NCBI GenBank assembly: GCA_963768655.1
Contig: CAVYIM010000005.1
Coordinates: 64,001-128,000, forward strand
Direction: 5' to 3'
Length of the DNA stretch: 64,000 nucleotides
From: an uncultured Chloroflexia bacterium
GTDB taxonomy: Bacteria; Chloroflexota; Limnocylindria; Limnocylindrales; CSP1-4
Each line of letters opens with the position of its first letter. The stretch's first letter is position 1. Both the position numbers and the translations under genes were made by a program. The notes beneath the pieces are model-generated. The model was given only the letters and a program-made list of their open reading frames with translations, was not told where the DNA came from and made no database searches. Below are positions 1 to 64,000 of this stretch, one piece after another.

Positions 1-36
1 CGCGCAGTCGAAGACGACCTGAATCTTCGTGGCCAC
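1..36 (-). CDS. VOC/glyoxalase-like protein, N-terminus only (runs off window)
   Basis: AGGAG SD, then GTG at 36; manual translation MATKIQVVFDCA resembles the 'IQVTFDCADP' start of glyoxalase-like proteins; absent from ORF track. Confidence 0.55.
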   Translation of the reverse strand, partial: MATKIQVVFDCA

Positions 37-87
37 CGTTCACTCCTTTCGTCCGCCCAGTCTCAGCGGCGGCGCGGGCAAGATCGG

Positions 88-561
88 TCAGGATTGCCGG
101 CCTGTCGCATTCGGCGGTTCAGCCTCGCGCCGTCGGGCGGACTCTTCGAACCGATTGGCCAGATACGGATCGCGGCCTCGCAGCAGCGCCAGGCCGGACG
201 AGGCCACATAGGCCGGCAGGAACAGCGGCCCGAGGCACTCCCACTGGCGGACGTGCTCCATCTCGTGGGCGATCGTTCGATCGGACAGTCGCTCGCGCGC
301 GAAGACGTACCGGCCGAGCGTCTGGGCATGGACGGGGATCCACTGATGGTCGAGATAGTGGGCGGCCGCCGGATGCTCGATGACGACGGCCGAGGTGCCG
401 CCCAGATGCACCTCCCGGGCGGCGGCCACGCGCGGTATGCCACAGGCACGCATCACCAGGAGCGCCATCGCATCGCCCGGCAGGGCCCGCCAGGCCGAGC
501 GTGCCCCACCGATCAGGCCGAGCCAGGCGTCGATGAACCGGGCCGCCCAGTGGAAGGTCAC
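88..561 (-). CDS. Hypothetical protein with HExxH zinc-metallopeptidase-like motif
   Basis: 157 aa; IAHEMEHVRQW and YLANRFE; starts 4 nt after the amidohydrolase stop. Confidence 0.65.
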   Translation of the reverse strand: MTFHWAARFIDAWLGLIGGARSAWRALPGDAMALLVMRACGIPRVAAAREVHLGGTSAVVIEHPAAAHYLDHQWIPVHAQTLGRYVFARERLSDRTIAHEMEHVRQWECLGPLFLPAYVASSGLALLRGRDPYLANRFEESARRREAEPPNATGRQS

Positions 562-565
562 GCCA

Positions 566-1816
566 TCACGCCCCGCGGCGATCGGCCACGACCCGGCCGC
601 TCTGCATCACGAAGACGATCCGGGCCGGGTCGCGCCACAGCTCCGGCTCGGCAATAGGGTCGCCCGAGACGGCGATCAGGTCCGCCCGCTTGCCCGCCTC
701 CAGCGTGCCGACCCGGTCGCCCAGGCCGAGGAGCTTCGCCGCCTCGCTCGTGGCCGCCTGGATCGCCCGGAATGGCCCGAGTCCGAATTGCGACATGTAC
801 GCCAGCTCCGCCGGCGGGTACATGCTCGCGAAGCTGTCCGTGCCCATGACGACCCGCACGCCTCTCTCGACGGCATGGCGGAAGTTGCGCTGCTGGTGTT
901 CGAATAGGTAGCGCATCTTCTCGACCGCCCAGGGTGGAACCTCGCCGCGAGCGATGCGGTCCTCGTCCATCAGCGCGAAGTTGATGTTGAAGGTGGGGAT
1001 GAGCGGCACGTCGCGCTCGAGCATCAGGTCGATCCCCTCGTCGTCGATGAGGTCGCCGTGCTCGATGCTGGTGATGCCGGCGTGCAGAGCGTTCTTGATG
1101 CCGGCCGTCCCTTCGGCGTGCGCAAATGTGCCGTGGATTCCCGCCGCGCGCGCCTCCTCGACTATGACCCGGATTTCGTCGACCGTGAACTGAGACGCGT
1201 CGGGTGTGTCGGCGGCTGACAGGACGCCGCCACTGGCCATGACCTTGATCCAATCGGCGCCGGCGCGGATCTGGAGCCGGGCGGCTCGCCGTACGGCATC
1301 GACACCGTCGGCCACTCCGGCCGGAAGGTCGCTCATCTCCGTGTCGACGATCGAGCCCGAAGGCGTCCAGGCGTCGCCATGCCCGCCGGTCTGGGAGAGT
1401 GGCCGACAGCTGACCTGCGTCCGCGGCCCGGGGAACGCGCCCGAGGCGAAGGCCCGCTTGATTCCGGCGGGGGCGTAGCCGGCATCGCGGACCGTCGTGA
1501 CGCCACCCTCAAGGAACTCGCGCCCGACCTGGAGGCAGCGCACGACTATGTCCGTCGCGGAACGCTGGACCTGGTCGTGGACCGGCTCGAGGCGCAGCGC
1601 CAGGTGGACGTGGCAGTCGATGATGCCGGGCAGCACGGTCAAGCCGGTGAGGTCGATGCGCTGCGCGTCCTGCGGCGCGGTCGCGGCGGCGGGACCGGCG
1701 GCCGCGATGCGGCCCTCATCGTCGGTGACGAGAACGCCCTGACGCACGGCCTCCGGCGATCGCCCATCCAACAGTCGCGCCCCGAGGAGGACGACGGGGC
1801 GAATCGGCACGGGCAT
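566..1816 (-). CDS. Metal-dependent amidohydrolase (Xaa-Pro dipeptidase-like subgroup)
   Basis: PGIIDCHVH, DWIK, AHAEG, IEHG, MGTD, GKRADL motifs; GGAGG SD. Confidence 0.9.
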   Translation of the reverse strand: MPVPIRPVVLLGARLLDGRSPEAVRQGVLVTDDEGRIAAAGPAAATAPQDAQRIDLTGLTVLPGIIDCHVHLALRLEPVHDQVQRSATDIVVRCLQVGREFLEGGVTTVRDAGYAPAGIKRAFASGAFPGPRTQVSCRPLSQTGGHGDAWTPSGSIVDTEMSDLPAGVADGVDAVRRAARLQIRAGADWIKVMASGGVLSAADTPDASQFTVDEIRVIVEEARAAGIHGTFAHAEGTAGIKNALHAGITSIEHGDLIDDEGIDLMLERDVPLIPTFNINFALMDEDRIARGEVPPWAVEKMRYLFEHQQRNFRHAVERGVRVVMGTDSFASMYPPAELAYMSQFGLGPFRAIQAATSEAAKLLGLGDRVGTLEAGKRADLIAVSGDPIAEPELWRDPARIVFVMQSGRVVADRRGA

Positions 1817-1888
1817 CGGTGAAAACCTCCGGGGCAGCGGGTGGACGAACGCTATAGATCCTACTCAGCCCGGGTCGCGGGAGGTTCG

Positions 1889-2158
1889 CTACCCGCCGAG
1901 CGTCTTGGCTCCCTTGACCCGGGCATCCGGCGGCACCGTGGTGCTGGGCTGCGGCAACAGCCCGAACCGGATCGCGTGACGCGGCCAATCAGGGTCGCCC
2001 ATGGCCCATGCCTGCACGGCCTCGCCCTGGCTATCGAGCTGGCCGATCGAACCGTCAGTATGAAGGACGAGCTTGCCGCCCTCAGCAAGCTCGACCTCAC
2101 GCCTCTTGAACCGGCGACCCTGCGACCTCGGTCGCGCGCGCTGGCTCCCAGCGGCCAC
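1889..2158 (-). CDS. Hypothetical protein (89 aa)
   Basis: Protein-like composition; GTG directly follows the TAA of the upstream small ORF. Confidence 0.55.
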   Translation of the reverse strand: MAAGSQRARPRSQGRRFKRREVELAEGGKLVLHTDGSIGQLDSQGEAVQAWAMGDPDWPRHAIRFGLLPQPSTTVPPDARVKGAKTLGG

Positions 2159-2239
2159 TTACGCGCCCTTGTTCGGCGGCTGCGGAGTCGGCTTCGGCTT
2201 CTTGGTCTTCGGCGGTCGCTTCGGTGTCTTGTCGCCCAT
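2159..2239 (-). CDS. 26-aa Lys/Pro-rich small protein MGDKTPKRPPKTKKPKPTPQPPNKGA
   Basis: GGAGG at 2247-2251, 7 nt before ATG; TAA abuts the next gene's GTG; below ORF-track cutoff. Confidence 0.55.
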   Translation of the reverse strand: MGDKTPKRPPKTKKPKPTPQPPNKGA

Positions 2240-2332
2240 GATCGTGCCTCCGTATGGGTGTTCTGGATGCTTGATCGCCCTTCGATGGGACCGATGGCAC
2301 GCGGGCATCGTATCTCAGCCGCGGCCTCTCGA

Positions 2333-2767
2333 CTATCGCCCCGCGTCAAGGCGCGACGGTACCAGCACTGCGAGCGTCGCGGAGTGGCGACCGACGGACT
2401 GATCGTAGTTGTTGCCCCAGTCAACTTTGAGCCGCAGGACCGACGGCTTCTCATCAGGCACGGGTCCGGCGACCACCGTCCATTCGAGCGTGGCGTCGCG
2501 GCCGAGCAGCGGCGTCCGGGCCAGCGCTTCGCCGGTCGGCCTGTCGAGCCATCGAACGGAGACGTCGAACGCGGGCCCCAGGCCGAGGTTGGAGATTGCG
2601 AACTCCACGCCATTGGGGGTGACGTGCGTGTCGGCGACCAGGCGCGGCTCGACGCGGTCCAATGCATGTCCGACTGCCGTGCGAACGGCCGTGTAGATGA
2701 TCAGCCAGCAAACGATCAGCGCAATCAGCAGCCAGATGACCCATGTCGAGTCATTGCCTACGTACAT
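2333..2767 (-). CDS. Hypothetical membrane-anchored protein
   Basis: N-terminal hydrophobic helix, then beta-rich domain with NLGLGPAFDV. Confidence 0.65.
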   Translation of the reverse strand: MYVGNDSTWVIWLLIALIVCWLIIYTAVRTAVGHALDRVEPRLVADTHVTPNGVEFAISNLGLGPAFDVSVRWLDRPTGEALARTPLLGRDATLEWTVVAGPVPDEKPSVLRLKVDWGNNYDQSVGRHSATLAVLVPSRLDAGR

Positions 2768-2800
2768 CTCGAACCCCCTGTCACTATTGGCGCCGGCGGC

Positions 2801-3622
2801 CTAAGGCGGAGAAGTTCCCCTCAAACGCGCCAGCAGATCGTCGTGGATCAGGCCGTTCGTCGCAACCGCGGACGGCCCGTCGATGCGCCGCTCGCCCACC
2901 GCGGTCGTGAAACGGCCGCCGGCCTCCTCGACGATCACCGACGGCGCGGCCCAATCCCATGTGTGCGCCCCCACCTCGATCATCGCCTCCGCGGCTCCCT
3001 CGGCCACAAGCATGTAACCCCAGAAATCGCCGAAGCCGCGGTCCCGCCAGGCTGCGGCGAGCGTCGCCCCGAGCCCGGGCAGCTGCCCGTCGCGGAGTCG
3101 CTCGCTGCCGTAGATGAGATGCGCGTCCTCGATCCGCGAGACGGCGCTGACGACCAACCGCTCGTCGCCGCGCCACGCTCCCCCACCCCGCCAGGCCAGC
3201 CACCGCTCGCGCATCGCCGGGGCGCTGACCACGCCCAGCTTCAGCTCGCCATCGAGCGCGACCGCCAGCAACGTGGCGAATATGGGAATGCCACGCACGA
3301 AGTTGGCCGTGGCGTCGATCGGGTCGATGTACCAGCACACGGATGCCCCGGCCGCGTCCGGTCCTTCTTCCTCGCCGACGAGCCCGCAGCCCGGGCAGGC
3401 GGCGCGAAGTCGCTCGCGGGCCAGCCGTTCGATCGAGCGGTCGGCCTCGGTCACGAAGCTGCGGTCGGCCTTGGTGTCGACCTTGATGCCGCGCCGGAAC
3501 CCGGCCATGGCGATCCGGTCGGCCTCGTCGCAGATCTCGAGGGCGATCTCGCGCCAGCGGGTCAGCTCAAGCTCCGAATTGCGTGGGGCCGGCGGGGAGT
3601 TGTCGGTGGTGGAGCTCGTCAC
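2801..3622 (-). CDS. hisN: Inositol monophosphatase family, HisN-like histidinol-phosphatase
   Basis: GEE, WYIDPIDAT, GDFWGYMLVAEG, WDWAA motifs. Confidence 0.75.
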   Translation of the reverse strand: MTSSTTDNSPPAPRNSELELTRWREIALEICDEADRIAMAGFRRGIKVDTKADRSFVTEADRSIERLARERLRAACPGCGLVGEEEGPDAAGASVCWYIDPIDATANFVRGIPIFATLLAVALDGELKLGVVSAPAMRERWLAWRGGGAWRGDERLVVSAVSRIEDAHLIYGSERLRDGQLPGLGATLAAAWRDRGFGDFWGYMLVAEGAAEAMIEVGAHTWDWAAPSVIVEEAGGRFTTAVGERRIDGPSAVATNGLIHDDLLARLRGTSPP

Positions 3623-3667
3623 GAGCTAAATCGTAGCCGCCACGCTGGGAGTGCGTACTCTCCGCGT

Positions 3668-3900
3668 CGACGGGGCGATCCGCCGTCCTAGCCGTGCGGC
3701 GGGGCGGAATAGCGACTCGGGCCTTGTCTTCTAGCCTGACTTGCCTGGGGTGAGAGTCAGCCATCCTGCTGCGACCCTTCGGCGGGCCGTACGGCGGCGT
3801 GGATCCGTCAGAGCTCAGGAGCCACGCTCGGGCGCAGGGCTGGAAAGGCGACCGACGGCCGGTCCCGGGCCGCCGGCGCGATCGCCACACACCAGTCGCG
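3668..3900 (+). ncRNA. Candidate structured non-coding RNA (long irregular hairpin)
   Basis: Nested pairings 3712-3717/3894-3899, 3725-3736/3838-3850, 3742-3752/3823-3834, 3764-3768/3816-3820 with several G-U pairs on + strand; TACTCT -10-like at 3656-3661. Confidence 0.4.
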
Positions 3901-3944
3901 CTCTTGTCTGCTGTAACTCCCACCCGGGGCAAGTTTGACCAGAT

Positions 3945-3989
3945 GCCGGGCGTCACGGCGCGGGCCGGGCGTCACGGCGCGGGCCGGGC
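3945..3989. repeat. 19-bp tandem repeat, ~2.4 copies (GCCGGGCGTCACGGCGCGG)
   Basis: Read directly from sequence. Confidence 0.85.
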
Positions 3990-4136
3990 TGCGACATCGG
4001 GCGCCGCCGCCATGTTGGCCCGAGGCGGCCATCCGCCCCCAGACGCACTGGCACAGAGAACTAGTTGCGCAACGGACGACTTCGATTCTCCGGCGGCCAC
4101 ACGCACCCACCCGTTCTCGGGCCGTGCCGCCTCTGT

Positions 4137-4709
4137 ATGGTTGTGAGCGATGCAATCCGTGGTGCGGTCCTGGGCGTGACGAAGGCCGGGCCGCGGCCGG
4201 GTGGCGCCGTCGCGGCCGGGGCCTCGTCGAGACTCGACGCGGCGGCCGAGCTGTGGGCGGCGCTGGAACGCCACACGCCGATCCTTCTGGCCGCCGCCCG
4301 GGCGCTCCTCCGCGACGAGGCCGATGCCCGAGACCTCGTCCAGACCACGCTCGAGATCGCCATGCGCAGGTCCTCCGATCTCCGCGACCCCATGGCCCTT
4401 CGGTCGTGGCTCCTTACCATCCAGATCCGAGAGGCGTTCCGCATCCGCCGGCGGCTGGCGCGGCTCGTCCACTTCGATCCGGCGATCGTCGACCTTGGCG
4501 CGGTTCCCGGGCCCGAACCGGACGTCATCGCGCTTCGAACGGCACTTCGGAGACTGCCCCCGCGAGCACGTGCCGCGGTGGCGCTCCACTACCTCGCCGG
4601 CCTGCCCGTTACCGAAGTGGCCCGAGTGATGGCGATCAGCGAGAACACGGCGAAAGGACACCTGAAGGCGGGCCTGACCCGCCTCCGGGAGGAGCTTCGA
4701 GATGAATAG
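4137..4709 (+). CDS. ECF (sigma-70 family) sigma factor; start uncertain
   Basis: Region 2 DARDLVQ...LRSWL; region 4 LRRLPPRARAAVALHY...EVARVMAISENTAKGHL. Confidence 0.88.
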   Translation: MVVSDAIRGAVLGVTKAGPRPGGAVAAGASSRLDAAAELWAALERHTPILLAAARALLRDEADARDLVQTTLEIAMRRSSDLRDPMALRSWLLTIQIREAFRIRRRLARLVHFDPAIVDLGAVPGPEPDVIALRTALRRLPPRARAAVALHYLAGLPVTEVARVMAISENTAKGHLKAGLTRLREELRDE

Positions 4710-5913
4710 CAACGACGATCGGATCGAGGCGCGCGTTCGAGCCGCCTTCGCCGCCGAGCTCCGCCGGGCCGAGTCGGATCTCGAGCTGAGCCCGATCGGG
4801 CTCGGCCAGCGGTCGAAGGACCGGCCGCCCGCCGGCGGCCGGGGGCGTAAACGGCGCGGGAGCGTGTTGCGCGCCGGGGCGCTGACCGCCACGGCCGCGC
4901 TGATCGCCTGCGTGCTGGTGGGTGCGGGCCTCTATGTCGCCGGGCCGCGGAACGAGGCCATCTCGCAGAAGCAATCGCCCAGCGCGGGCCCATCCGAGAT
5001 CGCATCACCGACCGCTGCCACTCCTTCTGCCACGTCCTCGATCCCTCGCTACGGCGACGGCATCCCGAAGGTCTGGCAGGGTCAGCCGGTCTTGCGTTGG
5101 GCAGACGCCCTGGCCATGCGCACCACGGCGCGGGACGACACGCCCTTCCTTGTCGGCGTCTGGCTGAACATCCCGACCGGGGCGTTCTCCTGCCCCATGG
5201 ACCCGGGCCCGGATCCGAGCGCGCCGAACTCATGGATCTCGAGGGGAGGCTGCCAGTTCAGCTACGTCAGCGCCGACGCGGGCGGCCAGCCCTCAACTCA
5301 GAACGGCGTGGCCACCTTCCGCTTCTACAAAGGGATGCTGGCGACGGGACCGGCGATCATGCGCGTCCACCTCCACGACCCCCGGGCGACCCAGTGCGGC
5401 TACCAGGAACCTATCTGCGACGACATGATCGTCGTGGATGACATCCTCTGGACGGGCGACGCCGCCACTGCGCCCCATCCATTGAGCGTCGCTGACGTCA
5501 TCGCGGGCACCCGGGCGGCCAGCCCGACCAGTGGCCTTCTCGGCCCGTCTCCGGCCGTGTGGGGCTGCGGTGCCGACGTCGTGGATGGCCTCCTTCTGTG
5601 CCCGCCGCTCGAGACTGGGGTGCCTTACAGCTCCCCGATCGTCGGCGCCGCGGTCTTGCCGTCGTCCGACGCAGTAGCCCGGGCCTTGCCGGGCGCCCAA
5701 GCTGGTGTCCAGGGAGCGCTCGATCCATCGGCAGTCGAACGCTCCGAGGGAGGATCATTCGGAAGCTGGGATTACAGGCGGCTGGTCGTCGACAACGTCG
5801 TCCTGGTCGTGCGAACTCAGCCCGGCACGCCCTCCGCTTCGGACCAAGAGTTCCTGACGAGGCTCATGGAGGCGCTCAAGGCTCAGGAAACGGGTGCCGC
5901 CCCCACGAATTGA
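4702..5913 (+). CDS. Putative anti-sigma factor, single TM with Cys-containing extracellular domain
   Basis: Overlaps sigma stop; short N-terminal domain, one TM, Ser/Pro/Thr linker. Confidence 0.6.
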   Translation: MNSNDDRIEARVRAAFAAELRRAESDLELSPIGLGQRSKDRPPAGGRGRKRRGSVLRAGALTATAALIACVLVGAGLYVAGPRNEAISQKQSPSAGPSEIASPTAATPSATSSIPRYGDGIPKVWQGQPVLRWADALAMRTTARDDTPFLVGVWLNIPTGAFSCPMDPGPDPSAPNSWISRGGCQFSYVSADAGGQPSTQNGVATFRFYKGMLATGPAIMRVHLHDPRATQCGYQEPICDDMIVVDDILWTGDAATAPHPLSVADVIAGTRAASPTSGLLGPSPAVWGCGADVVDGLLLCPPLETGVPYSSPIVGAAVLPSSDAVARALPGAQAGVQGALDPSAVERSEGGSFGSWDYRRLVVDNVVLVVRTQPGTPSASDQEFLTRLMEALKAQETGAAPTN

Positions 5914-5932
5914 TCGGCGCCGGGCGAGTCAA

Positions 5933-5958
5933 GAAGGGCGCCCGCGCGGGCGCCCTTC
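5933..5958. terminator. Perfect 12-bp hairpin between convergent genes
   Basis: GAAGGGCGCCCG-CG-CGGGCGCCCTTC. Confidence 0.7.
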
Positions 5959-5982
5959 GAGCGATTCGGGAAGCGAGCGAGG

Positions 5983-7380
5983 CTACCGGGCGGCCTTCAG
6001 GCCTTCCGGCACCGGCTTGTGGAACTCGACCGGCTTGACGTACTTCTCGACCAGGGCCCGGCTCCCGGGGGTGCCGAGCTGCTTGAAGAGGAAGTCGACC
6101 TTGGCAGCCTGCGAGGCGAGGATGGCGTCCTTCGTGGGCAGGTCCCAGAGCTGGCGCTTGAACGGGCCGATCGCCTTCTTGCGAGCCGTGTAGACGAACT
6201 GAGTGTCCGTCTGATCGGGCTTGCGCTCGTCCTGGCAATTGGCGAAGACCCACGCCTCGATTGCCTTGTGCATCTCGGCCGGGAAGGCCGGGTGCTCGAA
6301 CAGGGCGTTCTGGAAGCCGGTGGCGAGGTGGATCTCGGCACAGCCGGTGGCCGGGAACTTGTGGAACATGTCGTCCGGCAGAGTGCTCGCGCCGTGCTGG
6401 ACTGCCCCCGACAGCCCGTACGAGCGGGCAACGGCCGAAAGCTCGGTCAGGACGCCAAAGTCGAGCGCGACTTCGGCCACGCCGCCGTCTGCCAGCGGAG
6501 TACCGCCGTGGCTGGTGCCGGTCTGGACGGAAACCTTCGAGAGGCCGATGGCGCCCTTCGCCCGTTTGTCCAGCTCGCGCCGGTAGCCGTCGAGGTACGC
6601 CTTCAGCTCGTCCGTTGTGGAGTTCTTCTTGCCGACCTCGCCGATCTCGCCGCCGGTGCTTACGGTCACGCCGTCGGTCTCGAGCGAGCGGATGAGGGCG
6701 GTCAACTCGGCCGCGCGCACGTAGTTCTCATGCTGCTGCTCGTCCAAAGTGGCGAACGACAAATCCACGAGAGTCGAGCTGTCGATGTCGATGTTCCGGT
6801 AGCCGGCGGCGATGGCGTCGCGGCAGGCCTTGCGGATCTCGTCGGTCACCTTCTCGGCGTCGGCCGCGTACTTCTTGGCGTTGAACTGGTAGTGGTCGCC
6901 CTGGACGAAGACGGGGCCCTTCCAGCCCGCGGCGATGGCGCCGGCGAGAACGCTCGTGGCGTACTCGAAGACGCGCTGGAAGGTGTAGGTCTGCTCCGAG
7001 CGGGCCAGCTCGAAGATGACGGCGGCGGAGTCGTTCTTCTGGGCCGTCTCCAGGATGACGCGGGCCATGTCGAAGGTCTGAGCCCGCAGATTGATGGCCG
7101 GAACGGTCATCCCCTGGTATTCGTTTCGCGAGCGCGCCTTGTACAGCTCCTGGATGCTGGCCGAGCGGGCTCCGGTGGCCTGGCTGGCTTCCCAGACGAT
7201 CCAGCGGGCGGCCTCGACTGTCGCCTCATCCTCGCTGAAAGTGGCAGTCCAGGCCAGATCGTAGATGCCGCGCGTCCGGAGGGCGGCGTCGTCGGCGATG
7301 ACGAGCCTCTCCCCATCGATCCGGACGATGCCGTCGAGGGCGGCAAGGAGCTCCTTGACGGAGCCGGCAACCTTGGGCAT
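5983..7380 (-). CDS. fba: Class II fructose-bisphosphate aldolase family protein (long form)
   Basis: QGDHYQ, GEIGEVG, GTSHGG, QHGAS motifs; AGGAG SD before ATG 7380 (MPKVAG). Confidence 0.8.
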   Translation of the reverse strand: MPKVAGSVKELLAALDGIVRIDGERLVIADDAALRTRGIYDLAWTATFSEDEATVEAARWIVWEASQATGARSASIQELYKARSRNEYQGMTVPAINLRAQTFDMARVILETAQKNDSAAVIFELARSEQTYTFQRVFEYATSVLAGAIAAGWKGPVFVQGDHYQFNAKKYAADAEKVTDEIRKACRDAIAAGYRNIDIDSSTLVDLSFATLDEQQHENYVRAAELTALIRSLETDGVTVSTGGEIGEVGKKNSTTDELKAYLDGYRRELDKRAKGAIGLSKVSVQTGTSHGGTPLADGGVAEVALDFGVLTELSAVARSYGLSGAVQHGASTLPDDMFHKFPATGCAEIHLATGFQNALFEHPAFPAEMHKAIEAWVFANCQDERKPDQTDTQFVYTARKKAIGPFKRQLWDLPTKDAILASQAAKVDFLFKQLGTPGSRALVEKYVKPVEFHKPVPEGLKAAR

Positions 7381-7528
7381 TGCGTTCGTTCTCCTGACGA
7401 TGCCCGGGTTCAGGCGCGTCAGGCGCCCCAAAGCCGGGAACGGGTCCATTGATGGCCCGTGAATGGTACAGCGAGCGTCCGGTGCGTCGCCGTGCCGCAT
7501 GGACCTTCTCCGCCGCCGAGCGGACGGC

Positions 7529-10030
7529 TCAGGCCGGGTCGGTCGGACCGCCGGCGATGGCCTCCACGACGGCTTCGGCGTTCGTCGCGTCCGAGGCGGC
7601 CAGCGACCGATCGATCGCCGACCGAACCCTCGCCAGCAGCTGTTCGGGCACGAACGGCTTCTCGATCAGATCGACGTCACCGGGCATCTCGCCGACTCTG
7701 CCGATCGCGGCCGCTGAGTAGCCCGACGCGAAGAGAACCGCGGATTCCGGGTGCAGCACGCGCGCCACTTCGGCCACCTGCGGCCCCCGCATGTCCGGCA
7801 GGATGACGTCCACCATCAGCAGCGCGATCGGTCCCGGATGCCCGCGCAAGAGGCCGATCGCGCTCTCGCCCCGGTCGGCCAGCAGGACGCGATACCCGCG
7901 CCGGCTCAGCACCTGGAAGCTGACCGCCGCCACCGCGGGATCGTCCTCGACGACGAGGACGGTCTCCCCCAGACCATGCGCCTCCGGCCCGACCGGCTCC
8001 GGCGCCTGGGGCTGTGCGTCGACCACCTCGGGCAGCAGGATCTCGATCGTGGTGCCCTGCCCCGGCCTGGAAACGAGGCTCACCTGGCCACCCGACTGGA
8101 CGACGAAGCCCTTGACCATGGCCAGCCCGAGGCCGGTGCCCGAGCCGACCGGCTTGGTCGTGAAGAAAGGATCGAAGACCTGCGAATGCAACTCCGCCGG
8201 AATGCCGGCCCCGGTGTCGGCGACCGAGATGGCCACCCAGCGGCCGCCCTTGCCACTCGTGGGATCGTCCGAATCGCGCACATCCGTGGAGATCGTCAGC
8301 CGGCCGCCGGCCGGCATGGCGTCGCGGGCGTTCGCCGCCAGGTTCAGGATAACGCGCTCCAGGCCGCCCGGATCGACTCGGACCATGGCGGCGGAGACCC
8401 TCGACTCGATGACGACCGCAACGTCCTCGCCGAGCAGGCGCAGCAGCATGGGCCGCACGGCGGAAACCAGGCCGTTCACGTCGATCGTCTGCGGCTGCAG
8501 CATCGAGCGCCGCGAGTACGCCAGCAGCTCACGCGTGAGGTCCGCCGCCCGCTTGGCGGCGCCCAGGATGGTTTCCGCCGCCTCACGGGAGTCCGGCTCC
8601 TTGGAGGAGCTCAGGATCAGCGACGCGAAGCCCCCGATCGCCGTCAGGCTGTTGTTGAAGTCGTGGGCCACGCCGCCCGCCAGACGGCCGACCGCCTCCA
8701 TCTTCTGGGCTTCACGAAGCTGGTCCTCCATCGCGAGCGCCGCCGTGACGTCCACCGCCTGCATGGCGACGGCCATCGGCCGCCCTTCGCGATCGCGGAG
8801 GGCGCCGCCGTACAGCCTGACGCGGACCGTCCCTCCGTCCCGCTTCGATACCTGCACGAGCTCGCCGTCGAACGAAGCGCCTCTGACCGCCCGCATGAAG
8901 CGCCGTCCGATGGCCCAGCGGTCCTGGCCGTAGAGGACCGCCGGAACGGGCCGGCCGAGCACCTCCGCCTCGCTCCAGCCGAGAAGCTCGACCAGGGCGG
9001 GATTCCACAGCTGGACGGTCCGGTCCAGACCCATGACTGCCGTCGGCAGCGGCGAGCTGACGACGAGAGTGGATAGCAGTTCCGCGCCTCGCCGCAGCTC
9101 GTCCTCCGCGGCGCGACTGGCCGTTATGTCCTCGCCGAGGCTGGCCACGCCGGCCACTTGCCCGTCGGGGTCGTGGCGGGTGACGTGGCTCCACCGGATG
9201 AGCCGCCGCCCACCCGATCTGGTCAGGATGGTGCTCTCGCGGCTCCGGTCCATCGACGCGCGCCCGGCGATCACCTCACGCCAGTGTTCCCGAGCGGCCC
9301 CGCGCCGGTCGGGCGTCGAGAACGTGTCCCACCAGTCCTTGCCCAGGACTTCCTCGCGGGTCCAGCCCGTCAGGCGCAGCCCGAATTTGTTGATCATCGC
9401 CAGCCGGGAATGGGCATCGACATCGACGGCCATCAGATCCACGTCTTCGAGAAGCTCGCGAACGCGCGACTCGGCGGACACGGCAGCCTGCACTGCCCGT
9501 AGCCGACCGGAATCGAGACGCCACAACAGCGCCAGGGCAATCGCGTCGACGATCGCGAAGGCGGGAAGGACGGCGATCCCCGCCGGCGCGCTGAGATCGA
9601 GAGTTCGCAGCGCCGCAATCGAGATTCCGGTCGTGCTCCCGGCCCAGGCCGCGACGTATGGGATCCTCAGTCTGGAGGGCGGAACGAGGCGGGCCGCAAC
9701 CGCGACGCCGATGAGCGGCACGGCGACGACAAACGGCAGGACCAGTAGCTCGCCGGCGCCCAGCAGGGCCGCTTCGACGTCCAGCAGTGCCACTGCCAGG
9801 AGAATGGCCGTCGGCCGCCGACGCAGGCCGACCACGACGGCAACGAACACCAGAACCGGCAGCCAGAAGTACGTGACGGCCTCCAGAGCGGTCTGGTATG
9901 CGGGATCTTCCGAGTAGTAACCCCACAGGCCGGCAGCCAGACTCAAGAAACCGAGCATCACGGTAGCGAGCCACGCCCACCGGCCCAGCCAAGTCTCGAG
10001 CTTTGCTGTCCGCCCCTGTTCTTCGGCCAT
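7529..10030 (-). CDS. Membrane PAS-PAS hybrid histidine kinase/receiver (CckA-like)
   Basis: Several TMs, two PAS domains, H-box GGVAHDFNN, N-box NARDAM, FFTTK, GTGLGL, C-terminal receiver; GGAG SD before ATG 10030. Confidence 0.9.
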   Translation of the reverse strand: MAEEQGRTAKLETWLGRWAWLATVMLGFLSLAAGLWGYYSEDPAYQTALEAVTYFWLPVLVFVAVVVGLRRRPTAILLAVALLDVEAALLGAGELLVLPFVVAVPLIGVAVAARLVPPSRLRIPYVAAWAGSTTGISIAALRTLDLSAPAGIAVLPAFAIVDAIALALLWRLDSGRLRAVQAAVSAESRVRELLEDVDLMAVDVDAHSRLAMINKFGLRLTGWTREEVLGKDWWDTFSTPDRRGAAREHWREVIAGRASMDRSRESTILTRSGGRRLIRWSHVTRHDPDGQVAGVASLGEDITASRAAEDELRRGAELLSTLVVSSPLPTAVMGLDRTVQLWNPALVELLGWSEAEVLGRPVPAVLYGQDRWAIGRRFMRAVRGASFDGELVQVSKRDGGTVRVRLYGGALRDREGRPMAVAMQAVDVTAALAMEDQLREAQKMEAVGRLAGGVAHDFNNSLTAIGGFASLILSSSKEPDSREAAETILGAAKRAADLTRELLAYSRRSMLQPQTIDVNGLVSAVRPMLLRLLGEDVAVVIESRVSAAMVRVDPGGLERVILNLAANARDAMPAGGRLTISTDVRDSDDPTSGKGGRWVAISVADTGAGIPAELHSQVFDPFFTTKPVGSGTGLGLAMVKGFVVQSGGQVSLVSRPGQGTTIEILLPEVVDAQPQAPEPVGPEAHGLGETVLVVEDDPAVAAVSFQVLSRRGYRVLLADRGESAIGLLRGHPGPIALLMVDVILPDMRGPQVAEVARVLHPESAVLFASGYSAAAIGRVGEMPGDVDLIEKPFVPEQLLARVRSAIDRSLAASDATNAEAVVEAIAGGPTDPA

Positions 10031-10209
10031 CGTCTCCGTCGCGAGATCTACCCCCAGGCGCCGGTTATGCCGCGACAATCCTACCAAGGACCGCGCCGCG
10101 ACCCCTCACCAAAGGAGCCTATTTCGTGGCCGCCCGGAGGTCCCGCGTCGATCTCGACCCGGCGGGCAGCTGCCGGCGGTGCGCCGCGCCACAGGCAATG
10201 TGCCCCGAA

Positions 10210-11922
10210 CTAGCTGCGCGTCCCGGCCGACCCTCCGGCCCGGGTCATGGCGGCGACGCGAAGGCGCTTGAGCGTCTTCATGGCCGGGTCCCCGCGGCGG
10301 CCGAAGAGATCGTGCAGACGTCCGTACTCGGCGTACAGAAGGTCGTAGACGCGCCGGTTCTCCTCGATGGGCTCGTAGCCTCCCTCGCGCAGGTGAGCCA
10401 TCTTCTTGGCCGCCGCCTCGATGCTGGGGTAGCCGCCGGCTGCAGGTCCTGCAGCCACTGCCGCAAACATCGCCGAGCCAAGGGCCGGTGTCTGCGCCGA
10501 CGCCGCAACTCGGAACGAGCGCCCTGTCACGTCCGCGTAGATCTGCATGAGGGTCCGGTTGCGCTCGGGAAGCCCACCGCAGGCCACGACCCGATCGATC
10601 TGGACCCCTCCCTTCTCGAAGGCGTCGATGATCACGCGCGTTCCGAAGGCGGTGGCCTCGATCAGGGCGCGGTACATCTCCGCCGGCGTGGTCGCGAGCG
10701 TCATCCCCACCATCAGTCCCGACAGGTCCGCGTCCACGAGCACCGAACGGTTGCCGTTCCACCAGTCGAGAGCCAGCAGGCCCGACTCGCCCGGCCGAAG
10801 CTCGGCCGCCTCTTCCTCCAGGATCTCGTGCACGCTCACGCCTCGCTCGCGGGCCCTGTCGTGATAAGCCGGCGGCACGCACCGTTCCACGAACCAACCG
10901 AAGATGTCGCCCACGGCCGACTGGCCGGCCTCGTAGCCGAAGAAGCCCGGGATCACACCGTCCCGAACCACGCCGCAAGCCCCGGGGATCACCGGCGCGG
11001 TGTCGGACAGGATGATGTGGCACGTGCTAGTGCCCATGATCGCCACGAGCGTCCCGGGCGTCGTCACCGAAGCCGCCGGCGCGGAGACGTGGGCGTCGAC
11101 GTTGGCCACGGCCACGGCAATTCCGGGGCGCAGGCCCGTCCACCGCGCGGCCGTCTCGTTCAATCGTCCGGCGACTTCGCCCAGACGGGCGATCGAGCGC
11201 GACATCTTCTCGTCCACGACCCCGGCGAATGCGGGATCGAGGGCTGCGAAGAAGTCCCTGCCGGGAAAACCCTCCTCCGCCGACCAGATCGCCTTGTAGC
11301 CCGCGGTGCAGTTGTTCCTCGTCTCGACGCCGGTCAGCTGCCAGACCACCCAGTCCGCGGCCTCGATGAGGCGGTCGGCGGCACGGTATATTCCCGGCGC
11401 CTCGCGGAGGATCTGGAGGGCCTTCGGAAAGAACCATTCCGATGAGATCTTGCCGCCGTAGCGGCGCGGCCAGGTCTCGCCCATCTCAGCCGCCACGCGG
11501 TTGACGTCGTCCGCCTCAGGCTGGGCGGCATGATGCTTCCACAGCTTCACCCACGCGTGCGGCTCGCGCCGGTACTCGTCGAGGAAGCACAGTGGCGTGC
11601 CGTCGGCCAGCGTCGGAAGCATCGTGCAGGCCGTGAAGTCGATGCCGATGCCCATGACGGAGCTCGGATCGATGCCGGCTCCCGCCACCACATCGGGCAC
11701 CGCCCGCCGAAACGTCTCGAGATAGTCGTTGGGGTCCTGGAGAGCCCAGTCGGGGCCCAGGATCACGTCGCCGTCCGGCGCCGGGAGGCGCTCGTCGATG
11801 ACGCCGTTGCGATACCTGTAGACCTCGACCCCCAGTTCGCGACCGTCCGCCACGTCCACCAGAACGGCGCGCGCGGACTCCGTGCCGAAATCCACTCCTA
11901 TGGTGTAGCGAGGCTCAGACAC
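10210..11922 (-). CDS. araB: Ribulokinase
   Basis: FGGY kinase; GVDFGTES, DFTACT, KLWKHH, DWWNGNRS; adjacent to araA and araD. Confidence 0.92.
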   Translation of the reverse strand: MSEPRYTIGVDFGTESARAVLVDVADGRELGVEVYRYRNGVIDERLPAPDGDVILGPDWALQDPNDYLETFRRAVPDVVAGAGIDPSSVMGIGIDFTACTMLPTLADGTPLCFLDEYRREPHAWVKLWKHHAAQPEADDVNRVAAEMGETWPRRYGGKISSEWFFPKALQILREAPGIYRAADRLIEAADWVVWQLTGVETRNNCTAGYKAIWSAEEGFPGRDFFAALDPAFAGVVDEKMSRSIARLGEVAGRLNETAARWTGLRPGIAVAVANVDAHVSAPAASVTTPGTLVAIMGTSTCHIILSDTAPVIPGACGVVRDGVIPGFFGYEAGQSAVGDIFGWFVERCVPPAYHDRARERGVSVHEILEEEAAELRPGESGLLALDWWNGNRSVLVDADLSGLMVGMTLATTPAEMYRALIEATAFGTRVIIDAFEKGGVQIDRVVACGGLPERNRTLMQIYADVTGRSFRVAASAQTPALGSAMFAAVAAGPAAGGYPSIEAAAKKMAHLREGGYEPIEENRRVYDLLYAEYGRLHDLFGRRGDPAMKTLKRLRVAAMTRAGGSAGTRS

Positions 11923-11946
11923 CGCGTCTCCTCCGTTTCGAGACCG

Positions 11947-12651
11947 TCATCGGCGCCGTTGCCCGTAGTAGGCATCCTGGCCATGCTTGCGCCGGAAATG
12001 GCGCTCCAGCAGGTACGGGGCAAGCGGCTCCGCGTCGGGGTTGAGGGCGAACGTCTGGGTCGCCATGGCCGCCACTGCCTCCAGCGCCGTGGCGTTGTCG
12101 GCGGCATCCCGCGCGTCCCGCCCCCACGTGAAGGGGCCGTGCGACGCCACCAGGACGGCCGGCATCTCGGCGGCGCTGAGCCCAAGCCTCTCGAGAGCCT
12201 CGATGATCACGGCTCCGGTCTCGGCCTCGTATTCGCCGGCGACCTCGACTTCGCGCATCTGGCGAGTGACCGGCACCGGGCCGTGGAAATGATCCGCGTG
12301 CGTGGTGCCCAATGGCGGTATGGACCGTGCGGCCTGGGCCCAGGCCGTCGCTGCCGTCGAGTGAGTGTGCACGACGCCACCGATCTCGGGATAGCGCCGG
12401 TACAGCGCCAGGTGGGTCGGCGTGTCGGACGAGGGGTTCAACTCGCCCTCGGCCACCCGGCCGTCCTCCAGCGAGACCACGACCAGATGCTCCACGAGCA
12501 GCTGGTCGTAAGGCACGCCGCTCGGCTTGATGATCAGGACGCCCGCCTTGCGGTCGACGCCACTGGCGTTGCCGAACGACAGGGTCACCAGCCCTGCGCG
12601 AACCAGCGCCTGGTTCGCAAGCCAAACCTGTTCGCGCAGTTCAGGCAGCAT
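11947..12651 (-). CDS. araD: L-ribulose-5-phosphate 4-epimerase
   Basis: GNAS, IKPSG, PSSDTPTH, HTHS, GTTHADHF, HGPF; start ATG 12651 or TTG 12663. Confidence 0.92.
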   Translation of the reverse strand: MLPELREQVWLANQALVRAGLVTLSFGNASGVDRKAGVLIIKPSGVPYDQLLVEHLVVVSLEDGRVAEGELNPSSDTPTHLALYRRYPEIGGVVHTHSTAATAWAQAARSIPPLGTTHADHFHGPVPVTRQMREVEVAGEYEAETGAVIIEALERLGLSAAEMPAVLVASHGPFTWGRDARDAADNATALEAVAAMATQTFALNPDAEPLAPYLLERHFRRKHGQDAYYGQRRR

Positions 12652-12701
12652 GAGCGGCGACAAACCAGGTCCTCCGTGGATGCCAGCCCGGTGTCCGGAT
12701 G

Positions 12702-14210
12702 TCAGCGAAGGCCGCGGGCCAGCAGGTAATAGGCCTCGTTCCAGCGAAGCTCCTTCTTGAAGTTTGCGACGGTCGTGTCGCCGTCGATCAGCAGAAACTC
12801 GCAACCGGCCATCTCGGCGAAATCGGCGATCACCTCGGCGCCAATCGCGCGGGTCAGCACGGTGTGGTGCGACCCGCCGGCGGTGAGCCAGGACTCTGTC
12901 GCCGTGGCGAGATCCGGCCGCGGCTTCCAGACGGCGCGCCCGACCGGCAGCTTGCCCATGGGCTTGTCCGGCGGCACCAGATCGATCTCGTTCGCCAGGA
13001 TCCGAAACCGATCGCCCATGTCCATGAGGGCGACGACGATGGCCGGGCCGGAGCCCGCGTCGAAGACCAGCCGGACAGGGTCGCTCCTGCCGCCGATAGA
13101 CAGCGGGTGGATCTCGCACGAGACCCTCTTGTCCGAGATGCTCGGGCAGACCTCGAGCATGTGGGCGCCCAGCACCCTGGGCCCGGCCGGGTCGAGGTGG
13201 TATGTGTAGTCCTCCATGAAGGAGGTCCCACCGGGCAGGCCCCTGGCCATCGTCTTGACGAGGCGAACCATGACCGCCGTCTTCCAGTCGCCCTCGGCGC
13301 CGAACCCGTAGCCGTCGGCCATCAGGCGCTGCGCCGCGATGCCGGGCAGCTGCTTGAGCCCATCGAGATTCTCGAACGTGTCGGTGATGGCCCCGAAACC
13401 TCCCGCGGTCATGAACTCCCGAAGCGCGACCTCGATACGGGCCGCTTCACGCAAGGCCTCCCGGTCGGCGCCGCCGGCTCGCAGGGACGGGCCGATGTCG
13501 TAGCTAGCCTCGTAGACCTCGATGAGCTCATCGACCTTCTCGGCCGCCACAGCCCGCACGGCATCGCCGAGATCGCTCACGCTGAACCCGTTCACGGAAA
13601 TCCCAAATTTCATCTGGGCCGAGACCTTGTCGCCCTCGGTGACCGCCACGCCGCGCATGTTGTCGCCGAACCGTGCGACCCGCAGATGCTTGGCCTCGTG
13701 GAGGCCGCACGCGGCCCTGGCCCAGGCGCCGATCCTGTCCTGGACGCGGGCGTCCTGCCAGTGCCCGGCGACGGTCTTGCGGGCCAGCCCGAGCCTGGCC
13801 TCGATATGCGCGAACTCGCGGTCACCGTGGGCGGCCTGGTTCAGGTTCATGAAGTCCATGTCGATCTCGCCCCAGGGGAGATCGCGGTTGAACTGGGTGT
13901 GCAGGTGGAGGAGTGGCTTCGTCAGCGCCTGGAGCCCGCCGATCCACATCTTCGCCGGCGAGAAGGTGTGCATCCAGGCGATGACGCCGACGCATTTGTC
14001 GGTGGCGCTGGCCTCGATGCAAGAGGCGAGGATCGCCTCGGGGTTCTTGACGACCGGCTTCCAGATGACGCGGACGGGGACGGCCTCCGCCCGGTCGAGC
14101 CCGGCGGCGATCGCCCCGGAGTTCTCGGCAACCTGCCGCAGCGTCTCCTCGCCGTAGAGGTCCTGGCTGCCGGTCAGGAACCAGACTTCGAACTCGCCGA
14201 GCGCCTTCAA
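12702..14210 (-). CDS. araA: L-arabinose isomerase
   Basis: [40 protein letters not shown]; TTG start at 14210 gives 502 aa. Confidence 0.95.
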
Positions 14211-14438
14211 CTTGCCAACTCCCCAACTACCTGACGAGACACGACCGAGGATAGCGCAGACAACGCGCTCCGCGGCCATGAGTGATCCGGGTGCTCCCCC
14301 ACCACTTGAAGGCCTTCCGGCTCGCCGGCGGACCCGCCGGCCTATACGGCACCGCGCAGCGATCAGATTTCCATGAGCGTTGCTGCCTCCGGCTCTCAAT
14401 CGTGGCCTCGCTGCCCGGGCCCGAGGCTTGAGCTCCGC

Positions 14439-15540
14439 TCAGTAACTGCGGGCCGCCAGTATCGCGGCCAGGGCCGCCGGGCCCTGCGACGCCAGGAAGA
14501 CTCCCTCCTTGGACTTGACCCAGGCCGGGCCGCCGATCTGGCCGTTGAGGCCTTCGAGGGCGGCGCTGTAGACCTGCGGGGCCAGGAGCGGGTTGTACTC
14601 GATGTCCGCGCCGAGGTCGCCGGCGATGAGGGCATTGAAGCCGTCGGCCGTGGCGTCTATGCCGACGACCATGATGTCCTTACCGGGCTTGAGGCCGGCT
14701 GCCTTGATCGCCTGGATAGCGCCGATTGCCTCCTCGTCGTCCTGGGCGAAGACGCCCTGGATGTTCTTGGTCTTCTTGAGCATGGCCGCCATGTCGGCCT
14801 TGGATTGGGCCACGCTCCAGTCGCCGTTCTGGCTGAAGCCGGTCGGGATCGTGATGCCGCAGTTGCCCATGCTGTCGCGGAAACCCGTGGCTCGGTCCAC
14901 GGCGATCGAAATCGCCCACGGGGCCGGTGATCTCGACGACGTTGTGCTTATCCGCAGAGAACCCTGCCAGGAGCGTGCACATCGCGGTCGCGGCGTTCTG
15001 CCCCTCGGAGACGAAGTCCGGGCCGACGTAGGTGTAATACAGGCTCGGGTCGGAATCGATCCGCAGGTTCTCGATGACGACGACCTTGCCGGCCGCTCTG
15101 GCTTCCTTGAGAGCGTCGTCGTAGCCGGTGGTATCGATCGGGTCGAGGACGATGACGTTGACGGCCGGATCCCCGTCGAACTGGTGGAACGCGGCGATCT
15201 GGTTCTGGAAGCTGTCCTGGGAATCGAAGAACTTCAGCGTGATGCCATCCTGGGTCGCGGTGTCCGTGAAGTTCTGAGTGTTCGCGGCCCGCCAGGGACT
15301 CTCCGATCCGGTCTGGATGAATCCGACGACCATGTCCCTGTACGTGTAGACCTTCGGCGTCGGCGTCGGGATCGGGGTGGGCGTCGGAGTCGGCGGTGGA
15401 GTGAGCGTAGCCGCCGGAGTGGTGGCCGGGGCCGTCGTCCGGGTCGGGCTGCCGAACCAGCATGCGGAAACCGCCGCCGCCAGGGCAACCATCATGGCGA
15501 CGCGAAGCGATCGAGACTTCGCCATGTGAGACTTCGTCAT
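14439..15540 (-). pseudogene. Sugar ABC substrate-binding lipoprotein (YtfQ/RbsB-like), split by +1 frameshift at 14909-14911
   Basis: Lipobox AVSAC; VGFIQTGSESPWRAANT; removing one A gives continuous EITGPVGDSIAVDRATGF. Confidence 0.8.
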
Positions 15541-15853
15541 CGTCGACCACCGAATCCAAGTGGGCAGCTGTCGAGGCGATCCTGCGCACGTCCGGAGGGG
15601 ATCGTGCCAGCCCTTCGAACCCTCTCTGTCCGGGGAGGATCTTACAGTGGCCCGACGCCGGTGTCCGTCCGCTCGCGGAAGAGCATCTGCGACCGGCACA
15701 GGCAAGGCTCAGCCGCTCGGGCGCTGCGGTCTCGCGGGGGCCGCCACATCGCCAGGTCGCTCAAACGAGCCCCGGCATTGACATCTCTCGGCCGCCTCCC
15801 GTAGACTCCCGCAGGTCCGCCAGCAAGGCGGCAGCATCACGAGGTGTGTTTTC

Positions 15854-16013
15854 GTGCGCATCCCCGCTAACTACGCAACGGCAGGAGCCGCTCTCGCGAG
15901 CGGAAGCCCTGTCGCGTGCGGGAGATCTGCGCCCACCGGGAGCTAGTTCGAGGCGGTAGTGCCGCCAGGACGAACCTCTGAGCCGTGGGCCAGATCGGGC
16001 CCCCGGCTTTTTT
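15854..16013 (+). promoter_or_regulatory. Putative attenuator: 30-aa leader ORF (15854-15946) plus intrinsic terminator (15981-16013)
   Basis: GAGGTG SD, then GTG MRIPANYATAGAALASGSPVACGRSAPTGS; hairpin AGCCGTGGGCC...GGCCCCCGGCT with T6 run upstream of ABC ATPase. Confidence 0.55.
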
Positions 16014-16124
16014 AGTGCCCTCTGGAGGCGGACGCCGCCTCGGGGGCGAGCCGCGAGCCCCATCCCGCTTTCGCCCAGCTCGCGGCCTCTCCACGGCCGC
16101 GAGCTCCACCCGAGGGAGGAGCCA

Positions 16125-17006
16125 ATGAGCATCGCGGTCCTGGAAGCAACTCAATCGCCGGCCTTGAGCCGGCCCATCGCCAAAGCATTCCCTGCCGGCC
16201 CGGCGGCCCTGCTGGTCGAGCATGCCACCAAGCGGTTCAAGGTCGATCGGCGCAAGCCACCGGTCCTGGCTGTGGACGACGTCTCGATCCGCATCGAGCG
16301 GGGCGAGATCTACGGCCTGCTCGGCGCCAACGGAAGCGGTAAGTCCACGTTCATTCGCCTGGTCAGCGGCCTGCTGACTCTCGACGCGGGTCGGGTCGAG
16401 GTCTTCGGCCACGACCTGGTCCGCGAGGAGATGGCGGTCAAGCGGCTGATCAATCGGGTCAGCGTCGACGCCGCCTTCTTCAAGAAACTCTCGCCGGCCG
16501 AGAACCTCTCGTTCGCGGCCCGCCTTTACGGCCTCGACTCGGGCGAAGCCCGCCGAAAGGCAGCCGAGATCATGGCCCGCCTGGGCGTTGGCGAGAAACG
16601 GATGGGCCGGCCGGTCGAGCAGATGAGCCGGGGCATGCAGCAGAAGGTCGCGATCGCCAGGGCCATCCTGACGAGCCCGACGCTGCTGCTGCTGGACGAG
16701 CCCACGACCGGGCTCGACCCCCGCTCCAAGCTCGACGTTCAAGCCTTCATCGAAGAACTTCGGGCCGATCACGACGCGACGATCGTGCTGACCACGCACG
16801 ACCTCGTGGAAGCCGATCGGCTGTGCGGGCGAATCGGGATCCTGGCCGGCGGGCGACTGACCGCCGAGGAGACACCCGAAGGGCTCAAGACTCGCGTCGC
16901 CTTCGAGTACGGGCTCTCGCCCACGCTCGAAAGCGCCTTCATGCAATACACCGGCCGCTCCCTCGATGACGACGTCGAGGAAGGCGAAGCCGAGCCGGCC
17001 GAATAG
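16125..17006 (+). CDS. ABC-2 exporter ATP-binding subunit (DrrA/CcmA-like)
   Basis: Walker A GANGSGKS, signature MSRGM, LLLDEPT, TTH. Confidence 0.92.
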   Translation: MSIAVLEATQSPALSRPIAKAFPAGPAALLVEHATKRFKVDRRKPPVLAVDDVSIRIERGEIYGLLGANGSGKSTFIRLVSGLLTLDAGRVEVFGHDLVREEMAVKRLINRVSVDAAFFKKLSPAENLSFAARLYGLDSGEARRKAAEIMARLGVGEKRMGRPVEQMSRGMQQKVAIARAILTSPTLLLLDEPTTGLDPRSKLDVQAFIEELRADHDATIVLTTHDLVEADRLCGRIGILAGGRLTAEETPEGLKTRVAFEYGLSPTLESAFMQYTGRSLDDDVEEGEAEPAE

Positions 17007-17157
17007 CCGGTCGGCCGGCGCATTCCGTCGTTGGCTCCTGCGCTTCCTCGCTCACGCACCTTCAAGTGCGCTCGCTGCGGTGCTCGGAGCCGCCTAGGAC
17101 TGCATCCGGCGGTCCGTCTATCAGGTCGGAGCCACAGAACCTGAAAGGGACACTTCG

Positions 17158-17352
17158 TTGTTTTCACCCTACCTCGCTCGTGAGATGCACATGGAACGTC
17201 AACGGGAGATCGAGAGCCAGCTTCGGTTCCGGTCGGTAGACCGGAGCCAGATCCGGCACCGCTCTCTCCGCCACCGGATCGGCCGCGGGTTGATCCAGTT
17301 CGGATCGATGCTCGCCGCCGATGGAACGCTACAGGTGGCCGCCCGACGCTGA
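17158..17352 (+). CDS. Small protein (64 aa), RIGRxLIxxGxxL family
   Basis: GAAAGGG SD plus TTG; shares motif with 30754-30978. Confidence 0.65.
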   Translation: MFSPYLAREMHMERQREIESQLRFRSVDRSQIRHRSLRHRIGRGLIQFGSMLAADGTLQVAARR

Positions 17353-17387
17353 GGCGCCGGGCGGCCACGCCCCTCCAGGAGACCAAC

Positions 17388-18188
17388 TTGACCGCAATCA
17401 GGCGCGAGGCGTTGGCCAGCTACGCCTTCGTCGAGCGCAACTTCAACCTCACCAAGCGCTACTTCGGCTGGGAAGTGGCGTTCCTCGCCTACGCCGTGGC
17501 GGGCGCGCTGTCGGTCTCGCTGATCGGCCAGTCCGTCGGCAACCGCCGCCTGCTCATGTCGCTCGTAGTCGGCGCTGTCTTCTGGAACTACCTATCGGTG
17601 GTCTTCCAGTCGATCGGCGACACGATCACCTGGGAACGATGGGAAGGCACGCTCGAGTACACGATGATGGCGCCGGTCCGGCGCTCGGTTCAGCTGCTTG
17701 GGTCCGCGCTCTACGCCGTGGTGTACGGCCTGATCCACACCGCGATCCTGCTCGTCATCCTCGTGCTCTTCTTCTCGCTCGACCTCGGGCACGCCAACCT
17801 GGGCGCGGCCGCCATCTTCATGATGGTCGGCTCGGCCAGCTTCATCGGCATCGGCATGCTCGCCGCGATCATGCCGATGATGTCCGTTGAGCGTGGCTCG
17901 CAGATGGTCTTCGTCATGCAGTCGTGCCTGCTGCTCATCAGTGGCGTCTACTACTCGACCGACATCCTGCCAGGCTGGATGCAGTTGCTGTCTCGCATGT
18001 CGCCGGCCACCTACGTCCTCGACGCGGTCCGTCGGTCGCTGATCGACGGCGCCTCGCTCGACCAGCTTCTGCCCGATCTGTGGCCGCTGCTGGCGATGGC
18101 CTTCGTCTTCATCCCGCTCGGGCTGTGGGGCTTCGGCCGGGCCGAGCGCTACGCCAAGCGGACCGGAAAACTCAAGAGGGTGGGCTGA
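17388..18188 (+). CDS. ABC-2 exporter permease
   Basis: ~6 TMs; ERWEGTLE, SGVYY, LPGW, PATY motifs. Confidence 0.9.
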   Translation: MTAIRREALASYAFVERNFNLTKRYFGWEVAFLAYAVAGALSVSLIGQSVGNRRLLMSLVVGAVFWNYLSVVFQSIGDTITWERWEGTLEYTMMAPVRRSVQLLGSALYAVVYGLIHTAILLVILVLFFSLDLGHANLGAAAIFMMVGSASFIGIGMLAAIMPMMSVERGSQMVFVMQSCLLLISGVYYSTDILPGWMQLLSRMSPATYVLDAVRRSLIDGASLDQLLPDLWPLLAMAFVFIPLGLWGFGRAERYAKRTGKLKRVG

Positions 18189-18189
18189 C

Positions 18190-18495
18190 ATGATCGTGCG
18201 CCCAGATACCGCCGGCACGGTGCCGGCGACGCTCTCCTGCCCCCGCCGGGGTTCCGACCTCGACATCGTCGACCTGTTGCCGGTACATCTCCTGTCCGGG
18301 ATCGGCACGGCCCTTCTTTCGGGCGTCGTCGACTGGGCTCGGGCCGGCGGTTTCGAGCGCGTCCCGGTCGATTTCGAGACGGCCAATCTGCTCGCCCGGC
18401 GCTTCTGGTCGAGTTCCTTCACCGCGGTCTGCCTGTCATTCGAGCGTCACCTCGACGATCGACTCGTTGGCCGGGCACCGGAGCCGGACCGATGA
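18190..18495 (+). pseudogene. Truncated GNAT acetyltransferase (C-terminal half only)
   Basis: GIGTALL and VDFETANLLARRFW motifs; N-terminal GNAT strands not recognisable. Confidence 0.5.
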
Positions 18496-19592
18496 CCGGC
18501 CCCGACATGGTCGAGACCGGCGGTCTGAAAGCCTGGGGCTGGGACCCCGGCTGGGCCGCCGCGTTCGATGCCTCTGCGGGATCGAATGGCGACCGCCGCT
18601 GGGCCGCACGCGTCGTTGCCCAGCATCGGGGCGCATGGCTGCTCGCCGCCGAGCTGGGCGAGCGGTCTGCGTCGCTCACCGGTCGGTTCCGCCATGAGGC
18701 CCGAGACGGTGAGCTGCCCGCCGTCGGGGACTGGGTCGCCTGCGTGCCGTCGCCGCACGACGGCGAGGCCCGTATCGACGGCGTGCTGCCCCGCCGCTCC
18801 GCGTTCATGCGGCGCGCGGCCGGGTCGCGCGTGGGAGCCCAGATCGTGGCCGCCAACGTCGACACGCTGTTCGTGGCTACCTCTCTCAACGGCGATCTCA
18901 ACCCGCGCCGCCTCGAGCGGTACGTGGCGATGGGCTATGAGTCGGGCGCCGAGCCGGTCGTGCTGCTCACCAAGGCGGACCTTGCGGAGGCCGCCGGCGC
19001 CACGGCGGCCCGCCTCCATGCCGAATTGCGGGTGCCCGTGGTCGCCCTCAGCGCGCGTACCGGCGAGGGCATCGGGTCGGTGGGCCGATGGTTCGCCCCG
19101 GCCAGGACGCTGGCTCTTGTCGGGTCGTCGGGCGTCGGCAAGTCGACCCTGCTCAACCGCCTCGCAGGCGAGGAATTGATGGTCACGCGCGAGATCCGCG
19201 ACGACGACGCCCGTGGCCGCCATACGACGACCCACCGCGAGCTGTTCCGGCTTCCGGGCGGGGCACTGATGCTCGACACGCCCGGCATGCGCGAGTTCGG
19301 ACTGTGGGATGCGGACGAAGGGGTGGACGAGACCTTCACCGAGATCGTCGAGCTCGCGGCCGGCTGCCGTTTCGCCGACTGCTCGCACAAGTTCGAGCCC
19401 GGTTGCGCGGTGCGGACGGCGGTTGCCGACGGCCGGCTCGATTCTGGACGGCTCAAGAGCTATCGGCGTCTCGCCCACGAGCTGGCGGAACAGCCTTCCG
19501 CCTCGCAACAGCGCGAGAGGGACAGGCGGTTCTACAAAGCGGTCCGCAACGCGGCAGCCGAAAGCATGGTCCGCAAGACGTATCGCGGGTAG
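18492..19592 (+). CDS. rsgA: Ribosome small subunit-dependent GTPase A
   Basis: Circularly permuted GTPase: TKAD, GSSGVGKS, GRHTT, DTPG, then CRFADCSHKFEPGC zinc finger. Confidence 0.93.
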   Translation: MTGPDMVETGGLKAWGWDPGWAAAFDASAGSNGDRRWAARVVAQHRGAWLLAAELGERSASLTGRFRHEARDGELPAVGDWVACVPSPHDGEARIDGVLPRRSAFMRRAAGSRVGAQIVAANVDTLFVATSLNGDLNPRRLERYVAMGYESGAEPVVLLTKADLAEAAGATAARLHAELRVPVVALSARTGEGIGSVGRWFAPARTLALVGSSGVGKSTLLNRLAGEELMVTREIRDDDARGRHTTTHRELFRLPGGALMLDTPGMREFGLWDADEGVDETFTEIVELAAGCRFADCSHKFEPGCAVRTAVADGRLDSGRLKSYRRLAHELAEQPSASQQRERDRRFYKAVRNAAAESMVRKTYRG

Positions 19593-19655
19593 GGCGTGCC
19601 GCTCGGCGACATTTGCGTCTTGACCGCGCGGGCGGCGGCGGGGATGCTCAGGGGG

Positions 19656-20234
19656 ATGCGCGACTTGCTGCCACCTCGCCGCGCCCGCCTGGTCCTGGTG
19701 CCTCTTGTCCTGGCGTGCGCGGCCTGCTCCGGCGGGGCCGTGACGCCCGCCCCTTCATCGCAGACCGCGGAGGAGACCGACATGGCCGGCTTCGAACTAA
19801 AGAGCCCGAGCTTCGTCGAGGGCGGCCCGATCCCGATCAAGCACAGCTGCGACGGCCAGGACGTCTCCCCGGCCTTGATCTGGGAAGGCGCTCCGGCCTC
19901 GACCGCAGCCCTGGCCCTGATCGTGGACGATCCCGACGCGCGCGGCTTCATCCACTGGGTCGCCTACAACATCGCCGGCGGTCCGGCCGGTGGACTGCCC
20001 GAGGGCGCCGGCGCGGCGAGCGCGCCACCGCAGGGGCGCAACGACTTCGGCCGCACCGGCTGGGGCGGTCCGTGCCCGCCCGGCGGAACGCATCGCTACC
20101 GGTTCACGCTGTATGCGTTGTCGGCGCCGCTCACGCTGAGCGGCACTCCGTCGGCGAGCGAGGTGCGCGGGGCGCTGGCCCGCGTCCTGCTGGGCCACAC
20201 CATCCTGACGGGGACGTACACGCGCAGGAAGTAG
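19656..20234 (+). CDS. YbhB/YbcL (PEBP/Raf kinase inhibitor-like) lipoprotein
   Basis: DPDA, HWV, GPCPP, HRY motifs; lipobox; TTGACC-17-GATGCT promoter 7 nt before ATG 19656. Confidence 0.88.
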   Translation: MRDLLPPRRARLVLVPLVLACAACSGGAVTPAPSSQTAEETDMAGFELKSPSFVEGGPIPIKHSCDGQDVSPALIWEGAPASTAALALIVDDPDARGFIHWVAYNIAGGPAGGLPEGAGAASAPPQGRNDFGRTGWGGPCPPGGTHRYRFTLYALSAPLTLSGTPSASEVRGALARVLLGHTILTGTYTRRK

Positions 20235-20299
20235 GCGCCGCTGCGGCGCTCCACCGAGCCGTCGCGCCGCCACTCTGGCCGACGGGCGCGAGACCCGGA

Positions 20300-20758
20300 C
20301 TATGCGCCGGCCGCCTCTTCGGCCTCGATCCTGCCCTTGAAGGAGGCGAAGCCCTGGTCCGCGGCCTGCTGCATCGGGCCCTGGATCATCGGCTCGAACC
20401 CGCCCAGCAAGCCGCCCAGCGTGGCATCGGCCACCCAGGTCACGCGAGTCAGCTTCGGCCCGAGCTCGGCCAGATCGATGGAGCCGGTCCCGTTGATAGG
20501 CCCGCCCATGACGGCGCCCTCGATCGTCGCCGCGATCCGCGACGGGGCTTCGAGGTCGGTCACCTGGAGGTCCAGGACGACGCTCATCGGCATGGCTCCC
20601 GCCGGCGCCGAAACCGTGACCCTGTAGTGACGGTCGTCGATCTTCTCGATCTGAGCCTGGCCCGAGGTGCTCGAGGCGGCAGCGCGGTTCGGGTTGCTGA
20701 CGGAGTCCCAGACGCGCTGGCGGCTGGCCGCGATCTCCGTTTCTCCTGACAGATGCAT
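20300..20758 (-). CDS. CoxG/SRPBCC family protein
   Basis: MHLSGETEIAASRQRVW start typical of CoxG; GGAGG SD. Confidence 0.8.
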   Translation of the reverse strand: MHLSGETEIAASRQRVWDSVSNPNRAAASSTSGQAQIEKIDDRHYRVTVSAPAGAMPMSVVLDLQVTDLEAPSRIAATIEGAVMGGPINGTGSIDLAELGPKLTRVTWVADATLGGLLGGFEPMIQGPMQQAADQGFASFKGRIEAEEAAGA

Positions 20759-20944
20759 CGTTCCTCCCGGGCGCGGACTGCGTGGTGGTTGGTCGGGTCT
20801 CGACATGTTAGCGGCTCGGCAGGTCGGCCGGCCGGTCCAGTCGAGGTGACGATCGTGGCCGTTCGAGCTTCGGGCGCCCGCCCGCCTTACCTGCCGCTTA
20901 CATCCGCCCCACGGACCTGGCATCGGGCGACGTATCCTGCGCCA

Positions 20945-21658
20945 ATGAAGACCATCCTCGTCGTCGACGACGAGCGCAACATCGTCGAGCTCGTGCGGCT
21001 GTACCTCGAGAAGGAGGGCTTTGCCGTCGTGGCGGCCGGCGACGGCGAGCAGGCGCTCGTCCAGTACGAGCGCACCGACCCCGCCCTGGTGGTGCTCGAC
21101 TTGATGCTACCCAAGATGGACGGCTTCGAGGTCTGCCGGGAGCTGCGCCGCCGGAGCGACGTGCCGATCCTGATGCTGACCGCCCGCTCCGAGGACGTGG
21201 ACGCGATCGTCGGCCTGGAGCTCGGCGCCGACGACTACGTGACCAAGCCGTTCAACCCACGGGCGCTGGTGGCACGGGTCAAGGCGATCCTGCGGCGCAC
21301 CGACGCGACCGCCAAGGGCGGACGGCCGATCGAGGTCGGCAATCTGCGCATCGATCCACGACGGCGCGAGGCGCTGGTCGGCGTCCGGCGCCTGGAGCTG
21401 AGGGCGCGCGAGTTCGACCTGCTGGCCGCACTGGCGCGCGATCCCGGCGTCGTGCTCACCCGCGACGCACTGCTCGAGGACGTGTGGGGCACTGACTTCC
21501 CGGGCGAGACCCGGACCGTGGACGTCCACGTCGCCGAGGTGCGCAAGAAGCTCGGCGATGACGGGCCGCAAGTGGAGACGATCCGAGGCCTGGGATACCG
21601 GCTGGTGCCTCCTCCCCGGGGCGCGGTCGAACCCGGCCCGTCGACCGTCGCCGACTAG
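20945..21658 (+). CDS. OmpR-family response regulator
   Basis: ILVVDD, LDLMLP, GADDYVTKPF, TRTVDVHV, RGLGY; TATCCT 6 nt before ATG. Confidence 0.95.
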   Translation: MKTILVVDDERNIVELVRLYLEKEGFAVVAAGDGEQALVQYERTDPALVVLDLMLPKMDGFEVCRELRRRSDVPILMLTARSEDVDAIVGLELGADDYVTKPFNPRALVARVKAILRRTDATAKGGRPIEVGNLRIDPRRREALVGVRRLELRAREFDLLAALARDPGVVLTRDALLEDVWGTDFPGETRTVDVHVAEVRKKLGDDGPQVETIRGLGYRLVPPPRGAVEPGPSTVAD

Positions 21659-21670
21659 AGGCGCCCACCG

Positions 21671-23101
21671 ATGCTGCCGCGCGGGCTGACCGGCCGAATC
21701 GTCCTGGCCTTCGCCGGCCTGGCCGCGGCGATGCTGCTCGCCGTCGCGGCAACCCTCTTCGTGGTGCTGCACCAGCTCCATGAAGACGAGATCAAGGATT
21801 CGCTGTCACGCCAGATCGTCCAGGTGGTGGTCAACCTCGCCAGCGAGACGCCCGACCAGTGGGACTCCACGCTGACCGCCTACGGCGCCTCGGTCGCCGC
21901 CGACGGCGGCTACGTCCTGGTCCAGACCCCCGACGGCGCCATCCGGGTCATGGCCGGCAATCCCTCGTCTTTGAATGTGCCGACCACCGGCCCCATCGGG
22001 AGGACGCAGACCTCCAACGGCAACTGGTACGTTTACGCCGAGGCGAGCAAGAATGCCGCCGGCGGCCGCACCATCCTGTTCGCCCTGCCCGATACCTCGG
22101 CGCGGCAGGCGCTGGGCGATCTCGGCGGCGCGATGCTCATCGTCGCCCTCGTCCTGCTCGTCGTCGGCATACCCGTGGCGTGGCTTCTGTCGGGGTCGCT
22201 GACCGGGCCGATGCGCCGCCTCGCCAACGCCGCCGCCGAGCTGCCGGCCGCCTCGGGTGAGACCAAGCCGCTCCCGCTGGAGGGTCCGACGGAAGTGAGG
22301 GCCCTGACCGAACGGTTCAACGCCATGGCTCACGAGCTGGCGTCGACGCGGCAGGAGGAGACGCAACTCCTCGCCAACCTGCGCCACGATCTGCGCACGC
22401 CCCTGACGAGCATCGGCGGGTTCGCCGAGGCTATCGCCGACGGGACGGCCTCCGGCGATCGGGCCGCGTCGGCCGCCCGGACCATCGCCGAGGAAGCGCA
22501 GCGGCTCGAGCGGCTGGTCGGCGAGCTGGGCGTCGTGGAGAGGCTGCGCCAGGGTCCCGCTTCGCTCCGCCCGGAGGCACTCGACGCGACCGCGCTGCTG
22601 ACCGACGCCGCAGCCCGGTTCGAGGCGCGCGCCACCGGCCTGGGCCTGGCAATCGACGTCGCCGGGGCGATCCCCGGAGAGCCGGCCCTGGCGTTTACCG
22701 GCGACCGGCTGGCCGTGGAGCGGATCCTCCAGAACCTCATCGAAAACGCCCTATCGGTGGTTCCTTGGGGTGGCCACGTCTGGCTGCGCGCGGTGTCGCT
22801 GCGCATGCCGGGACGCCCGACCGGGATCTCTCTGAGCGTCACCGACGACGGGCCGGGCTTCCCGCCCGGGACGGCGGAGCGGGTCTTCGAGCGCTTCTAT
22901 AGAGCCGACCCGTCCCGAACCGGCGGCGGTTCGGGCCTGGGATTGGCGATCGTCCGAGAGCTGGCGCGGGCCCACGGCGGCGAAGCCTGGGCCGAGAACG
23001 TCGCCCCCCACGGAGCGCGGGTGACGGTGCTGCTGCCGTTGAGCCCGGTCGTTCCCGACGCAACGAAGCCGCCCGAAAAGGACGCCGGAACCGAATCCTG
23101 A
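21671..23101 (+). CDS. HAMP-domain sensor histidine kinase (BaeS-like)
   Basis: 2 TMs, HAMP, HDLRTPL, NLIENA, DDGPG, GSGLGL. Confidence 0.93.
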   Translation: MLPRGLTGRIVLAFAGLAAAMLLAVAATLFVVLHQLHEDEIKDSLSRQIVQVVVNLASETPDQWDSTLTAYGASVAADGGYVLVQTPDGAIRVMAGNPSSLNVPTTGPIGRTQTSNGNWYVYAEASKNAAGGRTILFALPDTSARQALGDLGGAMLIVALVLLVVGIPVAWLLSGSLTGPMRRLANAAAELPAASGETKPLPLEGPTEVRALTERFNAMAHELASTRQEETQLLANLRHDLRTPLTSIGGFAEAIADGTASGDRAASAARTIAEEAQRLERLVGELGVVERLRQGPASLRPEALDATALLTDAAARFEARATGLGLAIDVAGAIPGEPALAFTGDRLAVERILQNLIENALSVVPWGGHVWLRAVSLRMPGRPTGISLSVTDDGPGFPPGTAERVFERFYRADPSRTGGGSGLGLAIVRELARAHGGEAWAENVAPHGARVTVLLPLSPVVPDATKPPEKDAGTES

Positions 23102-23110
23102 CGGCCCGCG

Positions 23111-23147
23111 CCGGCGGCCTCAGCTCCGGCGGCCTCAGCTCCGGCGG
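23111..23147. repeat. 15-bp tandem repeat, ~2.5 copies (CCGGCGGCCTCAGCT)
   Basis: Read directly from sequence; lies just upstream of the -10 at 23170. Confidence 0.85.
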
Positions 23148-23181
23148 GCTACTCGACTCCGCCTGCCGCTATCCTTCGCGG

Positions 23182-24309
23182 GTGAGCGACGCAACAAATC
23201 AGGCCGGCCCGCCGGCCGAGATCACCCATCTTGTCCGCCAGCGGACCGAAGCCCGGGCCCGCCGCGACTGGACGACGGCCGACGCCCTGAAGGCCCAGAT
23301 CGAGGCCGCCGGCTGGAAGGTCACCGATCACGGCGGCCGAACCTCCGTCAGCCGGGCCGCTCCACCGAGCGTCGAGCTGGACGGAGCGGTTCGATACGGA
23401 TCTGCCGCTGCCGTGCCGTCACGTCTGGATCAGCCGCCCGAAGTGCCCTGGACGGCGATAGTGCTCGCATCCGAATCGCCCGAACGAGTTTCGCGGTTGC
23501 TCGCCGGCTTGCGGGCCCACGCCCCGGGCGCGACTCAGGTCGTGGTCGTCGCCAACGACCCGAGCGAGCTCCAGGCGGCGGCGCTCGCGGACGGCGCTCC
23601 GGATCGTACCGCCATCGACGGGCGCGACGTCGAGGTCCTTCGAACCGCCACTCGCCTGGGCCACGCCGCCGCGCTGAACATCGCCCTGAGACGGGCCGCC
23701 GGTGAGCTGGTGCTCATCGCCGACGGCACCGCCTGGCCGGCCGGTGACGCGCTCACTCCGCTGGCCGCGGCGCTGGCCGACCCGGCGGTTGCCGTAGCGG
23801 GAGCCTTCGGCGTCGCGTCGGCCGAACCCGGACGCTTTCGGCCGTCGGCCCTCGAGCCCTCCGAGGCGCGCCGAGTCGGAGCCATACTGGCCGGCTGGAT
23901 GGCATTCCGACGCTCCGACTACGTCGCGCTGGGGCCGCTCGACGAGCGCTTCGTGACGCCGGCCTGGCTGGACGTCTGGTGGAGCCTGCGCCTCCGGGCG
24001 GGCGCGGACCCCGACTGGACGGACGCGGCACCGGCCGATGCCACCGCGGCTGCCGACGGCGAGGCCGAGGCTGCCGACAGCGGAGCCGAGGCGGCCGGCG
24101 CCCGGACGGCCGAGACCGAGGCAGTCGGACCGGCGGACGCCGGTGCCGGGACCGTCGAGGTCGAGGTCCCGGCGCCACGGCGAGCCATCCGCCTCGACCT
24201 GGCCCTCGAGCACGACGAGGTAGTCTGGCCGCCCGACAGATCGCGGCTGGGCCGCCGCAACATGTACCGCGTGCTCGACCGCTGGGGCTGGCGAGACGAC
24301 CTCGTCTGA
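23182..24309 (+). CDS. Fusion of CysRS C-terminal-like helical domain and GT2/GT-A-like glycosyltransferase domain
   Basis: RTEARARRDWTTADALKAQIEAAGWKVTD; GT2-like VVVVAN, LGHAAALNIALRRAAGELVLIAD, LGPLDERF. Confidence 0.65.
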   Translation: MSDATNQAGPPAEITHLVRQRTEARARRDWTTADALKAQIEAAGWKVTDHGGRTSVSRAAPPSVELDGAVRYGSAAAVPSRLDQPPEVPWTAIVLASESPERVSRLLAGLRAHAPGATQVVVVANDPSELQAAALADGAPDRTAIDGRDVEVLRTATRLGHAAALNIALRRAAGELVLIADGTAWPAGDALTPLAAALADPAVAVAGAFGVASAEPGRFRPSALEPSEARRVGAILAGWMAFRRSDYVALGPLDERFVTPAWLDVWWSLRLRAGADPDWTDAAPADATAAADGEAEAADSGAEAAGARTAETEAVGPADAGAGTVEVEVPAPRRAIRLDLALEHDEVVWPPDRSRLGRRNMYRVLDRWGWRDDLV

Positions 24310-24354
24310 GCCGGCGAGCCCGGCGCAGGGCAGGCCGGCCCAGGGTGCGCGTCC

Positions 24355-25704
24355 CTACTGCAGGATCGCGGAAACCACGACCACCGGCCCGATGGCGGGT
24401 GCGGCGCCGAGCTGCACGGCCGGCGAAACCTGGCTCGTGTAGTAATGGTAGGCGGGATCCGCCTGCCACCTGGCGGTGCCTACGAAGTAGCCGGCGACCA
24501 TGACCGCGACCAGCGCGACCACGCCGACGATCGGCAGCGCCAGCCGCTGGAGCCCCGACCTGCCTCCGCCGGGCATCTGCCAGAGCGAGCCGAGCGTCGG
24601 CACCCGGCCCGGCGGCATGACCAGCGCAAGCCACACGCCGGCGACGAGCCCGCCTACGTGGGCGAAGTTGTCGACGTTGCCGAAGACGCCGGAGAAGCCC
24701 AGCACGAGGTTCAGGACGATCAGGAAGCCGATCTGCGAAGCGATGGCCCGCGACTGTGAGTCCAGGACGGCATGGTGGTACTCCGTCGCCACCAACACGA
24801 TTCCGAAGAGCGCGAAGATCGCGCCCGAAGCGCCGACCGAAGCGCCGGCGTCCCCGAAGACGTAGCTGGATAGCGAGGCGGCGATCCCGCCCAGGATGTA
24901 GAAGAACAGCATCAGCCTGGCGCCGTACATCTTCTCCACCACCTGCCCGGCAAACCACAGGGCGTACATGTTGAAGAGAAGATGCAGGATGTCGTTCGGA
25001 TCGTGGACGAGAACGACTGAGAGCAGCCGATAGATCTCGCCGCTGGCGACCAGGTACTTGTTTAGCTCCAGCTGCAGCTCGAGCGGTCCACCGGGACTGA
25101 GCTGACCCGGCGGCGCCGTCCCGCCCTGCATCGCGACCAGGGACGTGACCACCGTCACGCCGATGATCAGGTAGGTCATGAAGGACGGCAGCACGTCGCC
25201 GCGGCTGCGAGCGAAGTAGCGACCAGCGGCCCGGGTGTTGCCGGTCTCCTTGGACAGCCAGCCGAGGCGCGAGGCGATCAGCGCCTTGTCGGCGGCGGGG
25301 GCGCGCCGCTCGCACTGGCGGTAGGCATCGAGCGCGCCCTGCAGATCCTTGGCGCGAACCCGCGCCGCGGCGACCTGACGCCAGGCTCGGTACGTCACCG
25401 GCGTCTCGGGCAGGCTGGTGACTCGCTCCCAGGTGGTCAGGGCGTCGGCCTCGCGGTCCAGGCGGTAGAGAGCGTTACCCATGCCGTACAGTGCGGCCGC
25501 GGAGACGTCCCGGTCCGACGTGCCGAGCGTCCGGCCGTACAAGGCCAGGGCGTGTTCCGGCTCACCGGCCTCCAGCAGCTCGTCGGCCCTGCGAATCAGG
25601 GCGATTGCCGTCGAGCGGTCCAGTGGGCCGGCAACAGACGGGTCGAAGCCGTCCGGAACGGCGGGCTGGCCCTCGAACCGAAGTCCCTCAGAAGCACGAT
25701 CCAT
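24355..25704 (-). CDS. TPR-rhomboid intramembrane serine protease
   Basis: N-terminal TPR-like helices; HLLFNM, GASG (Ser), AHVGG (His); TAGAGT 7 nt before ATG 25704. Confidence 0.9.
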   Translation of the reverse strand: MDRASEGLRFEGQPAVPDGFDPSVAGPLDRSTAIALIRRADELLEAGEPEHALALYGRTLGTSDRDVSAAALYGMGNALYRLDREADALTTWERVTSLPETPVTYRAWRQVAAARVRAKDLQGALDAYRQCERRAPAADKALIASRLGWLSKETGNTRAAGRYFARSRGDVLPSFMTYLIIGVTVVTSLVAMQGGTAPPGQLSPGGPLELQLELNKYLVASGEIYRLLSVVLVHDPNDILHLLFNMYALWFAGQVVEKMYGARLMLFFYILGGIAASLSSYVFGDAGASVGASGAIFALFGIVLVATEYHHAVLDSQSRAIASQIGFLIVLNLVLGFSGVFGNVDNFAHVGGLVAGVWLALVMPPGRVPTLGSLWQMPGGGRSGLQRLALPIVGVVALVAVMVAGYFVGTARWQADPAYHYYTSQVSPAVQLGAAPAIGPVVVVSAILQ

Positions 25705-25790
25705 GGCGGGCACTCTACATGAACGAAGGGCCAGGCGCGGCACCGGCAGCCGGCGCAGCGCCGGGTGCCCGCGCGGCGCCGGTTGGCACC

Positions 25791-26534
25791 TCAGCCGGCG
25801 ACAGGCTCCCAGCCCGAGGCCTTGACCGCCTCCGCGAACGCCGCCGCCGGTTCGGTCCCGGCATCGAGCCGGGCGGCAAAGGCGCCCACGACGCGACCGA
25901 ACGAACCGTCGTCCACGGCGGGCGCCTCCAGGAGCGTCGCCTCAGGAGGGAGGGGCGGGGGCGTGGCGCCGGGCGGCAGGAGCACGACGAGCCGGGCCCC
26001 GGCAAATGCCGCGCCCTCGACCACGGCCTCGACCGCGGCCTCGGGGAGTGGCTCCGCGAGCACCACCACCCGCATCTCGGCCAGGTAGCGCAGAGCCAGG
26101 GAGATATCGCCGCCCTCGAGCCCCGGCCGCGCGGCCGGATCGGCGGGCAGCAGTTCGACCTCGGCCCGCGGCCCGTCGTCGTCGCCGCCGTCACCCGCCA
26201 GTGCATCGCCCGCCAGCGCACCGGCCGCGGGAGCGTCGGCGCCACGGGCAGCTGCAGCCATGTCCACGGCTTCGGGCTCCGTGACGACGGCCACCGCGGA
26301 CAGCACCGGGGTGGATCGCGCGGGATCCCGGAGCAGCGCCGCGTGCCCGACACCGAGACGCCCGAGCGCCAGAACGACCGCGTCGCCCGCTCCGTCATCT
26401 CCGACCTTGCCGACCAGCTCCACCGAGCTGCCGAGGGCAGCCGCCGCGGCGGCCACGTCGACGGCAAGCCCGCCGGCACCCCCCTCCCCGTCCGCCGAGC
26501 CGGCGTACGCCGGCAGACCGATGACGACGATCAT
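25791..26534 (-). CDS. PfkB-like protein with degenerate C-terminal kinase motif
   Basis: GG...VGKVGDDGAG N-terminal signature present; no DTxGAGD. Confidence 0.65.
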   Translation of the reverse strand: MIVVIGLPAYAGSADGEGGAGGLAVDVAAAAAALGSSVELVGKVGDDGAGDAVVLALGRLGVGHAALLRDPARSTPVLSAVAVVTEPEAVDMAAAARGADAPAAGALAGDALAGDGGDDDGPRAEVELLPADPAARPGLEGGDISLALRYLAEMRVVVLAEPLPEAAVEAVVEGAAFAGARLVVLLPPGATPPPLPPEATLLEAPAVDDGSFGRVVGAFAARLDAGTEPAAAFAEAVKASGWEPVAG

Positions 26535-28003
26535 TCGCCGGCCTCGTCCTCTCCGAGAGCGCCGCCTTCATCGACCGCGCCCGGCGACTCATCGTGGATC
26601 ACCTCGAGCTCGCCGAGGCCGGCCGCCTCGAGATCCTTGCCCACCGCCTCCGCGTCACCGACCAGTACGATGGCCAGCCGGTCGGGATGGATGTGGTCCG
26701 CCGCCGCCTTCCGAACGTTCTCCGCCGTGACCGCCTCGACGAGTCCGCGATAGCGCGCCAGTTCGTCGTCGGGGAGGCCGTGCACGAACAGCCCTCCGAT
26801 CGCCCCGACCACGGCCCCCGGCGTCTCGAAGCGGAGCGGGAACACACCGACCAGATAATCGCGCGCGACGTCCAGCTCCGCATCCGTGACCAGCGTCTCG
26901 CGCATCCGGTGCAGCTCCTTCACCGCCTCGGAGATGGCGGGCACCGTGACAGCCGTCTGGACGGCGGTCCGGACGGCGAATGGCCCGGCCCCCCGCCGCA
27001 TGTCGAAACCGGCGCCGACGCCGTACGTGTAGCCCTTCTCCTCTCGCAGGTTCAGCTGCAGCCGCGAGTTGAACAGCCCGCCCAGGATCGCCGCCATGAC
27101 CTGCACGGCGTAGAAGTCCGGGACGAGACGCGGCAGGCCGACGTGCCCGATTCGAACCTCCGACTGAACCGAGCCCGGGCGGTCGTAGAGTCGAATGATC
27201 GGTCGATCGACGGCCGCGACTGCGACGGGCGCTCGTCCGGCGAGGGACAGGCCGGGGCCCGAACCGCTCGACGCTCCGGACACGCCCGAACCGCCCGAAG
27301 GGCCGCTGGCCAGCGAGCCCAGTACTTCCTCGGCCAGGCGCGGCACGTCGATACCGGCCAAATCGCCGCCGACGACCAGAGCGCCATTCTCGGGCGACAG
27401 CACCGCGCGATGGATTCCGATCAGGTCGTCGCGCGTCAGCCGCCCGACCGTCGATTCGTCGCCTCCGGCAAGGCGCGAATACGGCGACTCGGCGGTGTAG
27501 ATCGTCGCGGAGAAAGCCTGCTCCACACGACGGCGCGGTTCGGCACGCATCTGCAGCAGGTCGTTGAGGCGCTCGTCGCGCAGCCGCGCGACCTCCTCCG
27601 CGGGAAACGTCGGGCGCTCGACGAGCTCATCGAGCAACTGCAGCGCGGCCCGCAGGCGCGAAGCCGCGACCTCGACGCTGGCGGCGAAGGCGTCCCAGCT
27701 GGCCTCGGCGTGGAGCGTCGCGCCGAGCCTCTCGGCGGCCTCGACGAGCTCCAGCCCCGGGTATCGCTCCGTGCCCTCGGTCAGAGCCCTCGCGGCGAGG
27801 ACGGTGGCGCCCGCCAGGTCGGCCGGCTCGTCGACGGAACCGATTCGGAAGACCAGGTTGGCCGACACGAGAGGCCGGCCCGGGACGTGAACCGCCAGTA
27901 CCTGCAGGCCGGACGGCAGGACCGTCCGCTCGAAGTCCGGGAAGCTGTAGGCGCGCGGCTGGCCCGGTGACGGTCGGGCGGCCAGAATCTCGTCGAGCGT
28001 CAT
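26531..28003 (-). CDS. M16 peptidase, non-catalytic subunit
   Basis: No HxxEH; has SRLQLNLREEKGYTY (R/Y motif). Confidence 0.9.
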   Translation of the reverse strand: MTLDEILAARPSPGQPRAYSFPDFERTVLPSGLQVLAVHVPGRPLVSANLVFRIGSVDEPADLAGATVLAARALTEGTERYPGLELVEAAERLGATLHAEASWDAFAASVEVAASRLRAALQLLDELVERPTFPAEEVARLRDERLNDLLQMRAEPRRRVEQAFSATIYTAESPYSRLAGGDESTVGRLTRDDLIGIHRAVLSPENGALVVGGDLAGIDVPRLAEEVLGSLASGPSGGSGVSGASSGSGPGLSLAGRAPVAVAAVDRPIIRLYDRPGSVQSEVRIGHVGLPRLVPDFYAVQVMAAILGGLFNSRLQLNLREEKGYTYGVGAGFDMRRGAGPFAVRTAVQTAVTVPAISEAVKELHRMRETLVTDAELDVARDYLVGVFPLRFETPGAVVGAIGGLFVHGLPDDELARYRGLVEAVTAENVRKAAADHIHPDRLAIVLVGDAEAVGKDLEAAGLGELEVIHDESPGAVDEGGALGEDEAGE

Positions 28004-29310
28004 GCCGCCGACTCCTGGTCTTCGCCCCTGGCCGCTCCGGCGGCGGGCATGTAGGTGAGCACGACGCGGTTCTCCGGCCGAAACACCTCCGCGGCTACGG
28101 CCTGGATCTCCTCCGCCGTAACCGACAGATACCTTTCGAGCTGGCGGTTGATTAGGTCGGGGTCGTCGAGCAGCGTCGCGAACATCGCCAGGCGATCGGC
28201 GCGTTCCTCCACGCGCTGGAGCGCCTCGAGCTCGTAGGTCTCGATCAAGGCTCGCGCGCGGGCGAGCTCGTCGGCCGTCACCGGCTCCCGGCCCAGGCGC
28301 TCGAGCTCCTCCTCAAAGGCGCGCTCGACGACTTCGGGATCGACTCCCGGCCGGACCGTCGCCTGACCTGCGGCGATCGATGCCCCGCCGACGAACCCCA
28401 GGGCGAAGAACGCGACGTCCTGAGCGATCCGTTCCTCACGCACTAGCCGGCGATACAGCCGGCTGCCCTTGCCGCCGGCCAGTATCTGCGAGGCGACCTC
28501 CAGGGCGTCCAGCCGCGGATCGCCAAAGCACGGCGCCCGAAAGCCGAGGTAGTGGCGCGGCAGCGGCACGCGATCCTCGACCACTTCCCGACTCTCGGCC
28601 CCCAGCGTGGGCGGCAGGCTCACGTCACCGAGCGGCGGGATGGTCGGATTCGCCGCGATCTCGCCAAAGTAGCGCTCCACCCAGGCTCGGACCTGCGCCG
28701 GATCTGCGTCGCCGGCGATCGCCAGGACCGCGTTGTTGGGCGCGTAGTAGGTCCGGAAGAAAGCGGCCACGTCCTCCAGAGAGGCCGCGTCCAGGTCCGC
28801 CATCGACCCGATCGTCGGATGATGGTACGGATGCTCCGGAGGGAAGAGGTGTTCCTGGAGCTTGTGGAACCACTGGCCGTATGGTCGGTTGTCGTAGCTC
28901 GATCGCTTCTCGTTCTTGACGACGTCGCGCTGGTTGTCGAGGTTCTCCTGGCTCAGGGCATCCAGCAGCGTCGCCATGCGGTCGGCCTCGAGCCAGAGGG
29001 CGAGCTCCAACTGGTGGCTCGGCATCGTCTCGAAGTAGTTGGTTCGGTCCAGCCAGGTCGTGCCGTTGAGTGTCCCGCCGGCCGCCTGGACCAGACCCAT
29101 GTGCTCGGTCTTGGCAACGTGGCGAGAGCCCTGAAACATGACATGTTCGAAGAGATGGGCGAAGCCGGTCTTGCCGGGAACCTCGTTCTTGGAGCCGACC
29201 GCATACCAGATGCAGACCGCAACGACCGGGGCCAGATGGTCCTCGGCGATGATCAGCCGCAGCCCGTTGGCCAATCGCTCGTCGGTGAACCTGACTGTCG
29301 GTGCGGACAT
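28000..29310 (-). CDS. M16 zinc peptidase, catalytic subunit
   Basis: GFAHLFEHVMF (HxxEH), NGTT, DRTNY, EADRM. Confidence 0.93.
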   Translation of the reverse strand: MSAPTVRFTDERLANGLRLIIAEDHLAPVVAVCIWYAVGSKNEVPGKTGFAHLFEHVMFQGSRHVAKTEHMGLVQAAGGTLNGTTWLDRTNYFETMPSHQLELALWLEADRMATLLDALSQENLDNQRDVVKNEKRSSYDNRPYGQWFHKLQEHLFPPEHPYHHPTIGSMADLDAASLEDVAAFFRTYYAPNNAVLAIAGDADPAQVRAWVERYFGEIAANPTIPPLGDVSLPPTLGAESREVVEDRVPLPRHYLGFRAPCFGDPRLDALEVASQILAGGKGSRLYRRLVREERIAQDVAFFALGFVGGASIAAGQATVRPGVDPEVVERAFEEELERLGREPVTADELARARALIETYELEALQRVEERADRLAMFATLLDDPDLINRQLERYLSVTAEEIQAVAAEVFRPENRVVLTYMPAAGAARGEDQESAA

Positions 29311-29525
29311 AAGGCGGGACTCCTCGAGGATTCGCGGTCGCCGATGCAGGACAGGGGTGCCGCGGTGCCAGCATTGTAGGGGCCGCCGCCGACTGCGGCG
29401 TCGGCGGCCGGCATCGGGACCCCCAGAGTGAACCTGCCGTCCGCCGGGCCCGCGCCAGGACGTCCGGGGGCACCGCCCGCTCGGCGCAACCTGCCCAACC
29501 GGACTTGATCTCCGGTACCGGTCTA

Positions 29526-29545
29526 TGTTAGATTGTTGTCTAACA
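29526..29545. promoter_or_regulatory. Palindromic operator TGTTAGA-N6-TCTAACA
   Basis: Perfect 7-bp inverted repeat overlapping the putative -10; TTGATC -35 at 29505. Confidence 0.7.
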
Positions 29546-29568
29546 CGGTGTAAGAGGAACTACTAGAA

Positions 29569-30657
29569 GTGCCAGGGATCCAGAACCCACCGCGCGCTGC
29601 TCGGGAGCGATCCGGCGGTCTCGTCCGACCCGGTCTGACGATGACTCAGATGCCGGCGGTCGAGATCGACGTGCGCACGGGTTACGACTTCCTCATGAGC
29701 GGCTGCAACGACTGCGGCGAGCTCGAGGATCTCCTGCCCGAGGACCGCGTCTGGCTCGAAGAGGGCCGCGCGGCGATCGCCGGCGAGGTCGGAGAGACCG
29801 AATCCGCCAGGGCATGTGTCGGCTTCGTGTCCGAGATCGGCCGAATGCTACTCGGTCGGCCGGAGCTCAAGTCGGCCCGCCAGGTCGTCGGCGCCGTCGA
29901 CGAGCTCTCCGACCCGGAGTTGCTCGAATGCCTGTTCGGCGAGCTGATCGAGAGCCCGGACGTGGCCGATTCGGCCCGCAGGGCCCTCAACGGCGACGCC
30001 GAGGCATACGTGGAGCTGGGCGATCAACTCGAGCACTGGAAGGGTCACTCGGTCATGCCGGAGACCCTGGCCGAACTGGCTCCAGGCGCGCGCCGGACGC
30101 TTCACGCGTGGCTCCCCCGCTTCGAGCAGGTCGAGGCTCGCGTCGACCGCATGCTCGCCCGCGACGTCGCCGGCCGGCACCTCGACGACATGGTCGCCAA
30201 TCCCCTGGGCTTCGTCGAGAAGGCGACCAACGGCATCCGAATGGTCCCGGAGCAGAGGACGCGACGCATCGTTCTCGCACCGAGCTACTTCGGCCGGCCG
30301 TACAACTCGCTGACCAAGGTGGGCGACTCCACGCTCGTGTGCTATCCGATCGCCGACTCCGCTCTCGGGGCCGGCGGTAGGGCCGCTCCCCCGGTGGCGA
30401 CGGTGCGACTCTACCGCGCCCTTGGCGACGAGAGCAGGCTGCGCATCCTGCGCTTGCTTGCCGAGCGCGACCGCTACCTGACCGAGCTCGCCACCGATCT
30501 CGATCTCAGCAAGCCGACGGTCAGCCACCACCTGGCCCAGCTTCGGAGCGCGGGCCTCGTCACGATGACCGAGCAGGGCAACCTGACCTACTACACGCTT
30601 CGCCGGGATCGTGTCGAACAGGCCGGACCGGAGTTGAGCGCCTTCCTGGCGCGCTGA
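29569..30657 (+). CDS. ArsR/SmtB-family regulator with large N-terminal domain
   Basis: C-terminal wHTH: RALGDESRLRILRLL...LSKPTVSHHLAQLRSAGLV. Confidence 0.88.
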   Translation: MPGIQNPPRAARERSGGLVRPGLTMTQMPAVEIDVRTGYDFLMSGCNDCGELEDLLPEDRVWLEEGRAAIAGEVGETESARACVGFVSEIGRMLLGRPELKSARQVVGAVDELSDPELLECLFGELIESPDVADSARRALNGDAEAYVELGDQLEHWKGHSVMPETLAELAPGARRTLHAWLPRFEQVEARVDRMLARDVAGRHLDDMVANPLGFVEKATNGIRMVPEQRTRRIVLAPSYFGRPYNSLTKVGDSTLVCYPIADSALGAGGRAAPPVATVRLYRALGDESRLRILRLLAERDRYLTELATDLDLSKPTVSHHLAQLRSAGLVTMTEQGNLTYYTLRRDRVEQAGPELSAFLAR

Positions 30658-30696
30658 CCCACATGGAAACCGAAATTCAGATTTGATTGACCTCGA

Positions 30697-30716
30697 TGTT
30701 AGATAAGCAACTAACT
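30697..30716. promoter_or_regulatory. Second operator copy TGTTAGA-N6-ACTAACT
   Basis: Matches 29526-29545 at 12 of 14 half-site positions. Confidence 0.6.
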
Positions 30717-30753
30717 CTTGAGATCCAAAACCCTAACTAGGAGAGCAGGTCGA

Positions 30754-30978
30754 ATGTGGTACCAACCACCCGAACAGCGTCTTTCGATGGTGCAAGCACA
30801 GCAGGCAGAGATGCGCGCTTACGCCAGGGAAGCGCGCCGAGCCAATCGGTCCGAGGGCTCCCCGATGTCGCCTGAACGAGTCAGCGGACTCCAGCTGCGC
30901 ATCGGCCGACTTCTTATCGTAGTCGGGCGTACGCTCCGCGAAGACGAACCGCCTTGTCCGGACCTGATGCGCTCGTAG
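30754..30978 (+). CDS. Small protein (74 aa), RIGRxLIxxGxxL family
   Basis: AGGAGAG SD before ATG 30754; shares motif with 17158-17352. Confidence 0.65.
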   Translation: MWYQPPEQRLSMVQAQQAEMRAYAREARRANRSEGSPMSPERVSGLQLRIGRLLIVVGRTLREDEPPCPDLMRS

Positions 30979-31034
30979 GACACGGCTCGTCGCCGCACAC
31001 TCGTAGGGAACGGCTCGTAGCCCACGCCCCGTAA
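30972..31034 (+). repeat. CTCGTAG-like heptamer at exact 14-nt period, 5 copies
   Basis: 30972 CTCGTAG, 30986 CTCGTCG, 31000 CTCGTAG, 31014 CTCGTAG, 31028 CCCGTAA. Confidence 0.75.
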
Positions 31035-31055
31035 CGCACAATCGAGTGGGGACCC

Positions 31056-32381
31056 GTGACTCAGGCCTTCGTCCGGTACATGAGGAGCTTCACCGGATTC
31101 AGCCGCGACGCCCGGCTGTTCCTCGTCACGACCGTCGTCTACGGCGCCGTCATCAGCCTGTATTGGGCCGACTTCAATCTGTATGTGGGGGCGATCGGCC
31201 TCAGCCCTTCGACGATGGGCGAGCTGATGTCCGTGGCGATGCTGGCGGGTGTCCTGGTGGCCTTCCCCTGTGGCGCGCTCTCGGACCGCTTCGGCAGGCG
31301 CGCGGTGATGGCCGGCGGCATGGCCCTCGTCGCCGTTGCGCTGCTCGCGGCTCTGCCCGGCAACCTGGCCCTGTTGTTCGTTGGCGTCGTGGCCCTGGGC
31401 GCCGGCTCGCAGGCCGTCAGCGTGGTCCAGATCCCGTTCATCGCGGAGCACACTCAACCCGAGCAACGGAACGAGTACTTCGCCACGTGGTCCGCGATCG
31501 GCAACCTGACGGCCCTCGTGGCCACCCTGGCGGGTGGCGCAATAGCCACCGTGCTCGCCTCCAGTCTCGGGCTCGGCGGGGGTCCGGCGCCATACCGGGT
31601 CTTGCTCGTGGGCATTGCGGCGCTCGGTGCCCTGTCGCTGGCGACGTTGCTGCCGCTGACAAGCGATCGTCCCGGGCCCGATCGCCCGCGCCACGCACAG
31701 GGTGGCCGCTTCGGCATCGCCGTTTCCGATCGGGGCCTGATCGTGCGGCTGCTCTTGCCCGGATTCATCACTGCCCTCGGCGCCGGGCAGCTGATCCCAT
31801 TCCTCAACGTCTTCATCCAGACCAAGTTCAACCTCGGCCTGCCGGCGACAAACGCGGTTCTCGCGGTCGGGAGCCTGGGCACGACCATCGCCATCCTCGC
31901 CCAGCCGGCCCTGGCGCGGCGTTTCGGCCGGATCGAATCGATCGTCCTTGTCCAGGCGGCAAGCATCCCGTTCCTGCTGGTGCTCGGCTTCTCCCCGGTG
32001 CTGTGGACCGTGATCGCCGCATATGCGGTGCGGAACTCCTTGATGAACGCCGGCAGCCCCATATTCGACGCATTCGCCATGGGACACGTCTCCGCCGCGG
32101 AGCGAGCCACCGTTGCCGCGGGCATGTCCATGCTGTGGTCCCTGGGCTGGACGGTCGCCCCGCTGTACTACAGCGCGCTACAGGCGAGTCTCGGCTTCAC
32201 GGCGGGCTACACCGTGGACTTCATCACGATCATCGCCCTGTACACGATATCCACGGCCCTGCTTTGGAGATGGTTCCACGGCGTCGACCGGATGGCCGCG
32301 CAGGCAGCTGCATCGGTCGGGGAGGCCGAACTCGAGCCGGACATCGTCGAGACGCCGGTAGTTCTCATCGAGCGCGCCTGA
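31056..32381 (+). CDS. MFS transporter
   Basis: ~12 TMs; motif A GALSDRFGRR. Confidence 0.92.
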   Translation: MTQAFVRYMRSFTGFSRDARLFLVTTVVYGAVISLYWADFNLYVGAIGLSPSTMGELMSVAMLAGVLVAFPCGALSDRFGRRAVMAGGMALVAVALLAALPGNLALLFVGVVALGAGSQAVSVVQIPFIAEHTQPEQRNEYFATWSAIGNLTALVATLAGGAIATVLASSLGLGGGPAPYRVLLVGIAALGALSLATLLPLTSDRPGPDRPRHAQGGRFGIAVSDRGLIVRLLLPGFITALGAGQLIPFLNVFIQTKFNLGLPATNAVLAVGSLGTTIAILAQPALARRFGRIESIVLVQAASIPFLLVLGFSPVLWTVIAAYAVRNSLMNAGSPIFDAFAMGHVSAAERATVAAGMSMLWSLGWTVAPLYYSALQASLGFTAGYTVDFITIIALYTISTALLWRWFHGVDRMAAQAAASVGEAELEPDIVETPVVLIERA

Positions 32382-32430
32382 CGGGTCGGCGCGGGCCGGG
32401 ACGGAGCCCGCCGCGCCCCGAGGCGACCGG

Positions 32431-33837
32431 TCAGTTGGAAGAGACGGCGCTCCGCAACCTGGCCAGCAGGTCGGCAATCTTGCGGTCCGGCCCGAGACGG
32501 GCGATGTCGCCCAGGGCCGCGTCGGAGAGCCGGATCGGGCCCAGCCCCAGCGCCCGCTCCAGGGCCGCAGCCGCCTTTTTCCGATCGCCTGCCCGGGCCG
32601 CGCTACGCGCCTCCAACACGGCGCTCGGGGCGCCGCCGGAGCGTCCCAGCATGGACGCCGCGGCCATCGAGTCGCCGAACCGGCCGAGTGCGTGCAGGCC
32701 GACCTGCAGCTTCAGCAGGGCCGGAATCCGGTCGCCCGTGTCGTCGCGCCGCAGCGCGCCGAGAAGCTGCGAGACCCGATTGCTATCGACGACCCGTGTC
32801 ACGATGACGAACACCGCCAGAGGGTCGGTCTCGGTCGCAAGACGGGCCGCCACGGCCGGATCGTCCCGATTCGCGACCATTCCGACCACGTCGGGAAGCA
32901 GCGGCGCCGGTCGGCGTTCGAGTTCGTCGAGGTCCGCCGCCGCGGCCTCACCCGAGCCACCCGGCATCGTTTCCGCGAGCGCCTCGCCGAAGACGCGGCG
33001 CGACTCCGCCGCCTCCATCACCAGCGACTGCCGGCCCCCTCCGCGGCCCTCGCCGCGTCCTTGACGGCGCCCCTCGTCCCCCTTGCGGTCGACCTCCGAG
33101 TTCGAGCGCGACTCCGCTCGAGGCCTCGCCCAGGCGCCTTTCGACGGCGCGGAGCCCGCCGCCCGACGCCCACCGGGCCCGCCCGAAGCCAGCTGCCATA
33201 CCGTCAGGTACGGCTCCGGGTTGAAGAGCCCGAAGAAGACGATGACGACGGTCAGATAGATGAAGCCGACGAAGACCGCGCCGATCGCGATCACGGCACC
33301 GGCGACCGCCACCGTCACGAGGCCCGGCCGCTTGCCGCGCTGGCCAAGGACGGCCACGAAGAGGTTCGTGACGACGTTGCCGCCGTCCAGCCCGGCAATC
33401 GGCAGCAGGTTCAGGATGCCCCACCACAGGTTGACGAAGATCAGGTCGCCGGCCGTATCGGCGAGCAGGCCACTCGCCGGAAGCCACGGCTTCACCACCA
33501 TGACGGCGATGGCGGCAGGTATCCCGACCAGCGGCCCCGCCAGGCTGACCAGGATCGACTTGCGAGGTGGCAGCACGAAGCCCGATATCGTCAGCCCGCC
33601 CATGGCCCACAGCCAAATCTCGGGATGGATGTTGTACGTGCTCAGCGCGAAAGCGTGCCCGAGCTCGTGGATGAGGATCGAGACGGCCACCACCGCGATC
33701 CACTCGAGGATGCCGACGCCGGGTCGCGCCCCCAGGCCGATGATCAGCGTGATCAGCAGGAAGTCGACCCCGATCGTGATCGGGAAGCCGAAGAGGCGGA
33801 AGCGAAGGCCGGGAAGCGAAGGCGTCACGAAAGGCAT
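32431..33837 (-). CDS. Site-2 protease (M50) with C-terminal helical domain
   Basis: HELGH, AGP, NLLPIAGLDG. Confidence 0.87.
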   Translation of the reverse strand: MPFVTPSLPGLRFRLFGFPITIGVDFLLITLIIGLGARPGVGILEWIAVVAVSILIHELGHAFALSTYNIHPEIWLWAMGGLTISGFVLPPRKSILVSLAGPLVGIPAAIAVMVVKPWLPASGLLADTAGDLIFVNLWWGILNLLPIAGLDGGNVVTNLFVAVLGQRGKRPGLVTVAVAGAVIAIGAVFVGFIYLTVVIVFFGLFNPEPYLTVWQLASGGPGGRRAAGSAPSKGAWARPRAESRSNSEVDRKGDEGRRQGRGEGRGGGRQSLVMEAAESRRVFGEALAETMPGGSGEAAAADLDELERRPAPLLPDVVGMVANRDDPAVAARLATETDPLAVFVIVTRVVDSNRVSQLLGALRRDDTGDRIPALLKLQVGLHALGRFGDSMAAASMLGRSGGAPSAVLEARSAARAGDRKKAAAALERALGLGPIRLSDAALGDIARLGPDRKIADLLARLRSAVSSN

Positions 33838-33885
33838 CCTGGCGGCGGGACCCGATTGTGCGCCCGATTCGGGCGCGCGCTCAGG

Positions 33886-34014
33886 TTAGCCGAGCCAGTC
33901 CCGGCTGGACAGGGCCAACTCCCCTATCCCGACGCCGGCTCAGGCTACGGCGTCGGCGACGCCCGCGCCCGATAGCAGCGGCGCAGGCGAGCCTACGCCG
34001 GGCCTCTCATCGCC
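33886..34014 (-). pseudogene. Possible remnant of a xanthine dehydrogenase-family molybdopterin subunit C-terminus
   Basis: Manual translation PGVGSPAPLLSGAGVADAVA*AGVGIGELALS resembles the GxGE...A(V/I)ANA...GxRIxELP consensus. Confidence 0.3.
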
Positions 34015-34023
34015 ACGTCTTGC

Positions 34024-34743
34024 TCAGCACGGCGACGCCACTTCCCCGTTCAGCACACGGTAACGGAGGTGCAGGTACGAGCAACGGAGCTGCTCGCACG
34101 AGAGCAGCTCAAGACCCTTGACGTGGCGCAACTCGGCCTGGTCCGTGAGCGATGCGCCACCGACGAGCGACGGCGTCTCCCGGCCCCCGATGAGGCATGG
34201 CGCGACGACGAGAGAGACGAAGTCGATCAGCCCAGCGCGCACCAGCGCAGCGTTCAGCGCCGATCCGGTCTGGACCGTCATCCGATCAACGCCGAACTCG
34301 CGGTGCAGACGTGCGAATGCGTGGCCCAAGTCGATCTGGCCGGTGTATTCGAGCAGGGTCACGTTCGGGTAGCGGGATCGGAGGTCTCGAGCCGGATGAG
34401 TCGGGCAAGCTGTGATGATGTAGAGCGCCGGGGACCGCCGGGCGAAGTACTCGATGCCGGCTCCCGTGAGATGGGGCTTGCTGTCGACGATGACGAACTT
34501 CACGTCGGCAGGCGGCCCCTCCCAGGTCCTCGCGTTGGCGCCGATCTTCGCGAGCGTCCGACCCGAGTTGAACGACACGCGATCGGTCAGGCGCTCAAGC
34601 TCGTAGTACTGCTCGAGCCCTTCGCGGACGCCCGCGATGCGCGGGAAGTCCGAATCGGTGTCGCGCTCGTCTACGGCGCCGGTCGAGATCTTGCCATCGA
34701 CCGACTGGAGCAGGAAAAGAGTCGTCACCGGGCGTGCTGTCAT
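34024..34743 (-). CDS. RibD C-terminal-like reductase (DHFR family)
   Basis: SVDGKI, TGSALN, GLIDFVSLVVAPCLIGG. Confidence 0.82.
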   Translation of the reverse strand: MTARPVTTLFLLQSVDGKISTGAVDERDTDSDFPRIAGVREGLEQYYELERLTDRVSFNSGRTLAKIGANARTWEGPPADVKFVIVDSKPHLTGAGIEYFARRSPALYIITACPTHPARDLRSRYPNVTLLEYTGQIDLGHAFARLHREFGVDRMTVQTGSALNAALVRAGLIDFVSLVVAPCLIGGRETPSLVGGASLTDQAELRHVKGLELLSCEQLRCSYLHLRYRVLNGEVASPC

Positions 34744-34765
34744 GTTCAGATCCTCCCTCCTTGCT

Positions 34766-37700
34766 TCAACCTAGAGACAATGCCCGCCTCGGTTTGCCCG
34801 GCTCCGGCACCCATTCGCCCAGCGGGCGGACCTCCGCCAGACGCATGCGCAGGTCCGGGTCCAGCGCCTCGGCCGCGGCCACGGCCGTCTCGATGGCGGT
34901 CAGGCACAGGATCCCCTCGGCGGTGGCGGCGAGGCGGATCTCGGCCGCGTCGCGGACCGGGCCGGACTTCGGCGACGGCGTGTTGACCACGAGCCGCACC
35001 GAGCCGCCGGCGATGAGGTCCAGGATGGTGACCTGCCCGTCGCCGGCGTGCTCGCCCACCTTGGCCACGACCTGCGCCTCATGGCCCAGCCTGTGAAGCT
35101 CGGCTGCGGTGCCGGAGGTGGCGGCGAACCGGTAGCCAGCCCGAGCCAGGGCGGCGGCGACGCGCGGCAGCTCCTTCTTGTCCCGGTCCGCGACGGAGAT
35201 CAGCGCCAGCGCCCCGTCGGCGCCCGGCCGGGGCGGGATCAGCGCCGCGCCCTGCATCGCCTTGGCCAGCGCGACTCGCGGGTCGGCATGGATGCCGATG
35301 ACCTCGCCCGTGGACTGCATCCCCGGGCCGACGCTCGGGTCCACGCCGCGGAGCTTGGCGGTGGAGAAGGCCGGCGCCTTGACCGCGACCAGCGGCGGCG
35401 GCTCCAGCAGCCCATTACCCCACCCCATTGCGCGCAACGTCTCGCCCAGGGCAATCCGGACGGCCAGCTTGACCATCGGGACGCCGGTGACCTTGCTCAT
35501 GAACGGCACCGTGCGGCTGGCGCGCGGGTTGACCTCGATCAGGTACACGCCGTCGTCGCGGACGATGAACTGGGCGTTGACCAGGCCGTGGACGTCCAGC
35601 GCCCGCACGATCCGGTCCATCGCGGCGACGATCAGCTCCTGGTCGGGGACCGAGACCGTCTGCGGCGGGAACATCCCGACCGAGTCGCCAGAATGGACGC
35701 CGGCTCTCTCGACGTGTTCGAGCAGGCCCGGGATCAGGACCGACTCGCCGTCGGAGATCGCGTCGACGTCCACCTCGATGCCTTCGAGATAGCGGTCGAT
35801 CCGAACCGGCCGGTCGGGGTCGACGACGGTCGCGCGCGCCAGCTGCTCGACCAGATCGGACGGCGAATAGCTGAAGTCGATTGCCAGGCCGCCGATGACG
35901 AACGACGGTCGAACGATGACCGGGTAGCCGATCCGATCGGCCAGCGCCAGCGCTTCCTCGATCGAGCGCGCCATGCCGCCGTCGGGCTGCGGGATGCCGA
36001 CAGCCTCCACCAGGTTGGCGAAGCGGATGCGATCCTCCGCCTGGTCGATGGTCTCCAGGTTTGCGCCCAGGAGCGGGATACCGGCGGCCGCGAGCGACTC
36101 GGCCAGGTTGAGGGGCGTCTGGCCGCCGAACTGGACGAAGGCGCCGAGCGTCGGGCGGCCGTCCGGCGATTCGGCCTCCACGACCGAGCGAACGCTCTCC
36201 GGATCGAGCGGCTCGAAGTACAGCCGCGAGCTGGCGTCGAAGTCGGTCGAGACCGTCTCGGGGTTCGAGTTGATCATGACGGCCTGCCAGCCCCGTTCGC
36301 GCAACTCCGCCGCGGCCTGGACGGCGCAGTAGTCGAACTCGATCCCCTGCCCTATCCGGACCGGCCCGGAGCCGATGACCAGCGCCGCGGGCCGCTCCAC
36401 CGGCGGCAGCTCCGGCTCGGAGCCGCTGGCAGCGTACGTCGCGTAGAAGTACGGCGTCTCGGCCGCGAACTCCGCGGCGCACGTGTCCACCATCGCGTAG
36501 CCGGGCACAAGGCCGAGCTCCATTCGGGCGAGCCGCACCGCCTCGGCCGTCGCGCCCGGCCCCGCCATCGCCGCCAGCTCGCGGTCCCCGAAGCCGGCCC
36601 GCTTCACGGTCGCGAGGAGAGTGGCCGCCTCATCGTCCCGTGGCTCCGCGATCCGCGCCCCGGCCCGCCGGACCTCGCGCTCCAGCGCGATCGCCCGCTC
36701 GAACTCCCAGAGGAACCACGCCGAGATGCCGGTCACGCCTCGGATCCGCTCCGCCGGCATGCCCCGCCGCAGCAGCGCGAGGATCCGCCACAGCCGCGAG
36801 TCCGAGGGTGCGAGGAACCGCTTGAGCACGATCGGATACGCCATCCGCTCGGCGTGCGCCCTTGCCTCGCAGACCAGGCCGCTGGTATCGACCGTGACGA
36901 ACGCCGGCTCGGCGACCGCGGGCTCCATCAGGTAGTCGAGCGTCGCCTGCCAGCCGGCGTTCTCGGCCAGCCAGCCCGCGCCCGCCTGTTCGAGCGCGCG
37001 GAGGGCCTTGTTCAGCGCCGAGCCGAAGGTTCGGTCGATCGCCATCACCTCGCCGGTCGCCTTCATCTGGCTGCCGAGCGTTCGATCGGCATTGGGGAAC
37101 TTGTCGAACGGGAAGCGCGGCAGCTTGACGACGACGTAGTCGAGGGCCGGCTCGAAGGCCGCGACCGTCGTACCGGTCACGACATTGGGGATCTCCGCCA
37201 GCCGCCGGCCCGCGGCGATCTGGGCCGCAACGCGCGCGATCGGATAACCCGTCGCCTTGCTCGCGAGAGCGGAGGATCGGCTGACGCGCGGGTTGACCTC
37301 GATGACCGCGTATTCGGCGTAGTCCGGGCTCAGGGCGAACTGCACGTTGCAGCCGCCCTCCACGCCGAGCGCCCGAATGATCGCCAGGCTGGCCGAGCGC
37401 AGGCGCTGGTGGACAGGGTCGGGCAGCGTCTGGACCGGCGCGACGACGATCGAGTCGCCGGTGTGGATACCCAGCGGGTCGACGTTCTCCATCGAGCAGA
37501 CGGCGATGCAGGTATCGTCCGCGTCGCGCATGACCTCGTATTCGATCTCCTGCCAGCCCACCAGGCAGCGCTCGATCATGACCTGGTGGATGGGGCTGAG
37601 TCTCAGTCCCGTGCGCGTCCGCTCCCAGTACGCGTCCTCGGTCTCGACGATGCCGCCGCCGGTGCCGCCCAGGGTGAAGGCCGGCCGGATGATCGCCGGC

Positions 37701-38266
37701 AGGCCGATCTCCTGCAGGGCGCGGCGGGCCGCGGCGTCGCGCGCCTCATCGGTCTCACCTTCGACGATGTGGCTCGGCGCATACGGCTGGCCGATGCGGT
37801 CGAGCAGGTCGCGGAACAACTCGCGGTCCTCGGCCATCTCGATCGCCTCGAGCGGCGTGCCGATGAGCCGGACGTTGTACTTGTCCAGGACGCCGGCCTT
37901 GGCCAGCGCCACGGCCAGGTTCAGCCCGGTCTGGCCGCCGAGCCCGGCAAGCAGCCCCTCCGGCCGCTCTTTGGCGATGACCTGCTCGATCGCCTCGACC
38001 GTGAGCGGCTCGAGGTAGACGGCGTCGGCGACCTCGGCGTCGGTCATGATCGTGGCCGGGTTCGAGTTGACCAGGATCGTCCGCACGCCCTCAGCGCGGA
38101 GCGCCCGGCAGGCCTGCGTGCCGGCGTAGTCGAACTCGGCCGCCTGGCCGATGACGACCGGCCCGGAGCCGATGATCAGCGCACTCTTCGGCTTTGGCCG
38201 GTGCGCGCTCGGGGCCGGGTTCGCGGGCACGGGGTATGCGGTGGTCGGCAACGGCGGCTGCCTCAC
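34766..38266 (-). CDS. carB: Carbamoyl-phosphate synthase large subunit
   Basis: GSGPVVIGQAAEFDY, two ATP-grasp domains, EVNPR twice, C-terminal MGS-like domain. Confidence 0.97.
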   Translation of the reverse strand: MRQPPLPTTAYPVPANPAPSAHRPKPKSALIIGSGPVVIGQAAEFDYAGTQACRALRAEGVRTILVNSNPATIMTDAEVADAVYLEPLTVEAIEQVIAKERPEGLLAGLGGQTGLNLAVALAKAGVLDKYNVRLIGTPLEAIEMAEDRELFRDLLDRIGQPYAPSHIVEGETDEARDAAARRALQEIGLPAIIRPAFTLGGTGGGIVETEDAYWERTRTGLRLSPIHQVMIERCLVGWQEIEYEVMRDADDTCIAVCSMENVDPLGIHTGDSIVVAPVQTLPDPVHQRLRSASLAIIRALGVEGGCNVQFALSPDYAEYAVIEVNPRVSRSSALASKATGYPIARVAAQIAAGRRLAEIPNVVTGTTVAAFEPALDYVVVKLPRFPFDKFPNADRTLGSQMKATGEVMAIDRTFGSALNKALRALEQAGAGWLAENAGWQATLDYLMEPAVAEPAFVTVDTSGLVCEARAHAERMAYPIVLKRFLAPSDSRLWRILALLRRGMPAERIRGVTGISAWFLWEFERAIALEREVRRAGARIAEPRDDEAATLLATVKRAGFGDRELAAMAGPGATAEAVRLARMELGLVPGYAMVDTCAAEFAAETPYFYATYAASGSEPELPPVERPAALVIGSGPVRIGQGIEFDYCAVQAAAELRERGWQAVMINSNPETVSTDFDASSRLYFEPLDPESVRSVVEAESPDGRPTLGAFVQFGGQTPLNLAESLAAAGIPLLGANLETIDQAEDRIRFANLVEAVGIPQPDGGMARSIEEALALADRIGYPVIVRPSFVIGGLAIDFSYSPSDLVEQLARATVVDPDRPVRIDRYLEGIEVDVDAISDGESVLIPGLLEHVERAGVHSGDSVGMFPPQTVSVPDQELIVAAMDRIVRALDVHGLVNAQFIVRDDGVYLIEVNPRASRTVPFMSKVTGVPMVKLAVRIALGETLRAMGWGNGLLEPPPLVAVKAPAFSTAKLRGVDPSVGPGMQSTGEVIGIHADPRVALAKAMQGAALIPPRPGADGALALISVADRDKKELPRVAAALARAGYRFAATSGTAAELHRLGHEAQVVAKVGEHAGDGQVTILDLIAGGSVRLVVNTPSPKSGPVRDAAEIRLAATAEGILCLTAIETAVAAAEALDPDLRMRLAEVRPLGEWVPEPGKPRRALSLG

Positions 38267-38393
38267 ACAAAAAGGCCACCGGCCGAGTTGGCGCGGTGGT
38301 TCTCATTGCAGGCGACCATGGACCTCCTCCCCGGCCTCACTGGACCGGTACGCCGGCCTCACAGGACCGGCCGCAAAGGCTGCCCGTAGGTTA
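38263..38393 (-). promoter_or_regulatory. carB leader: tandem PyrR-type loops, 18-aa leader ORF (38263-38319), terminator
   Basis: CCGGTCCTGTGAGGCCGG (38353-38370) and CCGGTCCAGTGAGGCCGG (38331-38348) fit the RUCCNGNGAGGY core; GGAGG SD; MVACNENHRANSAGGLFV; CCACCG/CGGTGG stem plus T5; TAACCT -10. Confidence 0.8.
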
Positions 38394-39393
38394 TCACGAA
38401 GCCAAACGGGTACGTGAACCGCCCTGGGTTCCGTGGAGATCCGATGGGCGTCCGTCAACGAGACCCCGACCAGGTTTCGGCCTGACGTCCCGCGCTTGAG
38501 CGGCGGACCACGGCCGCAACTTCACTTGTCCTGACCGGCCACCGTCCGCTCGAGGGGAGTGGGGCAAACGAAAGTGCCATCCGCTACGTTGTTGTGTCAG
38601 AACTGAGAGCGGAACACCCCGGACGCGTTCCATGAGTGGAGCCTTGTCGCGTCCGGACTCCTCCATCCAGATGAGCCAGCCCCCGCGATCAGCCACGAAG
38701 TAACTGGAGTTGCCCTCGGTATCCACCTGGATCGGCGAAGACCAGCTCGGCTGCCAGACAGTCAAAGCATCAAGCCAGGAGTCGTAGTACGCCTCCCGTT
38801 GCCACCAGGCCACCGTGCCCGAGCCGCAGGCCATTCCATCGATTCCCTTCGATGGCCCATCGGCGGGGTCAGGGCTGATGGCCAGAGTCCTGGCATAGGG
38901 AGCGGCAGCCGCATACAGACTGGTCTGCGAACCACCCGGACGTCTGAGAGCTGGCCTGTGGATCCGCCACCCAGGCCGCCAGCGGACCCTCGGCATTGAC
39001 CTCATAGACCTCCTTGCCAATCTCCTGGGAGCCACTCAGAGGCGTCCAATGCCAGAGGTGCATCTGACCAATCGCGCCGCTATTTGGATCGCCCTTGCCA
39101 GTGGTGTATAGAACGCCGTCCGGCACAAGGGCAAAGTCGTACGGATCGCCGGTGAACCTGATCGTGTCCTGTAGGTTGCCGAGGATGTCCCGGATCTCTA
39201 TCTGCCACTTGCCGCTGGCCAAAGCCTCCAAGAGCGCTATCCGTTGGCCGTCGAACTTGATGCTGTCGAGGTACATTTGCCCGCCGTAGTTCGGCATACG
39301 GTCATGGGCCACCACACTCACTCTATGAGTCGTCAGGTTCATGTCTTTGAGCGACCAGGCAGTGACAGGATGCTGGTCACTGCTCCAGTCGTA

Positions 39394-40882
39394 GAGGATG
39401 TCCCGCTCGTCGTGGAATTTCAGTGAGGGTCGGGTCTCCAGGTTGCTGATCATATCGGTTGGTTGGTAGCGCTCGCCTCGCTTTCGATGTGGAGCTCGCG
39501 CTTCAGCGCAGCGGCAAGAATGGGCAGCTCCCGATAGCCACAGACTCGGCGGAACTGAGCCTCTGCGGCGAGCATCCCAGCGGCGGCCCAGCGCAGCGCC
39601 ATCTCGCCCGACTCCCAGTTCTTCACCCGGCGGGCGTGCGTCTTGACGATCTCGATCATCGATTCCATCGGGTTGGTCGACTCGAGCGTCCTCCAGAGCG
39701 AGCCGCTGATGCCCAGACGCGTCAGGGTGAGCGTGTCGTCGAGCCCCTCGCGCAGCGACGCGGCGGCTCCCGGACGGCTGTGGGCCAGACTGCGGGCCAG
39801 GGAGTGGAGGGCCGCCTTCGCCCTGTCCGGATCTCGCTCGGCCCAGGCGGCCCGAAGCCGGCGCTGGGCGAGCGGTCGTTCGATCTCGGGCAGGTGCTCT
39901 AGAACGTTGCGCTCTTTGTGGCGATGGCAGCGATGGATCGCCACGCCTTTGCCCAAGAAGGTGGGGATGGCCGAACCGATGGCGGAGCCGCCGTCGACGA
40001 CGAAGAGGACGCCTGCGCTTGTGTCCAGACCGCGATCGCGCAAGTCCGCCAGGAGCGCGTTGACCACCGCGCTGTTCTCGGTCGTGCCCTCGACCACGCC
40101 GAGGGGCACCTTGTGGCCGGCGGCGTCGATCCCGAGCGCGCCTACGAGCAGGTGATCGCCCAGGCGAAAGCCATCGAGCATGAGCACGAGGTAGCGGCGG
40201 TCGTCGAGTCTGCGCCCGAGCAGCTCAGCCAGGCGCTCTGCCGTGGCGGCGAGGAAGCGGCGGCTGACGGCGGCGTGGCTGGTCGAGACGGCGGCCTCCT
40301 CGATGGCCTCGCCAACAGGCTCGAGGCCAACCGGATAGTCGCGAGTCGAGAGCCCCGCGAGCATCCGGGCGACGATCCCGTCGGCGAGCAGATCGCTGGC
40401 TCTCGCGGCCTCGTAGGTCGCGAGCGGCAGCTCGGCTGCTCCATCGGCACTTCGCACACGTGGCCGCTCGACGCGGAGTCGGCGGCCGCCCAGGGTCACG
40501 GTTCCGGCTTCACTGCCATGGCGATAGGCAACTCGATCCGCTCGGTGGCGGCCGCGTGGGCCGGCCAGGCCGTCAACCTCAGCCGCCATCAGCTCGTCGA
40601 GGACCTCGAGGCCGACCGCGGTCGAAGCGGCCAGCAGGCCCTCGCGCAGATGGCTCGCGAACGTGGCGAGATGGCCCTCGAGCCGCCCTGTCAGCTCAGC
40701 AGGAAGCTGGTGAACGAGACGGCGAGGTCGGCGGCATCGCTTCTCAGGGCGGGGCCGGACGTGGGACGATGGCATGGGTTCCTCCAGTTCGACTTTCCGG
40801 GTCTCCCGTAGCGTGACAGCTCACGCTCCGGGCTGGAGGACCCTCCCCTCAACTCAAATTCCACGGAACTCGGGACAACCTC
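39394..40882 (-). mobile_element. IS256-family element, copy 1 (1489 bp)
   Basis: Terminal IRs GAGGATGTCCCG/GAGGTTGTCCCG; 8-bp TSD CAGTCGTA at 39386-39393 and 40883-40890. Confidence 0.95.
39450..40775 (-). CDS. IS256-family DDE transposase
   Basis: LMLDG, VVDG, RCHRH (CxxH), STNPMES; same protein as 44573-45898. Confidence 0.93.
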   Translation of the reverse strand: MPSSHVRPRPEKRCRRPRRLVHQLPAELTGRLEGHLATFASHLREGLLAASTAVGLEVLDELMAAEVDGLAGPRGRHRADRVAYRHGSEAGTVTLGGRRLRVERPRVRSADGAAELPLATYEAARASDLLADGIVARMLAGLSTRDYPVGLEPVGEAIEEAAVSTSHAAVSRRFLAATAERLAELLGRRLDDRRYLVLMLDGFRLGDHLLVGALGIDAAGHKVPLGVVEGTTENSAVVNALLADLRDRGLDTSAGVLFVVDGGSAIGSAIPTFLGKGVAIHRCHRHKERNVLEHLPEIERPLAQRRLRAAWAERDPDRAKAALHSLARSLAHSRPGAAASLREGLDDTLTLTRLGISGSLWRTLESTNPMESMIEIVKTHARRVKNWESGEMALRWAAAGMLAAEAQFRRVCGYRELPILAAALKRELHIESEASATNQPI

Positions 40883-41421
40883 CAGTCGTACACATCCTCG
40901 ACCCAGAGGAGGTGGTCGCCCGCTAGCTGCGGCGACCATATCCCGACCCTCGTTCCCTCAGCCGCAGAGGCCTGATACACGACTGCGACCGTTCCCTTCT
41001 GCAGATCTCCATACCAGAGATCGGCCTCGTGATCGGCATCGCGGGCGTCGAAGGCGACCAGGGAGCCATCGTTCGTCAGATCAAGGATCTGGGGGTCGGC
41101 CAATGGGCCTATGTTCCAGCATGCATCGGAGCCCAATGGAATCGACACTTTCTGGAAGACATAGGTGGGGTCAGGCGAGTCGCCACGCGAGTCGCCACAC
41201 CGGGCGCCAGCGGAGGCTGTGGGGAACCCGGTCGCGGAAGCGCCAGGAGTCGCGGTGGCGACAGAGGTCGCGGAAGCGGCTGGCGGGGGCGAGGCGGTGG
41301 GTCGCAGCCCGGACCCACAGGCTGAGACAAGGAAAACGATGGCGAGGGCGCTGACCTTCACCCCGGGCTGCATGTGCAAGGTCTGCCCCGCCCCGGGCGG
41401 ACCTGCAACCCAAAGCCTGGC

Positions 41422-41595
41422 CGGCGAAGCCCGCCAGGAGCGGTGAGCCTGCGATCCCTGCCGTCCCGGCGCTTCAGCTGCGAGCCGACCGCGGAGACGA
41501 AGAAGAGCGCGCCTGCCGTCGGTCCAACGGCAGCCGGCCGCCGCTTTCGGCCGAAGGCCAACCGGTCGCCGAAGGCCGTCTCGTCCGCCGGCCGG
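41422..41595. repeat. Inter-cassette repeat, copy A
   Basis: ATCCCTGCCGTCCCGGCGCTTC...CGGTCCAAC...GGCCGAAGGCC...GCCGAAGGC. Confidence 0.75.
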
Positions 41596-42013
41596 AATCA
41601 TCTTCGCGACTCCAGCTAAGCTCGCCATTCGCGGCCCGAAAAGCTCGTTGCTCCAGGTCACCAGGAAGCATCCCGGCTCCCGATGATTCCCGCCAGATCT
41701 CCTCACGCCGCAGACCCAGTCCACGGCCAATCTTCGTGAGTTCGCCGGCCAACCGGCTCTGTGCGACCTCGGTGTCGTGAGCCGCCTGGGCGCGGAGCCA
41801 GTAGCCATCTGACAGACCGAAGAACCGGCACAGCCGAAGGTCGGTGTCCGCGGTGATCGACCGCCTGCCGGCCACGATTTCGCCAATTCGCTGAGCGGGA
41901 ACGCCGATCTCCTTAGCTAGTCGGTACTGTGAGATGCCCATCGGGCGCAGGAACTCCTGCAGCAGCAACTCACCCGGAGTCACCGGGGGCAATGTCGTCG
42001 TCATCTTCGTCAC
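41474..42013 (-). CDS. higA: HigA antitoxin; probable C-terminal frameshift near 41727 extends the ORF
   Basis: PGELLLQEFLRPMGISQYRLAK...ITADTDLRL...FG...YWL; alternate frame gives PWTGSAA* ending near 41703. Confidence 0.85.
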   Translation of the reverse strand: MTKMTTTLPPVTPGELLLQEFLRPMGISQYRLAKEIGVPAQRIGEIVAGRRSITADTDLRLCRFFGLSDGYWLRAQAAHDTEVAQSRLAGELTKIGRGLGLRREEIWRESSGAGMLPGDLEQRAFRAANGELSWSREDDSGRRTRRPSATGWPSAESGGRLPLDRRQARSSSSPRSARS

Positions 42014-42016
42014 GTC

Positions 42017-42295
42017 CTAGTGGTAGTCCACGATCTCGACGCCCTCGGCGCCAGCAGCAGTCCAGCGAAAGCAAACGCGATACTGATCGTTGATGCGGAT
42101 GCTGTACTGGCCAGAACGATCGCCTTTGAGCGCCTCGAGGCGGTTTCCAGGAGGAACCCGCAGGTCGTCGAGCCGAGCGGCGATCTCGAGCTGTCTGAGC
42201 TTGCGCCGAGCGACCGACTCGATGGCGACGAAACGCTGCACTCGACTTCCGCGTGCGAGGGCTTCCGTGTCGGCATCCCTGAACGAGGCGATCAC
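42017..42295 (-). CDS. higB: HigB toxin (RelE superfamily)
   Basis: MIASF, PPGNRLEALKGDRSGQYSIRINDQYRVCF, EIVDYH; TTGCCG-17-TACTAT 6 nt before GTG. Confidence 0.93.
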   Translation of the reverse strand: MIASFRDADTEALARGSRVQRFVAIESVARRKLRQLEIAARLDDLRVPPGNRLEALKGDRSGQYSIRINDQYRVCFRWTAAGAEGVEIVDYH

Positions 42296-42419
42296 GTCGG
42301 GATAGTAACGCTACGCGTGCATAACGGCAAGCGTGACTAACGAGCCGACGCGGCGTCAGCGCCGAAGGCCGTCGCCCGCCGGACAGGTTCGAAGTGACTG
42401 GCCGCTTCTGCCGTCCGGA

Positions 42420-42475
42420 CCAGTTGGTCCCACGGGGATGGCCGTGGTATGCGACCGCATAGCCCCCGATCGTAG
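42420..42475 (-). pseudogene. Nucleotidyltransferase N-terminal remnant
   Basis: IGGYAVAYHGHPRGT matches the GGxAV..HG..R.T motif that normally precedes DxD. Confidence 0.5.
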
Positions 42476-42499
42476 GGACGAGGTTGCTCGGCCACGGGG

Positions 42500-42697
42500 C
42501 GGTGAAGCTGGCCCGCAGTGATGAGAGGACAATCCCTGTCGTCCCGGCGCTTCGACTCCGGGCGGGCCGCGGAGGTGATCGAGCGAGCCGCGACGTCGGT
42601 CCAACCGCCTCCTGCCGTCCTGTCGGGCCGAAGGTCAGTCGGTGGCCGGAGGGCGTCCGCCGAAGGCCCTTCCGTCGGACCAATTCGCCGCTTCTGC
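42500..42697. repeat. Inter-cassette repeat, copy B (most complete)
   Basis: CGGTGAAGCTGGCC...ATCCCTGTCGTCCCGGCGCTTC...GTCCAAC(42599)...GTCGGAC(42674)...GCCGCTTCTGC. Confidence 0.75.
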
Positions 42698-42797
42698 GAC
42701 ACTCCCCTCCCGTGGCCGGCGTGGTCAGGTAGTTGAGAGAAAGTCCTACATGGTGCGCACCGCGACTACCCCGCCGGGCGCTTCCCCTCCGCTCTCG

Positions 42798-43379
42798 TCA
42801 ATTCGACCTCGTGTACACGGCCGTCCCGTGAGTTGGCGCGTTCCCGGCGACCATCCAGAAACCGTTCAACTCCCGAGGATGGGACTCGGATGGGATCTAG
42901 AGAATCGAGATGGCATCCACGCTGCCGATCGTCTTGTCACGAAGGATGTAGTAGAAGATCAGCCTCGTGTCCTTGACTCCGGCGAGTTCCGAGTGGAAGG
43001 GCCCGATCGTCTCATGGCCCTCGGACAACGTGCCTTCGATGCGGAGTTCACCGCCATCCCTGGCGATGGTCATGGAGCCTTTCCCCTTCGGCCCTGACTG
43101 CGGCGTGGAGACGAAATCCCATTTCCCGATTAGCTGGTCTGCCGCGCCACGCCGCGCCGTTGCCACGCCGACGGACGGCGACATTCTGAACAGGAAGACG
43201 ATCAAGACGAGTGTTGCGAGAAGGCCCGCGGCGATGCGCTCATACGAGCTGGAGCCTGATTGGAACCAGAGCAAGAACAAGGACTCGAAAACCAGAGTGA
43301 GGACTATGGCCGTCCTGTACTTGCCGCTCACCTTCGCGTTGCCCAGGATCGCGTTCACCATGGAACCGACGGATGCCAT
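42798..43379 (-). pseudogene. 2TM + beta-barrel protein (Cap15/SMODS-associated 2TM-beta-like) with in-frame TAG at 42897-42899
   Basis: Two TMs, LIGKW, RLIFYY; frame continues past TAG as IPSESHPRELNGFWMVAGNAPTHGTAVYTRSN*. Confidence 0.55.
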
Positions 43380-43674
43380 GACAATCCCTCCAGGTTCCCG
43401 CCTGCCCTCTCCTATTGCGCGTCACCGCCGGGCATGACGATGGCCGAGAACGACTTCGGGTGCGGGGGTGGCAGCGGAGCGCGCCGCGCAGCCGGGGCCG
43501 ACAATTCCGCTCGAGCTGCCACACCCCATTCCTCGCTCCTCTTCACCCCGTCGGGTGATGGTCGGATGGTAACCCCGCTCCAGCGAGTCCAGGCGCATTT
43601 CGCCCAGATGCCACGCCGAAGGGCTGACGTGCTCCCTTCATAGAACTCCTTCACTCCGTGGCGGGCCGATCACT

Positions 43675-43977
43675 TCAGCCATTCGGGAGCGCTTCCATCA
43701 ACCTCTCGCTGCGCCAGACGCGAGCGATCCGAATGCGCTCGTTGTCGATGCGGTAGACGATGCGGAACGGCGTCCGAATGAGCTCGCGCAACCAGGGCTG
43801 GTCGAACTCGGGCACTACCCTGCCGCTCTCCGGGAATTCGGTGAGCTGGTCCATGCAGGCCGCTATCTCGCGGATGAGTCGATCGCCGACCTCCGGCGCT
43901 GACTGCGAGACATACCAGTCGCGAACGGCTTCCAGATCCCTGACCGCCGACTCTGCGAGCGAAATGCGCCTGGGCAC
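43675..43977 (-). CDS. RelE/ParE-family toxin
   Basis: SAVRDLE, FPESGRVVPE, RELI, FRIVY; GTG 1 nt after antitoxin stop. Confidence 0.9.
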   Translation of the reverse strand: MPRRISLAESAVRDLEAVRDWYVSQSAPEVGDRLIREIAACMDQLTEFPESGRVVPEFDQPWLRELIRTPFRIVYRIDNERIRIARVWRSERLMEALPNG

Positions 43978-43978
43978 C

Positions 43979-44254
43979 TCAGTCGAGCCCGAGCCGGTGC
44001 CTGGCATCCTCCAGCGACAGCTCGCGATCCTCCTCGAGGTCGAACAGGCCGGCGAGGACGGACCTCATGAACTCGCGCTCTTCCTCCGCGGCCTCGAACT
44101 CGGGCAGGGTCTGCACGACCGCGACGCCCCGACCGCGGCTCGTCAACAGGACCGGGCGGCCCGACTCGCCAGCCCGCCGCACGACTCTGCCAGGGTTCAC
44201 CTTCAGATCCCCGATCGGGACCACGTCCTCGGAGAACTTCACCCTGGTCCGCAT
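43979..44254 (-). CDS. Phd/YefM-family antitoxin
   Basis: IGDLK, RPVLLTSRGRGVAVV; GGAGG SD; extended -10 TGCTATTCT. Confidence 0.9.
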   Translation of the reverse strand: MRTRVKFSEDVVPIGDLKVNPGRVVRRAGESGRPVLLTSRGRGVAVVQTLPEFEAAEEEREFMRSVLAGLFDLEEDRELSLEDARHRLGLD

Positions 44255-44335
44255 CCGGACCTCCATACAGCACCTTTTGCTGGTCCTGAGAATAGCACCT
44301 GGTGGCAGGTTTTCGCGGATCTGGAGAGCCGCCTA

Positions 44336-44465
44336 CGGTGAAGCTGGCCAGGGCGGAGATCAAGCGATCCCTGCAATCCCGGCGCTTCGGCTCCGTGCGG
44401 ACCTCGGAGGTGGAGGTCGGCGTGCAGGCGGCGGTCCTGCGGCATCCGGGGGTCCTTTCGGCCTC
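44336..44465. repeat. Inter-cassette repeat, copy C (interrupted by IS256 copy 2)
   Basis: CGGTGAAGCTGGCC...ATCCCTGCAATCCCGGCGCTTC. Confidence 0.75.
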
Positions 44466-45954
44466 GAGGTTGTCCCGAGTTCCGTGGAATTTGAGTTGAG
44501 GGGAGGGTCCTCCAGCCCGGAGCGTGAGCTGTCACGCTACGGGAGACCCGGAAAGTCGAACTGGAGGAACCCATGCCATCGTCCCACGTCCGGCCCCGCC
44601 CTGAGAAGCGATGCCGCCGACCTCGCCGTCTCGTTCACCAGCTTCCTGCTGAGCTGACAGGGCGGCTCGAGGGCCATCTCGCCACGTTCGCGAGCCATCT
44701 GCGCGAGGGCCTGCTGGCCGCTTCGACCGCGGTCGGCCTCGAGGTCCTCGACGAGCTGATGGCGGCTGAGGTTGACGGCCTGGCCGGCCCACGCGGCCGC
44801 CACCGAGCGGATCGAGTTGCCTATCGCCATGGCAGTGAAGCCGGAACCGTGACCCTGGGCGGCCGCCGACTCCGCGTCGAGCGGCCACGTGTGCGAAGTG
44901 CCGATGGAGCAGCCGAGCTGCCGCTCGCGACCTACGAGGCCGCGAGAGCCAGCGATCTGCTCGCCGACGGGATCGTCGCCCGGATGCTCGCGGGGCTCTC
45001 GACTCGCGACTATCCGGTTGGCCTCGAGCCTGTTGGCGAGGCCATCGAGGAGGCCGCCGTCTCGACCAGCCACGCCGCCGTCAGCCGCCGCTTCCTCGCC
45101 GCCACGGCAGAGCGCCTGGCTGAGCTGCTCGGGCGCAGACTCGACGACCGCCGCTACCTCGTGCTCATGCTCGATGGCTTTCGCCTGGGCGATCACCTGC
45201 TCGTAGGCGCGCTCGGGATCGACGCCGCCGGCCACAAGGTGCCCCTCGGCGTGGTCGAGGGCACGACCGAGAACAGCGCGGTGGTCAACGCGCTCCTGGC
45301 GGACTTGCGCGATCGCGGTCTGGACACAAGCGCAGGCGTCCTCTTCGTCGTCGACGGCGGCTCCGCCATCGGTTCGGCCATCCCCACCTTCTTGGGCAAA
45401 GGCGTGGCGATCCATCGCTGCCATCGCCACAAAGAGCGCAACGTTCTAGAGCACCTGCCCGAGATCGAACGACCGCTCGCCCAGCGCCGGCTTCGGGCCG
45501 CCTGGGCCGAGCGAGATCCGGACAGGGCGAAGGCGGCCCTCCACTCCCTGGCCCGCAGTCTGGCCCACAGCCGTCCGGGAGCCGCCGCGTCGCTGCGCGA
45601 GGGGCTCGACGACACGCTCACCCTGACGCGTCTGGGCATCAGCGGCTCGCTCTGGAGGACGCTCGAGTCGACCAACCCGATGGAATCGATGATCGAGATC
45701 GTCAAGACGCACGCCCGCCGGGTGAAGAACTGGGAGTCGGGCGAGATGGCGCTGCGCTGGGCCGCCGCTGGGATGCTCGCCGCAGAGGCTCAGTTCCGCC
45801 GAGTCTGTGGCTATCGGGAGCTGCCCATTCTTGCCGCTGCGCTGAAGCGCGAGCTCCACATCGAAAGCGAGGCGAGCGCTACCAACCAACCGATATGATC
45901 AGCAACCTGGAGACCCGACCCTCACTGAAATTCCACGACGAGCGGGACATCCTC
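44466..45954 (+). mobile_element. IS256-family element, copy 2 (1489 bp, inverted relative to copy 1)
   Basis: Same IRs; 8-bp TSD TCGGCCTC at 44458-44465 and 45955-45962. Confidence 0.95.
44573..45898 (+). CDS. IS256-family DDE transposase
   Basis: 441-aa protein identical to copy 1 in the ORF track. Confidence 0.93.
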   Translation: MPSSHVRPRPEKRCRRPRRLVHQLPAELTGRLEGHLATFASHLREGLLAASTAVGLEVLDELMAAEVDGLAGPRGRHRADRVAYRHGSEAGTVTLGGRRLRVERPRVRSADGAAELPLATYEAARASDLLADGIVARMLAGLSTRDYPVGLEPVGEAIEEAAVSTSHAAVSRRFLAATAERLAELLGRRLDDRRYLVLMLDGFRLGDHLLVGALGIDAAGHKVPLGVVEGTTENSAVVNALLADLRDRGLDTSAGVLFVVDGGSAIGSAIPTFLGKGVAIHRCHRHKERNVLEHLPEIERPLAQRRLRAAWAERDPDRAKAALHSLARSLAHSRPGAAASLREGLDDTLTLTRLGISGSLWRTLESTNPMESMIEIVKTHARRVKNWESGEMALRWAAAGMLAAEAQFRRVCGYRELPILAAALKRELHIESEASATNQPI

Positions 45955-45974
45955 TCGGCCTCGGCCGGTCCCCG

Positions 45975-46343
45975 TCAGATTCGCCTCGCGAACCAGATGA
46001 GCTCTATCGGGCACCCGTTCTCGACGATCATCGCGGCGCGCACTCCGTCGGAGGGCGAGTTGGGCGGAGTCAGCACTTCCTTGCCTTCGAGCGCCTCGTC
46101 AATGTCGTCGACCTCGAACGCTACGTGGGGCACGGTCTTGACGATGTCCGCGAGCGGGCTGTCAGGATCGAATCTCATCCACTCGATGCCGTATCGGCTG
46201 GTTGGGAAGCCGGACACGTACATGCCGAACTGCGGCAGGTAGCGTTCGCCCTCTTTGCGGGCCTCGGTTGGGACGCCCATGTGATGGAAGCGCCAGCCCC
46301 ATTCGTTCGTGGCGCACGGCAGCTCATGATCCTGTCGCGTCAC
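45975..46343 (-). CDS. VOC/glyoxalase-like protein
   Basis: FHHMGVPT, PHVAFEVDD, PIEL; AAGGAG SD before GTG 46343. Confidence 0.78.
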   Translation of the reverse strand: MTRQDHELPCATNEWGWRFHHMGVPTEARKEGERYLPQFGMYVSGFPTSRYGIEWMRFDPDSPLADIVKTVPHVAFEVDDIDEALEGKEVLTPPNSPSDGVRAAMIVENGCPIELIWFARRI

Positions 46344-46566
46344 TTCGTCTCCTTCCACAAGCCACTCGCCGGTGCGCGTCCGCGGCACTCATCATCGTGC
46401 TCCGGCCTGCCTGACGTCGAGCGCTGCGGCGACCGGCGGCCGCGGCAGCGACCGCGACCCGCGGCGCTGGTCTTCGAGTCGACGCGCCGGCGCCGGCTCT
46501 GCAGAGGCCGGCGCGGCAGACGCCGGCGCAGTCGAATCGGCGCACATGGAATAGAGTTCCCGCCAC

Positions 46567-47649
46567 ATGCTTGGCCGAAGGAGAAATCGTCGAACGGGCC
46601 ACCGCTACGGCGTCGCCGCGGTGGCGCTGGGGCTGGTTGTCGTGCTGGCCGTCGCCGGCGAGGCCGCCATACGTGCAGGCAGCTCGGGGCCCACTCCCGG
46701 ACCGTCGGCCCCCGCGACGTCGTCGGCCACGACCGCTCCCGGCGGCCCGACCGCCACTTCGACCGGCGGCCCGTCCCTGACTCCTGCGGTCACCGACACG
46801 GCCGGCATCGCGACGCCGGCGCCCAGCTATCCGCTGGTAGACAGCTGCAACCCGAAGTCGGTCCGCGGCGCCAGGCCCGTGACGGCACCCGCGAACGAGA
46901 AGGCCGGCTCGTTCACGCTGCACATTCCCATCCTCATGTACCACCGGATCGTGCCCCCCGCCGAGGCCGGCGACTCGATTCCCGGACTGGTCGTGCCCCC
47001 CGACACGTTCGCGAACCAGCTCGACGCGCTCGAACGGGCGGACTGGCACACGATCACCATGGCGGCGCTCGCCAACGACCTGCAGGCCCACGTGACGCCG
47101 CCGAAGAGGACCTTCGTGATCACCATCGACGACGGCTGGGACGACGGATACACCTATGCTCTGCCAATTCTCCAGAGCCACGGGTTCGTGGCGACGTACT
47201 TCGTCATCGCCGGCCGGATCGATCAGCCGGGCTTCCTCACGTCGGGCCATCTCCAGGCGCTCGTGGCCGCCGGTGACGAGATCGGCGATCACACCATGGA
47301 CCACTACGACCTGGCCGAGCAGGCGGCCGTGAGACTGCCGTACGAAATAGATGCGGCAGCCGCCCGGATCGCGCAGGTCACGGGCCGCTGGCCGGAATCG
47401 TTCGCATATCCGTCGGGCGTCGTGGACCGCGTGGTCGCCGCCGCGGTGGCCGCCTGCCAGGAGCTCCGAATCGCAGTCACCGAGGAGCCCGTCGCGCCCG
47501 AGGAACCAGGCGCCTCAACGCCTCCGACGGGAATGCCCGTAGCCCTCGAGACCTGGGCCGACCGCTTCGTCGTCCCGCGGATCCGGGTCACGCCGAACAC
47601 GACACCAACAAACCTTGTGGGCGACCTGGGCATCCTGGAAGCGGGCTGA
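46567..47649 (+). CDS. Polysaccharide deacetylase (CE4, IcaB/PgaB-like), membrane-anchored
   Basis: ILMYH, TIDDG, DHTMDH, FAYP motifs. Confidence 0.88.
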   Translation: MLGRRRNRRTGHRYGVAAVALGLVVVLAVAGEAAIRAGSSGPTPGPSAPATSSATTAPGGPTATSTGGPSLTPAVTDTAGIATPAPSYPLVDSCNPKSVRGARPVTAPANEKAGSFTLHIPILMYHRIVPPAEAGDSIPGLVVPPDTFANQLDALERADWHTITMAALANDLQAHVTPPKRTFVITIDDGWDDGYTYALPILQSHGFVATYFVIAGRIDQPGFLTSGHLQALVAAGDEIGDHTMDHYDLAEQAAVRLPYEIDAAAARIAQVTGRWPESFAYPSGVVDRVVAAAVAACQELRIAVTEEPVAPEEPGASTPPTGMPVALETWADRFVVPRIRVTPNTTPTNLVGDLGILEAG

Positions 47650-47850
47650 TTCTCCGCCGCTGACCGGCGCTCTGGCCGATCGGGCCGGTAGTACACCCGC
47701 AACTCAGCATTTCGAGCCGCGGCCCCGGCGTGGCGATGATTGCGGCGTGCAGGCACGCGGATCGACCCTGAGGAGCGACCGCCGAGGAGCGGACCGGACG
47801 GCTCAGCCAGGGCTTCGCCCGACCTCCTCACCTGGCCGAAGAAGCCGATC

Positions 47851-49110
47851 TCACCCCATCCCGCGCAGTCGCCTCGCCAGCTCGGCCGCGTCGAGGTGGA
47901 CCGGCTCGACTCTGCCGACCGTCGGTTCGGGCGCCGTGCCGCCGTGCCGGGCCCGCGCAGCGGAGACGAATCGGTCGAAGACCGCCAGCGCGTCGAGCGG
48001 TCCGGGACCGCCCTCCGGGTGGTATTGCACCGTCTCGATCGGAAGCGTGCGGTGGCGCAGCCCCTCCACCGATCCGTCGTTCAGGTCGATCTGGCTGACC
48101 ACGAAGCCGCTGGCTTCGGGCAGCGTCTCACCGACCACCGTGACCTCGTGGTTCTGAGCCGTGACCTGGACCAGGCCGCTCTCCAGGTCCTTGACCGGGT
48201 GGTTCGCGGCGTGGTGGCCGAACGGCAGGCGCCTCGTGCTTGCGCCGGCGGCCCGCCCGACGATCTGATGTCCCAGGCAGATGCCCAGGAGCGGCCGGCC
48301 GTCGCTGATTGCCGCGCGGGCCAGCGCCACGGGGCCGTCGAGGCGGGCCGGGTCGCCGGGTCCGGGCGAGAAGACGACGCCGTCCACATCCGGGCCGAGC
48401 GCCTCCGCCGCCGTGGCCGTGTGAGGGAGGATCCGCACCCGCGCCCCGCGCCGGCGAAGGCTGCGCACGATGTTCGTCTTCAGGCCGAAGTCGAGAATCA
48501 CGACAAGCGGGCCGCCCTCGGACGGATCGCCTTCGTCGCGCGCGACCGTGGGCGAAACTTCGGCTACGAAGTCCTGATCCTCCCATCGGGGAACCTTGCG
48601 GGCCAGCTCGCGCGCCTCCTGCGGGTCGGCCTGGCCGGGCGCGGTCACGATGGCGCGCAGGCTGCCGCTCGAGCGGAGGTGCCGGGCCAGGGCTCGAGTG
48701 TCGACGCCGGCGATCGCCGGGATGCCCGCCTCGCGCAGCATCGTCGCGAGCTGGCGGGCGTCGTCGAGAACCGCGGCGGTGGCGTTGGCCACGATCAGGC
48801 CCCGCAGCCACGGCCGCTCTGACTGGTCGTCGTAGCGGACGCGGCCGTAGTTGCCGATCAGCGGGTAGGTCATTACGACGAGCTGCCCGGCGTAGCTGGG
48901 ATCGGTGGCGATCTCCTGGTAGCCGGTCTGGCTGGTGTTCACAACGAGGTCGCCCTGTCCGGAGCGCTGCGAGCCGAAGGCGACGCCCGGGAACAGGCGG
49001 CCGTCCTCCAGGGCGAGAAGCGCCGGGCCGTAGTCTCCGATCCGCGGATCGACGACGGCGCTGGCCCGCGGCGGCGGAGGCAGCAGGCGCGTGCGTGGCG
49101 GCTCGGTCAC
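47851..49110 (-). CDS. carA: Carbamoyl-phosphate synthase small subunit
   Basis: TGYQEIATDPSY, SPGPGDP, GICLGHQ, QNH, QYHPE; GTG 49110 overlaps leader stop. Confidence 0.95.
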   Translation of the reverse strand: MTEPPRTRLLPPPPRASAVVDPRIGDYGPALLALEDGRLFPGVAFGSQRSGQGDLVVNTSQTGYQEIATDPSYAGQLVVMTYPLIGNYGRVRYDDQSERPWLRGLIVANATAAVLDDARQLATMLREAGIPAIAGVDTRALARHLRSSGSLRAIVTAPGQADPQEARELARKVPRWEDQDFVAEVSPTVARDEGDPSEGGPLVVILDFGLKTNIVRSLRRRGARVRILPHTATAAEALGPDVDGVVFSPGPGDPARLDGPVALARAAISDGRPLLGICLGHQIVGRAAGASTRRLPFGHHAANHPVKDLESGLVQVTAQNHEVTVVGETLPEASGFVVSQIDLNDGSVEGLRHRTLPIETVQYHPEGGPGPLDALAVFDRFVSAARARHGGTAPEPTVGRVEPVHLDAAELARRLRGMG

Positions 49111-49352
49111 GTGCCGCCCCGGCGTGCGACTACGAAGCGGCCGACCGGAGTGGACGCGGCGACCAGGCGCGCGGCAACGACGCGGCCGGCCCGACTTAGT
49201 GCGACGACGACGCGGCGCGCGGCGCCGACAAAAAAGCCACCGGCCGAACTGGCGCGGTGGTTCTCGTCGCAGGCGACCATGGACCTCCTTCCCGGCCTCT
49301 CTGGACCGGCCCGCCGGCCTCACAGGACCGGCCAAAGGCTGGGCGTAGGTTA
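49107..49352 (-). promoter_or_regulatory. carA leader: tandem PyrR-type loops, 57-aa leader ORF (49107-49280), terminator
   Basis: ~125-bp paralogue of the carB leader; GTCCTGTGAGGC and GTCCAGAGAGGC loops; AAGGAGG SD; MVACDENHRASSAGGFFV...; stem plus T6. Confidence 0.8.
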
Positions 49353-49639
49353 GCACGGCGGACGGAGAGCGGGAGGGAGCGCAGTCTCTCGCCGCCGACC
49401 CGGCGCGGCCCTGAGCCGGCCCGCACGACCTGTGGCTCGACGAGTGCCGCGGCAGTCCGCGCCATGGCTGGAGTCATCCTCCCACAGTCGACTGCCACCT
49501 CCGTCGACCGGGCCTGGCTGGCGGGACGGGTGGAGCCGCTTTCAGGACTCGTTCAGCCTCCGGAGGCTATCGTCTGACTTCGGAACACCAAGAACATCCC
49601 CCTCGGAGACGCCAGTGACGGGGCGTCTTCGCCAGATCG

Positions 49640-49675
49640 AGCGGCCCGGTTACCCCCCTCACCGGGCCGCTTGTT
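49640..49675. terminator. Hairpin AGCGGCCCGGT-N10-ACCGGGCCGCT
   Basis: Perfect 11-bp stem in an intergenic region. Confidence 0.55.
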
Positions 49676-49721
49676 CTATCTCCGGCACCGGTCCAGACTC
49701 GCAGTTCCGGCACTGAGGCAG

Positions 49722-50178
49722 CTACTCGCCGCGCCCCTTCCTGGTGGCGAGAAGGGCCGCATCGGCCCTGGCGGTGAGCTCGTCGAGCGTTTCGTCCCCG
49801 GCGAGCGCCGCTGCGCCCACGCTGATCGCCACGCCAACGTCGCTCTGGACCGCACGACTGATGGCATCGAAACGACGTCTGACCTCATCGAGATCGACTC
49901 CACCGAGCCGCCAGACGACGATCGGGTCGCGGGGCGGATCGGGCAACCTAAGGGCCGCCGACTCAGCGCGTTTCGAGCGGCCGCACGAGACGCTTGCCTC
50001 GGGCCAGGGCGAGGAGATCGGCAGACTCCTGTCTGTCCGCGACCGCATCCGCAACCGACTGAATTCGCGCCCGTGCCTCGCGTTCGGCAGCGGCCTCGCG
50101 CAGCGGCGTGTGGAACGCCTCGTTCACCGGCTCGTCGCTGGCCGCCCGTCGGTAGGCGCCGTTCGTGGTTTGAGCCAT
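49722..50178 (-). pseudogene. Decayed diguanylate cyclase (GGDEF) gene
   Basis: C-terminal ISVGAA...LDELTARADAAL retained; no RxGGDEF; split across frames. Confidence 0.6.
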
Positions 50179-50195
50179 TGGACGATCCTCCTCAC

Positions 50196-50615
50196 TCAGC
50201 CCGGCAGTGTGCGTCTCGCCGACGAGCCGGCGAACGCGCGGAGGCGGGCCAGCAGCTGCGGTTCGGTCATCGGGCCGCTCTTGTCCACCTCGATGCGCCC
50301 ATCGACATCGCGGCTTCGATCGCGACCCTTGATCTGGTGCGCGAAGTGTTCGACGACCTCGCCGTCGCCCACGAGCAGAAGATCATCGTCGAACGGCACC
50401 GTGCCGCCGACTCGGGCGAAGAACACCCGCATGTGTTCGTCGCGGTGACCCTCACCGACCGGGTGGTCTTCGGTCGGCGGACGCCCGGTGGAGCGGTGCC
50501 AGCCCGGGACCGTGGAATCGAACCGTTCGCGGACCGTGACCCCCTCGGGACCCCATCGCAGGACCATCGCCGAAGCCGCCGAGATCCAGACGCCTGTCGT
50601 TCGTTGAGCCGTCAT
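50196..50615 (-). CDS. Stand-alone eRF1/host-attachment (baeRF)-like protein
   Basis: GVWIS...FFARV...LLLVGDG...F pattern and TEPQLLA. Confidence 0.5.
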   Translation of the reverse strand: MTAQRTTGVWISAASAMVLRWGPEGVTVRERFDSTVPGWHRSTGRPPTEDHPVGEGHRDEHMRVFFARVGGTVPFDDDLLLVGDGEVVEHFAHQIKGRDRSRDVDGRIEVDKSGPMTEPQLLARLRAFAGSSARRTLPG

Positions 50616-50776
50616 CGAGATTCTCCCGTCCCAGCGACTTGGTCGACTGGGGGTTGGCCCGTCAAGCGACCCACCGCGGCGATCCTGCTTCGGCCCGGCA
50701 CGAGAAGCATCCGAATGAAAGCCTGAAGCAGGACTGCTCCGGCCAGGGCGAACAAGAGCAGGACGAGGGGAGTCAT
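50612..50776 (-). CDS. Small membrane protein (54 aa)
   Basis: Single TM; ATGA overlap with downstream gene. Confidence 0.45.
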   Translation of the reverse strand: MTPLVLLLFALAGAVLLQAFIRMLLVPGRSRIAAVGRLTGQPPVDQVAGTGESR

Positions 50777-50993
50777 GAGGTCTTTCCCGCTGCCGGCCTG
50801 ACGCGGTCTCGCGACCGAAATATCAGCACGGGGGGTCGGACAGGGTCCCAGCATGCGCTTGCGCGGCCGCGATAGCAATCGGTGGCTCGCGGCCCGGACC
50901 GTCGGGATTGCACCTGGACCGGAAGATGCTCGGCCGGGCCTTGAGTCGAGCCACGTTCGCCGAGATCGATCGGCCGGCCGCTTTGACGGCGGC

Positions 50994-53393
50994 TCAGCTC
51001 AGGACGGCCTCGACCTTCACCGACGCCGTCCCGGGCGCCGGCAGCGGCACGACGTCGCCGGCGATCGGAGCGCCGTCGACCACCAGCGCAACCGCGTTCC
51101 CGGGCCCCTCGCGGCGCACCGAGATTTCGTATGCGGTGCCGCGGAACTCGCGGTGGGCCTTGAAGCCGGGCCAGCCCGCCGGCACGACCGGGGCCACGCG
51201 CAGGCCCTCGAAGGTCGGACGGATGCCCAGGATCCACTGCGTGGCGGCGACGAAGGTCCAGGCCGCGGCGCCGGTAAGCCACGCGTTGCGGGCCATCCCG
51301 AAAGACGGGTGGGCCGGCCCGCAGATGTTCTGCGGATAGACGTACGGCTCGACCTTGTAGACGTCGGAGTCGGTTCGGGCCAGCGGCAGGATCTGGCGGT
51401 AGTAGCGATACGCGTCATCGCCCCAGCCGAGCATTGCGGCAGCCACGATCGACCAGGGGTTGGAGTGGCAGAAGATGCCGCCGTTCTCCTTGGCCCCCGG
51501 AACGAACGTCGCGGTGCCGCACACGCGCGGGTCGGCGCCGTCGTACGGCGGTCGCAGCAGGGACAATCCGAACTTCGTGTTGAGCTGCTCATCGGCGGAG
51601 TGCATCGCTCGTTCGGCCCGCTCCTGCGGCGCGACCTCGCCAATCACCGCCCAGCTCTGCGGGATCAGGTCGATGGCGTGATGAGCAGCGCCCGACACGC
51701 CGATCGGCAGGCCCTCATCATCGAAAGAGCGGGCGTACCACGCGCCATCCCAGGCGCAATCGTTGATGACGGCGGCCATCTCGAGGCGCAGCTTCTCGAA
51801 CCGCCCGGCTTCCGCGCCGCGGCCGGAGTTCCGGCACAGGTCGACCAGGTCGACCATCGCCCGGCAGAACTGCATGCCGGTCCAGACGCTCTCCGCCTTG
51901 CCCGATCCGTGATCGATGTTGAGAGTGTCGTTCCAGTCCGAAAAGCCCGAGCGCGGCAGGCCGTGCGGACCACGGTTGGCGAGCGTGAATTCGACCGCCC
52001 GGAGCATGTGCTCCCAGACGGGATCTTCGCCGCCGTCGGCATAGGCCACGCGCTGGGCGAGGTAGTCGAAATCGCCCGTCTCCCGGACGTAGGCGCACAC
52101 GGCGATGATCAGCCACAGGTGATCGTCGGAGAACCATTGCGGCCAGTCGGGGAACTCGGCGGCCAGCCCCGGCCCACCCTCGCCCGTGAGCGGGTAGAAC
52201 TGATGCCACGTGTGGCCGTCGCGGAACTGCACCTTCCAGATCTCGGTCAGCATCCGGCGAGCGTGGTCGGGGACGGTGTGCATCGTGCCGAGCGTGTCCT
52301 GGGCGCTGTCCCGAGTGCCCATGCCGCGGCCCATGCCGGTCTCGTAGCCGGACACGAAGCGCGACCAGTACAGCGTGGTGCGGCACTGGACCTGGTTCCA
52401 GAAGTTGAGCATCGCGTTCGTGTCGGCGTCCGGAGTCTCGACCGTGAATCGCGACAGGTAAGCATCCCAGTCGTCGCGCAGCGCCGCGAACGCCGCGTCG
52501 ACCTCGGCGGGATCGGAGAATCGCGCCACGGTGCGAGCGATCTCGGCGGGTCGCTCGGTGATGCCCATGACATACACGAGCCGGTGTTCCTCGCCCGGCG
52601 CAAGCACCATGTCGTGGGTCAGCGACCCAATGCTGTTGCCACGCGGGGACGGGGCGTTGGATGGTTCGCCCGCCTCTACGACGATCGGATCGGAAAGGTC
52701 GCGGCTGCAGCCGACGAAGTCCTCACGGTCGCACGTGTAGCCGGCCGGCCTCTCGCTCGATCCGAAGAAACAGACGAGCGGGTTGAACTTCGTCCGGACG
52801 CGGATGACGCCGTCGTCGCATGAGCTGAAGACGATGTGCTGGGCCCAGTCCAGGTTGACCGTGTCCTGATGCGCGTCGAAGAAGCTGAACTCGGCATAGG
52901 AGAACGTGCGCAGGCGCCGCGTGGCGGTGCCGGTGTTGCGCACGCGGAGCACCCACAGTTCGCAGGGAACCGGCTCGTCGCCGGAGCTCGGGGGGACGAA
53001 GTACGTGATCTCAGCCGCGATCTCCTTGTACGTGCTTGAGATGCGCGTGTAGGCGGTCCCGTGGCGGCACTCGTAGCCGTCCAGGTCGTGCCGAACCGGC
53101 TGCCAGGTGGGGCTCCAGTACTCGCCGGTCTCCTGATCTCGCAGGTAGACGTAGCGGCCCGGCTGGTCGGCCGGGATCGCGTTGTAGCGGTAGCGAGTGA
53201 CGCGCCGGTTGCGGGGGTCGCGGTCGAACGAGTAGCCACCGCCGGTATTGGAGACGATGCCGCCGTAGCGACCCTCGCCGATGTAGTTGATCCAGGGCGT
53301 CGGCGTGTCGGGTCGCGTGATGACGTACTCGCGGGCTGCCGCGTCGAACTGGCCGTACGCGTTGGACCCGATCGCGGCCCCGTTCTGGATCAC
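50994..53393 (-). CDS. GH94 glycoside phosphorylase, specificity uncertain
   Basis: PDTPTPWINY, GMGTRDSAQD, SDWND, KENGGIFCH, EPYVY. Confidence 0.9.
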   Translation of the reverse strand: MIQNGAAIGSNAYGQFDAAAREYVITRPDTPTPWINYIGEGRYGGIVSNTGGGYSFDRDPRNRRVTRYRYNAIPADQPGRYVYLRDQETGEYWSPTWQPVRHDLDGYECRHGTAYTRISSTYKEIAAEITYFVPPSSGDEPVPCELWVLRVRNTGTATRRLRTFSYAEFSFFDAHQDTVNLDWAQHIVFSSCDDGVIRVRTKFNPLVCFFGSSERPAGYTCDREDFVGCSRDLSDPIVVEAGEPSNAPSPRGNSIGSLTHDMVLAPGEEHRLVYVMGITERPAEIARTVARFSDPAEVDAAFAALRDDWDAYLSRFTVETPDADTNAMLNFWNQVQCRTTLYWSRFVSGYETGMGRGMGTRDSAQDTLGTMHTVPDHARRMLTEIWKVQFRDGHTWHQFYPLTGEGGPGLAAEFPDWPQWFSDDHLWLIIAVCAYVRETGDFDYLAQRVAYADGGEDPVWEHMLRAVEFTLANRGPHGLPRSGFSDWNDTLNIDHGSGKAESVWTGMQFCRAMVDLVDLCRNSGRGAEAGRFEKLRLEMAAVINDCAWDGAWYARSFDDEGLPIGVSGAAHHAIDLIPQSWAVIGEVAPQERAERAMHSADEQLNTKFGLSLLRPPYDGADPRVCGTATFVPGAKENGGIFCHSNPWSIVAAAMLGWGDDAYRYYRQILPLARTDSDVYKVEPYVYPQNICGPAHPSFGMARNAWLTGAAAWTFVAATQWILGIRPTFEGLRVAPVVPAGWPGFKAHREFRGTAYEISVRREGPGNAVALVVDGAPIAGDVVPLPAPGTASVKVEAVLS

Positions 53394-55840
53394 TCGACAA
53401 ATGCCTCGACTTCGACGGCCCGGCCCGGCTCCGCCCGCAGCGGGACGAGATTCCCGGCGATCGCCTCCCCGTCAACGACGAGCCGCGACACGCGGCCGGT
53501 CAAACCCTTCGGCTTGCGCACGGCGATCCTGTACATCCTACCGCGGAACCGACGAGTGACCGCGAAGTCGCCCCAGTCGGCGGGCACGACCGGGTCGATG
53601 CGCAGGCCCCCGTGCTCGGCCCGGATGCCGAGGATCCACTGGCTGATGGCCACGAAGTTCCACGCTGCGGTGCCGCTCAGCCAGGAGTTCTTGGCCTCTC
53701 CCGGAGTCGGGGCATCCTTGCCTGCGATCATCTGGGCGTAGACGTACGGCTCACAGCGGTGAATCTCGGAGATCGGCTCTCGGGCCGATGGGTTGATCCG
53801 CATGTAATAGTCGAGTGCACCCTCGCCGTTGCCCGCCATCGCCTCGGCGATCATCAGCCACGGGTTGGTGTGGCAGAAGATGCCGGCGTTCTCTTTGTAG
53901 CCCTGCGGGTAGGAGGAGATCTCGCCGAGGTTGAGGTAGTAGTGCGTGTAGGCGGGGTTGTTCAGGACGATGCCGTGCGGTGTGGCCAGGCGTTCCCGAA
54001 CCGAGGCCAGGGCTCTCGCCGCCTTGCCGTCGTCGAGGCCGATGCCGGCCAGAATGCAGATGCCCTGCGGCTCGATGAAGATCTGGCCTTCTTCGTTCTG
54101 TGACGAACCCACCACGTCGCCGAAGTAGTCGTAGGCGCGGCGGAACCAGTTTCCGTCCCAGCCGGCCGTCTTTACGACGCCGGTCATGGTCGCGGACGCG
54201 GTCTGGCAGCGCTTCGCCTCGACAACGTCGCCGCGAAGGTCCGCGATGGCGGCCATTTCGTCCGCCGCGAGCACGAAGAGGCCGCCGATGAAGACCGATT
54301 CGGCCACGCCGCCGGCCTTGTTCTCAGTCGTCTGGAACGACTCGCCCGGCGTCTCCGAGAAGCAGTTGAGATTCAGGCAGTCGTTCCAGTCGGCTCGACC
54401 GATGAGCGGCAGCCCGTGGGGGCCGAGCCGCTCTAGGGTGTAGCCGATGCAGCGCTGCAGGTGCTCGTACAGCGGCCTCTCCGACCCGGGCTCGTTGTCG
54501 AACGCAACCGGAGCGTCGAGAAGGGCCGTATCGCCCGTCTCCTTCAGATACGCCGCCACGGCCAGCACGAGCCAGGCCGGATCGTCGTTGAAGCCACCGC
54601 CGACGTCGTTGTTGCCGCGCTTCGTCAAGGGTTGGTACTGGTGATAGGCGCCGCCGGTCGGCAGCTGGGTGGCGGCGATGTCGAGGATGCGCTCGCGGGC
54701 CCGAGCCGGGACCATGTGAACGAAGCCGAGCAGGTCCTGATTCGAGTCGCGGAAGCCCATGCCACGGCCGATGCCCGACTCGAAGAGCGAGGCCGACCTC
54801 GACAGGTTGAACGTCACCATGCACTGGTAGGCGTTCCAGATGTTGACCATCCGATCGACGTGCTCGTTGCCGGTTTCGACGTGGAAGGTGCTCAGCAGCT
54901 CCGTCCAGTAGTCGCGCAGGGTCTGGAGGGCCGCGGCCACCGCCGCCGGTTTGAGGTACTTCTCGATGATCGGCTTCACCGTTCGCTTGTCGATCGTCTG
55001 AGAGCCGGGCGGGTCGAACTTGCGGTCTTTCGGGTTCTCGCCGTAGCCGAGCACGAAGACGACTTCCTTCGTCTCGTTCGCGCCAAGCTCGAGCCGGACG
55101 TGGTGAGAGCCGATCGGCTGCCAGCCGTGGGCCTCCGAATCGGTCGCCTGGCCGCGCTCGACGACGATCGGCCGGTCCCAGCCGCGGTAGGGCCCGAGGA
55201 ACGCGTCGCGCTGCGTGTCGAAGCCGGCCAGCGGCTCCGAGCAGGCGAAGTAGGCGAAGTGGTCGCGGCGCTCGCGGTACTCCGACTTGTGGTAGATGAC
55301 CCCGGCCTCGATCTCGACCTGGCCTACCGAATAGTTGCGCTGGAAGTTGGTGTTGTCTTCCAGTGCCTCCCAAAGACAGAACTCGATCGAGCTGAAGAGC
55401 GAGACCTTCGCCGGAGCGGAGCGCTCGTTGGTCACGCGCACGCGCCAGACCTCGAGGTTCTCGCCGAGGGGCACGAAGTAGCACGTCTCGGCCCGGACGC
55501 CGTGCAAGCGCGACCCGATGATCGAGTATCCCAGGCCGTGGCGGCAGCTGTAGTCCTCGACATCGCGCTGCGTCGGCTGCCAGCTCGGGCTCCAGAAGTC
55601 GCCCGAGTCGTCGTCCCGAAGATAGATGTAACGCCCGCCCAGGTCGAGCGGCGCGTTGTTGTAGCGGTAGCGGGTCAGACGCCGAAGACGCGCATCGCGG
55701 TAGAAGGAATAGCCGCCGGCCGTGTTCGAGATGATCCCGAAGTAGCTTTCGCTGCCCAGGTAGTTGATCCAGGGCAGCGGCGTGTCCGGTCGCGTAACGA
55801 CGTATTCGCGCTGGTCATTGTCGAAGTGGCCGTAGCGCAC
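53390..55840 (-). CDS. GH94 cellobiose phosphorylase
   Basis: MRYGHFD, GRGMGFRDSNQD, YHQYQPLT, RADWNDCLNLNCFS, EAKNSWL. Confidence 0.88.
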   Translation of the reverse strand: MRYGHFDNDQREYVVTRPDTPLPWINYLGSESYFGIISNTAGGYSFYRDARLRRLTRYRYNNAPLDLGGRYIYLRDDDSGDFWSPSWQPTQRDVEDYSCRHGLGYSIIGSRLHGVRAETCYFVPLGENLEVWRVRVTNERSAPAKVSLFSSIEFCLWEALEDNTNFQRNYSVGQVEIEAGVIYHKSEYRERRDHFAYFACSEPLAGFDTQRDAFLGPYRGWDRPIVVERGQATDSEAHGWQPIGSHHVRLELGANETKEVVFVLGYGENPKDRKFDPPGSQTIDKRTVKPIIEKYLKPAAVAAALQTLRDYWTELLSTFHVETGNEHVDRMVNIWNAYQCMVTFNLSRSASLFESGIGRGMGFRDSNQDLLGFVHMVPARARERILDIAATQLPTGGAYHQYQPLTKRGNNDVGGGFNDDPAWLVLAVAAYLKETGDTALLDAPVAFDNEPGSERPLYEHLQRCIGYTLERLGPHGLPLIGRADWNDCLNLNCFSETPGESFQTTENKAGGVAESVFIGGLFVLAADEMAAIADLRGDVVEAKRCQTASATMTGVVKTAGWDGNWFRRAYDYFGDVVGSSQNEEGQIFIEPQGICILAGIGLDDGKAARALASVRERLATPHGIVLNNPAYTHYYLNLGEISSYPQGYKENAGIFCHTNPWLMIAEAMAGNGEGALDYYMRINPSAREPISEIHRCEPYVYAQMIAGKDAPTPGEAKNSWLSGTAAWNFVAISQWILGIRAEHGGLRIDPVVPADWGDFAVTRRFRGRMYRIAVRKPKGLTGRVSRLVVDGEAIAGNLVPLRAEPGRAVEVEAFVE

Positions 55841-55973
55841 CTAATCTCCTCCTGGATCAGCCCAGGCCGCCGCCGAACGCGCCACGACCGGCCATCGGCC
55901 CGCGGTTCGGGGAACCGCGGGCATTCGATGTCCTGCCTCGGGGGCGCCTTGCCGGTCGGGTGTTCGGCCCGAC

Positions 55974-56933
55974 TCAGGCTACGCGGCAGATTCCCTGGCC
56001 GAGATCGAAGCAGCCAACGAAGTGATCGTCTTCGACCTTGACCAGCGTAGGCGCATCCGCGGCGGGGGCGCCGGCCGTCGGTGGGTAGGCCTGGTGGAAC
56101 AGGCACGTCCCCGACGCGTTGCCACCGTGAGCCTGGATCTCTGCCTCGACATCGGCCCACTTCTTGTGGAGCTGCGGGACGGACGCGATCAACACCTTCG
56201 TGTACGGATGCGTCGGATTGCCGAAGACCTTCTCCGTGGCGCCCATTTCGACGATGGCGCCTCTCCGCAAGATGACCGTCTTCTCGCTGATGTAGTTGCC
56301 GAGTGAGAGGTCGTGGGTGATGAACAGGATCCCCATGCCCCGGCCCTTGAGCTCAGCCAGCAGGTTCAGGACGTCGATGCGGGTCGAGGCGTCGAGCATG
56401 CTGATGATCTCGTCGGCCACGAGGATCTTGAGGTCCAGCAGCAGTGCTCGGGCCACGAGCAACCGCTGAAGCTGGCCGCCGCTAAGCTGGTGAGGGTACT
56501 TGTTCAGGACCTGGTCCGGCTCGAGCGTGACGGCCCGGAGCGAGGCTTCGACCTTGTCGCTCCACTCGGAGCGGGCCATGTCCGCGAAGTATTCGCCGCG
56601 GATCATGCTGAACACGCGATCCGCCTTGAAGATCGGGTTGTACGAGCTGAACGGATCCTGGAAGACGCCCTGAACCTGGCGGTAGTAGGCCTTGACCGCC
56701 CCGCCGTGGATGCCCGCTACGTCTGTCCCGTCGCAGATGATCGATCCGCGGCTGATCTCGAGCAGCTTGAGGATCATCTTCCCGATGGTCGTTTTGCCGC
56801 TGCCGCTCTCGCCGATCAGCGAGACGACCTCGCCTTCGTTCACGTCGAAGCTGACGTCACGAACCGCCCACAGCTCCTTCCCGCCGAAGGTTCCGACCTT
56901 GTAGGACTTGGAAACTCTGTTGAGGCTAAGCAT
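55974..56933 (-). CDS. Opp/Dpp-type ABC ATPase (OppF-like)
   Basis: GESGSGKT, LSGGQ, ADE, THD. Confidence 0.92.
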   Translation of the reverse strand: MLSLNRVSKSYKVGTFGGKELWAVRDVSFDVNEGEVVSLIGESGSGKTTIGKMILKLLEISRGSIICDGTDVAGIHGGAVKAYYRQVQGVFQDPFSSYNPIFKADRVFSMIRGEYFADMARSEWSDKVEASLRAVTLEPDQVLNKYPHQLSGGQLQRLLVARALLLDLKILVADEIISMLDASTRIDVLNLLAELKGRGMGILFITHDLSLGNYISEKTVILRRGAIVEMGATEKVFGNPTHPYTKVLIASVPQLHKKWADVEAEIQAHGGNASGTCLFHQAYPPTAGAPAADAPTLVKVEDDHFVGCFDLGQGICRVA

Positions 56934-57888
56934 CTGATCCGGTGGCCTTCCAGCACGCGACCGAGTGGTCGCCGGCGATCTCGATGAAGGGCGGCTCCTC
57001 CGCGCACTTGTCGAAGGCAAGCGGGCAGCGGGCCCGGAAGCGGCAGCCCGTCGGAGGCTTAAGCAGCGCGGGAGGGCTCCCCGGAATGCCGGTGAGCTTC
57101 TTGTTCTGGTACCGAACCCCGACTTCCGGAAGCGACGAGATCAGCATCCTCGTATACGGATGCCGCGGTTGCTCGATGATGGTCTTGGTCGGCGCCTTCT
57201 CGGCCAGCTTCCCCGCATACATGATCAGGATCGTGTCGGCGGTCTGGTAGAGAATTGAGACATCGTGAGTGATGACGATCATGCTCTTCACGAAACCATG
57301 GTCTCGGAAGCTCACCAGAGTTTCCGCCACGGCCCGCTGAGTCGACACGTCGAGAGCTGATGTGATCTCGTCGGCGATCAGCAGCGACGGATCGAGCAGC
57401 GTCGAGATGACCATGACCATGCGCTGCTTCATACCGCCGGACAGTTCGATCGGGTAGCGAGCCAGCACGTCCGGCTGCAGCCCGACGAGATCGATGCGAC
57501 GCATCAATTCTGACCTGATCTCTTTGTAACTCTCGCCTCGCGACTCCAGCAACTCGCGGATCATCGTCCCGATCTTGCGCGTCGGGTTCATGGCGCTCAT
57601 TGCGTACTGCGGAATCACCGACACGTCCCGGAACCGGAACTCGTTCATGCCGTCGTTGTCCCAGACGGGCAGGCTGTTGCCGTCGAGGTTCACACTCCCA
57701 GCGACATATCTCATCCTGCCATCCAGGCGAATCAGGCTGTTGCCGAGCGTGGACTTCCCGCAGCCCGACTCGCCGGCCAGACCCATGATCTCTTTGTCGG
57801 CAATCGCGAACGTCGCGCCGTCGAGCGCCTGAACGTCCCCGGCCAGCGTTCGGTAGTAGACCCTGAGGTCCGTAACCTGAAGAGTCAT
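56926..57888 (-). CDS. Opp/Dpp-type ABC ATPase (OppD-like)
   Basis: GESGCGKS, LSGGM, C-terminal Cys cluster. Confidence 0.92.
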   Translation of the reverse strand: MTLQVTDLRVYYRTLAGDVQALDGATFAIADKEIMGLAGESGCGKSTLGNSLIRLDGRMRYVAGSVNLDGNSLPVWDNDGMNEFRFRDVSVIPQYAMSAMNPTRKIGTMIRELLESRGESYKEIRSELMRRIDLVGLQPDVLARYPIELSGGMKQRMVMVISTLLDPSLLIADEITSALDVSTQRAVAETLVSFRDHGFVKSMIVITHDVSILYQTADTILIMYAGKLAEKAPTKTIIEQPRHPYTRMLISSLPEVGVRYQNKKLTGIPGSPPALLKPPTGCRFRARCPLAFDKCAEEPPFIEIAGDHSVACWKATGSDA

Positions 57889-57891
57889 GGC

Positions 57892-58827
57892 TCAGATATC
57901 CCTGAGTTTCGGGTTGAAGATCTCATCGAGACCCACATTCATCACGTAGAGAGCGCCCACCAGGGCAATGATGCCCACGCCGGGCGGAATGAACCACCAC
58001 CAGATCCCGAGCTGCAGAGCGGCCCCATACGTCACGGAGTTGTACATCATGAGACCAAGTGACATCCCGCCCGTCGGCCCCAGGCCGATGAAATCGAGGC
58101 TCGCTGCAAGCAGGATGGCGCCACCGAACAGGAGGATGTACGTCAGGAACAAGTAGGAGCTCATGTTCGGCGCTATCTCGAAGACGATCACTTTCCATCC
58201 GCTGCGACCACTGAGTTTCGCCAGATCGATGAACTCCCGAGACCGCAGCGAGAACGTTTGAGCACGAATAGCGCGGGCGGCCCACGGCCAGGAGAAGAGG
58301 CCAACGAAGACAGCCTCGAACAGCACGCCGCGCGCCGAGAGATAGGACGTGATGACGAGCAGCACGGCCAGGGTCGGAATCACCAGGAAGATGTTCGTGA
58401 TCATATTCAGGAGCTCGTCAATCCAGCCGCCCAGATACCCGGCCACGAAACCGACGGCCATTCCGATCAAGGCCGCCAGCCCGCCGCCCAGGAAACCGAC
58501 AAAGAACGAGGCGCGAAGACCATTGGCGAACTGAGCGAAGACGTCGTCACCGAAGTACGTCGTGCCGAACCAGTTGCCCGGGTCCAGGGTGGGATGGCGC
58601 ATCTGCTGGCCGGCCTGAGCCACCGGGTCAGTGGGATCGATGATCGGCCCAAAGATGGCGAGGAAGGCGAGCACAAGAAGAATCGCCATCGAGACGAGAA
58701 ACTTCTTGGAGCGAAGTGCGAAGAAGAGGAATTCGCCGCGAGCGCGCTTGGCCGGAGGAGTTTCGTCCTTCCCGGTGCCATCCACGGCCGTGCCCGGTTT
58801 CGCCGTTGTACCAGCCGCTGCTGTCAC
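57892..58827 (-). CDS. Opp/Dpp-type permease (OppC-like)
   Basis: TMs; EAA-like loop REFIDLAKLSG; WWWFIPPG. Confidence 0.92.
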   Translation of the reverse strand: MTAAAGTTAKPGTAVDGTGKDETPPAKRARGEFLFFALRSKKFLVSMAILLVLAFLAIFGPIIDPTDPVAQAGQQMRHPTLDPGNWFGTTYFGDDVFAQFANGLRASFFVGFLGGGLAALIGMAVGFVAGYLGGWIDELLNMITNIFLVIPTLAVLLVITSYLSARGVLFEAVFVGLFSWPWAARAIRAQTFSLRSREFIDLAKLSGRSGWKVIVFEIAPNMSSYLFLTYILLFGGAILLAASLDFIGLGPTGGMSLGLMMYNSVTYGAALQLGIWWWFIPPGVGIIALVGALYVMNVGLDEIFNPKLRDI

Positions 58828-59819
58828 GCCGTGCCTCCTCGCATAGACACGCGAGTCCGTGGATCGACGATCACGTAGACGATGTCGACGATGAAGTTGG
58901 CCAGCAGGACTCCAACGATGATGAACAGGAAGATGCCCTGCAGGAGGAAGTAGTCCTCGTTCTCGATGGCCTGGAAGACGAGGTGTCCGAGGCCAGGATA
59001 GGAGAATACGATCTCAGTCACGAGCGCCCCGGCTACGATCACACCCAGCTGCAGAGCCAGGCCAGTGATCTGCGGCAGCATCGCGTTGCGGAAAGCGTAC
59101 TTGCGGATCAGGCCCTGGGGGGCGCCGAGCGCCGCCAGGTAGCGACTGTAGTCCGACTCCAGCTCGTAGATGATCATGTTCCTCATGCCGATCGCCCAAC
59201 CGCCGAACATGACGAGGAAGAGCGACAGGAACGGCAGCACCCAATGCGCGACGAGGTCCGTGAAGAACAGCCATGTCAGCGTCGGTTCGAGGTTGAAGCC
59301 GTAGCCGCCGGAAAGCGGGAAGATCCGCAGAGTGAACGACAGGACGAAAGACAGGACGATTGCCAGCCACATGTACGGCGTGGCGGTCAGGACATAGCCC
59401 ACTGGCAGGATCGTGTTGTCCAGCCACCTGCGGCGAGCCGCGAGGGCCCCGAAGCTGTTGCCGGCCCACCAGCTCAACAGGATCGCTGGAATCAACAGGG
59501 CCAGTGTGTAGGGCACCGCGCCCATGATCATCGAACTAACCGGCGTCCCGTTGCCATATATGCTCAACCCGAGGTCGCCGTGCGCAAGAGACGTCCAGAA
59601 GTTCACGTACTGCACAATCAGTGGCTTGTCAAGCCCGAAGAGTGCGGTGTAGTACTGCTGCATCGCCTGGGCCTGATTGACAGAGAGGATGTTCGTCTTG
59701 CTGATCAATATGGCGATGGGATCGCCGGGCATGAACCGTGGGATCATCCAGTCGATCGTCGCCGCTACGAAGAACGTGACCAAGTAAGTGAGTAGCTTTC
59801 GCCCAAAGTAACGTCGCAC
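58824..59819 (-). CDS. Opp/Dpp-type permease (OppB-like)
   Basis: MPGDP, GDLG, EIVFSYPGLG. Confidence 0.92.
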   Translation of the reverse strand: MRRYFGRKLLTYLVTFFVAATIDWMIPRFMPGDPIAILISKTNILSVNQAQAMQQYYTALFGLDKPLIVQYVNFWTSLAHGDLGLSIYGNGTPVSSMIMGAVPYTLALLIPAILLSWWAGNSFGALAARRRWLDNTILPVGYVLTATPYMWLAIVLSFVLSFTLRIFPLSGGYGFNLEPTLTWLFFTDLVAHWVLPFLSLFLVMFGGWAIGMRNMIIYELESDYSRYLAALGAPQGLIRKYAFRNAMLPQITGLALQLGVIVAGALVTEIVFSYPGLGHLVFQAIENEDYFLLQGIFLFIIVGVLLANFIVDIVYVIVDPRTRVSMRGGTA

Positions 59820-59851
59820 GCGATCTCCTGGTCGCCGTCGAGTGCTGAACT

Positions 59852-59900
59852 CAATGAACGGCCCCTCCCCCCGCCTCGCGGCAGGGGGAGGGGCTCATTG
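59852..59900. other. Intra-operon stem-loop after SBP gene (likely mRNA stabiliser or partial terminator)
   Basis: CAATGA..GCCCCTCCCCC...GGGGGAGGGGC..TCATTG. Confidence 0.6.
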
Positions 59901-59909
59901 CGTTTACGA

Positions 59910-61769
59910 TCAGCTGGCTGGCGTAACTGCCTTGATCTGGGTGAGCATGAAGATGGCACCCATCTGCCAGTAACCGTTCCACGTAGCCGGCTGCGCGTCC
60001 ACGGCGGACGTGCTCGACGGCCAGTTGGTCCACGTCGAATTGTTGACCTGCGACCACTCGCCGTTGTACCAGAGCGGGATGATCGGCTCGTTGGTCAGCT
60101 GGATCGTCTGGAGCTGCGAGCAGATCGACTGCATGTCGGCCAGGTCGCTGGCCGGCGTCTGGTCGAGCTTCTGGACGAGAGTCCAGGCCGCCGCGTTGTC
60201 GTACTGCTCGTAGTTGCGGTTGCGTGCGGGGCCGGCCGCGATTTCCGGCTGGCGGAAGATGTAGTCGTAGTACACCCACGGTGTGCTGCCGATCTGGACG
60301 TCGTTGTTGATGACGAGGTCGAAGGTCGGGGCCGAAGTGGAAGTACCCTTTTCGTCGTTGACGACTGTAGCGTCAGCCGGGTGCTCGGCATCGATGTTGA
60401 TGCCGGCGGCCTTGGCGTCAGCCTGGATCAGGTCTTCGGCTTCCATCCAGTCAGACCAGCCATCGGGCACTTCGAGGGTCAGCTTGATGGGCGAGCCGTC
60501 CTTGTTCGTGACGAACCCGTCGCTGCCGAGCTTGTAGCCGGCTGCGGCGAGATCGGCCTTGGCCTTCGCGTTGTTGTACACGGGGCCCAGGGACTTGACA
60601 ACAGACGTGTCGACGTACTTGCTCCACTCGGGCAGGAGGCCCGTCGGGTCAGATGCAGCAACGATGTTGCCGTAGTCCTTGACGACGACGTTCTGCGGGT
60701 TGATCGCCTCGGCGAGAGCGCGGCGGAAGGCCGGGTCGTCGAGAGGCTTCATCTTCGTGTTCGGGACGAGCCAGGCGGTGTTGCCGGAGAGCATGTAGGG
60801 CGCGCCCGCATAGAACGTGGTGATGTTGTACCCGCCGTTGACGATCTGGGCGATGCCGGGCAGGTAGTTGTTGTCCAGGTCCAGCTGGCCGGAGAGAAGC
60901 TGGCCGAGGGCGACGTTGTTGGAGCTGTTGACGATGTCAACGATGTACTGGGGGGCGACGGTGAGGTTCTTCGCGCTGGTAGCCCACCAGTTCGGGTTCT
61001 TCTGCCAGACCATGCGGTCCTGGGCGGCCGTCTTGTACGTGTACGGGCCGGTGCCAACACCGTTCTGGTTCAGGAACTTGAAGATGTTGGGGTCGGAGGC
61101 GTACTGCTGCCAGATTGCTGCAGGAACCATCGGCATGTTGTAGAGGGCCTGCATGAACTCCTGGTACGCCGGAGTCCCCTTGAAGGTGACGACGACGTTG
61201 TTGCCGGTCGAGTCGACCGTAACTTTGTCGACGAAATTGAACAGGTCAGAGCCAAGCGCCGGGTTGGTGCCATAGATGTTGATGGAGAAGGCGACGTCTG
61301 CGGCGGTGAAGGCCGTGCCGTCGGACCACTTCACGCCCTGGCGAACGGCGATCGTGTAGGTCGTCTTGGCGCTATCCCAGCCGGCCTCGGCATCATTCGT
61401 GGCCAGCCACGGGGTGTAGACGTCCTTGAGCGGGTCGTACAGGAAGAGGGTCTCGTACTGGAGGCCCACGACGCCCATCGCGGAGTTGCCGTCGAACGGG
61501 TTCCACGTGGACGGAGCGCCCCACTGCTTACCACTCGTGTACAGGGTCTGTGCGCGCGGGTAGACCGTCGTGTCGGTCGGCGGGAGCGTCGCGGCGCCAT
61601 TAGGGGTCGCCGCCGCGGTCGGCGTGACGACTGGGGCCGCCTGGGTGGGGGTCGGCTGGCTGGGCGGGGTGGTCGGTGCCGGACTCGGTGTGGCAGACGA
61701 CCCGCAGGCCGCGACTGCAAGGCTCAGAACCGCGAGCAAACTCAGGACTCTGGTCGTTCCTCGTTGCAT
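59910..61769 (-). CDS. Family-5 substrate-binding lipoprotein, probably cello-/manno-oligosaccharide binding
   Basis: Lipobox AVAAC; YETLF, GTGPY, VPDGWSDW; next to GH94 and GH130 genes. Confidence 0.87.
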   Translation of the reverse strand: MQRGTTRVLSLLAVLSLAVAACGSSATPSPAPTTPPSQPTPTQAAPVVTPTAAATPNGAATLPPTDTTVYPRAQTLYTSGKQWGAPSTWNPFDGNSAMGVVGLQYETLFLYDPLKDVYTPWLATNDAEAGWDSAKTTYTIAVRQGVKWSDGTAFTAADVAFSINIYGTNPALGSDLFNFVDKVTVDSTGNNVVVTFKGTPAYQEFMQALYNMPMVPAAIWQQYASDPNIFKFLNQNGVGTGPYTYKTAAQDRMVWQKNPNWWATSAKNLTVAPQYIVDIVNSSNNVALGQLLSGQLDLDNNYLPGIAQIVNGGYNITTFYAGAPYMLSGNTAWLVPNTKMKPLDDPAFRRALAEAINPQNVVVKDYGNIVAASDPTGLLPEWSKYVDTSVVKSLGPVYNNAKAKADLAAAGYKLGSDGFVTNKDGSPIKLTLEVPDGWSDWMEAEDLIQADAKAAGINIDAEHPADATVVNDEKGTSTSAPTFDLVINNDVQIGSTPWVYYDYIFRQPEIAAGPARNRNYEQYDNAAAWTLVQKLDQTPASDLADMQSICSQLQTIQLTNEPIIPLWYNGEWSQVNNSTWTNWPSSTSAVDAQPATWNGYWQMGAIFMLTQIKAVTPAS

Positions 61770-62144
61770 CCCATTCCTCACTTCCCCATGAGAAACGTCA
61801 CTGGCGCGAGGGCTACGGTGAACCCTCAGACATACGCTGACGCCCCCATGGCAATGGACCAAGAACCATCTCCAGATGCCCCTGACGACGGAGGCAGGGC
61901 ATCTGCGGGAGGACGGTAGACCCCTCCGGGGTAGACCTGACTTCAGCCAATCGGTCCTCCGGCCGAACGGGCCATGCCAGGCGACCGCCTCTCCCCTTCT
62001 CGGACCGTGTCTGTCTCCTCACCTCCTATGCTGGAGCGCCTGGGGTTTTCCCGGACTCATTCTGTTCGGGACCTTGGGCGGGCCCCAGGTGCAACTCAAC
62101 GCGGCCGCGCCCAACCCCGCGGGGAACGGAGCGTTCCGCTGCTG

Positions 62145-62183
62145 AATTCATTGCAGCATCCAACAAACTCTATGCGTTGTCAA
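62145..62183 (-). promoter_or_regulatory. Promoter TTGACA-17-GATGCT overlapped by XylR/ROK-like operator
   Basis: AGTTTGTT-N9-AATGAATT; related site at 63540-63564 (14/25 identical). Confidence 0.6.
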
Positions 62184-63469
62184 CCCTCCGCAAGCAGGCT
62201 AAAAGGGTGGTTCTCGGGGGCTTCGGCCGCCCTACTTACGTCGCCCGGAGCAGTGTCTTGCTGCAGCGGCATGATGGCCGGGTCGTTCAGCAGCGGAGCC
62301 AGCGCGAGCTCTGCCGCCCCGAGCAACAGCGCGTTGCCCCCGAGGCGGACGGTCACCAGATCGACCATCGCTCGTGGGGCCGGCATCGCCCGCTTCTCCA
62401 GCTCGCGCAGGATGGGCGCCCGCACGTAGGGGTAGACGCGGGCGTAGAGCCCACCCAGAGAAACCCGATTGGGGTTGAAGATGTTCACCAGGCCGGCGAT
62501 CCCGATCCCAAGTCCGTGACCCAATTCGACCAGGGCCGCGAGCGCTACCTTGTCGCCTCGTTCCGCGGCCGCGATCAGGTCCTCGAGCGCCGCGGTGCCT
62601 CCCAGCGGGTCCCGGCCCGATCGCCGGAGCAGGGCCTCCTCGCCCACCACGGACTCCAGGCACCCGCGCGCGCCGCAGTGGCACAGATCCCCGTCGGGAT
62701 CGATGGTGACGTGTCCGACCTCGCCCGCATACCCGGCCGAGCCGGCGAGCAATCGGCCGTCCACGACGATGCCGGCGCCGAGTCCGCCCTCACCCCAGAT
62801 GCAGATGAAATCGCTCGTGCCCCTGCCGGAGCCACGCAGATGCTCCGCCGAAGCCGCCAGGTCGGCGTCGTTGCCGACGAAGACCGGGGCGTCCAGGTCC
62901 GCGAACTCCTCCCTTATGAGCTGTCCGATCGGAACGTCCCGCCATCCGAGGGCCGGCGCCTCGTGCACAAGCCCATCCCCGGACCGAACCAGCCCGGGAA
63001 CCGAAACCCCTATGGCAACGATGCAAGGCCCGTTCTGGAGGCCGGCGAGCAGCGGCCGGACAAGGATGCCGAGATCCTCCACGACGCACTCGGGCCTGGA
63101 GTTGCACAGCGAAACGTCGCGACGGGTCGAGACGATGACCTTCCCGCCGAGGCCGACGACGGCGGCCCCCATCCAGTCCGTGGCGAGGTCGACGGCTAGT
63201 GCGGCGGGGCCGTCGCTGCGCAACTCCACGACCGGCGACGGCCGCCCAGGAGACTGCGGAATCGAATTCGACCGATGACGCTCTCGGACGATGCGCCGCG
63301 CGGCCAGCTCCGACACGAGCGAGGCGACGGTGCTCCGGTCCAGATGAAGTCGTCCGGCCAGCTCGGACCTGGACAACGGCCGGCTGACGTGCAGCTCCTG
63401 CAGCAGCCTGCTGAGGTTGCGACGCCTGATCTCAGCCTGAGCGCCTTCGCCCTCGACGTGAACTCCCAT
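62180..63469 (-). CDS. ROK-family transcriptional repressor (XylR/NagC-like)
   Basis: N-terminal HTH, GRP, NDAD, AGEVGH, CHCGARGCLE. Confidence 0.93.
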   Translation of the reverse strand: MGVHVEGEGAQAEIRRRNLSRLLQELHVSRPLSRSELAGRLHLDRSTVASLVSELAARRIVRERHRSNSIPQSPGRPSPVVELRSDGPAALAVDLATDWMGAAVVGLGGKVIVSTRRDVSLCNSRPECVVEDLGILVRPLLAGLQNGPCIVAIGVSVPGLVRSGDGLVHEAPALGWRDVPIGQLIREEFADLDAPVFVGNDADLAASAEHLRGSGRGTSDFICIWGEGGLGAGIVVDGRLLAGSAGYAGEVGHVTIDPDGDLCHCGARGCLESVVGEEALLRRSGRDPLGGTAALEDLIAAAERGDKVALAALVELGHGLGIGIAGLVNIFNPNRVSLGGLYARVYPYVRAPILRELEKRAMPAPRAMVDLVTVRLGGNALLLGAAELALAPLLNDPAIMPLQQDTAPGDVSRAAEAPENHPFSLLAEG

Positions 63470-63812
63470 CGGGTGGCGTTTCCCTTAGTGAGGCCGGGCC
63501 CGACGTTTGAGTCGGTCGAGCCGGTGGGCATGAGCCTACCGTTTCGCGTAGCGTACAACAAAAGAAGTCGCGCGTTACCCAATCTGAACGTCCCCGCCAC
63601 GGGCGGCACCCACGGGCCGGCAGCGGACTGGCGCGGGGCCAGGTGGCAAGCCCCGCGCGAACCGGAGGCGCGACGGAGCCGGAAGGCCGCCGGCATGGCT
63701 GGTAGGATTGACCGGCATCGAGTTTGCAGGGGGAGGCTCCAGTGCCGGTCCGACATGGCCGCCTGGGACCCGGCATGGGCACCCGCAGCGCGCATTGAAC
63801 GAAAGGGTTCTG

Positions 63813-64000
63813 ATGGACTCCGCCAACCAGCAAGCACGACCAGCCGCAGCGACTCCACGGACCGCCGACCCGGCCGCGGACGCACTCCCGAACATCCCCT
63901 GGGAGGACCGCCCTGCCGGCTCGAAGGCGGTGCTGTGGCGGTCGAGCCGCAACCCGATCATCAAACGCGACCAGATCGAGCGTTCGAACAGCATCTTCAA
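63813..64000 (+). CDS. GH130 beta-mannoside phosphorylase, N-terminus (runs off window)
   Basis: GAAAGGG SD; manual translation includes IPWEDRPAG...[13 protein letters not shown]...SNSIF, typical of GH130 mannooligosaccharide phosphorylases; absent from ORF track. Confidence 0.8.

Follow-up and report, generated by a model that had tools for sequence, protein, structure and literature searches.

The stretch upstream of carB, the gene for the large subunit of carbamoyl-phosphate synthase, is probably a pyrimidine-control switch in which PyrR decides whether a short leader is translated. In the form that we favour, with a probability of roughly 0.6, it would be a PyrR-gated attenuator of transcription that depends on translation of the leader and has translational coupling built in. 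From the anatomy and conservation of the sequence, and from the finding of a pyrR gene in the genome, we infer PyrR binding, its effector, termination, ribosomal anti-termination and re-initiation. An earlier sequence-only reading of the window (the whole stretch of 64,000 nucleotides that was analysed) had proposed such a hybrid switch, in which a block of leader translation both permits termination and removes the coupling to carB; the results presented here lend support to this proposal, and nothing that could be computed refuted it. The same device is found upstream of the unlinked carA gene; carbamoyl-phosphate synthase, of which only one was found in the assembly, would thus have its two subunits obeying one signal.

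Layout of the carB leader and its PyrR-type hairpins

All the parts listed in the sequence-only reading are present, and they are arranged on the minus strand as follows:

38396-38263, minus strand: carB leader, whole element
38388-38396, minus strand: putative extended -10-like box TGATAACCT (TGnTAnnCT), assigned from its conservation
38375-38379, minus strand: CCUUU, the anti-Shine-Dalgarno strand, forming the 5' side of the PyrR site's lower stem and pairing with GGAGG at 38330-38326
38352-38371, minus strand: PyrR-type hairpin 1, CCGGTCCTGTGAGGCCGG (38370-38353), 7-bp stem, loop CUGUGA
38331-38348, minus strand: PyrR-type hairpin 2, CCGGTCCAGTGAGGCCGG, 6-bp stem, loop CAGUGA, abutting the Shine-Dalgarno
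38323-38330, minus strand: leader Shine-Dalgarno GGAGGAGG, which contributes its first five bases as the 3' side of that stem
38263-38319, minus strand: leader ORF MVACNENHRANSAGGLFV, 18 codons plus TGA (ATG 38319-38317, TGA 38265-38263)
38276-38299, minus strand: putative terminator hairpin CCACCG(C)GCC-AACUC-GGCCGGUGG, within leader codons 7-15
38269-38273, minus strand: U5 run of the putative terminator, read CUU UUU in the leader ORF
34766-38266, minus strand: carB, carbamoyl-phosphate synthase large subunit, 1166 aa, GTG at 38266-38264 (Pfam; NCBIfam NF003671, 1332 bits)

The claims of tandem stem-loops set against a GGAGG Shine-Dalgarno, and of a leader ORF that runs through the putative terminator stem and U-tract, both hold at these positions. 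So does the claimed overlap of the leader TGA with the carB start: the carB ORF has no start codon ahead of the GTG at 38266-38264, and GTGA is therefore a genuine stop/start overlap. The motif [YM]P[VIL]PANPAP upstream of the catalytic core is kept in relatives, which also places the start of carB at or near 38266. The transcript probably begins about 7 nt downstream of the -10-like box.

With at most one mismatch, the motif CCGGTCCNGNGAGGCCGG occurs four times in the window against 0.08 expected, a count reached in 0 of 100 shuffles; two copies lie in the carB leader and the other two upstream of carA. Comparison with the Rfam PyrR model (RF00515), which had been suggested as a check, bears out the loop and the lower stem and falls short on score. 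Hairpin 2 aligns, in a sub-threshold alignment, to the RF00515 loop ucAGUCCaGaGAGGCUga, and carries the model's conserved loop (A)GUCCaGaGAGGC(U). The CCUUU and GGAGG flanks match the model's lower stem CCUUu...AAGG, but enclose two hairpins and not one. At the gathering threshold RF00515 has no match in the window, nor any in the genome at E<=0.001; on the 139-nt stretch 38262-38400 it scores 14.8 bits (E=6.1) against a gathering score of 54. The minimum free energy structure of the twin hairpins as free RNA is one long hairpin, near in energy to the two-hairpin form (-21.9 vs -23.8 kcal/mol), and the CCUUU:GGAGG helix contributes merely -2.2 kcal/mol.

According to the favoured reading, the first 55 or so nucleotides of the RNA would fold into two PyrR-binding hairpins inside the weak CCUUU:GGAGG helix, the 3' strand of which is the leader Shine-Dalgarno. 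When pyrimidine nucleotides are ample, PyrR would sit on the hairpins, lock this helix and block ribosome loading; with no ribosome on the leader, the downstream hairpin would form behind RNA polymerase and stop it at the U-run ahead of carB, and in read-through RNA the carB start would stay buried beside the hairpin. With PyrR off, a ribosome on the leader would cover codons 7-10, where the hairpin has its 5' arm, and prevent termination, then halt at the UGA and re-initiate on the overlapping GUG of carB.

The absence of pyrR from the window, noted previously, is confirmed by the lack of any PF00156 match on this contig. A search of the genome located the gene on contig C4 of the assembly (G000), at about 411.74-412.37 kb, as an NCBIfam NF003549 equivalog (250 bits vs a cutoff of 138). 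The leader of pyrR itself has one PyrR-type hairpin and a Shine-Dalgarno, as well as an ORF of 7 codons that terminates, as ATGA, on the start of pyrR. A TAnnCT box is also seen by eye upstream of pyrR hairpins in other Limnocylindria.

A twin leader before carA and conservation in the genus

The carA gene of the same window is preceded by a leader of the same construction:

49107-49355, minus strand: carA twin leader, with a -10-like box TGCTAACCT at 49355-49347
49331-49314 and 49309-49292, minus strand: hairpins of the carA leader
49290-49284, minus strand: Shine-Dalgarno of the carA leader
49280-49107, minus strand: carA leader ORF, 57 codons, whose TGA overlaps the carA GTG at 49110
49260-49237, minus strand: putative terminator hairpin of the carA leader, with U6 at 49235-49230
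47851-49110, minus strand: carA, carbamoyl-phosphate synthase small subunit (Pfam; TIGR01368, 366.6 bits)

The two genes are unlinked and present in one copy each in the assembly, and the pyr operon on contig C4 has neither. Here, a single carbamoyl-phosphate synthase with split carA and carB would have kept both subunits on one signal through duplication of a whole leader. The carB leader is 94% identical to the carA leader of another genome, vs 87% to its own carA leader; over 132 nt, the two leaders of the window are 89% identical. We tentatively raise a further idea, which on balance we consider rather unlikely: the promoter, twin PyrR boxes, Shine-Dalgarno, leader ORF, terminator and NTGA may form a portable cassette that is copied or swapped between carA and carB, the twin boxes cooperatively clamping a PyrR oligomer and setting transcription and translation of the two unlinked subunit genes in step. 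On this cassette reading the first codons travel along (MRQPPLP for carB, MKQPPFP for carA), and the cassette feeds a different ORF in two genomes.

Within the genus (Chloroflexota, Limnocylindria), leader DNA was matched in 22 of 24 genomes and 41 instances were compiled, 21 upstream of carA, 19 upstream of carB and one truncated (L045, outside the 40 complete leaders). L048 and L051 (both G014) were left out for want of a match to the hairpin pattern, as was L032, a weak match from another family. Alignments A1 and A2 comprise the 29 of the 40 leaders that are free of large insertions. All 39 leaders matched by script have a start codon close to the Shine-Dalgarno (ATG in 34, TTG in 4, GTG in 1) and a TGA stop overlapping NTG; counting L012, the proximal start, the frame, the TGA and the NTGA overlap are found in 40 of 40 complete leaders, which substantiates the expected conservation of Shine-Dalgarno, start codon, frame and overlap in relatives. 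In 8 of the 40 the ORF is extended to 23-57 codons through unconserved sequence and still ends on the carA or carB start. The base preceding the TGA is only G, A or T, so that a start codon is retained, and in the downstream gene codon 2 has A as its first base throughout, though the residue differs (K, T, R, S, N, M). The overlapped start opens the frame of an identifiable carA or carB in 35 of 40 leaders (34 recognised by the motif, the other being L034, whose motif is variant) and leads into another ORF in two. Support from conservation for a translated, coupled leader is thus unusually strong, as it covers all 40 leaders, variable-length extensions included.

The structure is also kept across the 29 aligned leaders. 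The CCUUU:GGAGG helix (helix 1) has 96.5% of cells paired, hairpin 1 has 100% with two pairs changed on both sides, and hairpin 2 has 98.3% with one such pair; the whole 27-pair structure reaches 98.8%, vs 31-54% when partners are slid. Both-side changes affect only four pairs in the whole structure, a number that 0 of 500 shuffles attained. The Shine-Dalgarno bases AGGA (A69, G70, G71, A72) are invariant in 29/29, as are T1, G2, T4, A5, C8 and T9 of the -10-like box.

Sequences from RNA sequencing runs of environmental samples were also consulted. Six runs contained 10-14% of sampled words, and four were compared at 85% likeness. Contigs from relatives span carB and 38266-38401, one of them bridging 38138-38323, and coverage is absent upstream of 38421 because that DNA is unconserved. 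Since these sequences are contigs, possibly of DNA, and reach past the putative promoter, they give no start, end or level, and we draw no conclusion from them.

Putative terminator, coupling and competing explanations

A simple consensus scan of 37800-39000 called neither a terminator nor a two-hexamer promoter; the putative terminator escaped it because the bulged base violates the scan's stem rule. Folding gives a hairpin of 9 bp with one bulged base and a 5-nt loop, followed by CC and U5, and it is the minimum free energy structure in the six full leaders listed. In both copies in the window the hairpin is followed by U5-6, and the genus leaders listed mostly have at least four consecutive T (exceptions: L020 and L024, with TTTCT). 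Fold z-scores are modest in this DNA of 69% G+C (-1.7, -2.3, -1.1, -1.8 and -1.6). Eight of the nine terminator pairs never vary within the genus, and its stem shows no covariation there.

The most probable alternative, itself a minority possibility, is purely translational control with the leader ORF as a relay, in effect the mycobacterial mode with coupling added: PyrR would hide the leader Shine-Dalgarno, carB would be served only by ribosomes that complete the leader and re-initiate or that melt the hairpin over the carB start, and the hairpin and U-run would be no regulated terminator. The NTGA overlap in every one of the 40 leaders suits this view, as does the lack of a canonical Shine-Dalgarno for carB, to which the hairpin's 3' arm offers just a GGUGG. 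So do the sister genera of the family, where the hairpin and leader ORF persist while the U-run is often degenerate (e.g. GGTGGGTTCATTGTG). The hairpin is absent in 4 of 20 sister-genus carA loci, and in two of these, L164 and L165, the PyrR-type hairpins and Shine-Dalgarno appear by eye to stand directly on the carA start. The same direct arrangement was seen by eye at several pyrR genes of the class, and a crude script run on 80 pyrR loci from other phyla clearly flagged 7 as direct and 10 as having an upstream ORF, most being unclassified or having no hairpin found. The decay of the U-run and the hairpin-less loci suggest that the hairpin may serve coupling rather than termination. Against a lack of any transcriptional layer in the genus itself stand the strong U-run (T125, T126 and T128 invariant in 29/29 leaders, T124 and T127 conserved in at least 90%), the GC-rich hairpin of -16.4 kcal/mol and the intrinsic-terminator geometry, the RF00515 alignment placing the hairpin at 38276-38299 at its own terminator part. 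Purely translational control is, moreover, compatible with the PyrR-gated attenuator and denies its transcriptional layer only. The graded forms within the family (Shine-Dalgarno on carA, leader ORF and hairpin with no U-run, full terminator) could reveal how an attenuator evolves.

In attenuation of the Bacillus type, bound PyrR would favour an anti-antiterminator, the rival of the terminator would be an RNA antiterminator, and the ORF would be there by chance. Such a mechanism would account for PyrR-type hairpins upstream of a terminator, which is the RF00515 arrangement. We regard it as improbable. Among 38 leaders (L040 and L041, which have no -10 box in the excised stretch, are not among them) no conserved RNA antiterminator was found: before the 3' arm of the terminator is made, its 5' arm belongs to no conserved helix, with a mean pairing probability of 0.55 and partners that differ between leaders. 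The spacer between hairpin 2 and the terminator (Shine-Dalgarno, start codon and 15 variable nt) is free in sequence and fixed in frame; leader codons 2-6 vary while their length is kept, and the two leaders that are 6 nt shorter remain in frame. The persistence of ORF, start and NTGA throughout the genus, extended leaders included, also argues against an incidental ORF, as the RF00515 score far under threshold does against a Bacillus-type element. With no conserved RNA antiterminator, the ribosome is the only evident anti-terminating agent. Kinetics weigh against the PyrR-gated attenuator: the U-run ends just 54 nt from the AUG, and between the leader ATG at 38319 and the hairpin there is no U-rich polymerase pause tract, so that very fast ribosome loading or polymerase pausing would be required.

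We also considered, and set aside as very improbable, that the leader additionally senses arginine, a ribosome that stalls on an Arg codon within the terminator's 5' arm holding the terminator open and so bringing carbamoyl-phosphate synthase, of which only one was found, under joint arginine and pyrimidine control. Codon 9 is CGN (Arg) in 39/39 genus leaders, its bulged third base being a synonymous C, A or T, another Arg often follows two codons on, and carA and carB are single in the assembly. The CG of codon 9, however, lies within the stem and its third base is the bulge, so that RNA structure accounts for the codon, and the frequent CGCGA loop can also be read as a GNRA-type tetraloop closed by C-G. 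Some sister-genus leaders appear by eye to encode His-His at this position, with a compensated stem; a single codon is weak for an attenuator, and the genome has two ArgR-like genes. Least probable of all is a PyrR-independent attenuator like E. coli pyrL-pyrBI, in which UTP-dependent polymerase pausing sets the distance to the ribosome and the hairpins are structural only: a leader ORF that crosses the terminator and ends beside the structural gene speaks for it, but there is no U-rich pause tract, the hairpins are positioned on the Shine-Dalgarno and have loops of the PyrR consensus, and pyrR is present with the same box in its own leader.

Comparison with known PyrR systems

In Bacillus and other Bacillota, PyrR acts through an RNA antiterminator switch, by way of anti-antiterminators. 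The leaders described here share with the pyr attenuators of Bacillus subtilis (RF00515) the consensus of the hairpin loop, a lower stem of the CCUUU...AAGG kind and a PyrR equivalog in the genome, and have a putative terminator downstream; they differ in having no RNA antiterminator, a lower stem whose 3' strand is the Shine-Dalgarno, two hairpins per enclosure and a model score below threshold. In the pyrL-pyrBI system of E. coli, a ribosome translating the leader ORF through the terminator sustains transcription, and UTP-dependent polymerase pausing is the signal, with no PyrR. Translation of a leader ORF through a putative terminator would be a shared feature, and the pause tract is a difference. 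In mycobacteria, PyrR represses translation directly by blocking initiation. For Mycobacterium smegmatis, PyrR-dependent translational repression was reportedly described by Fields and Switzer (2007, J Bacteriol 189:6236). The likeness lies in a PyrR hairpin that would occlude a ribosome-binding site, most directly in the forms seen by eye before carA in the two sister-genus loci and at certain pyrR genes in the class; in the genus, by contrast, the occluded site would be that of a leader ORF crossing a putative terminator, and the structural gene would be reached via a stop/start overlap.

The closest parallel is the pyr operon of Thermus strain ZO5, for which Van de Casteele et al. (1997, J Bacteriol 179:3470) are said to have described a leader peptide ORF whose ribosome-binding site carries a PyrR box and which runs across the terminator as far as the first gene's start; in their model PyrR was reportedly proposed to block leader translation, thereby allowing termination. 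A full-text search of the accessible papers found none describing PyrR acting via a leader peptide, which does not make the idea unpublished; it was reportedly proposed for Thermus, and the hybrid switch is therefore not new in kind. New here are the twin hairpins and the duplication of the leader on the split carA and carB, the kind of mechanism being known, and no general principle is changed. The sequence-only reading had overlooked this reported precedent, together with the pairing of CCUUU with the Shine-Dalgarno, the twin leader of carA and the sub-threshold Rfam score.

Set beside the reported design of the Thermus ZO5 leader, the likeness is close: hairpin 2 ends at 38331 and the Shine-Dalgarno (38330-38323) supplies the box's lower stem with its 3' strand, while the leader ORF spans the hairpin and U-run and its stop overlaps the gene start in all 40 genus leaders. 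The differences are the two tandem boxes closed by a helix of Shine-Dalgarno and anti-Shine-Dalgarno, the control of carA and carB as two separate units instead of a pyrR-pyrB-pyrC operon, and a host in the Chloroflexota (Limnocylindria). These leaders would widen the known range of PyrR control by providing, in an uncultured Chloroflexota class, a clean comparative case of the third wiring proposed for Thermus.

Architecture of the carB and carA leaders

The carB gene (NF003671, 1332 bits) is preceded on the minus strand by a compact leader.

Features of the carB leader, with the position of carA
38396-38388, minus strand: -10-like box TGATAACCT
38379-38375, minus strand: CCUUU
38371-38352, minus strand: hairpin 1 (GCCGGUC / CUGUGA / GGCCGGC)
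38348-38331, minus strand: hairpin 2 (CCGGUC / CAGUGA / GGCCGG)
38330-38323, minus strand: Shine-Dalgarno (SD) GGAGGAGG
38319-38317, minus strand: ATG of the leader ORF
38319-38263, minus strand: 18-codon leader ORF MVACNENHRANSAGGLFV
38299-38276, minus strand: candidate terminator hairpin CCACCG(C)GCC-AACUC-GGCCGGUGG
38273-38269, minus strand: U5 run
38265-38263, minus strand: TGA of the leader ORF
38266-38264, minus strand: carB GTG, first start codon of the 1166-aa carB ORF
47851-49110: carA

The sequence-only reading had described tandem stem-loops abutting an SD, an ORF crossing the terminator stem and U-tract, and a TGA overlapping the carB GTG, and all three are found at the positions listed. 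The window contains four matches to the hairpin pattern CCGGTCCNGNGAGGCCGG versus 0.08 expected, a number reached in none of 100 shuffles, and the candidate terminator hairpin has a folding energy of -16.4 kcal/mol; every detail of the observation is therefore confirmed. The distance from the AUG to the end of the U-run is just 54 nt, with no visible pause tract, and carB has no canonical SD, the nearest SD-like sequence (GGUGG) lying within the 3' arm of the terminator hairpin. At the carB leader a simple consensus scan called neither a terminator nor a promoter, and fold z-scores at the leaders were modest. Metatranscriptome contigs yielded no usable information on the leader.

A second copy of the leader, unnoticed in the sequence-only reading, precedes carA (hairpin matches at 49331-49292) and shows 87-89% identity to the carB leader (89% over 132 nt). 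Its ORF has no stop past the U-run and continues for 57 codons to a TGA (49109-49107) overlapping the carA GTG. The two genes, each found once in the assembly (88.6% complete), are 9.6 kb apart and separated by two inverted, identical insertion sequences of 1493 nt (39393-40885 and 44463-45955, spacing 3577 nt), each encoding a 441-aa Mutator-family transposase; the pair resembles a composite transposon. The segment between them contains an HTH (Cro/C1-type) gene (41474-42013), and a 78-nt direct repeat occurs three times in diverged form (67-100% identity) inside it and at its edge (41419-41496, 42497-42574 and 44332-44409). A 38-nt stretch around CGGCTCCAGAGAGGTCGC has three genomic copies (contig C4 at 530268, contig C5 at 45042 and 46779 of the window's assembly, G000) and is probably part of a repeated element.

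The carB leader of the window shares 94% identity with a carA leader from another genome (locus L010), versus 87% with its own carA leader, and in several genomes carB starts with MRQPPLP, resembling the carA start MKQPPFP (38245-38266 versus 49089-49110 in the window, and relatives' loci). These likenesses suggest leader swapping or gene conversion between carA and carB.

Candidate PyrR sites and the pyrR gene

The Rfam model for the PyrR binding site (RF00515) has no match in the window at its gathering score, nor in the genome at E<=0.001. Run on the 139-nt carB-leader stretch alone, it gives 14.8 bits versus the threshold of 54, yet in this sub-threshold alignment hairpin 2 falls on the conserved loop of the model (ucAGUCCaGaGAGGCUga) and the downstream hairpin and U-run on its terminator. 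The lower stem of the model (CCUUu...AAGG) also has a counterpart in the carB leader (CCUUU...GGAGG), which encloses both hairpins and whose 3' strand is the SD of the leader ORF. Across 29 aligned leaders, the 27-pair structure is 98.8% paired versus 31-54% with slid partners, and four pairs have changed on both sides, which none of 500 shuffles matched. RNAalifold independently predicted both hairpins and the terminator. Of the nine terminator pairs, eight show no variation within the genus and are thus uninformative on structure. In free RNA, the twin hairpins can refold into a single long hairpin close to them in energy (-21.9 versus -23.8 kcal/mol), and the SD helix contributes only -2.2 kcal/mol.

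The earlier reading had noted no pyrR in the window; a PyrR equivalog is encoded elsewhere in the genome, on contig C4 (NF003549, 250 bits versus a cutoff of 138). It heads a pyrR-pyrB-pyrC-pyrK-like-pyrD operon that includes neither carA nor carB. Its leader (C4, ~411.68-411.74 kb; L002 / L135) contains a single PyrR-type hairpin, CCGGCACGGTGAGGCCGG, flanked as in the car leaders by CCTTT (CCUUU in RNA) and GAAGGAGG, and then a 7-codon ORF (MRGSENR; GTG instead of ATG start in close relatives) ending in a TGA that overlaps the ATG of pyrR; this leader shows no terminator. At pyrR loci of other genomes three arrangements were read by eye upstream of the gene: a hairpin and SD directly at the pyrR start; a hairpin, SD and short ORF whose stop overlaps that start (e.g. 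L061, L065, L070, L072, L077); and, in a Zixibacteria MAG (L120), a 28-codon ORF crossing a terminator and ending ATGA on pyrR. A crude classifying script agrees for the loci cited. Given the matching features and the presence of pyrR, the twin hairpins are therefore treated as PyrR-type candidate binding sites by features, not as RF00515 members by score.

Conservation of the leader ORF

Of 24 same-genus genomes, 22 have matches to the leader DNA, usually two each; the other two genomes are 93% and 69% complete. Among 41 compiled leaders (21 before carA, 19 before carB, one truncated remnant), all 39 that fit the parsing pattern have a start codon right behind the SD (ATG 34, TTG 4, GTG 1) and a TGA stop overlapping an NTG start; with L012, one base off the pattern, the tally becomes 40 of 40. 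The base ahead of the TGA is G, A or T, always preserving the start codon, and the second codon of the downstream gene always begins with A while its amino acid varies. Codons 2-6 are free in sequence and kept in length, both shorter leaders having exactly six bases less. Eight leaders without a stop past the U-run stay open for 23-57 codons across sequence that is not conserved, yet their stops again fall on the gene start. At 35 of the 40 loci the overlapped start reads in frame into a recognisable carA or carB; at three the frame breaks later, which assembly errors may explain, and two (L016 in G016, L050 in G022) enter an unrelated ORF between leader and carB, whose ATG overlaps the leader TGA, so that the cassette feeds another gene first. 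Within the peptide only the residues specified by the hairpin arms are conserved. Taken together, these traits are difficult to account for without translation of the leader and coupling of its termination to the start of translation in the downstream gene.

Several variants were also observed: a truncated leader (L045, G005 contig C45) with the -10 box and both hairpins, lacking SD, ORF and terminator and followed by unrelated DNA; an extra ~35-nt hairpin (AGUCAAAG...CUUUGACU) between the PyrR-type hairpins (L028, L031, L047, L049, L050, L052); three tandem hairpins (L022); and further degenerate hairpin copies (L023, L040, L041, L046).

A covariance model of the leader matched 55 of 151 genomes, a tally that includes the unpublished genome G137: the matches are strong within the family (38 of 44 genomes) and only weak in other families of the class (3/6, 2/49 and 11/50 in f2, f3 and f4). 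All 20 loci from other genera precede carA. By eye, most retain the leader ORF and hairpin, and some leaders of a sister genus have a compensated stem, CCCACC(A)CGCC/GGCGGGTGGG.

A proposed switch acting through leader translation

Bound PyrR would lock the SD within the lower stem and block ribosome loading; on the ribosome-free leader the hairpin would form, ending transcription at the U-run, and carB would not be initiated by coupling on any RNA that escaped termination. When PyrR is not bound, a ribosome translating the leader would keep the hairpin from forming, halt at the UGA and re-initiate at the carB GUG. The same switch is proposed for carA. The terminator 5' arm corresponds to leader codons 7-10, which would be covered by a ribosome that had translated the first few codons of the ORF. 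When 38 leaders were folded up to the terminator loop, i.e. as nascent RNA before the 3' arm, pairing of the 5' arm had a mean probability of 0.55 and involved partners that differed among leaders; there is thus no sign of a conserved antiterminator helix. Comparative evidence supports the switch put forward in the sequence-only reading as the probable mechanism. It is weakened by the low RF00515 score, the lack of a terminator or promoter call, the modest z-scores, the invariance of the terminator pairs, the alternative fold of the twin hairpins, the short stretch between AUG and U-run, and the findings in other genera.

Control might instead be purely translational, PyrR hiding the leader SD and carB being reached by coupling, with the hairpin and U-run not forming a regulated terminator. 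At the loci of other genera degenerate U-runs are frequent, and the hairpin is absent from 4 of the 20, in two of which (L164, L165) the SD is placed right at the carA start, as read by eye; coupling, in addition to or in place of termination, may therefore be the role of the hairpin. For this reason the purely translational alternative is retained, unlikely as we consider it.

Among the papers accessible to full-text search, none was found to describe PyrR acting via a leader peptide. The logic proposed for the carB leader is that of the model for the Thermus ZO5 pyr leader, which Van de Casteele and colleagues reportedly put forward in 1997. New here are the twin PyrR-type boxes closed by an SD/anti-SD helix, the duplication of the whole cassette before unlinked carA and carB, and the signs of leader exchange between these two genes.
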